Shown: positions 1-64,000 of the stretch, piece by piece | How the letters are laid out: each line of letters starts with the position of its first letter | Numbering within the stretch: position 1 is the first letter of the stretch | Source of the DNA: a virus | Lineage: Duplodnaviria > Caudoviricetes | Virus record (IMG/VR): IMGVR_UViG_3300001580_000006 | Span: 128,001-192,000 of that record | Direction: 5' to 3' (one strand) | Length of the DNA: 64,000 nt | Position numbers and translations under genes: made by a program | Notes under the pieces: model-generated | Told to the model about the DNA's origin: nothing | Databases searched by the model: none | What the model saw: the letters and a program-made list of their open reading frames with translations, nothing else

Positions 1-523
1 CAATAATGGCAGTTTTACCAACACCAGCAGGTCCTACTAGTACAGGATTTGCTTTGTTACGACGCATTAGGGTCTGAACGATGGCATCTATAATATCCTG
101 TCTTCCATATACTGGGTCCAGCTCTCCATCAATAGCTTCTTTGGTTATATTCCTAGTTATCTTACCTAGTAGGAAGCCAGAGTCAGATATATAATGACAG
201 CGCTGGGTAAGCAGATCTATATCAGCTTTAGGTTGCTCTACTACAATGTCATCAGATATAATGCCTAGCTTCCTACATATTCCTATAAGGTCATCTATGT
301 CTGTATAATGTTTTTGACTTGTATTGGCTAAGTCTTTTAGAACGCAGTCTAAGACTTTGTCGGCCTTAATGTTATCCATCAACGGTACTGCTGAAAATTT
401 ATCCGGTGCTAATTCATATATCGCAGTTATGATGGCTACACGTTCTGGCGTATTGGCCAAAATCAGCTCGTTTATGCGGCGTAGCGCTGAGACAAGTCTA
501 AACGAATACAGAGCAGATTTCAT
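1..523 (-). CDS. ClpA/B/C-family AAA+ ATPase, 5' part only (runs off window; absent from ORF track)
   Basis: Manual translation from ATG at 523: ...DGELDPVYGRQDIIDAIVQTLMRRNKANPVLVGPAGVGKTAII, the ClpB/ClpC NBD1 signature with Walker A. Confidence 0.88.
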   Translation of the reverse strand, partial: MKSALYSFRLVSALRRINELILANTPERVAIITAIYELAPDKFSAVPLMDNIKADKVLDCVLKDLANTSQKHYTDIDDLIGICRKLGIISDDIVVEQPKADIDLLTQRCHYISDSGFLLGKITRNITKEAIDGELDPVYGRQDIIDAIVQTLMRRNKANPVLVGPAGVGKTAII

Positions 524-1206
524 TACTGAATCGCATTCTCATTTGGGTTTCGAATGTTGTCAAACACCTGTTCGATCATATTGACTATCTTATCCTCGTC
601 ATACATATAGCCCATCTCGCGTAGAAGAATCTCCTGGCTACCGAAGTCTATCTTTGACCCGGTTCCGGGGTCCTGGTAACCGAACATGAAGAACTTGTAG
701 TTATTGATTGGGTGGTAGACATTCTTCGACTTCATGTAGTAGATCCTGCCTAGTCCGAAAGCGGCGCAAGCTCTACGGAACGCATCAGTAGCAGCTGACT
801 TCACCACCTCAGTATTGCCCCTGAACTCGCCTTCGTTGCCAGCAACGGCATCGCCTTCGCCTACTTCTTGACGAGAGATAATACCCATATCGGTCTTGAT
901 GGATATAGTGCACTTGACGGCAGCGGTCATACGTTTGTCTGTCTTGGTAACATCAGCTATCTGAATCTCAGAGTTCCAGTTGTGCGTGCCAATCCTACGA
1001 TCAAGCTCTTCCTGAGCTTTCTGCTTATCATAGTACACTAGAACTGAAGCACAGGGACGTTTGCCAAACTTCTGGTGGTTGAATTCCTTGATGACGCTCC
1101 CGGGCCGTAGGCTAAGAGCCTGGCCAGGAAACGGAATGGATAGCAGCGTGCTTAGGTGGGTGGCCGGTACACCATCTTTGAATATTAGGTCTGCGTTGGT
1201 TTTCAT
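523..1206 (-). CDS. Rad52/Rad22-family (Sak-like) single-strand annealing protein
   Basis: ELDRRIGTHNW and KSAATDAFRRACAAFGLGRIYY motifs typical of Rad52_Rad22. Confidence 0.8.
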   Translation of the reverse strand: MKTNADLIFKDGVPATHLSTLLSIPFPGQALSLRPGSVIKEFNHQKFGKRPCASVLVYYDKQKAQEELDRRIGTHNWNSEIQIADVTKTDKRMTAAVKCTISIKTDMGIISRQEVGEGDAVAGNEGEFRGNTEVVKSAATDAFRRACAAFGLGRIYYMKSKNVYHPINNYKFFMFGYQDPGTGSKIDFGSQEILLREMGYMYDEDKIVNMIEQVFDNIRNPNENAIQ

Positions 1207-1231
1207 TGTAGGTCTCCTATTGTTTTGTTTT

Positions 1232-1384
1232 CTATCTAGCTATGATAATGCCAGCTGTCGAACTTAATATTCTCGTAGCTTTTTCGTGGCATTTATCGCA
1301 CTCCACTGGTTCATTGCTTTGCGACATAGGAACTATCCTCTCAAAGGTGTTCCCACACTTGCATTGATACTCGTAGGTTGGCAT
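1232..1384 (-). CDS. FmdB-like zinc-ribbon protein, 50 aa (absent from ORF track)
   Basis: MPTYEYQCKCGNTFE...VECDKCH...RILS pattern. Confidence 0.75.
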   Translation of the reverse strand: MPTYEYQCKCGNTFERIVPMSQSNEPVECDKCHEKATRILSSTAGIIIAR

Positions 1385-1427
1385 TAGTTTTCTCACCTTA
1401 GTATGTGTTCTTGCGTAATATAATTAT

Positions 1428-1715
1428 TTATTCTTTGTGTACCACTAACGAACCGCGTCTAAGTGCATAGCCTATATTAGTAATCGGTTTCCTAAATAGG
1501 TCTGTTCTGGTGAGGTACTGTGTAGAACTATCTATACTATTAAATATACTATATCTACCATTCTTATTCTTCTTTATGGTCTTTATAGACAATACCCCAC
1601 CGCTCAGTACTATAGCAAACTCATGCTCTTCATTATCGGCTAGTAGTGGAAAGAACTCGGCTTCTGATATTGGCTCCCACCCCATAAGGCTCCTATTCGT
1701 TAATATGAATACCAC
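1428..1715 (-). CDS. hypothetical protein
   Basis: ORF in minus-strand gene run. Confidence 0.5.
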   Translation of the reverse strand: MVFILTNRSLMGWEPISEAEFFPLLADNEEHEFAIVLSGGVLSIKTIKKNKNGRYSIFNSIDSSTQYLTRTDLFRKPITNIGYALRRGSLVVHKE

Positions 1716-2145
1716 TGCGCAGCTTTCTAGATAAGTCTATTAAACCAGGTAAAAATGGTCTGTAGTACTTTAGAATGGCTGCAAATACATATTCCATTTC
1801 CTCTGCTACTTTGTCATCGTGTTCTTCAAGCTGGTCGTCAGTAAGATTCTTTTTAGCTATATCATCTCTGCACAGCTGTGGTATGTGAACTAACTCATGA
1901 AATACTGATATAGCCTTATCAGCATCTGACTGATTTCTTTTTACGAATATAGTTAGTAGCCCAAACGAGGACTTCCTAGACTTATTCTTTTTCGAAGGTG
2001 CGTGCTGCTCTATATAAGCAGTGCACTCCCTGAGATATGACGTTTCTATTATGAATACGTTTTTGCAAATCTCAATTATTTCCCAGTCAGGCTGTATGCT
2101 AATGTCGTATGCGTCAAATGTACGCTTGCATGATGCTACCGACAT
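1693..2145 (-). CDS. hypothetical protein with HExxH (possible zincin metallopeptidase)
   Basis: SVFHELVH motif. Confidence 0.45.
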   Translation of the reverse strand: MSVASCKRTFDAYDISIQPDWEIIEICKNVFIIETSYLRECTAYIEQHAPSKKNKSRKSSFGLLTIFVKRNQSDADKAISVFHELVHIPQLCRDDIAKKNLTDDQLEEHDDKVAEEMEYVFAAILKYYRPFLPGLIDLSRKLRSGIHINE

Positions 2146-2200
2146 GCTTTGTCCGTCTTCGGTATTACTCTTATAGTCGGCTTGCCGGCATTAAGAACCT

Positions 2201-2545
2201 TTAATACTTTACTAGCACGCCCGATTTTAGTTGCTCTTGCAATAGCCATATAAAGAACTTCATCCTTTCAGCTTGAGGCCATGATTTTACCACAAAATCT
2301 ATGAATAAGTCAAGCATTATTTTTTGGTAATAGTTGCGGTTATGTACTTGCTTAGACCAGAATGACTTAAACCCCTGCTTGTGCTCACCTTCTATATGGT
2401 GTTTTTTACACAACGGTATAGCTGTCATGTCACTAGCTTTAAGTGCCATTCCGCCGCCATCTTCGTGTGCAGCTTCCGATACTTGGCCACAAAGAACGCA
2501 GGGCTTTGATCTAATAAACTTAAGGTACTGATCTCCGTATTTCAT
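2201..2545 (-). CDS. DUF968/NinG-like Zn-binding His-Me nuclease-type protein
   Basis: FIRSKPCVLCG...AAH...KASD..AIPLCKKHH. Confidence 0.6.
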   Translation of the reverse strand: MKYGDQYLKFIRSKPCVLCGQVSEAAHEDGGGMALKASDMTAIPLCKKHHIEGEHKQGFKSFWSKQVHNRNYYQKIMLDLFIDFVVKSWPQAERMKFFIWLLQEQLKSGVLVKY

Positions 2546-2958
2546 AGGTTGTCTAAATAACTTGCTATGGATGGATGATATGTCTTCACCGGCCCATAGT
2601 TAGTCCACACTATGAAAGTTTTTGTAACATTGTATGAAGGAGATAGTTGTACCCTATCTCCAACACGCACAGCTCCACACCACACATGCGTTCCATCCTG
2701 ACCGTTCTCTAAAAACGTAACGTCTGGTGGAATTTCTCGTAAGATTTTCTCTCCTCTTACAGTTGGCGAGAATGACTCCCTAGCGGCCACTAGATTATCT
2801 GTAATAGTTTTATATGTGAAGTTGCAGGATATTGGCCTACCTTCTACAAATATGTATCCGGTTGACTCATGTATGTCATCTGTAGGTGCCATTTCTACAA
2901 CATCGCCGCGTTTTACAGAAGAACCGAATGCTTGCTTATGAACTATGTATAACCTCAT
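2542..2958 (-). CDS. hypothetical protein, 'TNYGP' paralog family
   Basis: Shares RVGD and TNYGPV motifs with 11678..12280 and related motifs with 12180..12668. Confidence 0.55.
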
Positions 2959-3953
2959 TCTACTTCGTCTACGACTGCCTTCTTTGGTGCAACCGTTTTG
3001 ACGGCCTCCATTATTTTAGCTTTTATGCTATCCGCTTCGCTGGCATTATCCTTCAACCATGTTATGGTATTGGCTCTACCATTGGCTATCTTATTCTCGC
3101 CGTACACAAACCAAGCACCAGCTTTTGATAGAACACCATACTTTATGCCGATATCTAAAATCTCCCCGGTAGAGTTAATGCCCTCGCCAAAGATGATTTC
3201 AAACTCAGCTTCACGGAATGGCGGAGCTAGTTTATTCTTCTGGACTACCACCTTGGTCATCTTGCCAGTCTTAACTTCGCCTTCTTTTATCATTTCGGTT
3301 TGGGTTACACGAAGTCTTACCGATGACCAGAACTTTAGGGCTAAACCACCAGGAGTAGTCTCTGGGTTGCCAAACATCACACCAATCTTAAGTCTGGTCT
3401 GGTTGGTAAACGCAACCAAGGTATTAGTTTTAGATGCATTACCAACAATTTTACGAAGAGCCTGGCCCATAAGCCTAGCCTGTAGGCCCATGTGGGAGTC
3501 ACCCATGTCGCCCTCTAGTTCAGCCTTTGGAACTAAGCCGGCCACTGAGTCGATTACTATAATTCCATACTCACCGGCTGCGCACGCTTGGTCAACTACA
3601 TCTAGTGCCATCTCTCCATAATCTGGTTGGTGATAGTCCATGGCTTCTACGTCGACACCTAGCTTAGCTGCATACACTTTGTCTAGAGCAAACTCTGCGT
3701 CAACATATAGAGCTTTAGCGCCACGTTTCTGAGCTTGAGCTATTAGACTAAGGCACAGCGTAGTCTTACCAGACATTTCTGGTCCATATATCTCTATAAC
3801 TCTGCCTCGTGGCATACCACCAATACCTAGAGCTACATCCAGACCAAGTGATCCGGTGGGTATAAAGTCTACTATTTCTGGGGCGTCGTTGAACGTTTGT
3901 ATAGTACCCTTACCATACTTTTTATTTATACTTGCAATGAACTCACCGGCCAT
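2955..3953 (-). CDS. recA: RecA recombinase
   Basis: GPEMSGKTT Walker [38 protein letters not shown]. Confidence 0.97.
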
Positions 3954-4248
3954 TTTTAGTCTCCCATATTTTTAATTGATTAGGATTGTCGTAAAATACA
4001 TCTGCTATTATAGTAACTCGTCGGTGCGGCACTAGCTCCTTTATAGCCTTAACATCGCTGAGTTCAACTAGTGGCTTTCCGCACATACAGTATAGCTCTA
4101 CTGACACTGACTGTATATCATTTTCTGCGGTAGCCCGCTCAGGCGTATGCCAGCCCTCAAGCTGAGTAAACTTACGAGACTTGACTATATACCTATACCC
4201 AAACTTGTCTGAGCACCTGCGGCACTTGAATATTGTTTCCAATATCAA
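3943..4248 (-). CDS. hypothetical Cys-containing protein
   Basis: CRRC and CMCG motifs; in gene run. Confidence 0.45.
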
Positions 4249-4257
4249 TGGTACTCC

Positions 4258-4602
4258 TTATCCAGAACAGGTTTCACCATACATAAATTCGGATGGTGGA
4301 ATACTACCTTCAATTTTGTGCTTCTTAACCAAGTCAGCTATTTCTTTGTCTACTATAGCACAGGCTTCTGGTATAGTATAGTCTTTTAGAAGCTGCTCAG
4401 CATCCTTTCCAATGCCCCACGCATTGTTATCGTTTACTAAGACAAGCCAATCTCCAATAGTTGTCTGTCCATAGTATGAATCACTATTGTCATTAGCACC
4501 AAGGGCTTTAGCTAGCCTGTCAGCAACAGTTGGAACAGTAATACCAATTATACAAAAGCTGGCGCTTGAGCTATTCGATACGAAACCAGTTCTTACCTTC
4601 AT
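4258..4602 (-). CDS. 'FVSNSSS' N-terminal-motif family protein
   Basis: Starts MKVRTGFVSNSSSASF. Confidence 0.7.
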   Translation of the reverse strand: MKVRTGFVSNSSSASFCIIGITVPTVADRLAKALGANDNSDSYYGQTTIGDWLVLVNDNNAWGIGKDAEQLLKDYTIPEACAIVDKEIADLVKKHKIEGSIPPSEFMYGETCSG

Positions 4603-4886
4603 CCGTTATATCCTCCATCTATGTACCAGTTCAGATTTTCTGCTCTAGCCTCAATACCAACAGAGGCAAGCTGTGCCACTACCCTATTCTTAAACTCTAA
4701 TAGTGTTTCGCTGTCTTTCATGTCTGTTGGTGGCAGTCCTACAAACCTGTCGTCTTCGCAGTATTCTCCGATACCGGAGTGTGACTCCAAATCAGTGCCT
4801 TTTAATGAGCCACAGTCACGCTGTACGCCTAGTATGCAAAAGCTGGAGCTTGAGCTGTTTGAAACGAATCCTTTTCTAATCTTCAT
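4599..4886 (-). CDS. 'FVSNSSS' N-terminal-motif family protein
   Basis: Starts MKIRKGFVSNSSSSSF; ends IDGGYNG. Confidence 0.7.
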   Translation of the reverse strand: MKIRKGFVSNSSSSSFCILGVQRDCGSLKGTDLESHSGIGEYCEDDRFVGLPPTDMKDSETLLEFKNRVVAQLASVGIEARAENLNWYIDGGYNG

Positions 4887-5102
4887 TTTCCTTTGGTGCC
4901 TCCACTATAATTTCTACGTACTCTATGGTCCAAATACCAGCATGGTTTTTGTACGGTACACAGCTAGCTGTATATATGGTCTCGTCTCCTGTAAACTCTT
5001 CTTTGTCAGTCAACCTAAACATAGAGCCATTGGGTACATCCTGAAGTTCACAGTCTAGCCATTTCCCGTCCACCCTATGCTGAAAGTGCCTACCCATCTT
5101 CA

Positions 5103-5615
5103 TTATCGGTCATCTCCACTGCCTTGTAGTACCCCACGGTCTTTACGTGAGTACAGTTTGTTTATGTTCTCTTTTGCTACATCGTCCATTCTTAATCCAA
5201 GCTCAGAACAAGTAGCTGCAATATACCACAGAACGTCGCCAAGCTCTTTACGAACCTGCTCTACGTACTCGGCGTCTAGCTGGTAACTACCGCGATCCCG
5301 TATCATCTTCTTTGTCTTCTCAGCCACCTCTCCAGCTTCACCAGCCAAACCAAGGACGGTGTACTGTACGTTGGTTCCAATATTTGGATATATGGCTACA
5401 CTGTTGGCTTTGTCTTGATATTCATTAAAATCCATTACGCTTCCAGTGCTGTTACAGTATTGGCAAGGCTCTTCTACTTGCTCTGAGCCCCAACTAGTTT
5501 GCTGACCAGCTAAAGATCTATCGCCGGCATCTATAGCCATATCCATTGTTATAGTCATAGACACTGGTTGTTCATAGCATGTAGCTCCTTGGCCGTGGCA
5601 TATCGGGCATCTCAT
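5103..5615 (-). CDS. MazG-like NTP pyrophosphohydrolase with N-terminal Zn finger
   Basis: FNEYQ...LGLAGEAGEVAEK...KELGDVLWY...NINKL; CPICHG and CQYC. Confidence 0.85.
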   Translation of the reverse strand: MRCPICHGQGATCYEQPVSMTITMDMAIDAGDRSLAGQQTSWGSEQVEEPCQYCNSTGSVMDFNEYQDKANSVAIYPNIGTNVQYTVLGLAGEAGEVAEKTKKMIRDRGSYQLDAEYVEQVRKELGDVLWYIAATCSELGLRMDDVAKENINKLYSRKDRGVLQGSGDDR

Positions 5616-5790
5616 ATCTCTCTGCCTTCACTATCGAATACCTTAATACAGTCTGTCAGAAAGTTTTCGACGGTGCTATTGCCATTCTCAATGTCTTCAT
5701 AGAATTTGCTGATAATATCGCCAACATCAGCGTCATTATCAGGAAAATCTACCTCTTCGGTATACGATATTTTTATCTTGTACTTAGCCA

Positions 5791-6930
5791 TCAGTTGTCC
5801 TCCTCCATTCTTTCTGCTAAACCTACTGGTAGAAACGGTATACCGTCCTCTGTAAGGAACTGATATTTAACTACTAACATTTTGCCGATCCAATTTTTGC
5901 GGTCTTTCCAGATTTCAGCGCGCTCTTCCATAGATGTCTTCATTACCACCTTGAAGGTCAGGCCTTTCTTTGCTTCGCAGACAAACACAGCGCAGCCTTT
6001 CATTTTGCCTACGCCTTCCTCAACGTCTACGATTTTAAATTCGCTATCTACGAAGGCTTTCACCTTTAGTAGGTCGGCAGAGCGATGTCCAAACGAATAC
6101 ATTCCTGCTTTAGCCCGAACAATAGCTCCTTCATATCCTTGCTTGACAAACTTAAGGCGTAGCTTTTCCACCTCGTCAGCGTCCTTTGCTTCTACCGTCT
6201 CTACTATTACTAGGTCATTTTCGTTTGACGTAAATGGAGTTGCCAGTTTAAGGCCACTCAGCCTTGCTTCCCACGGTAGTTTACTATCTCCGTCTATGGT
6301 CGGCATATCATAAATGTTGTAACTTATGGCTTCAGAGCCTTCACGATTCTTTTTTACTAAGCGATTGATAGCCTGTAGTCCTATACCATGAACATATAGT
6401 TCACCGTCTAGCACACTCTTTTTATTAGACTTAAAGAATGGCTCTAATGCCTTAACGATGTGCGGGACGTTATATTCTTTTCCACTACGTGAAAGCAACA
6501 CTACGCGCTTTCCGTCCCACCTAGCCAAACAACGTACGCCATCTAGCTTAGGCTGAGCATCTACAGGATATTTTAATTTCTTGTTACGGTCCTCAAATTT
6601 ATGTGCGAGCATGGGTAGCATAAGCTGCTCATTAGCTTCGTCCATAGTCTCAGAATACTTACGATCTAACTTATTCTGCCACAAAGCTTTGGCTTCAAAT
6701 GCAGCCTGAGCTTCAGCGTTACGCTCATTGGACCGGCCAACGTTGGTTGGCTTGGCTTCATACTTAGCAACCTGCTTCTTACCATCTATTTGACCATATT
6801 CGGTACAGACATTCTTTCCTTCAGTCCACACCTTCCATGTAAATATGGCTCCACCCTTACCTTTCTGATAGAGGATGGGGTGCGGGGTGTCAGTTTCCTG
6901 GTGATCTGTATTTCCAAAGTAATGACTCAT
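5791..6930 (-). CDS. ATP-dependent DNA ligase
   Basis: PMLA, QPKLDGVR (motif I), LDGELY, GYEGAIVR, LLKVK. Confidence 0.93.
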   Translation of the reverse strand: MSHYFGNTDHQETDTPHPILYQKGKGGAIFTWKVWTEGKNVCTEYGQIDGKKQVAKYEAKPTNVGRSNERNAEAQAAFEAKALWQNKLDRKYSETMDEANEQLMLPMLAHKFEDRNKKLKYPVDAQPKLDGVRCLARWDGKRVVLLSRSGKEYNVPHIVKALEPFFKSNKKSVLDGELYVHGIGLQAINRLVKKNREGSEAISYNIYDMPTIDGDSKLPWEARLSGLKLATPFTSNENDLVIVETVEAKDADEVEKLRLKFVKQGYEGAIVRAKAGMYSFGHRSADLLKVKAFVDSEFKIVDVEEGVGKMKGCAVFVCEAKKGLTFKVVMKTSMEERAEIWKDRKNWIGKMLVVKYQFLTEDGIPFLPVGLAERMEEDN

Positions 6931-7367
6931 TTTTAGTCCTCCTGCGGACAGGCTCTTTTACCTCTAGCCTTTTTAACGTTTGTAATGTTGTAATCAGAGC
7001 AATCAGCACAAATCTCGCTTAGTAAATTATCGAGTGCCTCCTCGGCCTCTACCTCGTCCTCTGCCGCTATCATTATCTCAGCTGTTACCTTATACCACTT
7101 GTTCATTTACTCCTCTATTATCTCTAAGGCTCCGCAGTCGTTGCCTTCTTGGTCTGAGTTAACCCAGACTTCATATGTCTTTCCTTTGTTTGCAACTTTA
7201 AAACCAAAGCCCTCTTGGTGCTCATCTGTAAAACAACTAGTAATTGTACCACCAATAAGAAGTTGCAGTATCTGCTCAGCCTCGTATGCTGCATTGTGGC
7301 TCATTTATAGTCTCCCGGTTTTGTTTTCAAAGTCGGAGTAGATATTAATCCGCTCCGACTTCTACGC

Positions 7368-7589
7368 TTAGTTGGATTTCTGACGAACCTCGGCGATTAG
7401 GATGGTTCCGCCATTGATGGCCAGGGTCTGAGTTGGGCTCTCCACCAGGACAGAGTTCTGCCTAATCTCAGAGTTCGCACTGATCTCCAAGTGGGCGGTG
7501 TCGATGGCGTCCTGGACGGTGGCGTTATCTTCTAAAGCCACTGGGTTCAGAATGCCAGGCATCTTCCCAATGTTGCAGGTAATGGGCAT
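7368..7589 (-). CDS. ubiquitin-like (beta-grasp) protein of conjugation cluster 1
   Basis: 73 aa; GKMPG..V.LEDNATVQDAI...GGTILI pattern; directly downstream of ThiF/JAB/E2-like genes; C-terminus RQKSN lacks GG. Confidence 0.65.
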   Translation of the reverse strand: MPITCNIGKMPGILNPVALEDNATVQDAIDTAHLEISANSEIRQNSVLVESPTQTLAINGGTILIAEVRQKSN

Positions 7590-7662
7590 CTTTGATACTC
7601 CTTGTTAATGGTTGATTGTTAACTAATCCCAATCGGGATATTATAGCATATAGGGGTGACAA

Positions 7663-8346
7663 TTATTTCCAGTTATCGGTTGCTACATAGAATGGGCGCA
7701 TGCTAACTAGAGTGTGATTAGGGTATGGCCAACCACGGTGATTACATACTAATATGTGTGAAAGCATACCAGATGCTACCTTAAGCGTTGAGCTGATAGC
7801 TCTATTTCTGCAGTCGCCCATTTCATCATCTGGTTTGTCTTCAAACAGCGTGGCCTCCCACTTCTTAATTGAGTCTTGGTCACAAGGGTTAAATGCATAT
7901 AGTCTAAAGACTTCCGATGATAGCCTAGACTCAACAAACAATTTAATGTTTGGGTTGTTCTTAATACTCGATTCCCATAACTTGCGTCTGCTGTCCCAGG
8001 TATCTACAAACAGCATTACTATACCAGATAAGCCGTTTATTTTAATTAGCTTACCTTTCGACTGAATGGGCATGAAATCCATTTCTGATATTTCAGATAC
8101 AATCTCTTTCATAGCCTGCACCTTTGGCCGGCCCCAGTCTGACTTGCGGAACACCTGGTTCGGTATATTGTGGTCCTCTATGGTATCAAAGTCATAGCCT
8201 ATACAATGCTTAACTCCCATTCTTGCAAGGGTTTCTATGACGTTGGATCCTGTAGCACCTACTCCAATAACGTGAACAGGCTCTTTCATTTCTTCTGGGT
8301 TGAATACGTCTAACTGTCTCCAGTAATCTACTTTCATTATTGCCAC
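7663..8346 (-). CDS. ThiF/E1-like adenylating enzyme
   Basis: RQ, GVGATGS, DFDTIEDHNIPNQ, K, FVD; Cys in GDCR; no CxxC Zn motifs. Confidence 0.88.
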   Translation of the reverse strand: MAIMKVDYWRQLDVFNPEEMKEPVHVIGVGATGSNVIETLARMGVKHCIGYDFDTIEDHNIPNQVFRKSDWGRPKVQAMKEIVSEISEMDFMPIQSKGKLIKINGLSGIVMLFVDTWDSRRKLWESSIKNNPNIKLFVESRLSSEVFRLYAFNPCDQDSIKKWEATLFEDKPDDEMGDCRNRAISSTLKVASGMLSHILVCNHRGWPYPNHTLVSMRPFYVATDNWK

Positions 8347-9083
8347 CTTTCCATCCAGTATTTATCTACTTCTGCATACTCTTCAGCTTCTGTCCTCTCG
8401 TCTTCAAAGCGTTCGTGTATTGAGCGATCTATAAAGGGTGTGCTTATTTTAATTGGAATTCTTTTGTCCTTGATGCTATCTTTTATTACTTTGTCGATCT
8501 CGTCTTCGATGCCGTCTTCCATAGGAACGGCAATATACCAAGGAACATCGTCCCATCTCCAACCTTGCTCAAAGTTCATAATGTCTACCCGAGCTGCAAT
8601 ATTGGCGTTGAATATAATTCTGATATACCACGGCTGTGCAGAGGTCTGCAGTTTTTCTGGGTCACCGTGTAGTCTAAACTGATCTTCATCTGGTCCAGAT
8701 GGTGACACTTGGTCATCGTCTCCCCACGGGTGTAGGTGGCCCCAAGCTTTTAGCCTATTTACATCTGTCGGATTACGCTCAGCAGTTTTAAAATAGGCAT
8801 CATACATACCATCAAACGTCATTTCCGTTTCGGCTCCATGGCACTCTTGCTCTGGTATAATAATACCATCGATAAGGTATTCAGACGGTGATACCTTAGT
8901 AACAGTATGGTACCAAGATACTTCCAGCCCCTTTGGCATTCTACGAATAAGCGTAGCTATTCTATTATACACCTCTGGTGTAAACTTAACTACTGGAGGT
9001 TTATCTTTGTTGATTATAGAATATTGCGTTTTGTAGGGACCTCTTCCCTTAACCAATAACGCCTGCTTCGATGGTTCCGGCAT
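8337..9083 (-). CDS. JAB/MPN+ metalloprotease
   Basis: EVSW...IPEQ...WGHLHP...PSGPD (E-HxH-S-D JAMM motif). Confidence 0.82.
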   Translation of the reverse strand: MPEPSKQALLVKGRGPYKTQYSIINKDKPPVVKFTPEVYNRIATLIRRMPKGLEVSWYHTVTKVSPSEYLIDGIIIPEQECHGAETEMTFDGMYDAYFKTAERNPTDVNRLKAWGHLHPWGDDDQVSPSGPDEDQFRLHGDPEKLQTSAQPWYIRIIFNANIAARVDIMNFEQGWRWDDVPWYIAVPMEDGIEDEIDKVIKDSIKDKRIPIKISTPFIDRSIHERFEDERTEAEEYAEVDKYWMERWQ

Positions 9084-10866
9084 TTTGATCTTCCTCTTCT
9101 ATTGTAATAACGTTTGCTAGATCTTCGGTTTGATATCTGAGTGACAGTATCTCGTTCTTCTCTTCGTTGGTCAGTCGCTTCTTTCGGCTGTTTGGACTAA
9201 GCGGCCAGTCTACCACATGCATACCTAGGCCATCATTTATGTTTACCGAAGTTGCGTGTCCGATTATTCCATTGATTATGGTAACTACGTCTCCCTGCTT
9301 CATAGCTTTATTCATCCAGTCTTCAGCGTTACCCCAACATACGCTCTGGTTTGTAAAAGCATGAGGTACTGAAGACCCGTTTGGTCTACGATCCATGTTC
9401 CAGAATTTGATATCATGTACTGAGCCCTTAATTGGTATATCTACCAGTAGGCGTCCTACGTCAAATACTAGTCCACCAGGTATCATAATCTCTACGTTGC
9501 GAGTGTTCAGGATCAAATGATTGCCAACTAAGTGCAGTGCTTTGACATAGACACTGGTAAGAGCAGCCGCTACGCTGTTCTTAGCGCGCTCTATAATCTT
9601 ATCCTTGTTGCGCTTCTCTATCCTGTTTATCATTAGCTCAAGTTCTGTTCTAGCTATACGCTCTTCACACCTCTTTAACTCTGCCTGCAGGCTAGCCTGG
9701 GTTTTGAAGTCACGGGCCAAGGACTCTTCCAGTTTACCGATGTTGTCCTCAGTTATCTTCGACGCCATCTCTATAGTCTCTGGCGGAATTATGGTAACTG
9801 GATAAACTATCTCATCGGCTATCTTTTTGAACCATGCATCTGGGACCAAATCCTTCGTCAGCTCAGCCGAACTTGCTAAGAACTCTAAGGCAATAACCTT
9901 ACTCTTATATGAATATAATAGAAACGATAGTGCGTACGCTAGCTGTTTGACTACATTAGCTATTTGATCCTTGTGTTGTGATACTAGTAAGTAATTAAAC
10001 ATCAATAGCTTAGCGCTTATGTATGCTCCGTCTTTCTTTACTGCGGTATAAATACCTAAACAGGTTCCATCAGGAGCAACTATGTTTTCTATGTCATACG
10101 CTTTGCTATCAGCGAACAGCGATCTATCATCTGACTTAATAAAGTCCGGGATATAGTAGCCAACATGGTTAAACCTATTTTGAGGTGCGGTATACTTTAT
10201 ATCTAGGCAATCAACTGTCTCAACTTCAGTATCTTTAGTGTATGCGGAATCTATATATCCACTATACAGTACAAACGTTCCATTGTCTTGAAACTGCAAC
10301 TGTGGGTTCATAGAAACCCTTTGTTTATTACGCGTGTCGGCTGGCTGTGAATCTACAACAACAGATGCAAGCCCCATAGTCTTACAGAAGTTTGTTATCA
10401 TATTCAATACTGGTCTTACGCTATCGTCTTTTAAGAACTGATCGGCGTGTCGACTGTTTGGCCGTATAGCTATGCCGTCTATGTCTAGTGCAACAGCTCT
10501 AGTAGCTGTAGTACCGGCGTCATACGTTATTGATTCAACTTCTAAAACATTTACGTCAGCCCCGCCATATAGAACGTGCACCTCTAGATTAACACTCATG
10601 TAGTTATCATGTAGGAAGTCAGCAGTAAGCGCTGGCTGCCCAGCTGCTATTGGTAGCAGCGACAACATATTAATAATGGTATCAGTGTCGGAATGGATTA
10701 CGGGCACAACACTGCCGTCGCCTAGGGCAAAATCTGTTGCCCTATTGGTTCTCAGAAATGTGTTGACTCTTTCAATATCTCTCTTAGTGTGAAAGAATGC
10801 AGGCAGTCTTATCTTTACCGTTGGTTTATCTGCATACTCTGTAAGAAAGTCTAGGAGGGTGAACAT
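9049..10866 (-). CDS. large coiled-coil protein with C-terminal prokaryotic E2-like domain
   Basis: C-terminal VPHAFTNQSVCWGN resembles E2 HP..C; heptad-rich segment before it; operon with JAB, E1 and Ubl. Confidence 0.6.
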   Translation of the reverse strand: MFTLLDFLTEYADKPTVKIRLPAFFHTKRDIERVNTFLRTNRATDFALGDGSVVPVIHSDTDTIINMLSLLPIAAGQPALTADFLHDNYMSVNLEVHVLYGGADVNVLEVESITYDAGTTATRAVALDIDGIAIRPNSRHADQFLKDDSVRPVLNMITNFCKTMGLASVVVDSQPADTRNKQRVSMNPQLQFQDNGTFVLYSGYIDSAYTKDTEVETVDCLDIKYTAPQNRFNHVGYYIPDFIKSDDRSLFADSKAYDIENIVAPDGTCLGIYTAVKKDGAYISAKLLMFNYLLVSQHKDQIANVVKQLAYALSFLLYSYKSKVIALEFLASSAELTKDLVPDAWFKKIADEIVYPVTIIPPETIEMASKITEDNIGKLEESLARDFKTQASLQAELKRCEERIARTELELMINRIEKRNKDKIIERAKNSVAAALTSVYVKALHLVGNHLILNTRNVEIMIPGGLVFDVGRLLVDIPIKGSVHDIKFWNMDRRPNGSSVPHAFTNQSVCWGNAEDWMNKAMKQGDVVTIINGIIGHATSVNINDGLGMHVVDWPLSPNSRKKRLTNEEKNEILSLRYQTEDLANVITIEEEDQNAGTIEAGVIG

Positions 10867-10885
10867 CTATTATCCTCGCTATAAT

Positions 10886-11521
10886 TTATGTGGTAAGAAA
10901 TCTCTTATCGTCGGGAGTAATGTCACACTCTCCAAGAAACAAGGAGAGCGGCCTAAGTGATTCTGGTAGAGAGTTGAACAGCATCTCATCTCCAAACATC
11001 CGCACCAATGCTATGTTAGAGAGCATAGCTATTCTACCTTCGAATCCACTTAGGGCTAAGTCAATAAGCCCAGACTCGTTTATAGTTAATTCTATTTCCT
11101 GATCCTTCATTATTTCCCAGTCCGGTGCAACGCCCTCAGTCTGATCTGAACTAAACGCACACGATAGTATTTCTAATAGACTAGTAACACTGTCTGAGGT
11201 TGTATATCCTTCAGTATCATATAGCATCTCAGTTGTGGTAAACCACTCATACTTCTCGTCTTTGAGGTCGTCAGCTTTATCTGGTAATTGAGCAGTAAGT
11301 AAGCCAATTAGGTGTTTTAGTTTGTCTTCGTCTAGGTATAAATCTGTGGTTATCTCAGAACTGGCACACTGTTTGCACTTCTTCTCTTCCATAGAATCTT
11401 CTAAGGTAGGAAGACTAATTAGTGGCACTGGTTTAGTAATATTGATCTTTTTCCAGCAGTTTTTGCACAAGGCAATGAACTGGAATGACACTGTCTCTGC
11501 CCAAATACTAAGCTGTGACAT
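10886..11521 (-). CDS. hypothetical acidic protein with two CxxC
   Basis: CKNC, CKQC. Confidence 0.5.
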   Translation of the reverse strand: MSQLSIWAETVSFQFIALCKNCWKKINITKPVPLISLPTLEDSMEEKKCKQCASSEITTDLYLDEDKLKHLIGLLTAQLPDKADDLKDEKYEWFTTTEMLYDTEGYTTSDSVTSLLEILSCAFSSDQTEGVAPDWEIMKDQEIELTINESGLIDLALSGFEGRIAMLSNIALVRMFGDEMLFNSLPESLRPLSLFLGECDITPDDKRFLTT

Positions 11522-11677
11522 TTAAACCCTCCACGGTATCTTGATGATTAGCTGTTTGTTCCATCTCCTCAAGCTTTTTAGTAGCACAAGCACAGCTGCA
11601 CAGAAATAAGCTTGTGGTTTTGTTAAACATGTTGGTATTGGTGTTACACACTGAACACCGACCAGCAACACGTAATC

Positions 11678-12280
11678 TTACCGAGTCGTAGTGGAACCAA
11701 TTGAGTTGCGAAACCATTCTTGGTGCTCCATTGCTGCTACGTATTCTATTGTTATAGTTGAATTTGGTCTAGCATATTTTGGTATACCTACTAGGGCTTT
11801 TGCAAACTTTGACTGCAGTAGACTATACCATTTCAAGTTTACTGGCCCATAGTTAGTATGCACTGTGTATATATTAGTTGTCCAAATAGTGCTAACTACA
11901 GGATCTCCGACTCTTATAGCTGACGACCATCTAGTTACTCTTTTTGGTACTCTAATTATAGTGCCTATTGGTTCTGCGTTTAGCACTACTTGACTAGCTG
12001 GTTGAAAGAACCAATCAATCTGCAACTTTGCCAGCTCGTTGGCCTTTATAAATACAGCGTCAAGCTGTGTGTATATTCTTATGCCCTGTACTGGATTGCC
12101 GACTATTTCTGCAAAGTCTCCAGCTCGTATGCAGTCATAGTTGCTTATGTTAGACAGTGTTTCGTTGCCGTCTTTGTTCCTAATTCGTCGCACTCTCCAG
12201 TACTTCGGTAGGCTCTGCAAGCTGTGTAACGTATGCATAATTTCTCGTATACCTGTCCATTGTGGGTTTAGCCATAGCAC
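11678..12280 (-). CDS. hypothetical protein, 'TNYGP' paralog family (true start probably internal)
   Basis: RVRRIRNK, IRAGDF, RVGD, VHTNYGPV. Confidence 0.55.
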   Translation of the reverse strand: MLWLNPQWTGIREIMHTLHSLQSLPKYWRVRRIRNKDGNETLSNISNYDCIRAGDFAEIVGNPVQGIRIYTQLDAVFIKANELAKLQIDWFFQPASQVVLNAEPIGTIIRVPKRVTRWSSAIRVGDPVVSTIWTTNIYTVHTNYGPVNLKWYSLLQSKFAKALVGIPKYARPNSTITIEYVAAMEHQEWFRNSIGSTTTR

Positions 12281-12668
12281 TACTATCGTTTATACTAATA
12301 GGACCGTACTTAGAGTGCACCAACATTGTTCCAGTTTCTGCATACTCTTTCTCGTCAAGCTCTACATACGCAGGAATATTTAACACCTCTTTAATACTAT
12401 TCATGCGCCAGCCAAGTTTTTCTGAGTCGGCTATAACATACGAAAACTTTCCGGTTACCGGTCTTTCAGTAGCAGGCCGCAGGTACTTAAGTAAATCTTT
12501 CCGCCTAAAGCCATATATCCCGCGTCTTGTAAACACATCTATTTGTATACGTCCACCATAACGCTCTCGCGTTACGACAAAATCCCCTGGCTGTACGTAG
12601 TTTGACTTCCATACGTTGCGGCCCATCTTGTTTCGTAATCTTTTTACACGAAAAAATTCATTTGCCAT
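12180..12668 (-). CDS. hypothetical protein, 'TNYGP' paralog family
   Basis: RVKRLRNK, VQPGDF, VHSKYGPI. Confidence 0.55.
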   Translation of the reverse strand: MANEFFRVKRLRNKMGRNVWKSNYVQPGDFVVTRERYGGRIQIDVFTRRGIYGFRRKDLLKYLRPATERPVTGKFSYVIADSEKLGWRMNSIKEVLNIPAYVELDEKEYAETGTMLVHSKYGPISINDSSAMAKPTMDRYTRNYAYVTQLAEPTEVLESATN

Positions 12669-12783
12669 AACTGCATCCTTTTTAAAATATGATGTCAGGG
12701 CTCTTTTTATTTAAACTCAGCGCCCACGAATCGCAATTGATAAGTGAGGGAGATATAAAGGTTGGAGCCAATAACCACTGACA

Positions 12784-13119
12784 TCAAGTACTATTACCCA
12801 ATGCTATCTCCTGCCGACCGCTTCCTTCATCTGTAAACATTTTTGAGTCTACAAATAGAATGGACAGTCCACTTGCTGTAGGTATTGGAACGAACATGCT
12901 TGTCATTACCATGTCTTCTCCGTCTACCTCTGGTTGAAGATATATGTCGGCGACCTTACCAGCATCCCTGATCTGTATAGACATATTGTTGTCGTTGTAT
13001 CGAGCGTAAACATCGGACACTTGCTCGCCCAAGGCCAAGAAGTGCAACAGTCTGCCAGGTATTAGATCAGACAGAATTATCTTGTGCAGTTTCGCGTCCC
13101 CACTGTATGTCACTTTCAT
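12784..13119 (-). CDS. hypothetical protein
   Basis: ORF in gene run. Confidence 0.5.
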   Translation of the reverse strand: MKVTYSGDAKLHKIILSDLIPGRLLHFLALGEQVSDVYARYNDNNMSIQIRDAGKVADIYLQPEVDGEDMVMTSMFVPIPTASGLSILFVDSKMFTDEGSGRQEIALGNST

Positions 13120-13434
13120 CTTTTACCTTCCCAATTTTGTGAATTTGAGCTCGGCACTCGGGGCAACCGATTCTTGAATATAAATCGCAGGTGATTTGAT
13201 CTATCTCGTCTGACCAGTCACACTTGCTGCACTCTACTGAATAAATCATGGAAGTAGTTGTAGCTCCTCAATAGCTTCACTTACCTTATTCTTTGCAACA
13301 GATAGTCTGTGTAGATCGAGATAAAAGGTAGTAGTCTTTTCTATAGCAGTAAGTTCTTTGTACTGCTCTTGCAAAGACTCTAGCACTTTGGCCGTTTTAG
13401 TATGCTTCTTAGCTTGCATTTACCTATACCTAGT

Positions 13435-13470
13435 TAAAAAATAAGGGGATAGTATTTCTACTATCCCCTA
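13435..13470 (-). terminator. intrinsic terminator after TROVE gene
   Basis: Minus strand: AGGGGATAGTA-GAAA-TACTATCCCCT hairpin followed by TATTTTTT. Confidence 0.8.
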
Positions 13471-13504
13471 CTGAACTCAGTTATTGGCGGCTGCAGCTCT
13501 TGTC

Positions 13505-14950
13505 CTATTGCCTACAATCTGAGCTTTCGTATGCTCGTATGTAATCCATTACATGCTCTGACCACCCGTCAATGTGCGTCCACTTGCCATACCCAATCCC
13601 GTTCTTTTCAATAGAGACGTTGATTAGATAGTTTTCGGTAGCCCAAGAGGTGTCAGCGTTGGTTGGATCTCCTTTAGAGCCCTTGGCATCACAATCCTGT
13701 TCGTCAGTGAACACTATAACTCTATCAGCGCTACCTTCCTCTCTTTTGACGTAGTCCATAGCCTGTTTCAGGAATATTCCGCCACCGCCTAGGCTCTGCT
13801 CTGCCTTCTTTACTGCATCTATTAGAGCAAAGCCATAACGCGGAGCAACTAAAGCAGTTTGATGCACCCTAGTGTGGTCGTTGCCGGCAGTACAGTAGAT
13901 CCGTGCATCCACACACCGTTCTCTAGCAATAACAGCTAAAGCAGCAGCAACATCTAGACGATTACGGTCGGATTTGGCTGATATATTGCCGCGCATAGAG
14001 CCGGAAACATCTATGATTAAAACTGTTTTGCCTGGAAGCTTGGAGTATCCATCCAAGTATTTCAACATTGCTTGCTCAATCTTGTTTTCCCACTGCGGGG
14101 CAAACTGAGCAGCTGATATGAACTGGAATGGTAGCACCATGCCGGGCTTCAGCCTATCTAAGGCTTCGAACACTAGCTTCTCGTTAACTCCGTTGTCTTT
14201 GAAGTTACGCAGATTGCGTAGTACAGCCAAAGCTCCCATCTTATTGTTGGATAAAAGACGCTCAAACTCTAGGCGCTTAGCTTCCTTGTCGTTGCCACAG
14301 GCTGATATGGCTACTTCCCAGGTGTCTGGGGTAGCTAAGGTGTTGGCGCGTAGCCTTCCCCAAAGAGTAGCCTGGTCCTCATCAATAGGACGAGGGTGCA
14401 CTAAGCATAGAACATCGCGTAGCTTTATTACCTTGTCATCGCCGCGGTATTTAGCCAACTGATACTCGTCGAAGCGGCGGAACGCACTAGCTAAACCAAC
14501 CTTGAACTGCCAAGGAATCGGCACCCTCTTGCCATATCTGTGATCAGCAGTACGCTTAGGCTTAGCTTGTCTATTTATACCCCAATATATGGCTAATATT
14601 TCTGAGAGCTCGTCTGCTCTTTTAATAATCTCCGGAAGCAGTTGCCCAACCAGCTTCTTATGCTCTGGGTGTCTTAGCATTAGGTTGGCTATAAGCAGCG
14701 GTGCATGACGGATTTTCATATCCAGTCTGGTCTCAATAGCCATATTGAATACGCTATGAGGATCTACTTGGCCTATTAGCTCAGCTATACGCTCGGCTAT
14801 AGACATACCACCCTCATAGAATGAATCTTCCCAAAGCATGCACGCCATTAGTGACCGCCTCAGTTTCTTTTCAGCTGAAATCATGGCGGCATTTGCGCCA
14901 CCAGCTGTATAAACTGGAGGTCTTTTGGCAGTTGTGTTTATTCTCGCCAT
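13505..14950 (-). CDS. Ro60/TROVE domain RNA-binding protein with C-terminal vWA (start reassigned to ATG 14950)
   Basis: FDEYQLAKY, LRDVL.LVHP, TPDTWE, MGALAVLRNLRN, LPFQF, DVSGSM and FTDEQ vWA motifs; GGGAG RBS before MARINTT. Confidence 0.93.
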   Translation of the reverse strand: MARINTTAKRPPVYTAGGANAAMISAEKKLRRSLMACMLWEDSFYEGGMSIAERIAELIGQVDPHSVFNMAIETRLDMKIRHAPLLIANLMLRHPEHKKLVGQLLPEIIKRADELSEILAIYWGINRQAKPKRTADHRYGKRVPIPWQFKVGLASAFRRFDEYQLAKYRGDDKVIKLRDVLCLVHPRPIDEDQATLWGRLRANTLATPDTWEVAISACGNDKEAKRLEFERLLSNNKMGALAVLRNLRNFKDNGVNEKLVFEALDRLKPGMVLPFQFISAAQFAPQWENKIEQAMLKYLDGYSKLPGKTVLIIDVSGSMRGNISAKSDRNRLDVAAALAVIARERCVDARIYCTAGNDHTRVHQTALVAPRYGFALIDAVKKAEQSLGGGGIFLKQAMDYVKREEGSADRVIVFTDEQDCDAKGSKGDPTNADTSWATENYLINVSIEKNGIGYGKWTHIDGWSEHVMDYIRAYESSDCRQ

Positions 14951-15200
14951 AGTCTTACTCCCTTTTTGACTAGGTAATTTGATTGGCCCCGCCGTACACG
15001 GCTTTACGTGCGACAACAAAAGGCTTAGTATACTATACCTATTGCTGGTTTTGATCAAACTAACCGCGGGTTATTGTTCGGCTTGCCAGATTCTCACTGG
15101 ACGCTCGTCCTTACGGACATTCAATATAGTGTTGCTGCCCCACTATTATCGGCTGTGGGTCACCATCATACAAAGTGCCATTTTGCGACTAAGCACCATG

Positions 15201-15372
15201 GCTGGTTGCGCATACAGTCTTTCAGCGCTACGTCATTTGGCGGACATACCAAGCCTAGCCGGTTTTCGGTGGACTGCAATCTTACCTTCCATGGTCTTTG
15301 GTCAACCTCTACCACGCGCAGCGACTTTCAGGTGCTAGGCATCTGTATGGAAGACTGCGTAGACAAACCGGC
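15201..15372 (-). ncRNA. unclassified ~172-nt rod-like structured RNA
   Basis: Nested pairings GCCGGTTTG/CAACCAGC, GCAGTCTT/AAGACTGT, CATAC/GTATG, GCCTAGC/GCTAGGC. Confidence 0.55.
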
Positions 15373-15382
15373 AAAATTTAAC

Positions 15383-15471
15383 GCTACTCGGCATAGTCGA
15401 ATCGGGCAGTACTGCGGTTTCCCGCGTGCTCTGATTAAGGGCGAAGTAACCCAACTCTTCACCTGAGTAGC
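15383..15471 (-). ncRNA. Y-RNA-like RNA (Ro60-associated)
   Basis: GCTACTC-A-GG-TGAA-GAGTTGGG-TTACTTCG...CCCGATTC-GACTATG-CC-GAGTAGC terminal stem; upstream of TROVE; architecture repeated 4 times in window. Confidence 0.75.
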
Positions 15472-15480
15472 TTTTCTAAC

Positions 15481-15550
15481 TTGCCCGGAATAAGCGACTT
15501 GAGTATATTATCGTTTACAGTCGAAGTAACCCAAGCCTACACCAGGGCAA
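15481..15550 (-). ncRNA. Y-RNA-like RNA (Ro60-associated)
   Basis: TTGCCC-T-GG-TGTA-GGCTTGGG-TTACTTCG...CTCAAGTC-GCTTATT-CC-GGGCAA terminal stem. Confidence 0.75.
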
Positions 15551-15571
15551 TTTCTTTACTAGAATCAGCAT

Positions 15572-15600
15572 ATTGTAGCACAGAATCAATTAAAAGTCAA
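15572..15600 (-). promoter_or_regulatory. sigma70-type promoter for Y RNA/TROVE locus
   Basis: TTGACT-17 nt-TACAAT with extended -10 TG. Confidence 0.75.
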
Positions 15601-16448
15601 GTACTTTTTAACTCTGACCACAATAAATCTGATATCAGATCGTTTACATAATCTCTATCGTTATTATCAGGTAGCTGTGACTTGCTTGCAGCAGTGTTGA
15701 ACAGTTTCTTTTCGTGCTCAGCCATCTTTAATACTGACTTGAGGCTAAACTGTCCTTGCTTTATAGCTAACAACTCTTCTCTATCGATAGTGCGATAGTT
15801 TGTCATGTTCCCAGTGTCCAACAGCTCTCGTCCTAACCGATAGATGCGAATGAGGTGGGCTGCGTTCTTAGTGTCATACCCAAACTTATCAACTAAGGCT
15901 TTCCGCTTCTCACCCATGTATCCAAGGTATTTGTTGACTGCCTTAGTCTCTTTGTTTAGGTTGAAGTATGCAAAGGCACGACTATACCACTTCGGCTTTA
16001 CTAGATCAGGGTGTGATCTCATCATCTTGTCGAACTGCCCTTTTGCGTAGCCACCAAATGCGTCGCGCACTCTCGTTCGTGACAGAAATGCCTGCCTATT
16101 CTTTATGAGTTCAGACGATATGCACGACACAGTGGTTCTAAACTTTGCATCCAACCACAACCAGCCCAATACGTTAGGGTTGCAGCCTAGGAGAAGAGAT
16201 ACCGCCTTGCGTAATTCATAGCCTACACAGTCTACTAACACCCCACTCTCCATACGCATATAGTCAAAACCATCGTCTGACCTGTTGTAGCCGTCGAGGT
16301 TTAGATAGTAGTGACGGTCACGTATGTACACCTGGAAAATATCGTGATCATCTACTCCAACCTTATGCTCTGGAGGGATATATAAATTGTGGGCCTCTGA
16401 TCCGCGCAGGCCAGCGTATACTATCTTCCTTGTTTCTGCTTTAGGCAT
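15597..16448 (-). CDS. RlaP/YcgL-like pol-beta-superfamily nucleotidyltransferase
   Basis: GSEAHNL...DDHDI, NPN.L.WLW, F.GYA..Q, GYDTKNAAHLIR. Confidence 0.8.
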   Translation of the reverse strand: MPKAETRKIVYAGLRGSEAHNLYIPPEHKVGVDDHDIFQVYIRDRHYYLNLDGYNRSDDGFDYMRMESGVLVDCVGYELRKAVSLLLGCNPNVLGWLWLDAKFRTTVSCISSELIKNRQAFLSRTRVRDAFGGYAKGQFDKMMRSHPDLVKPKWYSRAFAYFNLNKETKAVNKYLGYMGEKRKALVDKFGYDTKNAAHLIRIYRLGRELLDTGNMTNYRTIDREELLAIKQGQFSLKSVLKMAEHEKKLFNTAASKSQLPDNNDRDYVNDLISDLLWSELKST

Positions 16449-16460
16449 TGTCCTTATAAC

Positions 16461-16847
16461 CTAGAAGTCGGTATTTCTGATTATGGCTTTGATGCGACCG
16501 TTGCTAAACTCTACTGCTGGAGTTAGCTCCCACTCCTCGTCAGAGTTGTTAAGTTCAACCAGCAGCTCTTCCATAGTGGAAACGTTAATCAGCTGATAGC
16601 GAGCGCCGATTGACCGCACTCGCTCTATGGTAATGGCCTCTTCTGTCTCAATCGGAGTATCGGTAATAGTCACTACGTCGTTGTCGGCCAGGTCGGAGTA
16701 GAGGTCATCGCACTCCGTGCCGTTGATGGTAATAGTCTGATTCTCATCGACTATGTTAGCCATCCGAAAAAGGGTATCCACCGTTGCGTCATTTGGGTCC
16801 AAAGCTACTTTGCGCTCTGCCCCGTTGTGTACCATGGTGACAATCAT
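16461..16847 (-). CDS. protein with N-terminal ubiquitin-like domain
   Basis: ATVDTLF...ITING...LADNDVVTI beta-grasp pattern. Confidence 0.5.
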   Translation of the reverse strand: MIVTMVHNGAERKVALDPNDATVDTLFRMANIVDENQTITINGTECDDLYSDLADNDVVTITDTPIETEEAITIERVRSIGARYQLINVSTMEELLVELNNSDEEWELTPAVEFSNGRIKAIIRNTDF

Positions 16848-17209
16848 TGTATCTCCTTGGTTATTATTGCGTTGTCTGGTAATCTTTCAAGAAAGCGTGC
16901 TGGAACGACACCATTTTTCCATAGGTTGGTTGTAGCTAACTCGCTACCGTCATGGAACTTTATGGTGAATCGTTCGGCATCGTGGCCTTTCCACTTATCG
17001 GGAATATTTTCTTCATCTAGCTGAAAGCAGGTACGATCTGCAATGACAAATACTTTATTTCCAGCTTGTATACTATCTATTCTGTTTTGCCAATATAGGC
17101 AATCGTAACACAATGATTTAGTAAGCATTTCTGCAGCAGTGTCGTCAGAGTAGTCTCTTGTAGCCTGCCGTCTACCACAAGTATTACACCTTATCTCCGC
17201 TTGAATCAT
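16844..17209 (-). CDS. hypothetical phage protein with Cys pairs
   Basis: CNTCG, CYDC, TTNLWKNG. Confidence 0.55.
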   Translation of the reverse strand: MIQAEIRCNTCGRRQATRDYSDDTAAEMLTKSLCYDCLYWQNRIDSIQAGNKVFVIADRTCFQLDEENIPDKWKGHDAERFTIKFHDGSELATTNLWKNGVVPARFLERLPDNAIITKEIQ

Positions 17210-17831
17210 CGCTGTCCCTCAATAAGTTCTTGATGTCCGCATCGGGCGTGGAGCGATATCTAGTAGTAGCGCAGGCCATGAAGCATAAAGCTTCACGGGT
17301 ACCTTCCCCTGTTCCAGCGTAGTTGGCAATGTTGCCTTTACTAATACCGATTGACGCACCTGCCGCAAATGCATCTTGATTAGCAGCCAGAAAGACAAAC
17401 ACCCATTTGTACACATCTGTCTGGTGAGAGATCATCTCATTAATTTGCTCGCGATGGAAGCTAGAACTTGCGTTCTCTTCTCCATCTGTAAGTATAGCAA
17501 TAATAACCTTCTCAGGTCTTTCGTCCTCTGGTAGGTTATTCAGTTGGTCGCCTATACGATTTATTGTCTGTCCGATAGCGTCGTATAGTGCTGTGGTTCC
17601 GCCAGGTCTATAGTTCTCTTCGGTAAGCTCTGGGGCGTCGGCGACGGGTTTGCGGTCTGTTAGAACAGATACCTCATGGTCAAATAGCACAATGGTAATA
17701 TTGGCATCTCCAGGACATTTCTTTTGCTCTTTTAGAAATGTATTGAATCCGCCAATAGCATCATTGGCAACGTGGCCCATGGACCCAGACTTATCAACTA
17801 TGATCCCAATTTCGGTAAGGTCCTTTTTCAT
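17184..17831 (-). CDS. von Willebrand A domain protein
   Basis: DKSGSM MIDAS, TALYDAIG, ILTDGEEN. Confidence 0.9.
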   Translation of the reverse strand: MKKDLTEIGIIVDKSGSMGHVANDAIGGFNTFLKEQKKCPGDANITIVLFDHEVSVLTDRKPVADAPELTEENYRPGGTTALYDAIGQTINRIGDQLNNLPEDERPEKVIIAILTDGEENASSSFHREQINEMISHQTDVYKWVFVFLAANQDAFAAGASIGISKGNIANYAGTGEGTREALCFMACATTRYRSTPDADIKNLLRDSDDSSGDKV

Positions 17832-18040
17832 TAGCCCTCCACTTTAATAAGCATTCCTTCTCCCACAGGAATACTTAAATCAGTTGTAATGGTATCGTTT
17901 ATCTTTACAGTGTACATGTCTTTTGTCCACTGCTCAGTCCTTTTTAACAAATTCACCATGTCCAACACAGTACAGGGCTTCACCGAAGTAGTCCCAAATG
18001 TGTGAACTCTGCCACCGTTCAGCTGAACTTTGACTTCCAT
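17831..18040 (-). CDS. ThiS/MoaD-like ubiquitin-fold protein
   Basis: 69 aa; TVLDMV...VKIND...VGEGMLIKVEG, ends in Gly. Confidence 0.55.
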   Translation of the reverse strand: MEVKVQLNGGRVHTFGTTSVKPCTVLDMVNLLKRTEQWTKDMYTVKINDTITTDLSIPVGEGMLIKVEG

Positions 18041-18048
18041 ATATTCTC

Positions 18049-18570
18049 CTAATCAGATAGTTGCATATTCAATCTTCTTGCCATACTTTTGCTAAAGGTT
18101 CCAACGGCTGGACGTCGGCCATTCTTTGCTATGCTTTTGGCGTAGGCTATCCCTTCTGGAAAATCATTGTTGACAAATAGCACTACGTCCCCTTCTTTAA
18201 GCGTATAGTTAGGTCTACGCTTTATACCATTAATCATGGTCGCGTTGGTACTGTACCGCGTCTTACCAAAGTAGTACTTGTATAGCTCACCAGCAGTGGT
18301 GCTATTCTTAATAGCCACCTGCTCTACTGGCCCTGGTATTCTACCAGCAGTAATGATTATGTTGCTAGCCAGCGTAAACTTTATGTCGAAAGACTCGGAA
18401 GGGGGGAATTGCGAAGAAGGGAGGGAAGACGTACGGCTTGGTTTCTTCGTAGTATTTTCACACTCTTCATTTTTAATCTCATTGGCCAGCTCGTTGTCTT
18501 CTACGCTACATTTATCACAAAGAGACTTCCCCTCATCGGCAAAACGTTTGCATAATTTACATTGTGGCAT
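18049..18570 (-). CDS. Zn finger plus ubiquitin-like domain protein
   Basis: CKLC...CDKC; GRIPG..V.IKNSTTAGEL...ING...LKEGDVV. Confidence 0.55.
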   Translation of the reverse strand: MPQCKLCKRFADEGKSLCDKCSVEDNELANEIKNEECENTTKKPSRTSSLPSSQFPPSESFDIKFTLASNIIITAGRIPGPVEQVAIKNSTTAGELYKYYFGKTRYSTNATMINGIKRRPNYTLKEGDVVLFVNNDFPEGIAYAKSIAKNGRRPAVGTFSKSMARRLNMQLSD

Positions 18571-18690
18571 AATACCTAATCTTTATAATTACAATCCAAA
18601 CATACTTGATTTTGACTGACGTCTGGGTCAATCGCTAAGAAGTTTTTGCTACCACAGCTAGGACAGCTTAATCCAAGCCACTGCAGGAAC

Positions 18691-19116
18691 TTAGTCCATG
18701 GACTGAAGTTCTTTCTTTCTGTCTTTTCTTTCTCGCTCACGCTTTTTCCTTGGGCGCAGTGCAGCTTCTAGCTCTCCTTTCCACACCACGTCCCATTCAT
18801 GGTTCTTTATTCTTATGACCCTATACTTTTGCTCTGATTTAATACAGGCGGCAATAACTTTTCTTCCTACTGTGTCAAAGCCTTTTTCGGTAAAGAAGAA
18901 CCGACAGTTGCGATTCACCGCTCTTGTCGGCCCCATTATATCATCTATCCAGGCACTAACAACCTCGTCGGTTGTAATGCCGCATAGACCATGTTTATAT
19001 GCTGAGAACTTTAATTTAGACTTATGGCCAACTGTCATATGGATGCCAAGTTCTTTGGCTAGTCTAAGTGCATTGTCAATGCTATATTCGTTGATAACTT
19101 CGATACGATAGTACAT
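18691..19116 (-). CDS. hypothetical protein
   Basis: ORF in gene run. Confidence 0.55.
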   Translation of the reverse strand: MYYRIEVINEYSIDNALRLAKELGIHMTVGHKSKLKFSAYKHGLCGITTDEVVSAWIDDIMGPTRAVNRNCRFFFTEKGFDTVGRKVIAACIKSEQKYRVIRIKNHEWDVVWKGELEAALRPRKKRERERKDRKKELQSMD

Positions 19117-19396
19117 TAATTATACAGTTCTTCTGCAGCTTCTGCTGCTCTATCCATTATTGGCTCATACTGGTCATTATCATACTGAAATGGGTCTGGG
19201 CTAGACGTGCGTACTTTGCAAGCTGGGTGTATACCAGCTTCGTCAAATAGATAGTTTATTATGCTGCCTGCACTTACTCCAACTACCATAGCTTCTAAAG
19301 TGGAAGCTGATAGATTTGGTAGGTGTAGATCTCTTATGCTTATTTCGTCGCGTTCAGCCCAAGATTTACTTGTACTCATCTTAACTGCTCTCCTAC

Positions 19397-19472
19397 TGGT
19401 TGCGGGGGCAGGAATCGAACCTGCGACCGTATGGGTTATGAGCCCAACAAGCTACCTCTGCTACACCCCGCG
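19397..19472 (-). tRNA. tRNA-Met(CAT), initiator type
   Basis: C1:A72 mismatch, GGG/CCC anticodon stem, CT-CAT-AA loop, TTCGA T-loop, encoded CCA. Confidence 0.92.
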
Positions 19473-19483
19473 ATGAAATCGTT

Positions 19484-19512
19484 TTGGTTTTTGCTAACTA
19501 ATATGTTATAAT
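19484..19512 (+). promoter_or_regulatory. extended -10 promoter for the HNH gene
   Basis: TG-T-TATAAT at 19504-19512; AAAGGAG RBS downstream. Confidence 0.55.
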
Positions 19513-19547
19513 ATAAGTAGTTATAGTAACTTTAAAGGAGTATACTT

Positions 19548-20111
19548 ATGAAAAGTCTTAATGGGCCAAAGGCCGGTGGCGCTATCCGCGCTGTTCAGCA
19601 GCGTAGAGACTCGATACAGAAGTACTACGAAAACCCTAAATTATGTCTTAATTGTGGTAAAGTTATAGAAGTTGGTGACCGCAAGGTTAGTGATGTTCGT
19701 ACGTGTTCATACTGTAGTCATTCTTGCGCCGCTAAAGCCAGCAATCATGCTAGAGGTTGTTCTCCCAAGGTGACTTGCACTAAATGTGGTTGTAGTCTTA
19801 GAGTTAAGTCCTCCAAAGCAAGAGGAACATGTGGCAACTGCTACAAGACTTTACTATTTGGTAGACGACGTAAGGACCAAGTACTACGTACTACTATAGG
19901 TGCACATGCTAGAACCTTATATATGAACAGTGATTTACCAAAAACCTGTTTTTCTTGTGGCTATGGCAAACATATTGAAGTTTGTCATATACGTAGTGTA
20001 TCCTCTTTTCCGCCATCGGCTTTAATAGAGGAGATTAACGCGCTAGATAATCTCAAAGCTCTATGTCCAAATCATCATTGGGAGTATGACCAGGATATAG
20101 AGCACGACTAA
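19548..20111 (+). CDS. HNH endonuclease with Zn fingers (probable free-standing homing endonuclease)
   Basis: CFSCG...EVCHI...N..NLKALCPNHH; YCSHSCA; only well-supported plus-strand gene. Confidence 0.85.
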   Translation: MKSLNGPKAGGAIRAVQQRRDSIQKYYENPKLCLNCGKVIEVGDRKVSDVRTCSYCSHSCAAKASNHARGCSPKVTCTKCGCSLRVKSSKARGTCGNCYKTLLFGRRRKDQVLRTTIGAHARTLYMNSDLPKTCFSCGYGKHIEVCHIRSVSSFPPSALIEEINALDNLKALCPNHHWEYDQDIEHD

Positions 20112-20399
20112 CCCCTATTACTCCACCCCGCTATATAATGTTGACGTGATATACTTCCTGTATATCGTATTTTACTATTGCTGGTACTTTATCTCTACAG
20201 CCACTTTGTGTCATATCGTTGTCTGGAACTAGATCCCAAAACGTGTCGTACAGCTCTAGCCACTTATCTGTAGATAGCTTTTTATTATATGTAGCTTTGT
20301 GTGTGGCTACGGCTTCTTCAAACACTCTTTTATTTCTACAAGCAGCGTAGTGAATCTCGTCGCTATCAATCCACACTACAAGCCAGGCTTTTGGTTTGC

Positions 20400-21236
20400 T
20401 CATAGTTTGCTAACAGCTTCTGCTATCTTTGGCAGCCACTTTTCGTATTTGGCTTTCCGCGTAGCATCATTGTCTGAACAATGGTCATAGTTATACTGCA
20501 TATCAGCTAGCTTTACTTCTAAGACTAGCTTAATCCCAGATGCGATAAGCCTCTCCATATACATGTCGTAGGTCTCTGTTTTAGATCGAGAAAGCTCTTG
20601 TACACAAGTAGCAAGACGTTTTGGTATACCCTTAGTTATTAGGTCTTCAATAGTAATACCGCTATCCTCTATGACATCGTGTAGTATGGCAACTATCTGA
20701 TGATTCATGTCGACGAATTTATTAGCTATTGACATAGGGTGTATGATATATGGATCGCCGGCATAGTTTTGCCCAGCGTGTGCCTTTAAGGCTATAGCTA
20801 CAGCTTTATCATACATTTGGGTATGATAGCGCGCATCGTTTTTCCAGATGTGCAACATCTTGTTGATCTTTTCGAGCTGCACCTGTGCTGTTGCGGCGTC
20901 TACTGGATCTGAGGGGCGAAGGCCCTCCAAATCTTCCTTAAGAAAACGTAGTGCTTTAATAGCTTCTGGATCTGGGTTGTACGGTGGTTGATCAACAATT
21001 ACGTAGCGTGCGGCAAGCTCCTTTGCCAGGTGTCTCATATAAGCAGCTTCAGCACCAGAAGCATGACACTCTTTGATAATGCTATCAACTACGGTATTGT
21101 ATTTATCATTTGACACGCTATCTATAAGACAATCGTCACCCATGAACCGTACGTCGGCTTTGCAGTTAATACAACGATAATTCTCGTCCTTGTCGTACTT
21201 AAGTGTGAACTGCCCACACGCTTTACAGTAGTACAT
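20400..21236 (-). CDS. HD-domain (p)ppGpp hydrolase-like protein (SpoT/Mesh1-type) with N-terminal Zn ribbon
   Basis: AHAGQ...PYIIHP...AILHDVIED...VKLAD. Confidence 0.8.
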   Translation of the reverse strand: MYYCKACGQFTLKYDKDENYRCINCKADVRFMGDDCLIDSVSNDKYNTVVDSIIKECHASGAEAAYMRHLAKELAARYVIVDQPPYNPDPEAIKALRFLKEDLEGLRPSDPVDAATAQVQLEKINKMLHIWKNDARYHTQMYDKAVAIALKAHAGQNYAGDPYIIHPMSIANKFVDMNHQIVAILHDVIEDSGITIEDLITKGIPKRLATCVQELSRSKTETYDMYMERLIASGIKLVLEVKLADMQYNYDHCSDNDATRKAKYEKWLPKIAEAVSKL

Positions 21237-21382
21237 CTTTCTCCTATCTAGTTTGTAATAGCTGACATATGTTTCATTGTCAATTTAAGTGCGAAGGTCT
21301 TCCCACGAGTTTACGTGCGTCTACGCCTCACTTTCCTTACACACTATTACGGCCGACGTAACCTGAGTCTTTAACTAGAACT

Positions 21383-21475
21383 TGGTGGACTGCACAGGGT
21401 TCTAACCTGTGTCTCTAGGACTAATATCCAACGTCTTGGAACGCCTTCAAGAGTTTTCCATTAAACTAGCAGCCC
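21383..21475 (-). ncRNA. atypical 93-nt tRNA-like RNA with Ala identity (G3:U70, A73)
   Basis: Acceptor GGGCTGC/GCAGTCC-A-CCA, D arm GTTT/AAAC, T arm ACAGG-TTAGAAC-CCTGT; no canonical anticodon loop. Confidence 0.7.
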
Positions 21476-21480
21476 ATATT

Positions 21481-21556
21481 TGGTCGGAGACCCCGGGCTC
21501 GAACCGGGGGCTTCATGCTCCCAAAGCATGCACGCTACCAACTGCGTTAGTCTCCG
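21481..21556 (-). tRNA. tRNA-Pro(TGG)
   Basis: CGGAGAC/GTCTCCG-A-CCA, CATGC-TT-TGG-GA-GCATG anticodon arm, TTCGA T-loop. Confidence 0.93.
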
Positions 21557-21806
21557 ATTTGTTGTGGTAGTGCTTCTATGTAACCCCAGTGGTCTACTAT
21601 TTTGCTCACTTCAAGCCAGCGGTTTTTGTATGGTCCCACACTGTGTGGGAAGTGCACCAGAACCTTTGAGCCGCTAGGAGAAACCTCACGGATAACAATT
21701 TCTAAGAAGTCACTACTGCAGTAGATATCTTGTACAAGAATACGTTTACCTACCAGTAGCTTTATTATTTCCAGTGAAAGTTTTTGTTCCATTGTTCTCC
21801 GTATAA

Positions 21807-22091
21807 CCGCTCTCGCCGACAGCCTGAGGTAGATGGATGTCCAAAGGCAACCTACCTTTTTGCCAGGATTTTATGGCTATCTTGATTCTTACTGTCGTAA
21901 GTCATTAAAGGCCTTTTCTATTTTTCATCGCAAGGCAACTCGATTCAAACTTGGTAACTTAATGCTTGAGTCTTCAAATTAATTGCATTAGGGATACAGT
22001 CAAATGACCGTATAAATATGCATTAGTTATTTCAAATCGTTTCTAACCCTCACGAGGGCCTCTGTGTTCCCTTTTTACGTCGGTAAAGCGG
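21807..22091 (-). ncRNA. candidate ~285-nt structured RNA downstream of DIP1984-like gene
   Basis: Closing stem CCGCTTTACCGAC/GTCGGCGAGAGCGG; no long ORF; two runs of 7-8 nt periodic units. Confidence 0.55.
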
Positions 22092-22097
22092 AACTTG

Positions 22098-22619
22098 TTA
22101 TTTCGGGGCTTCTATTAGATCCATAGTGGCATTAATAACTTCCAGGCGAGACTCGATGTTGTCATATAGGTCTTGCCAGAACCCCATGCGCTCATTCTTC
22201 TCCTGCTCGTTGTAGAACTTAACTACGCCCGGGCTGGCCTGGCTTGCCACCTTTAGGGACTGCGTCTTAGCCCTTTCCTCAGTCAAGGATTTCCATAGGG
22301 ATATTGCTAAGTGCGCGCCTTTGCGGCGGATGTTGAGCAGTGTGTTGAGAGAGTACTTCTTTCCGCCCATCTCAACAGTCAGCATGACATTGGTGTAATC
22401 AATGTCACGCTTCAGCTTCAGATACCGCTGAACCAGGTCTTCGCCGGACTGCATCATCGACTTAAGCTCCTTAGTCTGTTCGCTCTCGTCTTTGAACGCC
22501 GGCTTCATGTAGGCTGGGATGGCAGCATACTCGGTGACCTGTGCGCCCAAGCTAGCCAAGCGCTTCTCGATGATCTTCAGCTCTTTAAGGCCTTCGATTA
22601 TTTTCATTGTGTCCTCCAC
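22098..22619 (-). CDS. DIP1984-like coiled-coil protein
   Basis: MKIIEGL..., IDYTN..TV, RLEVINATMDLIE resemble the DIP1984-type pattern. Confidence 0.55.
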   Translation of the reverse strand: MEDTMKIIEGLKELKIIEKRLASLGAQVTEYAAIPAYMKPAFKDESEQTKELKSMMQSGEDLVQRYLKLKRDIDYTNVMLTVEMGGKKYSLNTLLNIRRKGAHLAISLWKSLTEERAKTQSLKVASQASPGVVKFYNEQEKNERMGFWQDLYDNIESRLEVINATMDLIEAPK

Positions 22620-22638
22620 ATTTATTTATAGTTATGGA

Positions 22639-23112
22639 TTAAACTCCATCATGCTGAGTGTGGTGCTTGGCAATCTTCGTTACTGGACGAAGCTTGGCTA
22701 ACTCCTCTTCCTTCTTAGCCATCTTCTCTCTTTCCTCGGCCGCGTACAAGCGGCTAAGATGCTTGACGTATATCTTGCGGTGCCGGTGCACGTCTTCTAG
22801 CATTCCTTCTGCCTTCTTCTCCAAGATAAGATTCTTTAGCCGGTCATTGCACCTAGAGACGGCTTCGCCATATCTTTCGGTGGCACTGTACTTCATGTAC
22901 GGATTGTTCCTAGCCCGCTCTATTGCAACAGTGCGTCCTCTCTTACGAGAGTAGTTATCTAAGGCATTGTGTAGCACAATACCAATAGATATTTCGTCAT
23001 TATCGTACCTTGCGGCCACAGTAATGCCGCCGCTATTTTTGCAGCAGCCGCCTCCGCATGGGGGTTGATGTCGTATGAACAATAGTTCCATGGCTGACTC
23101 CTTATAGTCCAT
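22639..23112 (-). CDS. hypothetical phage protein
   Basis: GGITVA...DNYSRKRGRTVA. Confidence 0.55.
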   Translation of the reverse strand: MDYKESAMELLFIRHQPPCGGGCCKNSGGITVAARYDNDEISIGIVLHNALDNYSRKRGRTVAIERARNNPYMKYSATERYGEAVSRCNDRLKNLILEKKAEGMLEDVHRHRKIYVKHLSRLYAAEEREKMAKKEEELAKLRPVTKIAKHHTQHDGV

Positions 23113-24262
23113 GTTTTAATTGATATTCAGGGCTTATAACTTTTAGTTGTACTCTGCCAAGTTTTGGATGCTTGCGTTCTACTGTAGGTTTCCACACTAG
23201 TCCCTCTCTTAGTTCACTAGCTAGTAATGCACTTGGTCCATTAGAGAACTCAACCATCTTGTCTTTGGCTGGCAGCTCTCCTTTATAAACTACTGGTACA
23301 AACGGTAGTCCTAACTCTTCTGCTATCTTCGTAGCCATATCGTGATTGACGTACACACCTGCAATCATTATGTCGAAGACCCTAAAGTCGTTTTGTACTA
23401 ATTTATAAACGTTGCGAACAGCAGCTCCTACCGATGGTCCTATAACCTCTGCCTGCACTGCGATATCTCCACTATCGAAGCCGAACGAGTTGCTTTCAAA
23501 GAACTTACGCAGTCGTTTCTCTACGTCCCAGCGTTTAGAAACCTCTACCCAGTGATTCTTGCCATCGAAGTTTTTGCCTACGCCAAGCTTACGCAGCAAC
23601 CAGAGGACAGCTCTATTCCATAGTTTGCCTTCTCCAGAACGGTACTTTAGTACAGACCTAGAGCATACACCATAGACCCCATCTTTCAAATAGAACGTGG
23701 AGGAGCAGCCCTCAAGCTTTTCTGTGGCAACATATTCGCCAGGGAATTGGTCGAATACATCTGGATAATTCTGCCACCTTTCAGAATCAGTCTGAGGGAT
23801 GTGCTCTGGAAAGTGATATTTCTTCCTCGCCCAGCTAACACGCTTTAGTAAGAATCTTTGTAGCTTGCCATATGATTCTCTCTTATCTAGCTCCTCAAGA
23901 GGTTCGTACTTCGCTATATCATAGAACTTACTAGCGTCATCACCTTCCTTCATACCAGCTGGGCAAGGCTGCAACAAACCCTGGGATAGAACTCCACCCA
24001 TCTTCATAGTACGTAGACGATACTCGGCTTTGTCCTTAGCACGAGCTTTTAAAAAGCCGAACTCTGGTCTATCCATTTTTAGTATGGAATCAGGAGGCAT
24101 AAAGGTAACAAGGTCGCCTACTTTATAGTTACCTTTTTGATCTATTACTTGGTAGCCAAGTACATAATATAGCTCTATGCGGTCTTTGCCTTCAATTGGC
24201 TCAACCTTTAGGATTTTGGTAATAGGGCAAGTAAACGTGCTCATTGGTGGTTCTTTTTCCAC
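23102..24262 (-). CDS. RNA ligase (DRB0094/Rnl2-like) with N-terminal OB domain
   Basis: PIEGKDRIE, GVLSQGL, TEKLEG, CSR, AEVIG, FRVFDI, REGLVWK, KVIS..Y. Confidence 0.88.
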   Translation of the reverse strand: MEKEPPMSTFTCPITKILKVEPIEGKDRIELYYVLGYQVIDQKGNYKVGDLVTFMPPDSILKMDRPEFGFLKARAKDKAEYRLRTMKMGGVLSQGLLQPCPAGMKEGDDASKFYDIAKYEPLEELDKRESYGKLQRFLLKRVSWARKKYHFPEHIPQTDSERWQNYPDVFDQFPGEYVATEKLEGCSSTFYLKDGVYGVCSRSVLKYRSGEGKLWNRAVLWLLRKLGVGKNFDGKNHWVEVSKRWDVEKRLRKFFESNSFGFDSGDIAVQAEVIGPSVGAAVRNVYKLVQNDFRVFDIMIAGVYVNHDMATKIAEELGLPFVPVVYKGELPAKDKMVEFSNGPSALLASELREGLVWKPTVERKHPKLGRVQLKVISPEYQLKHGL

Positions 24263-24686
24263 TCCTTTAGTGTATATGATGGGTCATAGCTACAACTTTG
24301 GCAGATGTGGCCTGGGAATGCAAATGTTTTGCAGTTTGGGCATCTCCATGCACCAACATAGTCTACAAATGACATAGCGTTAGAGAGCTCCTGCTCTATT
24401 AGCTTAAATTCGTCTGTGGTACTGTGTGCTTCTGACAAAGACGTTAGCCAACTACATTTCTGACATAAAGGGTGTTTTCCGCCAGGGCACTCCGCCCTTT
24501 CATCAAATGCTAAAGGTTTTGTGTAATAGTTTGCACACGGTGGCCTTACTTCATTAGCAAGGTGTTTGTCAAGAAGCTCAGTATGCAAGTTACTTAAGTT
24601 GTCGAGGGCCTTGGTTGGAATCTTGTTGCCATGCCTATATGGTGCTGTAACTTTATTTACAGCAAGCAACAACTTTTCGTAATCTG

Positions 24687-25289
24687 TCATTGATATAATC
24701 CACCATCAGTTATGTACTTAGCTACCGCTTCTGGAACAAGGTGTGCTATGTGACCCTGACTTTCTACTATTGCTCTGATAGATGTTGAGCTTATGTTAAG
24801 GTTGTCTACATTTATTAGCTTAAGCTTACTTCGCCATTTATCTGGTATGTCATAACCAAGCCTTGACATTACGCAAACAGTAGATAACTCAAATAGTCGA
24901 TCTGGGTCTTTCCAAGTAGATAGCTCCGCTGCTTGATCAGTTCCCATCAGTAGGAATAGTTCGCAATGCTTTCCGACCCCCTCTCTCATATGAGCTAAGG
25001 TGTCTACTGTATATGAAATATCGCTGTTGTTTACTTCGTAGTCAGAATAAAGAAATGTTGGACGGAAAGGCTTGGGCTCAGAGTATGGCTCTATTGCAAG
25101 CTTTACCATCTCTAAGCGCGTCTTAGCACTAGTAGCGTATCTACGCTTATGAGGAGATTTATTTCCTGTCGGAATAAAAATTACTCCGTCGAGCCCTAAC
25201 TGTAGCCCGGCGGAGTAGGCAGAACTTAGGTGACCGTTGTGTATTGGGTCAAAGGTGCCACCGAACACCCCTATTTTTGCTTTGTGCAT
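24687..25289 (-). CDS. nadD: nicotinate-nucleotide adenylyltransferase
   Basis: GGTFDPIHNGH, SYTVDTL, LMGTD, W, ISSTSIR. Confidence 0.92.
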   Translation of the reverse strand: MHKAKIGVFGGTFDPIHNGHLSSAYSAGLQLGLDGVIFIPTGNKSPHKRRYATSAKTRLEMVKLAIEPYSEPKPFRPTFLYSDYEVNNSDISYTVDTLAHMREGVGKHCELFLLMGTDQAAELSTWKDPDRLFELSTVCVMSRLGYDIPDKWRSKLKLINVDNLNISSTSIRAIVESQGHIAHLVPEAVAKYITDGGLYQ

Positions 25290-25508
25290 CCGTAGGCCAT
25301 CTTCCTTGGTAGTTCTTTCATTTGGTACTCGTCTAGCGACAGCGATACTCCACAGTTTTTACAGAAGAACTTAGTATACTTAATGGTTTCTCCATTCGGC
25401 CTTCGTACACCAGTATCTATAATCTCTGGGTGTTGTAAATCAAAGTCACGCTTTGTGTTGCTGATTTTAATGTTTCTGAGAAGTTTTTGCAGTTTGTTCA
25501 TAATGATG

Positions 25509-25639
25509 TGGTAGGGGAGCCAGGGGTCGAACCTGGAACCTCACGCTCCTAATGCGAAGTAACCCTAATCTACACTAGGCATAAGCCAGAATTAGCGACT
25601 AAGGCAACGGATGCGCTCTGCCAATTGAGCTACTCCCCT
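25509..25639 (-). ncRNA. tRNA (anticodon TAG) interrupted at position 29/30 by a 55-nt Y-RNA-like module
   Basis: Acceptor AGGGGAG/CTCCCCT-A-CCA, D and T arms intact; deleting 25556-25610 gives a 76-nt cloverleaf with CATGC-AT-TAG-GA-GCGTG. Confidence 0.82.
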
Positions 25640-25866
25640 ACATTTAAGTTTTCCTTATGTGCTTTATTGATGTACCACAATGTGGACAGTGCTGTATTCT
25701 ATAAAACTTACCAACTGTTGGTGTTATAAAAAAGTTTAGGTCATGGTCTGTCCACGGTGTGGTAATTACTCTCTGTAGCAGTATGTCCTCTGCCATATCC
25801 TTACAGCAGAACTCTATTGCAGAGACGTTCCATTTTTCTTTATAGTGTACTGTCATAACTTCCTTT

Positions 25867-26000
25867 TGGTGGGGGAGGACCGATTTGAACGGCCAACCTA
25901 CGGATTAATAGTCGAAGGATTCCTAGTCTTCACCAGGCTTACGCCGGGACCGGCGACTAGGCCTTTGTTTCGTTGCTCTAGCCAGTTGAGCTACTCCCCC
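25867..26000 (-). ncRNA. tRNA (anticodon ATT) interrupted at position 29/30 by a 57-nt Y-RNA-like module
   Basis: Acceptor GGGGGAG/CTCCCCC-A-CCA; deleting 25914-25970 gives a 77-nt cloverleaf with ACGGA-CT-ATT-AA-TCCGT. Confidence 0.82.
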
Positions 26001-26005
26001 AAAGT

Positions 26006-26206
26006 TTACTTGCTACTAGACGTTGAGTTCTTAAAAAGGACTGAGCATAGAAGATAAAGCCCCAACGCCTGCCAAAACGTGATGGTTGGTATGCCAAACA
26101 GCATTGGCATTAACCAATTCCACAGCCACATAATTGGAAAACCCAGTATCAGCCCAGTTATGCCTATGATAGCCAGACCTAGTAGAAAACCTAAAAGTAT
26201 TACCAT
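26006..26206 (-). CDS. small membrane protein
   Basis: Hydrophobic throughout; WLWNWLMP...PTITFWQALGL. Confidence 0.7.
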   Translation of the reverse strand: MVILLGFLLGLAIIGITGLILGFPIMWLWNWLMPMLFGIPTITFWQALGLYLLCSVLFKNSTSSSK

Positions 26207-26226
26207 TGTTTCTCCTAAAGTTTGTA

Positions 26227-26255
26227 ATTATATCACAAAATTGTTTAAAAGTCAA
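26227..26255 (-). promoter_or_regulatory. sigma70-type promoter upstream of the interrupted tRNAs
   Basis: TTGACT-17 nt-TATAAT with extended -10 TG. Confidence 0.8.
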
Positions 26256-26537
26256 GTACTTTCTTGTGTGTGCCCGAGTTTCATTTCCTGCCTTTTGTTT
26301 TGATCAAACATATCTTCCTGATGAATGACCCACAGCCCAACATCACCTAGCTTCATGTCAAATACAAGGGCTATAGCTTCTTCGTTGACGATAATAAGGT
26401 CTCCATTAAATGATTTCACCAGTGCATTAATTGAGTATAGCACAGGTCTTACGCCGATTCTAATAGCCAAGCCATCGGCTGTCTTGACAAAGAATGCTTT
26501 GTCACCAATTCTGAATAAAGCCTTATGAGGCAAGCTG

Positions 26538-27068
26538 TTAACGGCGCATACGCGACAATCCTGGCACAGATTCTGGTATGGTACGTACATTATGAATAAG
26601 ATCCAAAAGGTTTACGGGGTAGTAGTCTGTAACTTCTACAGATACATTTACATTTATGCCGGTGTCAAAGGTTCTGAGGCTTTTAGAGTGAATGTGCCCA
26701 TGAATGTTTATCTGCCCATCTGGAACTTGAGTAGGCCAGTGCGTTAGCAGAACGCCAGGCTGGAACTCATGGCTTTTCTTTACGGTGATAAAGCCAGCAC
26801 GAGACCACCAGCCTTTAGATCGTTCGTCGTGGTTGCCGGCGATAAGAATCTTGTGCCCATTCAGCTGATTCAGCACCGGCTTTAGCCTATCGAACCTAGC
26901 TAATCCCACATCACCAAGGTGATATACAGTATCATCTGGACCAACAACACAATTCCATCGCTCTATTAGAACTTTATGCATCTCGTCAATAGAAGAGAAC
27001 GGCCTATTTTCGTACTTGATAATGTTCTCGTGGAAAAAATGATGGTCAGATGTTACCCACGTTATCAC
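26538..27068 (-). CDS. calcineurin-like metallophosphoesterase
   Basis: SDHHF.H, HLGD, GNHD, THWP, HGHIH. Confidence 0.9.
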   Translation of the reverse strand: MITWVTSDHHFFHENIIKYENRPFSSIDEMHKVLIERWNCVVGPDDTVYHLGDVGLARFDRLKPVLNQLNGHKILIAGNHDERSKGWWSRAGFITVKKSHEFQPGVLLTHWPTQVPDGQINIHGHIHSKSLRTFDTGINVNVSVEVTDYYPVNLLDLIHNVRTIPESVPGLSRMRR

Positions 27069-27408
27069 AGCCCACGCGCACGTCTGTACGCAGTGTGTTC
27101 AGATTCATCAAAGTCATCGCTGCAGCGAGCCTCTACGAACGCTGGATGATATATATCGTCATACATTAGAGTCCACGTTGCTCCAGGAGGTGCAATTGAG
27201 TCGAACAGCTTAGCCATTTTGTACTGATTATATGCGCTAGAGTGCCTTTGATCCAGATAACATAGATCATACAGTCTATATACTGCAGCTATTTTGTCAT
27301 TTGGTACGAAGACAACTCTGCGTAAGCGGGGTTCTCTAGGGGGCTCAGCTGGCGCCTCCAGTAGCGGAGGTGGTTCTTTCTTCAGTCCGAGTCCAAACAG
27401 CTTTCTCA

Positions 27409-27720
27409 TTACCAGTCCACCTTGTTGTTGTCGACACAGATCATGCCAAACAGCGCAGCAATAGCGATGTCCAGAAGTTCTTCTGATACAATCTGTCTGC
27501 CGTCTATCGTTTTATGGCAATTGCGTACTGCGTCACGAAGTTCGTCATGCTCTTCATCAATCGCCCCAAAGATTTCGTGCGTACTGACGAACGCTTTTCT
27601 ACCTTTTTCCTCTATCTTATCAGCAAGCATATCTTGGAGTTTGTCCAACCCAAGACGAAGCTCCGCATCCGTAACGTCAGGTCTGGCATGATAGTGCGTA
27701 TTATTAATGTTGAGTGCCAT
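27409..27720 (-). CDS. MazG-like all-alpha NTP pyrophosphatase
   Basis: HE..G.IDEE.DEL...EELLDIA. Confidence 0.55.
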   Translation of the reverse strand: MALNINNTHYHARPDVTDAELRLGLDKLQDMLADKIEEKGRKAFVSTHEIFGAIDEEHDELRDAVRNCHKTIDGRQIVSEELLDIAIAALFGMICVDNNKVDW

Positions 27721-28469
27721 TAGAACACCAGCGGCTGCGATGGGCCTCCAGTGCCCAGAGCTTGGCTCTGAGAGCTTACTGACTTGCTTACAAAGGTAGC
27801 AAGCTTGGCCAGCTTTTGCGGGGTAATTGAGCCGACGTCAACATACTGAGTCAGCTGAGCGTCATTGGAGAATTTGTCCAGCGAAGCAGCGACCCCGTTG
27901 TTGGCGGTGTTGACTCCTATTAGAATGGTGATGAGCGATTCGATGTCTTCGCCGACCTTCGATCTGTTTACCAGGTCAGCGATCATTCCTGGAGTAGTGC
28001 TGGATTCGTTGTCTTCCCCGTCCGTTATAATAAACACTATGCCATTGGCCATAAAATCCTGGTCGATCAGCTTCTTAGCATAAGTTAGAGTGGCCCCGAT
28101 ACCGGAGTAGGTGGCATCAAATAATGCCGTCATCCCGTTGCATACAGGCTCCACGTAGTCGGCCGGGTCTATTGTTGAAAGCAAACGGAACCCGTGGACC
28201 TCCTCCAACCCTTGATTAAAGGTCAGCAGGCGGAGCATCAGGTTCTCAGCTCGGGGTGACTTCTTACAGGCCTCTACGACGGTTTTAATGGCCTCTAGGA
28301 GCTGCGTATTGAACCCACCCACACTACCTGACCTATCGGTCGCGATGGTCACCAGGGTGTATTCTGTAGCTCCTAGGTCTTGGATCCTAACTCCAGAAAA
28401 CTGAAACGAGCCGCCGCCGTCGACGGTCATCTTCTCCAGATCTTTACCTAAGTCTTTGAGTTTCGGCAT
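27720..28469 (-). CDS. TerY-like vWA domain protein
   Basis: DRSGSV, TALFDA, ITDGEDN. Confidence 0.8.
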   Translation of the reverse strand: MPKLKDLGKDLEKMTVDGGGSFQFSGVRIQDLGATEYTLVTIATDRSGSVGGFNTQLLEAIKTVVEACKKSPRAENLMLRLLTFNQGLEEVHGFRLLSTIDPADYVEPVCNGMTALFDATYSGIGATLTYAKKLIDQDFMANGIVFIITDGEDNESSTTPGMIADLVNRSKVGEDIESLITILIGVNTANNGVAASLDKFSNDAQLTQYVDVGSITPQKLAKLATFVSKSVSSQSQALGTGGPSQPLVF

Positions 28470-28470
28470 G

Positions 28471-29265
28471 TTACACCAATACCTTATCTGATGTGGTGAT
28501 AGACATGCCGCGCTTGGTCATCTCGGCGACAAAGTCTGTACCCATCTTTTCGAAGCCAGTAACTGAAGAGGAACAATCTTCTAACAGTATGAACTTCTTG
28601 ATGTTATCCTCGCCAAAGTTGTTGGCGATATCACGGATGGTGTTGGCCACACAATGGCTTAGGGCCTCGCCGGCGATGAGAATCATGTCGGCTTCCTGTA
28701 AGGTCTTGATCAGCCTAGTGTTAAGCATGGTACTGGGGTCTGAAGGATCTGGAACGTCCGCCTGGACGGCCGAGTAGTGCTCGGTCCAGAAGTTGGATCC
28801 CTTGGTGACGTAGTCAATCATGCCGAAATAGTCCTCTTCCCACTTTACCAGCTCTTTGTAGAGGTCAGGGTGGATGTTGTGGCCCGGGGTGCCTATCAGG
28901 CAGTGGGGCGGCCAAATGCACAGCGGATAGCGACCGTTTTTGGCCAGTTCGGTAACGTAAGCTACTGCTCTGGGAAGGAACTGCGGGTTTGTGGTTGTCC
29001 AGATACCGCTCTTGACGTCCTTTTCGCTGATGATGGTAAACGGCCCTGGGTGCTCCCCTTTTGAATTAATCCAGAACAAGGGATGGGCAATGTCGACCAG
29101 GTGGTGAGTATCCATGGTTACATGGATATCGTCCAGCTTGTCACCGATCCGAGCGACCATCTTGGCCAAATTGGACATGTCTTTGTCGGCTCCACCGACG
29201 AATAACGCCCCTTTTGGGTCACAGAAGTCGTTCTGTGGATCGATAACGATTAAGTGAATCTTCAC
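28471..29265 (-). CDS. pncA: nicotinamidase / cysteine hydrolase (PncA-like)
   Basis: IDPQNDFC..GAL, D.H, WPPHC, KG, AGEALSHCV. Confidence 0.8.
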   Translation of the reverse strand: MKIHLIVIDPQNDFCDPKGALFVGGADKDMSNLAKMVARIGDKLDDIHVTMDTHHLVDIAHPLFWINSKGEHPGPFTIISEKDVKSGIWTTTNPQFLPRAVAYVTELAKNGRYPLCIWPPHCLIGTPGHNIHPDLYKELVKWEEDYFGMIDYVTKGSNFWTEHYSAVQADVPDPSDPSTMLNTRLIKTLQEADMILIAGEALSHCVANTIRDIANNFGEDNIKKFILLEDCSSSVTGFEKMGTDFVAEMTKRGMSITTSDKVLV

Positions 29266-29277
29266 GTTATCCTCCTG

Positions 29278-29808
29278 TTAATTGTTGGTTTCTTTTATTA
29301 TAGTTATTGTACCATCCTTGGCAAGGTTGGTTATGTGATTTATTGGAGCATTGGAAAGACCCCAACCTACCTCAACATACAATATGTAAGTTGGCGGAAG
29401 GCCTTTAACAGTGTTCAAGAACTCTTTTCTGCTTGCTAATCTTTCGACAAGGTTTTTTATAGCAGTTTGATATCTACTTCGAATAACAGAGTGGATGTCT
29501 GAATGTGGTTCCATAACAGCCATAGGTGTGCTGGCACTAACTTCTCGTCCAATAGTTAGTGCAAACAATTCGTCTGTGTGCAGTTTGCGAAGAGCTCCTG
29601 TCGCCTCCCTCTGCAATCTAGCTACATGAGCGATGGTGTTTTCTATTATGCCTATTTCTCTTGACAGACCGTCTACTACTGCGTTAGTGTCTGCTGCCCG
29701 CACAGTTTGTACTCCAAACAGACCGAGAGTATCTAGTATAACTTTGGGGCCGGTTATAATAAAGCTTGTAGAGCTGCTGTTGGATACGAAGCTGTCTCTA
29801 ATCTTCAT
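29278..29808 (-). CDS. 'FVSNSSS' N-terminal-motif family protein
   Basis: MKIRDSFVSNSSSTSF. Confidence 0.7.
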   Translation of the reverse strand: MKIRDSFVSNSSSTSFIITGPKVILDTLGLFGVQTVRAADTNAVVDGLSREIGIIENTIAHVARLQREATGALRKLHTDELFALTIGREVSASTPMAVMEPHSDIHSVIRSRYQTAIKNLVERLASRKEFLNTVKGLPPTYILYVEVGWGLSNAPINHITNLAKDGTITIIKETNN

Positions 29809-30236
29809 TAATATCCGCCTTCTTTTCCTATTATGAGGTTAGCTGTCTCTGTATTGAAGTCCATCATAGTCATTGCTTTACAAAGATTGGCTGCTCTGCC
29901 ATCCTCTTGATCCCCAACGAAGCCGATAAACATGGCGGCTTTGCTATAAGCACGCGCGTATTCGTAGGCTATCTTGTGTGATCTCTCTGGTTCCCAAACC
30001 TCACCATGGTAGCCATGCTTAGCGACGTAGTCGTCCAACGCAATTTCTTCGAGCCGTTGCTTCTGCAGTAGGATACGGGCCAGCATCAACTCCTTACCAG
30101 ATAAGCCTGAGCTGGAAGGAATGCACTTAGCAATGGCCTCTGATAGCTGTATGTCAGTAGGGCGCAATCCAGTCTTCGATACTATTACGTAGGAAGAGGA
30201 GGAGCTGTTTGAAACGAAAGCTGTGCGTATTTTCAT
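29808..30236 (-). CDS. 'FVSNSSS' N-terminal-motif family protein
   Basis: MKIRTAFVSNSSSSSY; ends KEGGY. Confidence 0.7.
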   Translation of the reverse strand: MKIRTAFVSNSSSSSYVIVSKTGLRPTDIQLSEAIAKCIPSSSGLSGKELMLARILLQKQRLEEIALDDYVAKHGYHGEVWEPERSHKIAYEYARAYSKAAMFIGFVGDQEDGRAANLCKAMTMMDFNTETANLIIGKEGGY

Positions 30237-30457
30237 CCGTTATGTCCTGTCTTAGTTAAGAAGTCGTCTAGATTGTAGCCAGCAGCGTGTACTGCCAAGT
30301 ACGTAGCGTTATCTGACTCGTCCACTACTATCCCAGTATCGTCATTAATGTACACGTCTGGTGTGCTATGAAGTACGCCTATACCGGGATGTGACGGATC
30401 TGTAATAACATAACTACTCGAACTGGAGTTGGATACGAAACTTGTTCTTATTTTCAT
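30233..30457 (-). CDS. 'FVSNSSS' N-terminal-motif family protein
   Basis: MKIRTSFVSNSSSSSY. Confidence 0.7.
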   Translation of the reverse strand: MKIRTSFVSNSSSSSYVITDPSHPGIGVLHSTPDVYINDDTGIVVDESDNATYLAVHAAGYNLDDFLTKTGHNG

Positions 30458-30864
30458 GAGTACCTCGTTCCTGTAAATATTCTCAGTTTGCTGGGGGTTT
30501 GAAAGTCCTCGCCTTTAGCATATACGTTGAATTTTTCTATCAACATCCATGCGTCCTTTCGAAGCTTTTCTATGTCATATCGTTTGTTTTCAAGCTTGTC
30601 GCCCCAAGCTAGAGGTATACCTAGTATTATTTTGCCTTTGCTGGCTTCACCGTCTTCTCCTACTAGAATGACACAGTCATCTTCTGTGTTATTACCAAAG
30701 CTGTCTAATGCATCTCTTATAGAATCCTCATCGTTTTGATCAAATTCGTTCATACTCATCTTGGCAAGAATAATTCTGTTATGTTTAGTGTCTGCTAACT
30801 CAACACCAGCAATAACAAATGAGCTTGAACTAGAATTTGACACGAATTTGTAACGGTGTTTCAT
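30454..30864 (-). CDS. 'FVSNSSS' N-terminal-motif family protein
   Basis: MKHRYKFVSNSSSSSF. Confidence 0.7.
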   Translation of the reverse strand: MKHRYKFVSNSSSSSFVIAGVELADTKHNRIILAKMSMNEFDQNDEDSIRDALDSFGNNTEDDCVILVGEDGEASKGKIILGIPLAWGDKLENKRYDIEKLRKDAWMLIEKFNVYAKGEDFQTPSKLRIFTGTRYS

Positions 30865-31016
30865 AAATCTCCTTGGTACTGTTCATAGTCCGCAAACCAT
30901 TCTATGGAACAGCATTTGCAAGTACCTTTCCATGTGTATTGGTATTGTTCGCCAACTAACTCCATGGAGACCTCTGCCCCACAGACACACGTTAATTTTG
31001 GTACAACGCCTGGCAT
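30861..31016 (-). CDS. small Cys-rich protein, 51 aa (absent from ORF track)
   Basis: MPGVVPKLTCVCG...GTCKCC; stop overlaps next ATG (ATGA). Confidence 0.5.
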   Translation of the reverse strand: MPGVVPKLTCVCGAEVSMELVGEQYQYTWKGTCKCCSIEWFADYEQYQGDL

Positions 31017-31113
31017 TTCAAAATCCTATTTTACAGAAATTTCAAATTGTAACTCGAAAATCAAAACTTCGCCGGGAAAATTTCCAGATTTTCGGTTTTT
31101 CCTAATAGCATTT

Positions 31114-31938
31114 TTAGTGCTGACTGATTCTGCGATGAACTACGTATCTAAACGTGCCACCGTGCTCTAGGCAGGAACCTACTGTGCCGTCTTCGTCAGC
31201 ATACCTTAGGGTAAACCAGTGTTTGTTTGGGTGTGCGAGCTGGATGGCCTGCCAATCCTCTTTGGCTCTCTTCTTACTGTAATTAGCAGAATCCTTACTG
31301 TATTTGTTCTGAGCAGCACCAAAAGCCGCCCTGTCCAGATATTTCTGCCAACCGGGTAGTGGGCCAAACTGCTTTACTGCGGCTTCTGATAAGCTTGAGC
31401 TACTTACGGCGTCTATGAGGTGTTTCGATAGTCTTATTAGTGCCTCTGGGTCAAAGGAGTTCTCTTTTGGTGTAAATCTATTGTAGACACTTACTAAGTG
31501 CTTGTCACCATACTTTGCTTCGGTGTCGAGTCCTCCTACCTTATCAGCAAGCCATAAGTATAAAGCTGATGCTGCACGAACCGCATCGATGTCATATTGC
31601 TCCATATCAGAGTACTTTTCGTGGCTTGGCCATTCTCCAAACAGACGTACGACGTCATCATGGTATTCCCAGCCACTAGACAGCAGCTCCAGTATCTGCT
31701 CAGTAGTAGCCTCGCCCTTAGATAAGTCAGATAACACTATTTCAAGAATGGTGCCATTGGTTGGTATTCTGGAGACATCGTCGTAGTAGTCTGGAGCCGC
31801 TATGTATGGCCCATCAAAATCTACTAGTTGCCTAAATAGAATCTTTGATAGTTCTTCTTTGGTAGTTGGAATAGAATCTAGTCCTACCAAAAACCCTGAA
31901 GAGGACGAATTTGCTACATGTCTAAGTCTATGCTTCAT
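31114..31938 (-). CDS. 'NSSS' N-terminal-motif family protein
   Basis: MKHRLRHVANSSSSGF. Confidence 0.7.
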   Translation of the reverse strand: MKHRLRHVANSSSSGFLVGLDSIPTTKEELSKILFRQLVDFDGPYIAAPDYYDDVSRIPTNGTILEIVLSDLSKGEATTEQILELLSSGWEYHDDVVRLFGEWPSHEKYSDMEQYDIDAVRAASALYLWLADKVGGLDTEAKYGDKHLVSVYNRFTPKENSFDPEALIRLSKHLIDAVSSSSLSEAAVKQFGPLPGWQKYLDRAAFGAAQNKYSKDSANYSKKRAKEDWQAIQLAHPNKHWFTLRYADEDGTVGSCLEHGGTFRYVVHRRISQH

Positions 31939-32413
31939 TTATACCCCATAGTTATAAACCCACCGTCTACCTTACTACCGTTTGCAACAATATGCAGTAC
32001 TTGCCCGTTTGGCATGCGCAGCTGCAGCTCTTCATGTAGGCCGCCGTGGTCTATAAACTTCTCTACTGATATTCCATGTTCTTTTAGAATGTCTTCTATA
32101 GCGTTAATTCGCTTTAGTTGACCTTTACTAACTTCACCTTCGGTTATCATTGTAGTCTGTTCCTTTACAAGCATGAATAACAATATCCTTATTCATTTAT
32201 CCCATCTTTATAGTCTCACCTTCGGACAGTTTTGGTCTAGCACCGCAAGTCTATCCATTACCTTGTTAAACTTACTTTTGGCTTCAGCTAGTCTACTTGA
32301 TACATGCTCTGCTAAGTTTGCACCGCAGCTAAATTCGTCAAGAATGCTATGATACTCTAAATAGTATCTTCTAGCGTCGGCTTTAAGCTTATTCATGTGC
32401 TCTCCTTAGTTAG

Positions 32414-32444
32414 CCCCTGGTAAGGCGTTTTGCCTTACCAGGGG
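32414..32444 (-). terminator. perfect 13-bp hairpin after Ubl gene (terminator or mRNA stabiliser)
   Basis: CCCCTGGTAAGGC-5 nt-GCCTTACCAGGGG; no U-tract on minus strand. Confidence 0.5.
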
Positions 32445-32452
32445 TATTTGGC

Positions 32453-32674
32453 CTACCGACCGCCGGACACGTCGTCGATCACGGTAACGATGTCGCCAGC
32501 CTTGAGGACAGTGCCCTCTTTGGCGGTTTCGCCGTTAACCCGCACAGACGAATTGTACTCCAACTCCTGCTTCTGCAGAAATTCGGTCAGAGTAGTACCC
32601 GCCTTCACGACGCAGCGCTTCAGACCCTCGGTCAGCCGACCCAGCTGAACGGGAATAGATGTCACGTTGCTCAT
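32453..32674 (-). CDS. ubiquitin-like/MoaD-ThiS protein with masked C-terminal GG (VSGG-R)
   Basis: GTTLTEFL...VRVNG...LKAGDIVTVIDDVSGGR. Confidence 0.88.
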   Translation of the reverse strand: MSNVTSIPVQLGRLTEGLKRCVVKAGTTLTEFLQKQELEYNSSVRVNGETAKEGTVLKAGDIVTVIDDVSGGR

Positions 32675-32691
32675 TTTGCTTCCTCTTTGGT

Positions 32692-33246
32692 TTATGGTTT
32701 ATTGTTAATAGCGGCACCTCGCCGCTTTGGGGGAACATATCCTGCTGGAACTACAGCGATCTCCACGCTTTGAACGTCGCCACCTATAGCTATTTGCGCA
32801 GAAGTACCATCTGGCATGTAGGCAAGGAATATTGATCCTGGGTTGTCGAAGATTCCTTCACCTGCTTCTCCTTCCCAGTCCGGTACTTCACCACTTCTAA
32901 ACAAATAACCGAAACCGCCAAATGTCAGTCCTTTTTTAGCTAGCTCTAGAAATTTGTTGGTTAAATCACTGGAGCGAACAGTTGGCATAAAATCGCAACC
33001 ACCAGCTCTAGTAAGCGGTACTATGGTTGTGCAAACACCAACCTTGTTAGCCCCGAGCATATACAGTTCACTAACGTTACCGCACTCATTTCTGAGGTGT
33101 ATCATCTTGTTATGTAGACGATTACTGATATAAATCGTCTTTCCAGAACGTGAGAAATCGCTCAGTGTTCTACCTCCTCCACCATCGTCATCATCTATAA
33201 AATCTGACGAAGACGAGTTTGCTACGAATCCTAATCTTATCTTCAT
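32692..33246 (-). CDS. MPN-like paralog 6 fused to 'NSSS' N-terminal tag
   Basis: MKIRLGFVANSSSSDF, then ISNRLH...LYMLGAN...GCDFMP. Confidence 0.7.
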   Translation of the reverse strand: MKIRLGFVANSSSSDFIDDDDGGGGRTLSDFSRSGKTIYISNRLHNKMIHLRNECGNVSELYMLGANKVGVCTTIVPLTRAGGCDFMPTVRSSDLTNKFLELAKKGLTFGGFGYLFRSGEVPDWEGEAGEGIFDNPGSIFLAYMPDGTSAQIAIGGDVQSVEIAVVPAGYVPPKRRGAAINNKP

Positions 33247-33650
33247 ATAACAACTGTTAATCCTGCTACGATACGGTTATTATTTCGGTTTACTACTCTA
33301 ACTACAGACCTACCTTTATTGTAAAGGATGAATGGCATTCGTGTGTCATATAACGCACTACCGTGGTCCGGACTCCAAGCTGTTCTTACTTGTAGGTTAC
33401 TTTGTACCAAAGCAAATGCTACCGGTTTTGACTTTTTCTTAGCCAGCTCAACATAGGCTTTTGTAACAGAAGATGAGTGGGCCCCAGGCATAAATTCACA
33501 CCCTACATCTCGTGCTATAGGCATAAAATTATCTATTATGCCAAGCCTATTAGCTCCTAGTAAGTATAATACTGCGTATTTATCTGAGTTATCTTCTGAC
33601 TCCTGCTTAAATACTTTGTGCAGGCCTCTCGATATCTTTAGCTTATCCAT
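33243..33650 (-). CDS. MPN-like paralog 5
   Basis: ISRGLH...LYLLGAN...GCEFMP...PVAFALVQ. Confidence 0.7.
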   Translation of the reverse strand: MDKLKISRGLHKVFKQESEDNSDKYAVLYLLGANRLGIIDNFMPIARDVGCEFMPGAHSSSVTKAYVELAKKKSKPVAFALVQSNLQVRTAWSPDHGSALYDTRMPFILYNKGRSVVRVVNRNNNRIVAGLTVVI

Positions 33651-34053
33651 TAACTACTCGCAATCTTATACTATTAATGCTACTGTTGCTACTTATTCTT
33701 GCTGCATGCCTGCCTCTGTTGTAATATATAAACGGTATTTTAGACTTATACAGGGCTGTGCCTTGCATCACTTGGTACCCTGGCTTTTTCTTACTTATTG
33801 TTCCTTGAATAACTGCTAAAGCGCACGGCGCTAGACTTATATTGGCTAGACGCATATATGCGGTGGTCATTCCTTGAATACTTGCTTCTGGCATCCAGGC
33901 ACATCCACGGGTTGTAATAGGTACGCTAGTGCTTCTAATTATTACCCCATCGGTATTCTTTCCTAACAAGTATATTACAGTTTCAGGCGAGTTTTTAGCA
34001 GAGGTAGACTTCAGTCTCTCATGCAACTTCTTGGTAATAATTAGCTTATTCAT
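33643..34053 (-). CDS. MPN-like paralog 4
   Basis: ITKKLH...IYLLGKN...GCAWMP...PCALAVIQ. Confidence 0.7.
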   Translation of the reverse strand: MNKLIITKKLHERLKSTSAKNSPETVIYLLGKNTDGVIIRSTSVPITTRGCAWMPEASIQGMTTAYMRLANISLAPCALAVIQGTISKKKPGYQVMQGTALYKSKIPFIYYNRGRHAARISSNSSINSIRLRVVNG

Positions 34054-34448
34054 ACTGTTTCAACAACGAATGATTCTGTAATACTACCATTGTACTGCCT
34101 GGCTATATGCTCTCCAGTACGATAGAACAAGAACGGTATCTTTAATCTAAACAAGTCTAAACCATGGAAAGAATAGTTTCCTACTTCTTTAGCACCGCGA
34201 TATTGAATAACTGCTAAGGCGCAGGGTTTTCTACCTTTCTTTACAAGGGTGATGTAGGCGTCTGTTATGGTTCTAACTGTTACGCTTGGCATCCATCCAC
34301 ATCCTATATTTCCATTACGTAAAGCCACAGAGTCAACAATCGTTCCTGCCCTGTTTTTGCCCAAGAGGAAAAGCTTTCTGCCATTCGGATGATCGGCAGA
34401 ATACTTTTTAAGCTTGTTGTGCAAATTCTTCTTTATTTTTAGCTGCAT
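34050..34448 (-). CDS. MPN-like paralog 3
   Basis: IKKNLH...LFLLGKN...GCGWMP...PCALAVIQ. Confidence 0.7.
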   Translation of the reverse strand: MQLKIKKNLHNKLKKYSADHPNGRKLFLLGKNRAGTIVDSVALRNGNIGCGWMPSVTVRTITDAYITLVKKGRKPCALAVIQYRGAKEVGNYSFHGLDLFRLKIPFLFYRTGEHIARQYNGSITESFVVETV

Positions 34449-34848
34449 TGTCTTTCAAATATAATCTTGTTGGTGTGTGAACAAAGCCGACGGTTTTCAT
34501 AGCCTTTGCTGCACCAGCTTCGTAGTACAGTACTGGGAGCCTTAGCTTTACAAATCCTTCTCCAATTTCTGGTCTCCACCCCGGCTTTCTCCCGCCTTCG
34601 TTATTTTGTACAACTGCTAGCGCTCTTGGCCTAAAGCCTAAGTTTGTAACTTTTAGATAGGTTTTAGTTAACAGCGTACTGGATAAGTGTGGCATAGACC
34701 AGCAACCATCATCAGTATCCATTAAGTCGCAACGTATAGATACGCTGCCGTGGTTTGAAGATAATAAATAAGCTTTAGCGGCTCGCTCATTAGCCAAAGA
34801 CTCTTTCTTCAGCAGTTTGTGAAGCTCTCTAGATAGTTTAATGCTCAT
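34408..34848 (-). CDS. MPN-like paralog 2
   Basis: LSRELH...AYLLSSN...GCWSMP...PRALAVVQ. Confidence 0.7.
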   Translation of the reverse strand: MSIKLSRELHKLLKKESLANERAAKAYLLSSNHGSVSIRCDLMDTDDGCWSMPHLSSTLLTKTYLKVTNLGFRPRALAVVQNNEGGRKPGWRPEIGEGFVKLRLPVLYYEAGAAKAMKTVGFVHTPTRLYLKDNAAKNKEEFAQQA

Positions 34849-35252
34849 TTGATTTTCGTTATTTTTACTGCTGCTGCTCGTGGCTTTCCATTTGTAAAGA
34901 CTCTGCCAACGTGCCTACCAGCACGATAATATAGGATGGGAAGCCCCATCCTACCGATATAGCTCCCTTGTGTTCCAGACCAGCCGGCTTTGATTGTGTT
35001 GCGCTGCGCTTGCACTACGGCTAAACCGCTTGGAGTCATATTCTTTTTAGCCAGTGCTATATATATTTGCGTTAAATCGCTAGACTTTACGCCAGGCATC
35101 CAACTGCAGCCGTTCCCAGTACTCGGCAGGCTGTGAGCAGCTGTCAATATTCCTTTATCATTATCGGTAAGAACGAATAGCATTGCCCTATCTATGGTTC
35201 TCCTAGACATTTCTTTGAGACCATTATGTAGAGCTTTATCTATTTTTATCAT
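34845..35252 (-). CDS. MPN-like paralog 1
   Basis: IDKALH...LFVLTDN...GCSWMP...PSGLAVVQ. Confidence 0.7.
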   Translation of the reverse strand: MIKIDKALHNGLKEMSRRTIDRAMLFVLTDNDKGILTAAHSLPSTGNGCSWMPGVKSSDLTQIYIALAKKNMTPSGLAVVQAQRNTIKAGWSGTQGSYIGRMGLPILYYRAGRHVGRVFTNGKPRAAAVKITKIK

Positions 35253-35923
35253 GCCGTTAACATTAGCGACCTTTGGTCTAAGAAAGTCATGTTGAAGATA
35301 ACCTCGGTCGGGGTTGGCTGATTCATAGCAACGCCTTTGTAAACTCTGCTTATCAAGCTGGACAACATAAGGACGTTATATATGATTGCTTTGTTAGTGC
35401 ATCGCTGAGGCGGCACTTTGTCGTCAGAATAAAGCCGTGACTCGTAGAACTTCGCCTTATCGTCCGGAACTTTGCCGCCAGATTTGGCAAGGGTGTAGAC
35501 CATACCCAGCTCAGCGCCCATTCTAGCCTCAATATATAACTGAGCAGCCGGCTGCTTTTTGAACTGCTCCCAGACCATCTTCCTTGAAGACATTGAATCT
35601 GTAGCTACAATAACCACCGGTTTGAGCGGCTGATCTTTATAGAAGCGAATCTGCGGAAGTATTTTGGTGTCAGTAAACTCGCCCATAATATCAGCCAGAG
35701 CGTTCACCTTAAACTTCTTAAGGTCTTGGTGCCGAAAGAATTGGTTGGGCAAATTAACATCGGAAACGCCGTCCTCGTCGAAGATCTCTATTACCTTCGC
35801 CCCCATCTTTCCAATGGCTAAAGCAGTAAAACTGCCAACCGACCCGGAGCCGATAATGGTTATGGAGGAGTCGTTGCGACCAACCTTGAAAATGTCGGCT
35901 TGTCTAGTTCTGTCTAGGCTCAT
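35249..35923 (-). CDS. ThiF/E1-like adenylating enzyme
   Basis: RQ, GSGSVGS, DEDGVSDVNLPNQ, K, ATD, EARMG; Cys in QRCT. Confidence 0.88.
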   Translation of the reverse strand: MSLDRTRQADIFKVGRNDSSITIIGSGSVGSFTALAIGKMGAKVIEIFDEDGVSDVNLPNQFFRHQDLKKFKVNALADIMGEFTDTKILPQIRFYKDQPLKPVVIVATDSMSSRKMVWEQFKKQPAAQLYIEARMGAELGMVYTLAKSGGKVPDDKAKFYESRLYSDDKVPPQRCTNKAIIYNVLMLSSLISRVYKGVAMNQPTPTEVIFNMTFLDQRSLMLTA

Positions 35924-45811: not shown

Positions 45812-46116
45812 GTGTGCTTAATCATTCTTACGATAAGGTTCTCAAGCCAACTTTGATATCTCCAGCAGTACCTGCACCACCAGCCGCCATTGCGGTCTTT
45901 TACTAGGTGTCCACGGCACTCTATACAGTAGTTCATGCTTTTGTCCTAAAGCCATTTTCTATCTTGTTCCATACACCATAAGCAGTTGTTAGGTCTTTCT
46001 TTGCGGCATTACGGATGTTTGGCGTTAGCCCATTGACCTCGATACCATGCAGCAGTTTAGTATAGAGCAACAAGGCAGCTATGAGTGTACCGCCCTCGTC
46101 TGGAGATACGCTAATC

Positions 46117-46953
46117 CTACTTTCTGGCATTTTCATTGTCCATTGCGTTTTGAAGTGCCACCATCTCGTCTTCTACTTGGTACACCTGATCGATAAACGA
46201 TTTCTCTCTCTTGAGCAAGCGATTGCGCTCATATGGTAGGTTGATTTCTATCTTCTTTACCATTTGGCCTGGGTTCGATCTCATTAGGTATATTTCATCA
46301 GCAAGATATACTGCCTCTGAGATGTCATGGGTGACAAATATTACAGTGGTCTTTATTTTCGGCCACAGGTCGCAGAGAAGGTCCTGCATCTTAAGCCGAG
46401 TATTTATGTCTAGAGCGCCAAAAGGCTCATCCATCAAAAGGACCTCAGGGCTAGTTAACAGGCTTCTAGCGATAGCTACTCTCTGTAGCTGGCCGCCTGA
46501 AAGTGTGGGGTATTTAGCATATTTCCAGCCTTGGCCTTCTAGCCCCACTAAACGTAGCATTTCCTTAGCTTTAGCTGTACGTTCTTCCTTCGGCACGCCT
46601 TTATAATAGAGCCCTAAGGCTACGTTTTCCTCAACGCTAAGCCATGGAAAGGAAGAGTACTGCTGAAAAACCATGGAGGTGGGCATCTGCCTAGACGCTA
46701 CTTTACCGTTTATAAGGATAGTGCCGGCCGTAGGCTTTTGAATACCTGATATGTAACGTAGTACCGTTGACTTGCCGCAACCTGACGCTCCCAAGATTAC
46801 AACGAACTTACCGGCTGTCGATCCGTCTTCGATTAATAGGTCCAAGTCTTTGAGGACCCAGTGGTTACCGCCATCATACGATTGGCTCACTTTCTGTAGT
46901 TCTACAGAATCCCTTTTATTGGGATCATTAAAGATTGGTATATTTTCGTACAT
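46117..46953 (-). CDS. ABC transporter ATP-binding subunit (TauB/SsuB-like; start reassigned to 46953)
   Basis: GASGCGKST, LSGGQLQR, LLMDEPFGALD, VTHD; GAGG RBS before MYENIP. Confidence 0.93.
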   Translation of the reverse strand: MYENIPIFNDPNKRDSVELQKVSQSYDGGNHWVLKDLDLLIEDGSTAGKFVVILGASGCGKSTVLRYISGIQKPTAGTILINGKVASRQMPTSMVFQQYSSFPWLSVEENVALGLYYKGVPKEERTAKAKEMLRLVGLEGQGWKYAKYPTLSGGQLQRVAIARSLLTSPEVLLMDEPFGALDINTRLKMQDLLCDLWPKIKTTVIFVTHDISEAVYLADEIYLMRSNPGQMVKKIEINLPYERNRLLKREKSFIDQVYQVEDEMVALQNAMDNENARK

Positions 46954-46954
46954 G

Positions 46955-47740
46955 TTATTTCCTCTTATAAGGGAATAGCGTATTATCAAGCCACTTGAAC
47001 ACACGGTCTTGGATAAATCCAATAAGTATGATGACGAGAAGGACCGCAAACACTTTGTCCATTCTGCATTGTCTAGATGCTGAAAATATCAAAGCGCCTA
47101 AGCCGCCAGTTTTGTTAACCAACTCCGCCACAATGATATACGTCCACGATATGGCCACCAGAACCCGAATGTCATCCGATAATTTTGATAAAACGGCAGG
47201 GATGTACACAGAGTGTATCTGCTGCCAACGGGATGCACCTAAGGTTCTGGAGGTCTGAACGTAGACGTCTTCTAGCTCGTCAATTCGTTGTACTACCACC
47301 GGAAGGAGGTAGACGAAAATGCCGAAAGCTAGGAACAACACCTTCATATTAGTTTCGATTCCGAACCAGGCTATAAAGATGCCAGTAAGAGCAGTGAGGG
47401 GAAGGAACCTAGAAGCGTCAATGTAACGGGAAAATAGGCTTCTGCAAATAGGAAACAATCCTATTGGAAAGCCTATAAGAAACGCAGCCACAACAGCTTC
47501 TACGTACCCAAGCAGGTTAAGCTTGATAGAGTACCCCGCGTTCATTATGAGCGCGTCGTCAAAGTGAAGCTCACTAAACGATGTTATTACTTTCCAAGGT
47601 GCAGGAAGGATAGAAGGTGGAAGTAGGCCAGCACCTGTGATATAGGTCCAAACTGCTAGAATTATAGCAAAGCCGGCTACCTCTATCGTAAGGCCTGTGC
47701 GCTTGTCTAAACGGCCACGCAGTTCAAAAAATCTTTTCAC
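46955..47740 (-). CDS. ABC transporter permease (TauC/SsuC-like)
   Basis: Multiple TM segments; TLGASRWQ EAA-like loop; IVAEL....GLG. Confidence 0.9.
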   Translation of the reverse strand: MKRFFELRGRLDKRTGLTIEVAGFAIILAVWTYITGAGLLPPSILPAPWKVITSFSELHFDDALIMNAGYSIKLNLLGYVEAVVAAFLIGFPIGLFPICRSLFSRYIDASRFLPLTALTGIFIAWFGIETNMKVLFLAFGIFVYLLPVVVQRIDELEDVYVQTSRTLGASRWQQIHSVYIPAVLSKLSDDIRVLVAISWTYIIVAELVNKTGGLGALIFSASRQCRMDKVFAVLLVIILIGFIQDRVFKWLDNTLFPYKRK

Positions 47741-48522
47741 TTCTTCTCCTTAGGAGTACTGTGAATAGCTACCGATTTGTTTTCGCAATCTCAGCTCTTC
47801 TAATTCTTTCTTTGGTGTTGCTATGGTATACAGAAAGGGCAGCTACAGTGCAGGCAATAATAAGCCAGAGAATGAGCAGTGCTTTGGAATAGTTACTCAT
47901 AAGCATGCTCTGGAAGACTGGTTTTGCAGAGATAAGCACATGCGGTACATGTTACCTCGCCGTTTTTAGGGTACTCAATAATGTCATTCAGCGTGTGGCA
48001 TTGTGGACAAACCCACTCGTACCCTTTGGCTATTATATCAACTGTTTCCATAGTCAGTCCTTGATGTGCATTACTTTAAATTGCTGAAGTTGTGGCATAC
48101 CATATCCTACCCAGACACCGTCAAACTTTCCTAGCCACTTTTTGATGGCGTCTTCGGTGTCCTCTAGCACCATATGGTTGCCACGTACCGTGTTTCGTAG
48201 GTCATCATTCACCACAATTTCTATTTCACCAGCGTCAAGTAACACTTTCGCCGTTTCCGGAATGGGCAGAAGCTTTGGCTCTACGAGTATATTTATTGTC
48301 ATCCGCAGCATCCTTTGAATGTTACCAAATCTCTTAGCCTGAGAGAGTTGTTTGTCAGTATGATGTGTCCGTTTGGTTCTTTAACCTCGAACTGATCACG
48401 CTGTGTGGCTTTACTATTTACTTGTTCGGCCATTCCTAAAATCAATGCGCCAAGTGGATCCGGTGCATCGATACTATACTCAGCGTTTGGAAACTTTACA
48501 ATGTAGTCCATAATTCCTTTTC

Positions 48523-48607
48523 GACGGTGGCTGGGCGACTTAGGATTTTAGTCCACACTATCGTCACATAGTAGCCAGATTCCACTGGCATCTCCCAACT
48601 CACCATC
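48523..48607 (-). ncRNA. circularly permuted tRNA-mimic RNA (T arm, closed acceptor, D arm)
   Basis: GATGGTG-A-GTTGGG/CCCAGC-CACCGTC closing stem; AGAT; GCCAG-TGGAAT-CTGGC; TACTAT/ATAGTG; TG; GACT/AGTC. Confidence 0.6.
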
Positions 48608-48712
48608 TCTGCAGAAGGGCGGCCCACAGGCTGTGGACGTATTTTGTTATTGGTCGACGTGGGTCCCTAGTCCACGCCGTTCTGCCCCAATTGACGGGGA
48701 CAGTAGACGCAC

Positions 48713-50251
48713 TTAATCGAGAAGTTCGAAGTCAGTGCGTCTATTCTTGGCCCGACCCCCAGAAGTAGTATTATCTGCTATGGGGTTGTCTGGGCCGTTT
48801 CCGACAACTATAAACCGGTCAGGGTCGAAGCCGTAACGCTGGACTAGGTAGGTAGCTACGGACTTGGCTCTCCTATACGAAAGATCGCGGTTGTACCCAG
48901 GATCACCGGTGTTGTCGGTGTTGCCCTCGACCCGCACCCGCGCTTTGGCGAAACCAGCTGCAATGTTGCCGAATTGCTGATCGATGAGGTATTTTGCGTT
49001 ATCATCGAGCGCATCAGCGTTCACAGCATAGTTCACCGTTACCCTCTTAGTCGTGACTGCGGGGGCACTCTTCATACCGGAAGGTGCTTTTTCAAACGCA
49101 GTAACGGATTCAGCAACGTGCGAGGGACCAGTTAGATCCACTGCCCGCAATATTGCGGTGTTGCTTATCGACCGCCAATTGGGTACTTTTGCCGGTGCAA
49201 AGCCGAGGTTTAGAAAGGCTTCAGCCATTTGTAAATATAGCTTTTCGCCTGTCATGCCAGAGTAATCGTTATTCAGATTAAAGAAGTTTACGTTGTCACC
49301 GTAAGTGGTTAAATACGCATTGTTTACAGCAATCCACATAAAGTCTTCGCTCTGATTCATGCCGTCTGCCAAATATTTGGCAGCTTCACGGCGTGAGCCT
49401 TGATCGGAGTTAAGAGTGGCATTGGCTGATAGCCAGCCTGTGACCAAAGCAACCAGCTCTTTCTCGTGCTTGTCTATGAAGGACCTCTTAGCGAAGTAAA
49501 CGTCCGCTATAATATTTGAAGCCTGCTTCGTTGAACGTAGCACCTTGGCACCCTTAACAGTATTCACGCAGTCCTCGTCGTCTGGGCTCCAGACGACGGC
49601 GGCGTCCACCTGACCAGCTTTGAAGTACCCGGCAGCGTCAATTGCCGAAGGCGCCTCAACCACCTTAATGTCGTTATAATCCAGGTTACTGGCCAATAGC
49701 ATACTTACTAATAAGGTGTGGGAGGGCTGAGCGAAGGCTACTGCTACCTTCTTTCCTTTCAGTTGCTCGAACGAGGTTATGCCCGGCCGAACTACTATAG
49801 CGTCTCCACCGCGGCTCCAGTCTATCTGGAAGAATATCTGTGGTTCAAGCTCTGCTAGGCCAGAAGCGAACGTCGGAAAGACGTCTGCTGTAGTCCACAT
49901 GAGATCGACCTTATCGGCTTTCCATGCCTCTCTAGCGGTGGTTGGGTCATCGATCAGTACGAAATTCACATTGATGCCGTACTTCTTCGAGAACTCGGAT
50001 TCTGAGTTGGCTTTGAATCCTTTGTTGTACCACACTCCACCTGCGAATCCGCCCCAAGTATTAACGCAGACGTTGATGGTCTTCTTGCCGCCGAATATAG
50101 AAGGGGACGATTTCGAAGCACCCTTTCCTTCGGGGATAAGCGATTTGCCCATCTTGGTGTTCTTTAGCAGCGCAACGCCGCCGACTAGGCCGGCCAGAAT
50201 CACAACCATTAAGAAGATTCTGGCAAACGGCGTCATCTGTGTCTTGGCCAT
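48713..50251 (-). CDS. ABC substrate-binding protein (NMT1/THI5-like) fused to OmpA-like peptidoglycan-binding domain
   Basis: N-terminal TM; DWSRGGDAIV; EGNTD..G...N..LS.RRA..V; G...P.A.N....GRAKNRR. Confidence 0.88.
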   Translation of the reverse strand: MAKTQMTPFARIFLMVVILAGLVGGVALLKNTKMGKSLIPEGKGASKSSPSIFGGKKTINVCVNTWGGFAGGVWYNKGFKANSESEFSKKYGINVNFVLIDDPTTAREAWKADKVDLMWTTADVFPTFASGLAELEPQIFFQIDWSRGGDAIVVRPGITSFEQLKGKKVAVAFAQPSHTLLVSMLLASNLDYNDIKVVEAPSAIDAAGYFKAGQVDAAVVWSPDDEDCVNTVKGAKVLRSTKQASNIIADVYFAKRSFIDKHEKELVALVTGWLSANATLNSDQGSRREAAKYLADGMNQSEDFMWIAVNNAYLTTYGDNVNFFNLNNDYSGMTGEKLYLQMAEAFLNLGFAPAKVPNWRSISNTAILRAVDLTGPSHVAESVTAFEKAPSGMKSAPAVTTKRVTVNYAVNADALDDNAKYLIDQQFGNIAAGFAKARVRVEGNTDNTGDPGYNRDLSYRRAKSVATYLVQRYGFDPDRFIVVGNGPDNPIADNTTSGGRAKNRRTDFELLD

Positions 50252-50274
50252 TGTACCTCCTTGTTTAGGTTTGG

Positions 50275-51291
50275 TTATTTATTCTTGAATAAGGTCGCAT
50301 ACTCTCCAACATCGACCTTCTTCCTGTCAGAAAATTCGAGCGTGTTGCTTGGATTGTTGGCCTGCTCTAGCAGCAGGACCTTGTCGTTGCCCAGCAGAGT
50401 AGACTCGGTGTGCTCCCACTTCTCCAGCATGTCTAAGCCACGCTGATCAAAGACACCAGCTTCGATATCGGCGCCGTCCATGAAGTTCTTGGAGACATCG
50501 AGGAATCTGTCCATCTCTCCTACCTTCTGCCCCAGATCCTGTGCCATGAATTCGAGAGTCTGTTCGTACATGGCCCTCTCGTCCGGGTTCCCAGAGATAA
50601 TCGACATGGCGGATTTCATCGCCTTGTATGACGCTTGGATGGATTTCCACTCAGACTCACGTACTTCAATGTCGTTCTTGTTGTCTTCATATAGAAGTCC
50701 GCATACCTGGTACATTTTGTCCAGCGTACGATAAATCTTCTCCATATTGGTGTACATAACCCCAAGCCTCTCGCTAGACTTCTCTAGCCGAGCGGCCTGG
50801 TTGGCGTTTATCGTGGCAATGGACAGCTTGTTTGCCTTCTTAGCGGCAGAGGCTTTATCCATACAGTTCCTAATTTCTGCTGAGTTTGCCTCTATCTTAC
50901 GACGTAGAGTGGCCATCTCCCCTTTTAGTTTACCAAGCTGCTGATCCATTTTGTTAAGATTCTCTGCCAACCTGCGAAGATGTATTTTGAGAACATTGAT
51001 TGGATCCAATTCGATGAACATGCCGGTAATCTTTCGCCAGAACGTCCGATAGGCATATCCTATCAGCATTCTCACTTTCGGATCCATTATGGAATAGCCG
51101 ATGGCAAAGATGATGGCCAACAGGACAGCCAAGTGCAGAATATTCTGCGAGAAGATGATGAGGTATGGAAGAGCCTTATAGAGAAACGCACCGGCGCCCA
51201 CTATAAGGACCGCTAGGAAGGCCATTCCAGCCTTCCCTTCCGGTTTATCCCACCAGGATTTTAATTGCTGTGAATCAGGTAGCTGGGTCAC
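50275..51291 (-). CDS. membrane-anchored coiled-coil protein (PspA-like)
   Basis: Two N-terminal TM helices, DP motif, long heptad region. Confidence 0.6.
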   Translation of the reverse strand: MTQLPDSQQLKSWWDKPEGKAGMAFLAVLIVGAGAFLYKALPYLIIFSQNILHLAVLLAIIFAIGYSIMDPKVRMLIGYAYRTFWRKITGMFIELDPINVLKIHLRRLAENLNKMDQQLGKLKGEMATLRRKIEANSAEIRNCMDKASAAKKANKLSIATINANQAARLEKSSERLGVMYTNMEKIYRTLDKMYQVCGLLYEDNKNDIEVRESEWKSIQASYKAMKSAMSIISGNPDERAMYEQTLEFMAQDLGQKVGEMDRFLDVSKNFMDGADIEAGVFDQRGLDMLEKWEHTESTLLGNDKVLLLEQANNPSNTLEFSDRKKVDVGEYATLFKNK

Positions 51292-51944
51292 GACCGACCT
51301 CCTTTCGGTAAATCCGGAATGTAGCGAGCGATGCAGTCGAGGTCCTTCTGAATTTTGGCCTCTATGACTCCGGCGGTCATGTTGAAATTGGCCCGCACCT
51401 GCTCTATTTTGCTGCGATTGGTTATCAGCTCATTGTTGAGCTGCATCTTCTTGGTCTGCGCAGCGTTGATGGCTTCGGTAAGCGCTTGGATCTCGCTGGC
51501 TTTGGCTTTGATATCATCATCCAGGGCTACCAGCTCACGTTCTTTGGCAGTTACGGTGGCCTCAGTCTGCTGGACAAGAACCTGCTCAAATTTCTTGCGC
51601 TCTTGGGCCACTATGCCTACATAGACTTTGCCCGAGTCCAGTAGGCCTTTTGAGGTTACTCCCATAGAGCTGGCCACAGCGAAAGTGGATTGGAATCTCA
51701 AATCCTCGGCGGGAATTATCCTCTCCTGTTGCTGTAGAGCTTGTGCGAACTCAAAGTAGTCATAGCCGGGCTGATTCGCAGCTTCCAAAGCTTTCAGTAT
51801 GACATCCTGGGCATTGACGTCTACCTGAGCTGAAGTTGGGCTGCCTACTGGCAGCACTGCTTGTACAGGTGCTGTGGGCTGTGTCTGCTCATCCGGCACC
51901 GTAGTGACAAACAGACCTTTCAGCCCTTTTAATGATGCCTTCAT
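51288..51944 (-). CDS. coiled-coil hypothetical protein
   Basis: PGYDYFEF motif; heptad C-terminus; coupled to previous gene. Confidence 0.6.
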   Translation of the reverse strand: MKASLKGLKGLFVTTVPDEQTQPTAPVQAVLPVGSPTSAQVDVNAQDVILKALEAANQPGYDYFEFAQALQQQERIIPAEDLRFQSTFAVASSMGVTSKGLLDSGKVYVGIVAQERKKFEQVLVQQTEATVTAKERELVALDDDIKAKASEIQALTEAINAAQTKKMQLNNELITNRSKIEQVRANFNMTAGVIEAKIQKDLDCIARYIPDLPKGGRS

Positions 51945-52093
51945 GTTTCTCCTTTTGTAGTTAGTTTCTAAACAATTCTATAAATAGTTGTAACAAGGCT
52001 ATAAAAAACAGAGTTACTATGATTGGCACCGGAGTATGTATATGAAATGACCAGGTAACGGCTGCTGCTACAGCAGCACTATAGGCCAGCGAC

Positions 52094-53224
52094 TCACGCT
52101 CTTTCATTTTCCTTACCCTTGGCTTTGATTGGACACAATGGCTTTATGGTAAACTCTTTGATTACTGTAGGTTTTATAAGTTCGGATATCATTTTGTGGT
52201 CTTTGTAGGCATCCGGAGATTCGTCAATGGTTGATTGATCTACGCTAGTTGTAAAGATTCCTTCCATGTCCTTTTTGAATTTGTCAAGGCTTAGGTTCCT
52301 TTTAGCGTCGCCACGGCTCATGACACGGCCAGCGCCGTGTGGGGCGGAATTGTTCCAATCGGAGTTCCCCTTGCCTCGTCCGATTATCAACCCGTCGCGC
52401 ATATTCCATGGTATAACAACCCGCTCTTCTAAGTTGGCACGAATGGCGCCCTTGCGAATCATGAAGTAACCCGGGTTATTTGGAAAGAATTCTATGTAGT
52501 TGTGAACAGACTCGATGATCCGGTCATAGACTGGGTCTAACCCTATTGTTTTCAATATGTTAGTAAGTATAGTATACCGGTTTGCGGCTGCCCAGATATG
52601 GGCGACCTTTACGGTTTGTAGATAGTCAGATAGGTTTCTGCCAGTAACATATTCTAGACCGCCCATCTTACCGGTTTCCTCAACAGCTTTGGCTTGGTAG
52701 AACTCCGCTATGCTTTTTCCGAAGTTTCTTGATCCAGTGTGAATAGTGATCCAGATGGTGTCGTTTTCTGCTAAACCAATCTCTATGAAATGGTTACCAC
52801 CTCCTAAGGTTCCTATTGACCTACCTACGTAGTTTACATCCTGCCCTGTTATAGTAGCGGTATCAGCGTAGTATTCTTTGCCAACAACTGGCTTTGGATG
52901 CACGCTGAACCCCATAGGCACCACCTCTCTTATAAGCTTCTCAAACAGCTCTAAAGCAATTGGAAGCTTGGTGCCGATACAGTAGGAAAGCATGCCGCAG
53001 TTAAGGTCAACACCCACTATATTCGGAATGGCGAAGTTGGCGTCAGTATAGGCAGTAAAGCCTATTACACAGCCGGCCCCTTTGTGTGCATCTGGCATAA
53101 TGCGTATTTTAGCGTCCTTAAATACAGCCTGATTAAGCAGATTAAGGATTTGAGCTTGGGCCTCTGGCTCCACTGTGTGGGCAAAGACTATAGCCTTGGC
53201 ATACTTTCCATCGACTTCGTACAA
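52094..53224 (-). CDS. rtcB: RtcB RNA ligase
   Basis: MPDAHKG.G, VGVD..CGM, GTLGGGNHFIE, HTGSR, HNY, RKGA, HGAGR, DESP.AYK. Confidence 0.96.
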   Translation of the reverse strand: MYEVDGKYAKAIVFAHTVEPEAQAQILNLLNQAVFKDAKIRIMPDAHKGAGCVIGFTAYTDANFAIPNIVGVDLNCGMLSYCIGTKLPIALELFEKLIREVVPMGFSVHPKPVVGKEYYADTATITGQDVNYVGRSIGTLGGGNHFIEIGLAENDTIWITIHTGSRNFGKSIAEFYQAKAVEETGKMGGLEYVTGRNLSDYLQTVKVAHIWAAANRYTILTNILKTIGLDPVYDRIIESVHNYIEFFPNNPGYFMIRKGAIRANLEERVVIPWNMRDGLIIGRGKGNSDWNNSAPHGAGRVMSRGDAKRNLSLDKFKKDMEGIFTTSVDQSTIDESPDAYKDHKMISELIKPTVIKEFTIKPLCPIKAKGKENERA

Positions 53225-53235
53225 AAGGCACCTCG

Positions 53236-53886
53236 TTATTTCTTATTGGCTTCCTCTTCGAGACGTTTGGCTTCCGCCAGGACTGGCTCTCTCATTGCAG
53301 CCAAAAGAACCTTACCGAACGGACCTTCGCACAGGCTGGGCCCAAAATGTTTGGCCACCAACTTGGCATCGGCACTGTCTTTGTAGGTGTCGAGGACCAT
53401 TGTTGGAATGCTTACTGATTCGTTTGCGCCTGGCATGATTTCTCCTTTAAAGTTGTTTGTGTATGGTATTACTAAATTACGTCGTTCTATTACGGCTATG
53501 AGTTCTTTGCTTAGGCCAAAGCCCAGCTTCAGCAGATGCTTTAGGTAATCAACATTCTTATCGCGCAATAACGACAGCAACGTTTTATTGGCGTATTTTC
53601 CGTCGAGCATGTAGTAGTTAGGACCTAAGTGAATCATGTCCTTACTACCATCGCCTTCGTGTACACCAATAGTGATTGGTGTTAAATTCTTTTTAGCTAC
53701 TAAGCGATAGCCATCAAGATTTTCAAGGTCAGTTATTCTAGCTGCAGTATGTCCAGTTTCAGCCCAAGCATGTAGAACCACTGCTTTGTCAGTCTCGTAG
53801 AGTTCGTCTTCGTCTGCGTTCCACACACTATAACGATGATTGAACATCATGCCTGGAGGCCATGGGTATGAGAATACTAGGGACAT
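53236..53886 (-). CDS. hypothetical protein
   Basis: ORF in gene run. Confidence 0.5.
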   Translation of the reverse strand: MSLVFSYPWPPGMMFNHRYSVWNADEDELYETDKAVVLHAWAETGHTAARITDLENLDGYRLVAKKNLTPITIGVHEGDGSKDMIHLGPNYYMLDGKYANKTLLSLLRDKNVDYLKHLLKLGFGLSKELIAVIERRNLVIPYTNNFKGEIMPGANESVSIPTMVLDTYKDSADAKLVAKHFGPSLCEGPFGKVLLAAMREPVLAEAKRLEEEANKK

Positions 53887-55259
53887 ATCTTCTCCAGTGA
53901 TTCAGGTTTACCGTTGCGCCAATCTTTTACATTAGTATGCAAAAGGTTGAGCATCCAAACTCGGTCGGCTAGTGGGTTTTCCAGTTGGTAGAGCTCAAAT
54001 TGTTCTAGAACCTGCTTGAAGGTTGGTCCAGGTGTCAATCCTTCAGCTATCAAATCGTCGCCAGTTATTAACCTAACTATCGTTGGTTTGGATTCTATAT
54101 GAGCAGTTTTCTTAAATTCTTCTATGAAGTCTAGGTTGTCTAGATTCTTACTTGATGCATCAACGTCAGCATAGCACAGATCATAGAGGTCCTCATAGAA
54201 CGGATGGGCGAGAAGCTGCACTATCTTGCCTGGCCGCATCTTCTTTATGTCCTTGAAGCGCATGTGATTTTCAACCAACCACACAATCTTTTCAGTCTCG
54301 TCTAAAGACATTTTTAACCTGCGGCAGATAAACTCCGTCATCCTGGCGCTCATCTCTGCGTGGCTATGGCTGTGAACTCTTCCACCAATGATCTCGTGCG
54401 CATGGAATTTGCCAATATCGTGCAGTAATACAGCCCAGAGAGTAGGCAGATCTGGAGTCAACCCGATTTCATGCCTACGTGTAATGTAGAAATCGAGTGC
54501 CAGCATTGTGTGAGTATATGCGTCTCCTTCTGGGTGGTGCTCCTTAGGTTGCGGAAGCTCCCACAGTCTGTCCATTTCCGGTAGGAAGAATGTCCATAGG
54601 CCAAGTTCGTGCATATCGTTCATATAGAGACTGGGGTTGCCTGTCAGCAACATTTTGTCCATCTCCATCTTTATGCGCTCCGGACTTATGCTTTGTAGAC
54701 GGAAGCTGTTGCGCTGTATAGCTTTGTATGATTCAGTCTCTATACCGAATCGCAGCTTTGCTGCTATTCGTACTGCACGCAGCATGCGGAGGCAGTCTTC
54801 GTCAATGCGTTCATGTGGAACACCAACGAATCTTACCAGGCGGTTTGCAATATCATTTACTCCACCTGTGCAATCTTTTAATCCACCGTTTACTGGATCT
54901 TGGTATAGAGCATTTATTGTGAAGTCGCGACGGATAGCATCTTCCTCCCAAGTTTCTGCTACTGAAGTACTTGCTGGTCTTCGCCCGTCTCCACCTTCGT
55001 TATGATCGATTCGGAACCTGGCTACCTCCACCTCGTGCTCATTGTCAGACACCAAATATACGCCAAATGACTTGCCGACTAATTTGGCACCAAACAGTTT
55101 GTCTAAAGCTTCTGGTGGAGCAGAGGTGGCTATATCGTAATCGTTTGGATCTTTTGTACTGAGTACTCTGTCTCTGACGCATCCGCCAACGAAGTAGGCC
55201 TCATACCCGATAGCCTGTATTTTGGCTACGACTGAAGTGGCAAATTCACGTAGTTCCAT
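53877..55259 (-). CDS. cca: CCA-adding tRNA nucleotidyltransferase with HD domain
   Basis: VGGCVRD, DYDIAT, RRDFTINA, ED.LRMLRAVR, ERI..E, HPEG...HT, LLHDIGK. Confidence 0.9.
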   Translation of the reverse strand: MELREFATSVVAKIQAIGYEAYFVGGCVRDRVLSTKDPNDYDIATSAPPEALDKLFGAKLVGKSFGVYLVSDNEHEVEVARFRIDHNEGGDGRRPASTSVAETWEEDAIRRDFTINALYQDPVNGGLKDCTGGVNDIANRLVRFVGVPHERIDEDCLRMLRAVRIAAKLRFGIETESYKAIQRNSFRLQSISPERIKMEMDKMLLTGNPSLYMNDMHELGLWTFFLPEMDRLWELPQPKEHHPEGDAYTHTMLALDFYITRRHEIGLTPDLPTLWAVLLHDIGKFHAHEIIGGRVHSHSHAEMSARMTEFICRRLKMSLDETEKIVWLVENHMRFKDIKKMRPGKIVQLLAHPFYEDLYDLCYADVDASSKNLDNLDFIEEFKKTAHIESKPTIVRLITGDDLIAEGLTPGPTFKQVLEQFELYQLENPLADRVWMLNLLHTNVKDWRNGKPESLEKICP

Positions 55260-55640
55260 TTACCTCCTCTACTATCTTCTGCGCTGTATAGTTGCCAAGT
55301 AGTATAGGCGCTAAGCTGGTAGCTAGCAAGGCATTACCGTGTGACAGGTTTAATAGCTCATCAGTTAGCTTGTCTCGGTTTACTCTATCTGCTGCGTCTT
55401 CCCATACTGTACAGATTTCAAGTAGGGTCTTGATTTCTTCCTCAGTGCCTTCGAACTCTGTGTCATCGACACAGCCAAGCACACGAGTGGTTACGTTTAC
55501 CTTTTTATCTGAGCACTTTGATAAAAGCCCACCGAATTTCAGTTCCCATTTGACGAGTTTTTCTATGGCCTGCTCAAATGTAACCTCTTGGCAGTTTAGC
55601 ATAACTTGTGGACCGCCATTGCTTCGATAGCTGTAGATGT

Positions 55641-56273
55641 TCATTGGTTTAATCCTGCTGTATAAACTGAATCGTATAGATGAAATACTAATTTGGTTCT
55701 GGTTTCAACGGTATCTACATATCCCCAGCTATGATTGTAACCATATAGCATTTGCCTATAATTGCCTTTAGCTAAAAGGTTAAGATCAGCTAGATGTTTA
55801 TATTGGCATGGTATAGAGATTTCAGGGTTTCTAAGTAGGCTTATTACTTCTTGCTCGTCTCTTGGGTCATAGCCCAATATTTTTAGATAAGGTAGTGCGG
55901 TTTTTGGCATAAACTGTGGTATACCAATTGCTCCAACATTTGAGGTAGCTGCACTAACAAATTGCGATTCATGAGATGCTACAGCTAGGCACTGAATAGC
56001 CAACTTGTCGGCTGGGAGGTCGAGATACGATCTAGCAACCTTTATCTTTTCCCACTTACCCATTTTAACAGGAGCGTACTTTGTAACAACAAAGTGTATC
56101 GCGTTAAACCTAGCAAGCGATTGGGTGTCCATTCCTCTCGTTGGGTTGTGCGACTGTATTAGTAAGTAGGTAGACACAGTTGCTGAGTACAAAGATAGAG
56201 CCACTACCAGCAGACCAAGTATGGCTGGTATTTTGTTTCTTCGTACTACTGAGGGTCTGCAGTTATCTGGCAT
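55641..56273 (-). CDS. lytic transglycosylase (SLT) with N-terminal TM segment
   Basis: ES, GAIGIPQFMPKTA, YN...YV. Confidence 0.82.
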   Translation of the reverse strand: MPDNCRPSVVRRNKIPAILGLLVVALSLYSATVSTYLLIQSHNPTRGMDTQSLARFNAIHFVVTKYAPVKMGKWEKIKVARSYLDLPADKLAIQCLAVASHESQFVSAATSNVGAIGIPQFMPKTALPYLKILGYDPRDEQEVISLLRNPEISIPCQYKHLADLNLLAKGNYRQMLYGYNHSWGYVDTVETRTKLVFHLYDSVYTAGLNQ

Positions 56274-56508
56274 TGTTCAAGGCTCAAAGTTCATAAATAT
56301 TGTATATTGACCTTCTTTGAATTCTAGCACATAACCGTACTTATTGACAGAATCAGCTACTGCTGGTAGTACGCTGGAATTATACTTAGAATATATGTTT
56401 ACTGGTTTATAAGTAAGCCATATTGTACGCTTAGGCTGATAAAATATTACTAAGCCCAGTTGTACAAGAGCAAGTGCAGCCAAGAAAAAGTAGTGTATTT
56501 CTCGTAGT

Positions 56509-56967
56509 TTAAGGGTCATATACGTTTATCTCCAACTCCGAGAGTTCTTGCTCTATTATTGGAAGGACTTCGTTCCTCCAATCTCCGCCGCCTAAGCCAC
56601 AACCTATTCGTGGCATATGAATTGACGCATTGTGCTTCTTTGCTTCTATAGCTACTTTCTTAAGGCACAAGGTCAAGGCTTGTAAATCCAGTGGGTGTCT
56701 GCAAGTGGCAGATCTGACACCGTGCTGAGCTATCATATTAACTACTGCTATACTACCGTCTACCGGTACTATCTGTATACTCCCAAGCACCCTCGCTTTG
56801 AGGGCTCTGTATTCAGCTTCCGGTTTGGACCATCGCTTTGAAACAGCTAACACAAAGCCAGATCCCCATAGCCCAGCATCATTACAGATGTGGGCTATGA
56901 AGGCAACTTCCCCAAGTTTTTTGACTGGGATGGGTCTGGTTGCGTCTCCTGAGATATAGTTGAGCAT
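56509..56967 (-). CDS. macro domain ADP-ribose-processing protein
   Basis: GDAT, HICND.G.WGSGF, NMIAQ, MPRIGCGLGGGDW. Confidence 0.9.
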   Translation of the reverse strand: MLNYISGDATRPIPVKKLGEVAFIAHICNDAGLWGSGFVLAVSKRWSKPEAEYRALKARVLGSIQIVPVDGSIAVVNMIAQHGVRSATCRHPLDLQALTLCLKKVAIEAKKHNASIHMPRIGCGLGGGDWRNEVLPIIEQELSELEINVYDP

Positions 56968-57362
56968 CCTTTCTCCAAGTTACAAGGTGCGCACATGGTC
57001 TGGGTGTTATGAAACGAGTCAGCTCCGCCTCTTGATAGAGGCACTATATGATCATGTGTTATAAGTACTTCGACACCATCAGGATCTACGGCGTATAGAT
57101 TTAGGTGGTGTGAGTCGTTCACCGACTTTATGTGCTTTTCTACTGCAAAGAACTCTCCAGTTCTTCCGCACACTTTGCAGGTTATGCCGTTTTCTTTAAA
57201 ACAGCGCAATCGTAAGCTGCTGGACTTTACTAACTTGCCTAGGACCATTATTTTGCCAGAACCAAGTAGTGGCAGTATTTCGTTTGTGCTAATGGTTCCA
57301 GCACGTACCATTTTACCAGCCTGTGGATTACGGCCATCTTTACGAAGTTCTTCTGGTGTCAT
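56895..57362 (-). CDS. HNH endonuclease domain protein
   Basis: CKVCG...THDHIVPLSRGG...NTQTMCAPCN..K. Confidence 0.85.
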   Translation of the reverse strand: MTPEELRKDGRNPQAGKMVRAGTISTNEILPLLGSGKIMVLGKLVKSSSLRLRCFKENGITCKVCGRTGEFFAVEKHIKSVNDSHHLNLYAVDPDGVEVLITHDHIVPLSRGGADSFHNTQTMCAPCNLEKGCSTISQETQPDPSQSKNLGKLPS

Positions 57363-57650
57363 TATTCCTTCACTGTAATGATAGCGTCAAACTGTGTGGG
57401 GTCAACTTCAAAGTACTCGCCGTCGACCTCGTTGCGTAGTGCTACTGGAATGGCTGTGTAGTCCAAAATGCAATTGTGTGGAATGTAGCCGCAGCCTTTT
57501 ACAAGCTCATTAATAGAGACGTCTATCGGCTCGTTGTTAACCAGCTGGTTGACTACGTAATTATCCACAAAGCGTCTTTTGTCATCAGCATCGTTTAGGA
57601 GAAAATGTACGAACTCCTTGCGTTTTATAATCAAGGTTGCCATAACTCTC

Positions 57651-58760
57651 CTATACTATTAGATAATCGGCTCTTATTGTTACTGTTACAGAGCCGTTCG
57701 ATATCGTTACGTTGGACTCTATATAGTCATTCTTATCCCACCAGGAGGCTATTTTCAGTTTTGCGTTGCCGTTTACGGCAACATACCCTTTAGCTCTCCA
57801 AGCAGGAATATGAGTTTTAGCGATAGACGTTGGGACGGTGCGGTAGAATACCCTACCATCGGCCAAGTCATTTGGCATGCCTGGCACTGGTGGTACGAAG
57901 TTAAGTTGGACATAACCAAACTTCCAACTAGGCTTGTTGCCTAACATTTTGCAGCTGTATCTGGCCTTGGACGAAGCGAAGTACCTAGACATCATGTCTA
58001 TGTAGTCTTCTTTTCTCAGGTTTGGGTAGTTTTTGCGATATCTGTCGAAGTAGTACTCGCGCTGTATCGATGGTATGGTACCACGCCAGCCTTGTGACGC
58101 AAGCATTTTATACGACAAAAGCTGTTCCCACGATCTTTCGTCTACTGTGGAGCTGTTGTTAAGATACTTGGCTATTAGCGGACGTACTGACTCAGCTCGC
58201 TCATTGTATTCCTCTATAGATACACCAAGTTCTGATTCTAGCACTCCACTTATATTGTGGTCCTTACCTAGTATAGTATATAGGTTCTTAAGATCGACTG
58301 AATATATATCTGAAAACCTTTTTGCTTCTAAGGTGTCGATAACATTGTTAGGATTGGTAAACAAATAGTAGCCACTAAGATCTTCTATTCGAGCTACTAT
58401 ATCTACCCCTGGTTTATAGTATTGCTTTATACGATTAGCTAAGCAGATCAGGGTTTTAATTCCTCCAACTTCTGCTAAGTCTACTGTCGAATCGTTGGTT
58501 GGTTTCTTAGAGCCCCATGGTATTAGTATAGGAATAGGCAGATTCTCGTATATATACTTCCGCAGTATTTCGCGGATAGCGACAGCCTTCTCAGGGCTAG
58601 GAGCAGGGCCCAACCTGGTTTGCCCTGTGCCTATAAGAGCAGAGAATACAGCCTCTAGCATATTCTCGTCCGAAGAGATAGCTAATGGGAATTCCTGTTC
58701 CAGCATCTGTACTATTAGGCTGCCGTATGGATTATCTGAGTCGTTTATCTTAATTATCAT
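57651..58760 (-). CDS. Dit1/PvcA (isonitrile synthase)-like protein
   Basis: PIPILIPWG.KK...DLAE...L..L...I...YKPG..I...ED and C-terminal PAW resemble Dit1/PvcA. Confidence 0.5.
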   Translation of the reverse strand: MIIKINDSDNPYGSLIVQMLEQEFPLAISSDENMLEAVFSALIGTGQTRLGPAPSPEKAVAIREILRKYIYENLPIPILIPWGSKKPTNDSTVDLAEVGGIKTLICLANRIKQYYKPGVDIVARIEDLSGYYLFTNPNNVIDTLEAKRFSDIYSVDLKNLYTILGKDHNISGVLESELGVSIEEYNERAESVRPLIAKYLNNSSTVDERSWEQLLSYKMLASQGWRGTIPSIQREYYFDRYRKNYPNLRKEDYIDMMSRYFASSKARYSCKMLGNKPSWKFGYVQLNFVPPVPGMPNDLADGRVFYRTVPTSIAKTHIPAWRAKGYVAVNGNAKLKIASWWDKNDYIESNVTISNGSVTVTIRADYLIV

Positions 58761-58780
58761 AGCTTTAATAAGTTATGTCC

Positions 58781-58814
58781 AAAACATGGACACGTAGTTA
58801 TAACGTGTCCATGT
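58781..58814 (-). terminator. intrinsic terminator
   Basis: ACATGGACACGT/ACGTGTCCATGT hairpin followed by a short T run on minus strand. Confidence 0.65.
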
Positions 58815-58837
58815 AAACTGCTAAACCAAGCTAAGAA

Positions 58838-58930
58838 CTAGTTCTTCTTCTTGGTAGTGGCCGGTTTTTTGGTGGCAGTCGCCTTCTTGGGGGCTGCCTT
58901 CGCCTTTTTGGCCGGAATGCCTCCGCACAT
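58838..58930 (-). CDS. 30-aa Lys/Ala-rich (histone H1-like) peptide (absent from ORF track)
   Basis: MCGGIPAKKAKAAPKKATATKKPATTKKKN; GAGGAG RBS. Confidence 0.7.
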   Translation of the reverse strand: MCGGIPAKKAKAAPKKATATKKPATTKKKN

Positions 58931-58990
58931 GGTGCTCCTCTTTGGTTGATTTTACGGTTGCCTGTCTATCTTACGATGGCCCGGGCCGCC

Positions 58991-59113
58991 CTACCGCGGC
59001 TTGGTAACGACGATGTTGATCTCGAAATGGTAGCCGTCCTGATCGACGTGCTGAGTAGGCAGGACTATCTTACCCGAATCCTGCTTCTCATCGTGCTCTC
59101 CGTGTCCGCACAT
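58991..59113 (-). CDS. 40-aa His/acid-rich peptide (absent from ORF track)
   Basis: MCGHGEHDEKQDSGKIVLPTQHVDQDGYHFEINIVVTKPR; AGGAGG RBS. Confidence 0.6.
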   Translation of the reverse strand: MCGHGEHDEKQDSGKIVLPTQHVDQDGYHFEINIVVTKPR

Positions 59114-59117
59114 AAGT

Positions 59118-59744
59118 CTACTTCCTCCTTTCTTTTAAATGTGTTAATAGATTTATTGCTGCACTGAACAGCATATCTCTTCCCGCTTTGTCTTTAGCAG
59201 TAGGGCCTACGATGGTAACACCGTAGTGCATAGACGGCCATCCGTCTCCTACCACCCTCATATTATGCATCAGCATAAATCCGTGGATGCTCTGCAACGT
59301 CGTCTCCTGACCGCCATTCCTGGCATAGCCACAGGCAATGCCCATGCCCAGCTTTCCGCTTAGTACGGGCGAATGTATTCGTAGGGATGCGGTTCGGTCC
59401 ATCAGTGCTTTCAGCTGTGATGTAACGTTGCCAAAATACACTGGTGAGGCGACGACAATGGCGTCTGCGTGAATCATCTCGTTGTATGTTGCATCCATGT
59501 CACGATGGATACAAATGCCAGCGCCATATGAATCCTGCCCTCTTGTGCAAGCCCAGCACCCAGTGCACGACTTTGGTACACCAAGTGCTAGGCTCACTTT
59601 GCTAGTTTCTACTGACTTAGCCTTAAACAGGACGGTGTCGTCGTCCGAACGTATTTCGGAACTGCATATCCGAAGGAACTCCGTTAGGGCGATGTCTGTA
59701 CTGCCGCCCGAGTGTGGACTGCCCATTATTCCCAGTATTTTCAA
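59118..59744 (-). CDS. iron-sulfur flavoprotein / multimeric flavodoxin
   Basis: GSP...G.T, CTGCWAC...C, ASPVYFG...QLKALMDR, RNGGQE. Confidence 0.88.
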   Translation of the reverse strand: MKILGIMGSPHSGGSTDIALTEFLRICSSEIRSDDDTVLFKAKSVETSKVSLALGVPKSCTGCWACTRGQDSYGAGICIHRDMDATYNEMIHADAIVVASPVYFGNVTSQLKALMDRTASLRIHSPVLSGKLGMGIACGYARNGGQETTLQSIHGFMLMHNMRVVGDGWPSMHYGVTIVGPTAKDKAGRDMLFSAAINLLTHLKERRK

Positions 59745-60043
59745 AGGATACCTCCAAAGATGAAGTTACTAGTGCTACTAAGGGGCAGTCTCTGGTACAA
59801 TTGAGACAATCAGAAGTACAGACTTGTTCCATTAGTCTCCTCTAGTAATTAAGATTTACATTGCTTCTCCGCCAGAATCTTTCCAGCCCTTTTTCTTTGA
59901 TTTTCTAGGTTCTTTTTGTTCACATTGAGGACATAAATCATTGTCGTCAAGATGTGTTACTTTGTATGTTTGTCCACAACTGCTGCATGTCGATTTAAGT
60001 ATTTGGAGCATCGTTTTCTCCTAAGAACATTCTTACCGTGTTT

Positions 60044-60418
60044 TGGTGGAGGCGGTGGGAATCGAACCCACGTCCAACACTGTTTCAAAACCAACATCTA
60101 CTACAATAGACTGTCGTGTATACGTACTTTCAGAGCAGACAGACAGACCCCATTAAGTACGGAGCAAGTACATTCAGCTACGGCAACCCTACTCAAACCT
60201 CCGTAGCTCGCCCTACCTAAATGATGGTTCTTTCAACTCTGATAGGGTAGAGTATCAGAACCAGGCTACTGGTTATTAAGCAGCAGCGCGGGCAGCCCAC
60301 ACCTGAGGGGCTGGGAATGCAATGTGTTTGGCATTTGCATGGTTTGGTGGTTTAACGAGCCTCGCCTTCTCGTGTAGCAGTCAGGATCTCCTCGATGCTG
60401 TCGAAACCTGTCGCCCCC
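60044..60418 (-). ncRNA. ssrA: tmRNA
   Basis: 5' GGGGGCG...TTCGAC; 3' GTGGGTTCGATTCCCAC-CGCCTCC-A-CCA with G3:U70; internal tag frame AKHIAFPAPQVWAARAAA followed by TAA TAA. Confidence 0.93.
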
Positions 60419-60928
60419 TTATATTACTAAGTGTTTTGCTACAGCCGGAAAATGTAGTTGAATTGCCTTTTTGAATTCCGGCCAAGGTCCTCTAAGTAGC
60501 CGTCCCTCGTTGATTAGTGCGCCAGCAAGAGAATCACAGAATGCCTCCTCTGCAGCAGCTGCGTTACTATTACACTTTCCGTGCCAATTGCTTATGTAAT
60601 AGCGTTCAACCTTCTTTCCTACACGGAAGCTAAGCTTTGCATCATTACATAGTACATGTCCTACTTCGTGGAAAGCTACGTACAAACGTAGGTAGGGGCT
60701 TATTGGAGCAGTCTGGATAAGCCGCCTTCTTACACATGTCCAGCCAGATGGCAGATGGTCATCTCCAATAGGATTAGCGTCCATACTTATTTCCAACTCG
60801 TGTAGTATATCGTCAAGAACTGAATATTTATCCTCCAGTTCTTTAGGAATGTTACCACCTAGTGTAGCATGCCATGGCAGCTTTGGCTCTTTACTGCCAT
60901 CGCATTCGTTGCAATTGTGTGTCTGCAT
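60419..60928 (-). CDS. ImmA/IrrE-like HExxH metallopeptidase domain protein
   Basis: AFHEVGH...EE..CD..AG.L. Confidence 0.6.
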   Translation of the reverse strand: MQTHNCNECDGSKEPKLPWHATLGGNIPKELEDKYSVLDDILHELEISMDANPIGDDHLPSGWTCVRRRLIQTAPISPYLRLYVAFHEVGHVLCNDAKLSFRVGKKVERYYISNWHGKCNSNAAAAEEAFCDSLAGALINEGRLLRGPWPEFKKAIQLHFPAVAKHLVI

Positions 60929-61190
60929 ATTCTCAACTACTATGTTACACGCTTTTTGTCGATTATGATGCTTTGGTTATTTCCAAAATATCTAAAGCTA
61001 TGTTGCTCAGGCTTGCTGACGATAAACTTACGAAATGGAAAGTCTTTGCTAAAGTCTGGCCCACCGTGCTTAACAATGAACGTTGTTAGCTTGTCTGGAG
61101 AGGAGAACAACTTATGCTGTGCATGATCTCCAGGCTTTGGCGCTGAACTTCCAGCAAGAAATTGTAGGGCATAGACGTGCATATTACCTC

Positions 61191-61961
61191 CTATTCTATG
61201 GCAACCCCCTGTTGACAGATGCCGGCAAAGCAGTTGTCCTTCACCTTTTGAGCTACTGACTCAATGTTGTCCTGGTAGTGGATGAGCCACATCTTCTTTC
61301 TGATGGGCTCTTCCAGGGTAGCCAACTCGTCGAGGTGGGCATGCACGCCGGACTTGAACGGGGAGGTTTCGCAGTCCTGGATGATAATGTCGGCCTGCTT
61401 GTAAAAATCCTTGATCTGATTGGGGTTGAACTGGGTGTCGGATGTATAGTAGATCAACGGAGCCGGAGAGGCCGACAGCTCCTTGATCATCAATCCGAAT
61501 GACGGAACGATGGCATAGCCGTTCATTATATGAACGGTTTGTACCACTGTCATTTGGATTCCTTCCCAGTTGAAGGCTTCGTTGTCGTCCAAATAATGAA
61601 CATCGAAGTAGTCGTTGAGGCCAACAGTTTTGCCTTGGATCGAGGACAGGCCGCCTGACCAGACGGAATCCCAGGCTTTGTGAAGAACGCTGCGGTGGCC
61701 ATAAAGGGCAATCTTTTGCTTGGAAGGGTCGAAGAAAGAGCAGAAAGCCAAATACTCCACTCCTCCTATATGGTCAGCGTGCAGGTGAGAGACATAGAGG
61801 GCATCTATATCCTTGTAGGACAGTCCTACTTCTTTCAAAGAGAAGCGGGTGTCCGAACCCGCGTCGATCAGAAGATTCTTCCCATTCTGTTGCAAAAGCA
61901 GGTTGGTTTGGAAGTTCTTCATAGCGAATGCTGATCCGGTGCCGATTGGGATAAGTTTCAT
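61191..61961 (-). CDS. metallo-beta-lactamase-fold hydrolase (RNase Z-like)
   Basis: GTGSAF, LIDAG, SHLHADHIGG, TSDT, HAH, LIHY. Confidence 0.85.
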   Translation of the reverse strand: MKLIPIGTGSAFAMKNFQTNLLLQQNGKNLLIDAGSDTRFSLKEVGLSYKDIDALYVSHLHADHIGGVEYLAFCSFFDPSKQKIALYGHRSVLHKAWDSVWSGGLSSIQGKTVGLNDYFDVHYLDDNEAFNWEGIQMTVVQTVHIMNGYAIVPSFGLMIKELSASPAPLIYYTSDTQFNPNQIKDFYKQADIIIQDCETSPFKSGVHAHLDELATLEEPIRKKMWLIHYQDNIESVAQKVKDNCFAGICQQGVAIE

Positions 61962-62355
61962 GTTGCTCCTCGGTCTTATTTTGGTGGGTAAATGACCATA
62001 ATTCCTTGGTCACTTACTGTCATACTATTCTTCCCAATATTTGCTATGACGTCCAGAGTACTAATATTCGATGAGCGTAGTAGGCACGATTTTGGCCTTC
62101 TTATCGAACTGCTTGATGTACTTCAGCAGCTGCTTCGGATCGGCTAACGCTCCGCTAGTGTTGGCCAAAACGTCCGTTGTGACCATCTCGGAGATCGAGG
62201 CGTTGTCGTTTGCCGTTGGATTCTCCATACGCATCTTCTTCAGAAGCGTAGCTTCTCGTGTGCTGGGAAGTTCGAACAGGGTGCCGGTTATTGGACCATT
62301 GTCTCCTTTGTTGTCCTCGTGACTGGCGATGAATAAAAACATGTTTCCTCCTAAA

Positions 62356-63510
62356 TTAGGTTGTTTGAAGATGTTTAGTGGTTTGCTCAGTTTCTACCTG
62401 TAGAGAGGTATTCCACTCAAATTTGCACGCAGTGCAGCGATGCTTTCCGGCTTTGTTTATGCTAATACGAGAAGGGTTGGCGCCGCATCTCTGGCAGCGC
62501 AGTGCTCTGCCAGTTCTGCTTCCCCTCTTTACGCCACTCTTACGCATGAGCGTTCCTAGCTCAAGTACTGATATTACGTTGTAACTATCTATTTGATATC
62601 TAGCAGTTACTAGAAAGTTTTCGCGTAGCCTCTTCTCGGTGCCTGCTCTAATAACCGTAAAGAAAACAACGCTAGGAAAGATTTTAAGCACTTCTTGTAG
62701 AGCGCGGCTACGGGCATGGTGTCCGCTAAGATTTTCGTATATGAACGGTTTTCTTAGCCCCGCTGCGTATAAGTGTTGACTGATGAGTGCCATAGCAGTC
62801 GGTGTTGACAAATCTGTTGGTATGTAGTGTATGTTGTTGTGGCCAAACTCATGTATGAGTTTATCCAACTCGCCTTGTGAGGCGTCATAGCAGTATATAG
62901 GTAGACGGTGCTCTTGTCCAATATGTAGGAGATCTCTTACGTCTTCTCTGTACTGCGCTCCCATTATCACAATACCATCCCATTGTTGACTATCTTGGTA
63001 GAATATGCGCGTTAGAATGCGACGCTTCTGAGTTTCATGCGTTGTTACAGTGTTACTAAAATGTCTGACGAGTGGAACCGTTGGTTCTGGACTGGGTACG
63101 GTAGACGCGGTGTTTTTACTAGCCCAGAGATTCTCTTGTCTGACAAGATCTAACAGAGCAGACGATGGTTTCTCTCTGCGCTGCTCCGCAATCTTAAGTA
63201 CGTCTTTTGGGAGAAAGATTCTATCGTGCCCCGTACCACACTTCGGTAAATATTTATGGGCCCACGATTTAAGTGTTCCGTGATTTATGCCAAGAAGGTC
63301 TGCAGCTTTCTTTGTATCGAGTAGAGGAACCTTGGAGAATATAGAGAACAGCTGGTCTTTGCTGTGTCTTACAACAACTCCTTCGTCGTTAGTAAGAGCA
63401 TACGATCCACGACAAAGCTTGAGTTCTTTACCACGGGGACCGTACATTGCTTTGCTTTCTGGATCAAAGACATATCGGCTAAGATTGTCTAGCCTGACTT
63501 CTTCATTCAT
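62356..63510 (-). CDS. multi-domain protein with HTH and C-terminal Zn ribbon
   Basis: TKKAADLLGINHGTLKSW...GHDRIF (MerR/excisionase-like HTH); CQRC...CTAC. Confidence 0.55.
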   Translation of the reverse strand: MNEEVRLDNLSRYVFDPESKAMYGPRGKELKLCRGSYALTNDEGVVVRHSKDQLFSIFSKVPLLDTKKAADLLGINHGTLKSWAHKYLPKCGTGHDRIFLPKDVLKIAEQRREKPSSALLDLVRQENLWASKNTASTVPSPEPTVPLVRHFSNTVTTHETQKRRILTRIFYQDSQQWDGIVIMGAQYREDVRDLLHIGQEHRLPIYCYDASQGELDKLIHEFGHNNIHYIPTDLSTPTAMALISQHLYAAGLRKPFIYENLSGHHARSRALQEVLKIFPSVVFFTVIRAGTEKRLRENFLVTARYQIDSYNVISVLELGTLMRKSGVKRGSRTGRALRCQRCGANPSRISINKAGKHRCTACKFEWNTSLQVETEQTTKHLQTT

Positions 63511-63549
63511 AAGTACACTGTCTTCATTGTAAATTAAATGTGGAACGCT

Positions 63550-63996
63550 TTAGCGTGGTATTGTTCTAAGCTCGGTTCTAACACGCATTAATATTTTGCC
63601 GAGCTGATTCTGCTTGGGCAAGCCGTCGCACTTTGAGCATAGGCACGCGCCCCAGAAGTTATCGTGCCAGGTGTTGCCCTCAACCAGTTCTTTGTCGCCG
63701 GTGTCCAATAGGGTTTGGAGCATGAGCGGGTTCCGCTCGAACTTCTGTTTGACTAGCTCATACATGATCTCGACTCTTACTTCTAGCCAGTCAGAGCGCA
63801 TTGTAACAAGCCTTCCGGCTCTCTTAGCGTCTCCGGCCGATCTGCAGAGGCGGATCTTGTTTCGCTCTTCCGGGTCTAAAGTCTTGGCGGCTTGGAAAGC
63901 GTGTTCGACTGAGGGATACATTATGCCATCGAACGGAACCCACGCCGAAATGAAATTGGACAGGCACATGTAGTTGCCACGGAAGTCATTTATCAT
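63550..63996 (-). CDS. NADAR (YbiA-like) family protein
   Basis: LSNF, YPSVEHAFQAAK, AKR.GR, KF, L..TG..ELVE, D.FWG, N.LG.ILM.VR. Confidence 0.93.
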   Translation of the reverse strand: MINDFRGNYMCLSNFISAWVPFDGIMYPSVEHAFQAAKTLDPEERNKIRLCRSAGDAKRAGRLVTMRSDWLEVRVEIMYELVKQKFERNPLMLQTLLDTGDKELVEGNTWHDNFWGACLCSKCDGLPKQNQLGKILMRVRTELRTIPR

Positions 63997-64000
63997 AGAT

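What the first reader, a model, noticed from the sequence alone, without database searches (positions are those of the whole stretch)
25509..26000. Two tRNA genes interrupted at the same position (29/30) by a permuted Y-RNA module: tRNA-Y RNA chimeras or a new tRNA intron type
Seen: both genes have intact acceptor (with CCA), D and T arms. Each carries an insertion (25556-25610, 55 nt; 25914-25970, 57 nt) after nucleotide 29, and both insertions end in CTTC. Deleting them gives canonical 76- and 77-nt cloverleaves with 5-bp anticodon stems and 7-nt loops (AT-TAG-GA and CT-ATT-AA). The insertions fold as stem, 7x4 internal loop, 2 bp, single-base bulge, GGC-tetraloop-GCC. This is the same structure, with compensatory changes, as the two free-standing RNAs beside the Ro60/TROVE gene, but with the two halves in swapped order. 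Established: bacterial Ro60 binds Y RNAs; YrlA-type Y RNAs mimic tRNA with a closed acceptor stem; in Salmonella rsr, the Y RNAs and rtcB share an operon. Inference: these RNAs have true tRNA ends, so they could be processed by RNase P/CCA enzyme and possibly charged while tethering Ro60. Alternatively the module is excised and the halves ligated by the phage RtcB or RNA ligase. The restored anticodons are odd (TAG on a short-variable-arm body; ATT is rare in bacteria), which favours a decoy or tether role. I do not know of a description of this topology.
Basis: partly seen in the sequence, partly recalled or inferred. Interest (0 to 1): 0.92.

Follow-up and report, generated by a model that had tools for sequence, protein, structure and literature searches.

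The report
tRNA-shaped Y RNAs with true tRNA ends
Two phage genes encode complete tRNA-shaped RNAs that carry the docking arm for the RNA-binding ring protein Ro60 as a side branch of the anticodon stem. This is an undescribed, non-rearranged form of the known bacterial "Y RNA" tRNA mimics. It recurs in many phages, including the cultured gut phage crAss001, and is most likely a permanent part of the RNA and not an intron.

Summary
Genes at 25509-25639 and 25867-26000 (minus strand) have intact acceptor stems with encoded CCA, plus D and T arms. Each carries a 55 or 57-nt hairpin in the 5' strand of the anticodon stem.

The hairpin is a circular permutation of the two small Y RNAs upstream of the phage Ro60/TROVE gene. 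Its motifs correspond to those published for YrlA-type Y RNAs.

The same "native-end" architecture is a real class. I found 32 distinct examples with 21 different acceptor stems. Ro60 homologs lie in 25 of 40 loci, usually 30-450 nt away. Every helix shows strong covariation. Phage crAss001 holds one, unannotated.

The same branch point occurs in circularly permuted relatives, where nothing could be spliced, so I read the hairpin as a permanent Ro60 handle. No intron signature was found, but no RNA data could be obtained.

Published work describes YrlA as permuted, without a free CCA end or an anticodon loop, so this is a new variant of a known kind. Earlier notes of this scan report the same idea on other phages with a different handle. 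Ro60 binding, processing and charging remain untested.

The parts
25867..26000 (-). t2: native-end tRNA/Y-RNA chimera (134 nt, encoded CCA). The anticodon-like loop is CUAUUAA.
   Evidence: (R1 116 bits).
25914..25970 (-). t2 handle: a closed Ro60-type module (H2 stem, 7x4 internal loop, 2 bp, U bulge, GGC-GUAA-GCC). It branches after nt 29-30 of the tRNA body.
25509..25639 (-). t1: native-end tRNA/Y-RNA chimera (131 nt, encoded CCA). The anticodon-like loop is AUUAGGA.
   Evidence: (R1 115 bits).
25556..25610 (-). t1 handle: a closed Ro60-type module with tetraloop UUAU.
15483..15549 (-). Y1: a free-standing minimal Y RNA with the same handle in open order (5' strand, loop, 3' strand).
15383..15471 (-). 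Y2: a second free-standing Y RNA with the same handle.
   Evidence: (z -3.35).
13505..15058 (-). Ro60 gene (TROVE plus vWA domains). The open frame is as listed; the likely start is the ATG near 14950.
   Evidence: TROVE 46.9 bits.
26227..26255 (-). Promoter-like site TTGACT-17-TATAAT (11 of 12, TG extension). It lies upstream of a 66-codon ORF, then t2, a 70-codon ORF, t1 and a 76-codon ORF.
   Evidence: Consensus match only.
23102..24262 (-). RNA ligase gene (PF09414 with a PHA02142 OB fold), 1.2 kb downstream on the same strand. It is context and is not shown to act on t1 or t2.
52172..53113 (-). RtcB RNA ligase gene. It is context only.
   Evidence: 147 bits.

Best explanation
t1 and t2 are stable non-coding RNAs of the YrlA-type Y RNA family, built in the natural tRNA order instead of the published circularly permuted order.

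Structure:
- Each RNA is a full tRNA body with an open acceptor stem and CCA, a D arm, a variable loop and a T arm.
- The anticodon stem is composite. Its top 2-3 pairs use the nucleotides that follow the D arm. Its bottom 2-3 pairs and a 7-nt anticodon-like loop come from the strand that returns from the branch.
- Between these two parts, a closed hairpin branches off. It carries the Ro60-binding motif GGUGWAG (the counterpart of GNCGAAG) and the UUAC motif (the counterpart of YUAY).

Inferred steps:
- The RNAs are cut out of a polycistronic transcript by RNase P and 3' tRNA-processing enzymes.
- The phage Ro60 ring docks on the hairpin.
- The tRNA body then brings a tRNA-binding factor, or tRNA-directed enzymes, next to Ro60.

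What is shown and what is not: the anatomy, the conservation and the linkage to Ro60 genes are shown. Binding, processing, and the identity and purpose of the tethered partner are inferred.
For: Module identity:
- The handle is shared with Y1 and Y2 beside Ro60, with compensatory stem changes and swapped half-order.

Family link:
- In 39 phage loci with Ro60 relatives (37-51% identity), the RNAs upstream of Ro60 carry the same handle, with either GGUGWAG or GGCGAAG. Most of them are permuted tRNAs.
- One such RNA matches Rfam YrlA RF02553 over its full length at 37.5 bits, E 1.3e-6.
- The motifs correspond to the GNCGAAN0-1G and YUAY motifs of Chen et al. 2014.

The native-end class:
- There are 32 distinct RNAs with 21 different acceptor stems in viral and metagenome contigs.
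- A Ro60 homolog lies in the fetched part of 25 of 40 loci, mostly 30-450 nt away.
- A copy sits about 255 nt after the TROVE gene of crAss001-type phages and is unannotated in all 24 records.

Covariation on an unfitted MAFFT alignment of 16 RNAs:
- 91.5% of cells are paired, against 67.5% when shuffled and at most 44% when slid.
- H2 is 89.5% paired, the closing hairpin 85.5% and the top of the anticodon stem 96.8%.
- The stem-top pairs occur as CG, GC, AU and UG. 30 of 31 cells pair, against 15.8 +/- 2.6 in shuffles, with 0 of 20000 shuffles reaching the observed value.
- RNAalifold independently predicts the acceptor, D, H2, H1 (with its U bulge) and T helices.
- GUG-AGA and U-CUUC are invariant in all 16.
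Against: - Length, ends and any splicing are therefore unobserved.
- Ro60 binding is inferred from gene linkage and motif identity only.
- In this genome t1 and t2 lie 10.5 kb from Ro60, not beside it.
- The Ro motif differs from the published GNCGAA by C to U.
- Acceptor pairing was a selection criterion for the 32 RNAs, so it is not evidence in itself.
- An RNA ligase lies 1.2 kb downstream and RtcB is in the window. This would also suit a cut-and-rejoin pathway.
Confidence: 0.7

Rival explanations
1. The hairpin is an intervening sequence. It is excised by an unknown endonuclease, and the halves are joined by the phage RNA ligase or RtcB. This would give working tRNA-Leu(UAG) and tRNA-Asn(AUU), perhaps with Ro60 marking or gating the step.
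For: In-silico deletion restores perfect cloverleaves. An RNA ligase lies 1.2 kb downstream on the same strand, and RtcB is in the window. RtcB is the tRNA-splicing ligase of archaea and animals (established knowledge).
Against: - The insert keeps an invariant protein-binding motif across 16 lineages.
- Permuted relatives share the same branch point and composite stem, although they have closed acceptor stems and nothing to restore.
- The two junctions flank the base of one helix, which is not a bulge-helix-bulge site.
- At 55-57 nt the insert cannot hold a group I core, and no Rfam intron family matches at E<=10.
- The phage already has two tRNA-Leu(tag) genes and a tRNA-Asn(gtt) gene.
- A second native subtype has the handle in place of the anticodon loop, so removing it leaves no anticodon (L219b, L240b, L248a).
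Confidence: 0.07
2. The RNAs are real and structured as described, but the closed hairpin in t1 and t2 works without Ro60. It could bind another protein or only stabilise the RNA. On this view the tRNA body is the active part, for example as a decoy for host anticodon nucleases or tRNA-modifying enzymes.
For: t1 and t2 lie 10.5 kb from Ro60, among small ORFs and near an RNA ligase. The anticodon-like loop is kept as N-U-N-N-U-A-A in 15 of 16 natives. This is the loop type of tRNAs that read ANN codons. No Ro60 gene was seen on three fragmentary records that hold natives.
Against: The hairpin is the same handle as in the RNAs directly beside Ro60, in this genome and elsewhere. Most natives with enough flanking DNA do sit next to Ro60. 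A decoy role and Ro60 binding are also not mutually exclusive.
Confidence: 0.13
3. With the branch retained, the RNAs are aminoacylated and act in translation or on the ribosome, in the manner of tmRNA.
For: They have an intact acceptor stem, discriminator base, encoded CCA and T arm. They keep an anticodon-like loop. M. smegmatis YrlA acquires a CCA end in vivo (Chen et al. 2014).
Against: - A 55-nt helix projecting from anticodon-stem position 29-30 would clash with the decoding-site contacts of the small subunit (inference from known ribosome structures).
- Permuted relatives keep the same loop without any acceptor end.
- t1 pairs a UAG anticodon with a short variable arm, and t2 has an unusual A34.
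Confidence: 0.05

Closest known systems
YrlA, the tRNA-mimicking bacterial and phage Y RNA bound by Ro60/Rsr (Rfam RF02553; Chen et al. 2014, PMC4201824; Wang et al. 2018, 10.1101/312249)
   Same: It is genetically linked to Ro60. It has a 5'-strand Ro motif (GNCGAAG; here GGUGWAG) and a YUAY motif (here UUAC). Its D arm (UAGCUCA..GGUAGAGC) and T arm are nearly invariant. The nucleotides after the D arm pair with the strand before the variable loop.
   Different: Published YrlA is circularly permuted: the T arm comes before the D arm, a loop closes the acceptor stem, and the RNA ends sit in the Ro helix. It is stated to lack a free CCA end and an anticodon loop. Here the order is that of a tRNA, the acceptor stem is open with encoded CCA, a tetraloop closes the Ro helix, and a 7-nt anticodon-like loop is kept. 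RF02553 does not detect t1 or t2.
[quoted passage not shown] 2014)
   Same: The end product has a tRNA-like free 5' end and a CCA 3' end on the acceptor stem, while still carrying the Ro module. This shows that such ends are compatible with Y RNA biology.
   Different: There it is a two-piece RNA made by cutting a permuted precursor. Here it is one continuous chain, encoded that way.
Minimal Y RNAs: YrlB, and Thermus phage phiLo Yrl1/Yrl2 with phage Ro60 (PMC12135203)
   Same: Y1 and Y2 of this window are of this kind: a 5'-3' stem, an internal loop with the Ro motif, and a location upstream of a phage Ro60 gene.
   Different: They have no tRNA body. t1 and t2 add a complete one.
tRNA introns at non-canonical positions (archaeal bulge-helix-bulge introns; bacterial group I introns in the anticodon loop)
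   Same: A tRNA gene is interrupted in the anticodon arm, and the cloverleaf is restored by deletion.
   Different: There is no bulge-helix-bulge geometry and no group I core. The host is bacterial (the phage carries a tmRNA). The insert carries a conserved protein-binding motif that is shared with free-standing RNAs.
tmRNA
   Same: It has natural tRNA ends with CCA, a tRNA-like acceptor/T domain, a large insertion where the anticodon arm would be, and a dedicated protein partner.
   Different: t1 and t2 have no open reading frame or pseudoknots, their D arm is intact, and the presumed partner is Ro60, not SmpB.

Membership tests
YrlA-type Y RNA (Rfam RF02553; Chen et al. 2014) | Encoded with a Ro60/TROVE gene. 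| tested here: met
   The same genome holds a TROVE plus vWA gene. It lies 10.5 kb from t1 and t2, whereas Y1 and Y2 are adjacent to it. For the native-end class, 25 of 40 loci hold a Ro60 homolog, mostly within 450 nt.
YrlA-type Y RNA (Rfam RF02553; Chen et al. 2014) | Ro60-binding 5'-strand motif GNCGAAN0-1G. | tested here: inconclusive
   t1 has AGUGUAG and t2 has GGUGAAG, with U where the consensus has C. RNAs beside related Ro60 genes show both GGUGAAG and the exact GGCGAAG. Whether the motif is functionally equivalent was not tested.
YrlA-type Y RNA (Rfam RF02553; Chen et al. 2014) | tRNA-like D and T arms with conserved tertiary nucleotides, plus the YUAY motif. | tested here: met
   The GCUC/GAGC D stem is invariant in 16 of 16. 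G18G19, GUUC, A58 and A15:U48 are present. UUAC is present in t1 and in 15 of 16 natives, while t2 has AUCC.
YrlA-type Y RNA (Rfam RF02553; Chen et al. 2014) | Circularly permuted order: T arm 5' of the D arm, acceptor stem closed by a loop, RNA ends in the Ro helix. | tested here: not met
   The order is acceptor 5' strand, D arm, handle, anticodon-like hairpin, T arm, acceptor 3' strand, CCA.
YrlA-type Y RNA (Rfam RF02553; Chen et al. 2014) | Reaches the gathering score of the Rfam model. | tested here: not met
   There is no RF02553 match in the window even at E<=10. A permuted relative scores 37.5 bits against a gathering score of 69.
YrlA-type Y RNA (Rfam RF02553; Chen et al. 2014) | Physically bound by Ro60. 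| not testable with these tools
   This needs immunoprecipitation or a gel-shift assay.
Canonical tRNA (RF00005) | 7-bp acceptor stem, D and T arms, and conserved tertiary nucleotides. | tested here: met
   The homolog at L140:6702-6829 passes the Rfam tRNA model at 43.3 bits.
Canonical tRNA (RF00005) | Continuous anticodon arm, and detection by standard tRNA finders. | tested here: not met
   A 55 or 57-nt branch interrupts the stem. Default ARAGORN and the Rfam tRNA model miss t1 and t2.
Canonical tRNA (RF00005) | Aminoacylation and decoding. | not testable with these tools
   No assay is available here.
tRNA intron (group I or bulge-helix-bulge) | A group I catalytic core, or a bulge-helix-bulge motif at the two junctions. 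| tested here: not met
   The insert is 55-57 nt. No intron family matches at E<=10. The junction linkers flank the base of a single helix.
tRNA intron (group I or bulge-helix-bulge) | A spliced product exists. | not testable with these tools

The most novel reading that the evidence does not exclude
The Ro60 handle is a removable, protein-marked intervening sequence. Ro60 holds the precursor, a nuclease cuts at the two junctions, and the nearby phage RNA ligase or RtcB seals the anticodon stem. The result would be conditionally matured tRNAs. That would be the first enzyme-catalysed tRNA splicing pathway in a bacterial virus, and a functional link between Ro60, Y RNAs and RtcB.
Probability: 0.06. 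Interest if true: 0.92.

Novelty: new variant of a known kind. Interest (0 to 1): 0.66.

Why it matters
Published Y RNAs of bacteria and phages are described as permuted tRNA mimics that lack a free CCA end and an anticodon loop. What their tRNA-like domain does is still an open question.

- **New architecture.** This class shows that Ro60 partner RNAs can also be true tRNA-order molecules. They have ends that RNase P, the CCA enzyme, synthetases or EF-Tu could use, and a well-kept anticodon-like loop. Processing, charging and modification therefore become directly testable.
- **Origin of YrlA.** The class supplies unpermuted forms, some in tandem pairs, that the "dimeric tRNA" model for the origin of YrlA predicts but did not have.
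- **Annotation.** These genes are missed by tRNA finders and by Rfam. One sits unannotated beside the early-expressed TROVE gene of crAss001, a cultured model of one of the most abundant human gut virus groups.

Tried and rejected
- **First motif scan of viral contigs:** 118 loci, all chance hits in coding DNA.
- **Second scan:** the pattern was mis-specified and fitted only t2. It gave five chance hits.
- **Third scan:** it returned tandem arrays of open Y RNAs, plus one native (L184).
- **Model R1 over 29 whole Ro60-phage records:** no further native beyond L140. Natives are therefore a minority among Ro60 loci.
- **Genome scan of GTDB species representatives:** no native. Only permuted arrays beside Ro60 were found, in Bradyrhizobium sp. 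STM 3809, a Pseudomonadota MAG and a Clostridium.
- **A 224.6-kb contig of similar size to this phage (L193):** unrelated.
- **blastn of the region against GenBank phages:** no match.
- **My D-arm parser:** it failed twice before it was corrected. It still mislabels four tandem-array RNAs as native, and I excluded those by eye.
- **L184:** it has an extra pair between the T and acceptor stems. I left it out of the alignment.
- **Considered and rejected:** a group I intron, a bulge-helix-bulge intron and a decaying pseudogene. The pseudogene reading is contradicted by the covariation.

Full report
**1. What is there.**
The window is bases 128001-192000 of a 223-kb uncultured phage. On the minus strand, t1 (25509-25639) and t2 (25867-26000) each have:
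- a 7-bp acceptor stem, A73 and encoded CCA;
- U8 and a GCUC/GAGC D stem with G18G19;
- a 5-nt variable loop ending in U, which pairs with A15;
- a standard T arm.

Default ARAGORN and the Rfam tRNA model miss both RNAs. ARAGORN with introns allowed reports both.

**2. What the insert is.**
The phage has a Ro60 gene at 13505-15058 (TROVE 46.9 bits plus vWA). Two small RNAs, Y1 and Y2, lie directly upstream of it at 15383-15549. All four RNAs share three elements:
- a 5' strand: GUGWAG, then a variable stem strand, then UUACUUCG (AUCCUUCG in t2);
- a 3' strand: the complementary stem strand, followed by a (U/A)CGNC..UYC-type loop;
- a short closing stem with one bulged U.

The stem strands differ between copies but stay complementary. 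In Y1 and Y2 the closing stem holds the RNA ends. In t1 and t2 it is capped by a tetraloop and the far end of the module opens into the tRNA. That is a circular permutation. The motif occurs nowhere else in the genome except one weaker coding match.

**3. Which family.**
Thirty-nine viral contigs encode Ro60 relatives at 37-51% identity. The non-coding DNA beside those genes holds arrays of RNAs with the same handle, written either GGUGWAG or GGCGAAG. Most are permuted tRNAs, in the order handle 5' strand, anticodon-like hairpin, T arm, closed acceptor stem, D arm, handle 3' strand. One of them matches Rfam YrlA over the whole model at 37.5 bits, E 1.3e-6, which is below the gathering score of 69.

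Chen et al. 2014 define YrlA by three features: a GNCGAAN0-1G motif near the 5' end, a YUAY motif, and tRNA-like T and D arms. Here these correspond to GGUGWAG, UUAC and the invariant UAGCUCA..GGUAGAGC D arm. Wang et al. [quoted passage not shown] On this basis t1 and t2 are YrlA-type RNAs in the unpermuted order.

**4. It is a class, not a one-off.**
- I used a pattern spanning the D stem, the 3' loop, the closing hairpin and the 5' motif. It found 17 viral and 75 metagenome loci.
- I then filtered for a 7/7 acceptor pairing placed correctly around a D arm and a T arm. This left 32 distinct native-end RNAs with 21 different acceptor stems.
- tblastn with the window's Ro60 finds a homolog in the fetched part of 25 of 40 such loci, typically 30-450 nt away. 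Many of the loci without a hit are contigs of 1-2.6 kb.
- Three pairs of natives lie in tandem, 3-9 nt apart (L219, L240, L248).
- Cultured Bacteroides phage crAss001 and 19 related PhiCrAssBcn isolates (plus four uncultured-phage records at 85-88% identity) carry one about 255 nt after their TROVE gene. Nothing is annotated there in any of the 24 records.
- That TROVE gene is an early gene of crAss001 (PMC8375218).
- A scan of GTDB species representatives found no native, only permuted arrays beside Ro60.
- Among 29 whole Ro60-phage records, the model built from t1 and t2 found no native beyond L140.
- Natives are therefore widespread, but a minority form.

**5. Structure.**
I tested a hand-written structure on a plain MAFFT alignment of 16 diverse natives (A4). 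It pairs 91.5% of cells, against 67.5% in shuffles (0 of 500 reach it) and at most 44% when partners are slid.

| Helix | Cells paired | Note |
|---|---|---|
| T stem | 100% | needed at least 4 of 5 pairs at selection |
| H2 | 89.5% | six pairs with changes on both sides |
| Closing hairpin | 85.5% | four pairs with changes on both sides |
| Top of the anticodon stem | 96.8% | pairs seen as CG, GC, AU, UG |

Acceptor pairing was a selection criterion, so I do not count it. RNAalifold, given no structure, returns the acceptor, D, H2, closing-hairpin (with the U bulge) and T helices.

The top of the anticodon stem is formed by the first two or three nucleotides after the D arm and the last nucleotides before the variable loop. 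There, 30 of 31 cells pair, against 15.8 +/- 2.6 in shuffles, and 0 of 20000 shuffles reach the observed value. The rest of the 5' strand comes from the strand that returns from the handle. The handle is therefore a branch at position 28/29 (most members) or 29/30 (t1 and t2).

**6. Why I do not read it as an intron.**
- The same composite stem is present in the permuted relatives. In 18 of 18 hairpin-type RNAs parsed, both top pairs form with the D-side nucleotides, with seven different dinucleotides. With the handle-side alternative they form in only 9 of 18. Those RNAs have closed acceptor stems, so excision would restore nothing.
- The insert keeps invariant GUG-AGA and U-CUUC in all 16 natives, which fits a protein-binding site.
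- The junctions flank the base of one helix and do not form two 3-nt bulges 4 bp apart.
- The insert is too small for a group I core, and no intron family matches.
- A second native subtype has the handle in place of the anticodon loop (L219b, L240b, L248a, L254), so deleting it there leaves no anticodon.
- The phage already has two tRNA-Leu(tag) genes and a tRNA-Asn(gtt) gene.
- None of this excludes later removal, and I could obtain no RNA reads.

**7. The retained loop.**
In the 16 aligned natives the 7-nt loop has U at position 2 and A at position 7 in 16 of 16, and U-A at positions 5-6 in 15 of 16. The exception is t1 with AUUAGGA. The middle triplets are GCU, UUU, GAU, GUU, CAU, UAU and AUU.

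Permuted relatives show the same rule, with UGU, UCU, GCU, UUU and AUU. This is the loop type of tRNAs that read ANN codons and carry a t6A-type modification at A37 (established knowledge). That the loop is recognised by some enzyme, whether a modification enzyme, a synthetase or an anticodon nuclease, is my inference only.

**8. Context in the window.**
A strong promoter-like site at 26255-26227 precedes a 66-codon ORF, t2, a 70-codon ORF, t1 and a 76-codon ORF, all tightly packed on the minus strand. No Pfam family matches these small ORFs. Further downstream on the same strand lie a cytidylyltransferase-like gene and an RNA ligase (PF09414). RtcB is at 52172-53113. The setting is RNA repair, as in the Salmonella rsr-yrlBA-rtcBA operon (PMC7790460).

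**9. Mechanism.**
Shown:
- the anatomy;
- the conservation and covariation;
- the linkage to Ro60 genes;
- the identity of the handle with that of the RNAs beside Ro60.

Inferred:
- release from the transcript by RNase P and 3' tRNA processing;
- Ro60 docking on the closed handle;
- the tRNA body as the effector-binding part, as proposed for YrlA.

A precedent exists for free tRNA-type ends on a Y RNA. M. smegmatis YrlA is cut by RNase P and receives CCA in vivo.

**10. Novelty.**
I found no description of unpermuted, CCA-ended Y RNAs in any of these sources:
- Chen et al. 2014 and Wang et al. 2018;
- the Thermus phage Ro60 paper;
- the jumbo-phage survey;
- a 2026 preprint on tRNA mimics;
- the crAss001 papers.

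Two reviews by the Wolin laboratory were not available. Earlier notes of this scan report the same reading on other phages, for tRNA-shaped RNAs with a different handle (a hairpin plus CAGCAA) beside Ro60-like proteins. They are unchecked leads, not evidence. What this case adds is a canonical TROVE Ro60 and a handle that ties directly to published YrlA.

Noticed in passing
L300:4112-4257 (OQ221536.1); MH675552.1:96452-96602: Cultured Bacteroides phage crAss001, 19 PhiCrAssBcn isolates and four uncultured-phage records (85-88% identical) hold an unannotated native-end tRNA/Y-RNA chimera about 255 nt after their TROVE gene. Two minimal Y RNAs precede it.
   Followed up: partly
L300:4360-4500: Downstream of the crAss001-type native lies another odd RNA. 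Acceptor-like ends (GGGGAUG..CAUCCCC) and a T arm enclose handle motifs, but there is no clear D arm.
   Followed up: no
L139:2069-2190: This is a third wiring. D arm, anticodon arm and T arm are in natural order inside an open handle, so the handle takes the place of the acceptor stem.
   Followed up: no
L140:8948-9059: The Rfam tRNA model matches at full length (35.5 bits) across a 112-nt gene. Its ~40-nt insertion does not carry the Ro60 handle motifs.
   Followed up: no
L219:937-1205; L240:1-267; L248:834-1098: Natives occur as tandem pairs 3-9 nt apart. One has the handle replacing the anticodon loop, and the other has the side-branch plus anticodon-like hairpin. This is the arrangement from which a permuted YrlA could arise by shifting the transcript ends.
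   Followed up: partly
alignment A4, loop columns 104-110; permuted relatives: The anticodon-like loop is kept as N-U-N-N-U-A-A, with triplets typical of ANN-reading tRNAs. t1 (AUUAGGA) is the only exception among the 16 natives.
   Followed up: partly
window 23102-25289 (-): A cytidylyltransferase-like gene (PF01467) and an RNA ligase with a PHA02142 OB fold (PF09414) follow t1 on the same strand.
   Followed up: no
G033:C1:44109-45515 (record of L188): The Ro60 homolog of this ~58-kb gut-phage contig is read through one in-frame TAA.
   Followed up: no
L284 (Bradyrhizobium sp. STM 3809): A bacterial genome carries the permuted, hairpin-type form (loop UUGCUAA) beside its Ro60 gene. The retained anticodon-like hairpin is therefore not confined to phages.
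   Followed up: no
window 60044-60418 (-): The phage encodes a tmRNA (137.5 bits) with the tag peptide AKHIAFPAPQVWAARAAA.
   Followed up: no

Follow-up and report, generated by a model that had tools for sequence, protein, structure and literature searches.

In RiPP maturation, as in the SuiB/streptide, SkfB and CteB sactipeptide systems, the radical SAM enzyme bears an auxiliary-cluster domain at its C-terminus, and its gene adjoins those of one or many substrates, which have a conserved N-terminal recognition sequence in common and vary afterwards. In combinatorial systems of the prochlorosin type, one ProcM enzyme acts on many ProcA precursors with a shared leader and a hypervariable remainder. 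Full-size proteins can also be clients: the anaerobic sulfatase-maturing enzyme (anSME), likewise of the radical SAM type, acts on a Ser or Cys within a short motif of many different such proteins. A short common N-terminus can also serve as an address; the capsid targeting sequence of T4 consists of ~10 N-terminal residues on unrelated internal proteins (IPI-III, Alt) encoded in plastic loci.

We analysed a 64,000-nt window of a 223,464-bp phage genome in which dissimilar proteins begin with a common 16-residue sequence, here called the tag. Tag genes are almost always accompanied by one particular radical SAM gene, and the common start is therefore most likely this enzyme's handle. We consider it probable that the co-encoded enzyme at 36633-37727 recognises and modifies the 16-residue N-terminus as a portable tag. 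The relevant genes of the window are as follows.

4258-4602, minus strand: tagged protein of 114 aa, YGExxxG subfamily, with full-length homologues in metagenomes
4599-4886, minus strand: tagged protein of 95 aa, W(Y/R)DG-type subfamily, ending DGGYNG (tag-trimmed subfamily HMM, E 2.6e-8)
29278-29808, minus strand: tagged protein of 176 aa, ending IIKETNN, a tail resembling the KE(T/S)T class
29808-30236, minus strand: tagged protein of 142 aa, EGGY subfamily (tag-trimmed subfamily HMM, E 4.9e-22)
30233-30457, minus strand: tagged protein of 74 aa, ending TGHNG; the gene overlaps each neighbouring gene by 4 nt
30454-30864, minus strand: tagged protein of 136 aa, ending GTRYS, a tail resembling the GT(R/E)xC class; no assignment by the subfamily HMMs
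31114-31938, minus strand: tagged protein of 274 aa, (R/K)ISxH subfamily, phrog_7397 class (tag-trimmed subfamily HMM, E 3.4e-23)
32692-33246, minus strand: tagged protein of 184 aa, with the tag at residues 1-16, a linker containing DDDDGGGG, and a domain homologous to the adjacent untagged paralogues (BLASTP)
36633-37727, minus strand: radical SAM enzyme of 364 aa, predicted tag maturase (PF04055; phrog_7293, E 3.7e-87)

A preliminary description of the window had reported eight ORFs with a common N-terminus that then diverge in length and sequence, and all eight were recovered on the minus strand. They open with M-K-x-R-x-x-F-V-S-N-S-S-S-x-S-F; alignment showed M1, K2, R4, V8, N10, S11, S12 and S13 to be invariant among them, and little similarity beyond the motif in proteins of 74-274 aa. 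A six-frame scan of the whole genome placed the motif at a start codon 12 times, on a single strand, with four further tagged ORFs just beyond the window (genome 120022-121769). The other [VIL][SAT]NSSS strings in the genome numbered three, none of them at an ORF start. All six Ser codons are in use within the tag. Across the 12 copies of this genome and 307 relatives, both AGY and TCN were found at each tag Ser position, and both AGR and CGN encode Arg4. The mixed Ser codons indicate that selection acts on the tag at the protein level, and the motif is not a DNA repeat, as had been proposed.

The tag is not a local trait of this phage. The tag profile retrieved ~12,800 protein clusters, nearly all of them viral, with the consensus M-K-[IVT]-R-x-G-F-V-S-N-S-S-[ST]-x-S-F. 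Among 456 proteins passing a relaxed filter, R4 was conserved in 99.6%, N10 in 99.8%, S11 in 100% and S12 in 99.8%. The tag invariably begins at residue 1, and tagged genes on phage contigs stand in tandem, as many as 15 to an array. The proteins that carry it, hereafter clients, are about 66-280 aa long (median 126), and some contain a Zn-ribbon or other unrelated inserts. With the tag removed, over 20 recurrent subfamilies can be told apart, and each has a conserved motif of its own at the extreme C-terminus. The Gly-rich tails noted in several window proteins are thus real, though not a second shared tag: they are C-terminal motifs typical of single subfamilies, and other phages have them too. 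Comparison of tag-trimmed subfamilies by hhalign gave probabilities no higher than 13% for nearly every one of the 136 pairs, so that the subfamilies appear not to be detectably related to each other, and this lack of profile-profile similarity supports tag portability. Nearly all cargo families occur solely in tagged form. The C-terminus of the 274-aa client matches phrog_7397 positions 138-170, whereas in the remaining window clients the match to this family is confined to the tag part; gp118 of phage phiEap-3 is also a phrog_7397 match (E 8e-115). Both phrog_7397 and phrog_7293 are PHROG families of unknown function.

The gene at 32692-33246 provides the most direct view of portability. The domain of its 184-aa product is homologous to the untagged paralogue at 33243-33650 (BLASTP, E 5e-16), one of five untagged ~135-aa paralogues (33243-35252) that adjoin it. 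The tag has thus been grafted naturally onto a family that is untagged elsewhere, and this shows that it is portable. The preliminary description had called this a fusion to an MPN-like paralogue; the fusion to the 135-aa family holds, and the one paralogue scanned gave no Pfam matches.

We modelled the 114-aa client (4258-4602) with AF2 (pLDDT 83.8). Residues 1-10 scored below 50 and were unstructured, residues 13-21 formed the first strand, and the last strand lay at the C-terminus. For this one client, the suggestion that the tag is merely a core strand of a fold therefore applies to residues 13-21 and not to residues 1-10, which lie outside the predicted fold. We also compared the tag with known short signals. 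It has no hydrophobic h-region (residues 9-15 are Ser/Asn) and no twin Arg, and no L-x-x-C lipobox is conserved across subfamilies; it is thus not a Sec, Tat or lipoprotein signal peptide. The glycyl radical fingerprint R-V-x-G-[FWY] was rejected as well, as the tag is N-terminal rather than C-terminal and its R-x-G-F is spaced differently; moreover G6, the candidate for the essential Gly of such enzymes, is absent in 5/8 window copies and in 4% of the 456 relatives (conserved in 96%). Finally, the (C/S)-x-(P/A)-x-R motif of anSME-sulfatase substrates is not found in the tag consensus MK.R.GFVSNSSS.SF.

The preliminary description proposed that the tag might be a substrate of the nearby radical SAM enzyme, and co-occurrence with this enzyme family was strongly positive in both directions. 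In the forward direction, a full-length enzyme homologue (33-58% identity) lay within 10 kb in 43/70 tag-drawn IMG/VR loci; seven of the remaining records encoded the enzyme elsewhere on the contig, and most others were fragments. No non-tag family other than the enzyme occurred in more than seven of these 70 loci, near which no protease or exporter was conserved. In the reverse direction, 74/80 enzyme-drawn loci had at least one ORF with a strict tag start, and 47/80 had at least three. These tagged ORFs were always on the enzyme's strand and mostly directly downstream, with a peak right after the stop codon. Both partners are rare overall, with 543 matches to the tag patterns and 284 to the enzyme patterns in 2.9 million viral contigs.

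The association extends to other sources. Of the 23 tag loci on bacterial and archaeal MAG contigs, 13 had the enzyme. Contigs of Acidobacteriota and Verrucomicrobiota carried one tagged gene together with the enzyme, which was only 27-30% identical while the tag was unchanged; at L164, the sole bacterial pair locus read through, the two genes overlap. Among 50,697 cultured-phage records, 172 encoded the enzyme; two tagged proteins occurred in 174-175 records, with nearly equal genus tallies. The carriers include cultured T4-like phages of Klebsiella, Enterobacter, Cronobacter, Citrobacter and Escherichia. In Slopekvirus, the clients are ~20 kb away from the enzyme. Further exceptions to the linkage were two phage records of fairly high completeness (88% and 79%) that had tagged genes and no enzyme match, and six of the 80 enzyme loci with no tag gene within 10 kb.

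The enzyme family is at present annotated only as 'radical SAM' or 'Fe-S oxidoreductase'. The sole Pfam match of the window enzyme was PF04055 (40 bits against a cut-off of 29.5). An alignment of 36 sequences showed an invariant CX3CX2C motif (C61/C65/C68) and exactly four extra invariant Cys residues (C263, C288, C306, C355), which are predicted to form a single, twitch-like auxiliary Fe-S cluster. Using 7-8 Cys as the mark of a SPASM domain and about 3-4 as that of a twitch domain, this count places the enzyme with the twitch class of SPASM/twitch maturases; the full two-cluster SPASM domain implied by the preliminary description was not supported. Homologues of the enzyme matched TIGR04085 (25.2 bits against a cut-off of 27) and the NF033640 twitch weakly, below cut-off, and the BtrN twitch region was the sole, weak PDB match at the sequence level to the C-terminal region (E 9e-4). 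The AF2 model (pLDDT 94.5) had as its best Foldseek neighbours SuiB (E 1e-10), SkfB, CteB and TigE, followed by BtrN, anSME, EpeE and PqqE. It begins with a conserved four-stranded mini-domain (residues 4-35) that is not an obvious wHTH, and no Pfam or NCBIfam match identified an RRE domain.

We therefore propose, from the two-way co-occurrence, the natural graft and the unrelated subfamilies, that a single enzyme would serve many unrelated, small, whole-protein clients, much as a RiPP maturase serves precursors with a common leader. The flexible extreme N-terminus (about residues 1-12) would enter the enzyme, where K2-V8 might pair, as a strand, with the conserved N-terminal beta mini-domain. 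The 5'-deoxyadenosyl radical might then take a hydrogen from the nearly invariant R4 or N10-S11-S12 positions or from their vicinity. If the lone auxiliary Fe-S cluster accepts a second electron, the product would be a two-electron oxidation, possibly a carbon-carbon or carbon-oxygen cross-link involving F7, or a Ser oxidation (formylglycine-like). The placement of tandem, fast-diversifying client arrays among early and DNA-metabolism genes suggests that the clients are host-directed effector proteins. Such a modification system would not have been described before, and we found no paper or curated family that describes the tag-enzyme pairing.

In favour of modification by the enzyme we counted the forward, reverse, MAG and cultured-phage linkage and the enzyme's likeness to peptide maturases, together with the tag's protein-level selection, its position at residue 1, the unstructured residues 1-10, the graft and the unrelated subfamilies. 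Against it, co-occurrence alone is no proof of an enzyme-substrate relation, and we also counted the linkage exceptions, the lack of a recognised RRE, the missing G6 in window copies, and the predicted client strand at residues 13-21, which makes part of the tag structural. A tag that stays constant while the enzyme falls to 28% identity is more than simple enzyme-peptide co-adaptation requires, and hints that something else constrains it, be it the chemistry or a conserved third partner. The same constancy would suit an adaptor role, in which the unmodified tag binds the enzyme and the variable domains bring host or phage targets or regulate it; this reading fits the same co-occurrence data and accommodates one enzyme with many different cargo domains. 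We nevertheless think it unlikely, because near-absolute N10, S11 and S12, all small and polar, look more like a reaction site than like a docking strand, every one of the nearest solved enzymes modifies the peptide that it binds, and the neighbourhood offers no second conserved substrate candidate. A little less likely again is one ancient alpha/beta fold, with the motif as a core strand and a ligand- or metal-binding loop and the enzyme linked only through a shared pathway. The strand order of the one modelled client, the conserved C-terminal motif of every subfamily and the near absence of untagged cargo families agree with such a fold, but it sits poorly with the hhalign results, with lengths of 66-279 aa and unrelated inserts, with a graft in which the tag stands on a flexible acidic/Gly linker before a domain whose five neighbours are untagged, and with the position of the most conserved residues, 1-10, outside the predicted fold.

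Explanations that leave out the enzyme fare worse. An independent targeting or cleavage signal, like the T4 sequence or an export or degradation signal, would account for a short N-terminal sequence common to unrelated proteins in plastic arrays, and one Slopekvirus client weakly matched a PHROG labelled head-tail adaptor (E 6.5e-9). We judge it improbable: it leaves the two-way radical SAM linkage unexplained, the bacterial chromosomal pairs do not adjoin virion genes, and the tag has no hydrophobic core, no signal-peptidase or lipobox site and no L/I-x-E protease site. Cleavage would moreover destroy the predicted fold strand in the tag, and no protease is conserved nearby. The window also placed six tagged genes just downstream of a JAB-E1-Ubl cassette, and one tagged protein belongs to the adjoining paralogue family, so the tag could in principle be a substrate or recognition element of that system, with the Gly-rich C-termini as conjugation ends. 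However, homologues of JAB, E1 and the 135-aa paralogues were found in 0/174 related loci and a Ubl match in 1/174, indicating that they are not part of the conserved module; the Gly-rich tails vary among subfamilies and are also seen in phages that have no Ubl system. Their absence from these loci appears largely to refute this reading, which we hold to be very remote. The preliminary placing of six tags in or just downstream of a radical SAM-JAB-E1 operon is thus correct as to position and the radical SAM link, while JAB and E1 lie outside the module.

Under the modification reading, ~12,800 clusters of viral 'hypothetical proteins' would gain a shared, testable biochemistry, and the radical SAM family (36633-37727) would gain probable substrates. 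Because cultured, tractable T4-like phages carry the system, mass spectrometry can be used directly to search for the modification. Enzymologists and protein engineers would also have an interest in a 16-residue tag able to steer a radical SAM enzyme to folded proteins of any kind. As the arrays resemble rapidly evolving sets of effectors, their function may bear on phage-host conflict. More speculatively, the system could be a protein-scale counterpart of RiPPs, in which thousands of otherwise unrelated small effector families share a universal, oxidatively modified N-terminal handle (a cross-link or reactive carbonyl). This handle would act as a common warhead, cofactor or protease-proof cap, with target specificity supplied by the variable domain. 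If true, this tentative idea would provide both a new post-translational modification and an organising principle for many phage 'hypothetical' genes.

Compared with the T4 capsid targeting sequence, the tag is likewise a short N-terminal sequence common to unrelated proteins, but the T4 sequence is unrelated, is cut by the prohead protease at L/I-x-E and has no radical SAM link. The prochlorosins likewise pair a single modifying enzyme with a large, rapidly diversifying gene set that has a conserved N-terminal part; there, however, the enzyme is a lanthionine synthetase, the leader is long and removed, and the products are small peptides. Both anSME and BtrN, which are radical SAM dehydrogenases, appear in the Foldseek list of the window enzyme, and BtrN has a single-cluster twitch domain, whereas anSME has two auxiliary clusters and recognizes a (C/S)-x-P-x-R motif that is absent here, in clients that are not sulfatases; the similarity is weak (E about 1e-3 by sequence). 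RiPP maturation is the closest parallel. Here, too, the radical SAM enzyme has an auxiliary-cluster domain at its C-terminus and lies beside co-localised candidate substrates with a conserved N-terminal sequence that vary afterwards, and SuiB, SkfB and CteB are the enzyme's best structural neighbours. The system departs from short precursors with a removed leader, given the median of 126 aa, one confidently folded client and no conserved protease or exporter. Nor did Pfam or NCBIfam reveal an RRE, and one auxiliary cluster replaces two. Its clients are not short peptides but proteins of 66-280 aa, predicted to contain folded domains, their conserved part is only 16 residues, counted from Met1 and without Cys, and the whole is essentially phage-borne.

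All eight ORFs for which the preliminary description had claimed a common N-terminus (at 4258, 4599, 29278, 29808, 30233, 30454, 31114 and 32692 of the window) were present on the minus strand and encoded proteins of 74-274 aa. M1, K2, R4, V8, N10, S11, S12 and S13 were common to all eight in an alignment, with hardly anything further alike. We refer to this 16-residue N-terminus, consensus M-K-[IVT]-R-x-G-F-V-S-N-S-S-[ST]-x-S-F, as the tag, to the proteins bearing it as clients, and to the remainder of each as its cargo. The window covers positions 128001-192000 of a single phage contig of 223,464 bp. A six-frame scan of this contig found 12 copies of the motif placed at a start codon, on one strand only and with Asn10 in every copy. 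The four copies outside the window lay ~6-8 kb before its start, flanked by an SbcD-like nuclease/MazG-like region and a metallophosphatase, and in three of them CxxC...CxxC zinc ribbons directly followed the tag. Coordinates showed adjacent tagged genes to overlap by 1-4 nt, and they therefore form translationally coupled arrays. The genes that concern us are listed here, with E-values from HMMs of tag-trimmed cargo.

Genome 120022-121769, minus strand: four further tagged genes (134, 124 or 130, 125 and 135 aa), three of them of the zinc-ribbon class by tag-trimmed HMM
Window 4258-4602, minus strand: 114-aa client
Window 4599-4886, minus strand: client of the W(Y/R)DG class (E 2.6e-8)
Window 29808-30236, minus strand: client of the EGGY class (E 4.9e-22)
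Window 31114-31938, minus strand: client of the RISHH class, equivalent to phrog_7397 (E 3.4e-23)
Window 32692-33246, minus strand: client with cargo related to the next entry
Window 33243-35252, minus strand: five tandem untagged paralogues of ~135 aa with invariant LH and GCxxMP, between the E1 gene and the tagged sixth copy
Window 36633-37727, minus strand: radical SAM protein (364 aa), predicted maturase of the tag

Both AGY and TCN codons were used at each Ser position, and both AGR and CGN at Arg4, in the 12 copies of this phage and in 307 relatives. Conservation therefore acts at the protein level, as had been proposed from the mixed Ser codons, and codon usage rules out a DNA repeat.

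The tag is widespread. Metagenome homologues of the 114-aa client were full-length (~105-155 aa), with ~40% identity and almost invariant first 20 residues; a profile built from them and searched against 1.84 billion cluster representatives hit 12,787 clusters with a cut-off of E<=1e-3; at E<=1e-10 the number was 1,466. The ESM Atlas neighbours were unnamed clusters that were >90% viral. Scanning IMG/VR with the tag gave 70 loci on contigs of 10-548 kb, containing 335 ORFs with an NSSS-type core a few residues past the start codon, of which 318 passed a full-motif filter; the tagged ORFs were in tandem, with up to 15 per 20 kb. All fetched loci together supplied 456 distinct proteins with <=4 mismatches in 13 specified positions, and in these conservation was 100% at S11, 99.8% at N10 and S12, 99.6% at R4, about 98% at K2, F7 and S9, and about 95-96% at G6, V8, S15 and F16. 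Residue 1 was the start of the tag in every case. Neither tblastn nor blastn matched the window clients or window DNA to GenBank phages, the probable reasons being masking of the Ser run and divergence of the cargo.

The cargo, by comparison with the tag, is diverse and unannotated. With the first 18 residues removed, 433 distinct proteins fell into 164 BLAST clusters, about 20 of them recurrent subfamilies, each with its own motif at the extreme C-terminus (..EGGY, ..AW(Y/R)DG, ..GT(R/E)xC, ..(R/K)ISHH, ..YGExxxG, ..DNDNH, ..GAxRNG and a CxxC zinc-ribbon class). The Gly-rich tails remarked on previously are thus real, and these clusters identify them as C-terminal signatures of subfamilies. 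When the 17 largest subfamilies, trimmed of the tag, were compared profile against profile, the probability was <=13% for all but three pairs. The eight window clients matched nothing meaningful in Pfam or NCBIfam and nothing in PADLOC; 140 cluster representatives yielded a Pfam domain in one (DUF4325), and phrog_7397 (function unknown) was the only PHROG matched. An AlphaFold2 model of the 114-aa client (25-sequence alignment) had a small alpha/beta domain with mean pLDDT 83.8, in which residues 1-10 scored below 50, strand 1 spanned residues 13-21 and the final strand was C-terminal. The tag thus seems to start as a free peptide at the N-terminus and, in its second half, to run on into the folded domain. 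No convincing solved match to this fold was found (Foldseek E at best 0.32, VIA-align Z at most 4.3), and Mx2, returned by a PDB sequence search, was judged a chance match.

A natural graft shows the tag to be portable. In the ORF at 32692-33246 the tag (residues 1-16) is followed by IDDDDGGGGRTLSDF... and then by a homologue of the five untagged paralogues next to it (BLASTP E 5e-16), with LH, GCxxMP and other columns in common. This protein shows that the tag can sit on a flexible linker before an unrelated domain. One of the paralogues was scanned without a Pfam or NCBIfam match, and the family had no homologue in 174 related loci. A search of the other cargo families for untagged relatives found none; apparent cases were tag variants (e.g., GFVGNSSS, GWVSNSSS), over-extended ORFs or fragments.

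The leading reading of the preliminary description was that the tag is a substrate of the radical SAM enzyme, and it had proposed a test of co-occurrence. Full-length homologues of the enzyme (33-58% identity) were detected by tblastn in 43/70 tag-drawn loci, and ORF clustering placed the enzyme in 41 loci and every other untagged family in <=7. In 24 records no enzyme was nearby; 7 of these had it elsewhere on the contig, and most of the remainder were fragments with an estimated completeness of 6-55%. It was also missing from two that were 88% and 79% complete. For the reverse test, 80 IMG/VR loci were drawn with an alignment of 36 enzyme homologues (a single-protein search for enzyme loci returned one locus only). 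A strict tag-start ORF lay within 10 kb in 74/80 of these, with at least three such ORFs in 47/80; all tagged ORFs were on the enzyme's strand, and their positions peaked directly downstream of it. We conclude that this is a portable N-terminal tag, strongly selected at the protein level and in tight two-way genetic coupling to this radical SAM family, which supports the substrate reading.

The association of tagged genes with JAB and E1 proved local to this phage. tblastn found JAB, E1, the ubiquitin-like protein and the ~135-aa paralogues in none of the 70 tag-drawn loci, and JAB, E1 and the paralogues were absent from all 174 fetched loci. The ubiquitin-like cassette of this phage has thus been inserted between the enzyme gene and its array and does not belong to the module; on these surveys the link is rejected.

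Other window genes were noted, mostly by eye from translations.

Window 38278-39993, minus strand: 571-aa protein just upstream of the radical SAM gene, with a weak match to the kinase part of LanKC (E 0.0033)
Window 24687-25289, 28471-29265, 39990-41447 and 43883-45052, minus strand: NAD salvage-like set (nicotinamidase/isochorismatase-like, nicotinate phosphoribosyltransferase-like, NMN adenylyltransferase-like and Nudix)
Window 46117-50251, minus strand: ABC transporter-like set (ATPase, permease and a large substrate-binding-like protein with an OmpA-like C-terminus)

LanKC is a class III lanthionine synthetase, and it is suggestive to find a kinase-like protein next to a system whose tag is rich in Ser; ORF clustering did not find it conserved in other loci. 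Nicotinamidase-like and vWA genes recurred beside tag arrays in a few contigs (loci L003/L004 and L146/L147).

Among prokaryotes, scanned at one genome per species, only 23 tag loci were found, all in MAGs, 13 of them with the enzyme. On seven contigs of up to 1.47 Mb, each assigned to Acidobacteriota or Verrucomicrobiota, one tagged gene had the enzyme close after it, at only 27-30% identity. In one of these (L164:6736-11502, an Acidobacteriota MAG contig of 1.47 Mb) a 137-aa tagged gene overlaps a 384-aa radical SAM gene, and the pair adjoins an Avs2-like STAND NTPase whose N-terminus is restriction-endonuclease-like (PADLOC E 3.6e-33 and 1.8e-23). A tyrosine-recombinase-like ORF, judged by eye from its translation, also lay beside the pair; these surroundings look like a defence island or mobile element.

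The enzyme was present in 172 of 50,697 GenBank phage records, all or nearly all T4-like phages, Pseudotevenvirus included, of Klebsiella, Enterobacter, Cronobacter, Citrobacter and Escherichia. Two tagged proteins of phage phiEap-3, gp113 and gp118 (the latter phrog_7397, E 8e-115), occurred in 174 and 175 records with genus tallies nearly equal to the enzyme's, and clients in these phages lie ~20 kb from it. Because they form a single clade, we count them once; diversity is far greater among the metagenomic loci. The system is directly testable in these cultured phages. gp113 (L151:1040-1510) also matched phrog_132, 'head-tail adaptor' (E 6.5e-9), a label copied in some GenBank records that may be an annotation artefact, since the protein is tagged and encoded among early genes. 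At one locus (L010:6388-8926) an insertion splits the radical SAM gene into two ORFs; a comparable interruption involving a GIY-YIG homing endonuclease has been reported from a Slopekvirus (PMC9960720).

PF04055 was the only Pfam match of the enzyme, which belongs to phrog_7293 (function unknown). NCBIfam matches were confined to the N-terminal cores of maturases of the SPASM type (tungsten-cofactor oxidoreductase maturase, NirJ, WgkB, MftC and ScmE) and all fell far below cut-offs; PADLOC gave only generic viperin-core matches. C61/C65/C68 and exactly four more Cys (263, 288, 306 and 355) were invariant across 36 homologues, as were many residues of the N-terminal segment, including K14, S18, Y21, N22 and W35. 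In the AlphaFold2 model (pLDDT 94.5), four short strands precede the radical SAM barrel. Its best solved neighbours were the peptide maturases SuiB (E 1.3e-10), SkfB, CteB and TigE, followed by BtrN, viperin, EpeE, anSME and PqqE. The C-terminal region weakly matched the BtrN twitch domain in sequence, and homologues matched SPASM and twitch models just below threshold. We read this as a peptide- or protein-modifying radical SAM enzyme with one auxiliary cluster. The earlier 'SPASM-type' label needs amending to a single, twitch-like auxiliary cluster, with four extra invariant Cys.

We infer that the tag is the substrate of this enzyme. Its free first dozen residues would enter the active site, where the reaction would be a two-electron oxidation with the auxiliary cluster as electron sink; SuiB-type cross-linking and BtrN/anSME-type dehydrogenation are two-electron oxidations that use an auxiliary cluster in this way. 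The almost invariant N10-S11-S12 is a candidate site, as is the R4/K2-F7 pair. Provided that modification occurs, a cross-link involving F7 is a tentative first choice and oxidation of Ser (or Asn) a rather unlikely one; epimerisation is rated less likely still, because there is no free invariant Cys beyond the four cluster ligands, and other chemistry takes the remaining share. The tag is unchanged even where enzyme identity falls to 28%, so a further constraint on it may come from the chemistry or from a conserved partner acting downstream.

The literature that we searched held no description of the motif string or of phage radical SAM peptide maturases, and no paper that prints the tag motif or links this enzyme to substrates. 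Compared with RiPP systems, the clients here are folded proteins (judged from the one client modelled), and there is no conserved leader protease or exporter and no recognised RRE; compared with anSME, the sulfatase motif is absent from the tag; and relative to both RiPP maturases and anSME, there is only one auxiliary cluster. Membership in either family therefore fails. What the tag-enzyme system shares with RiPP maturases and their shared leaders, and with anSME and its many sulfatase clients, is the same logic.
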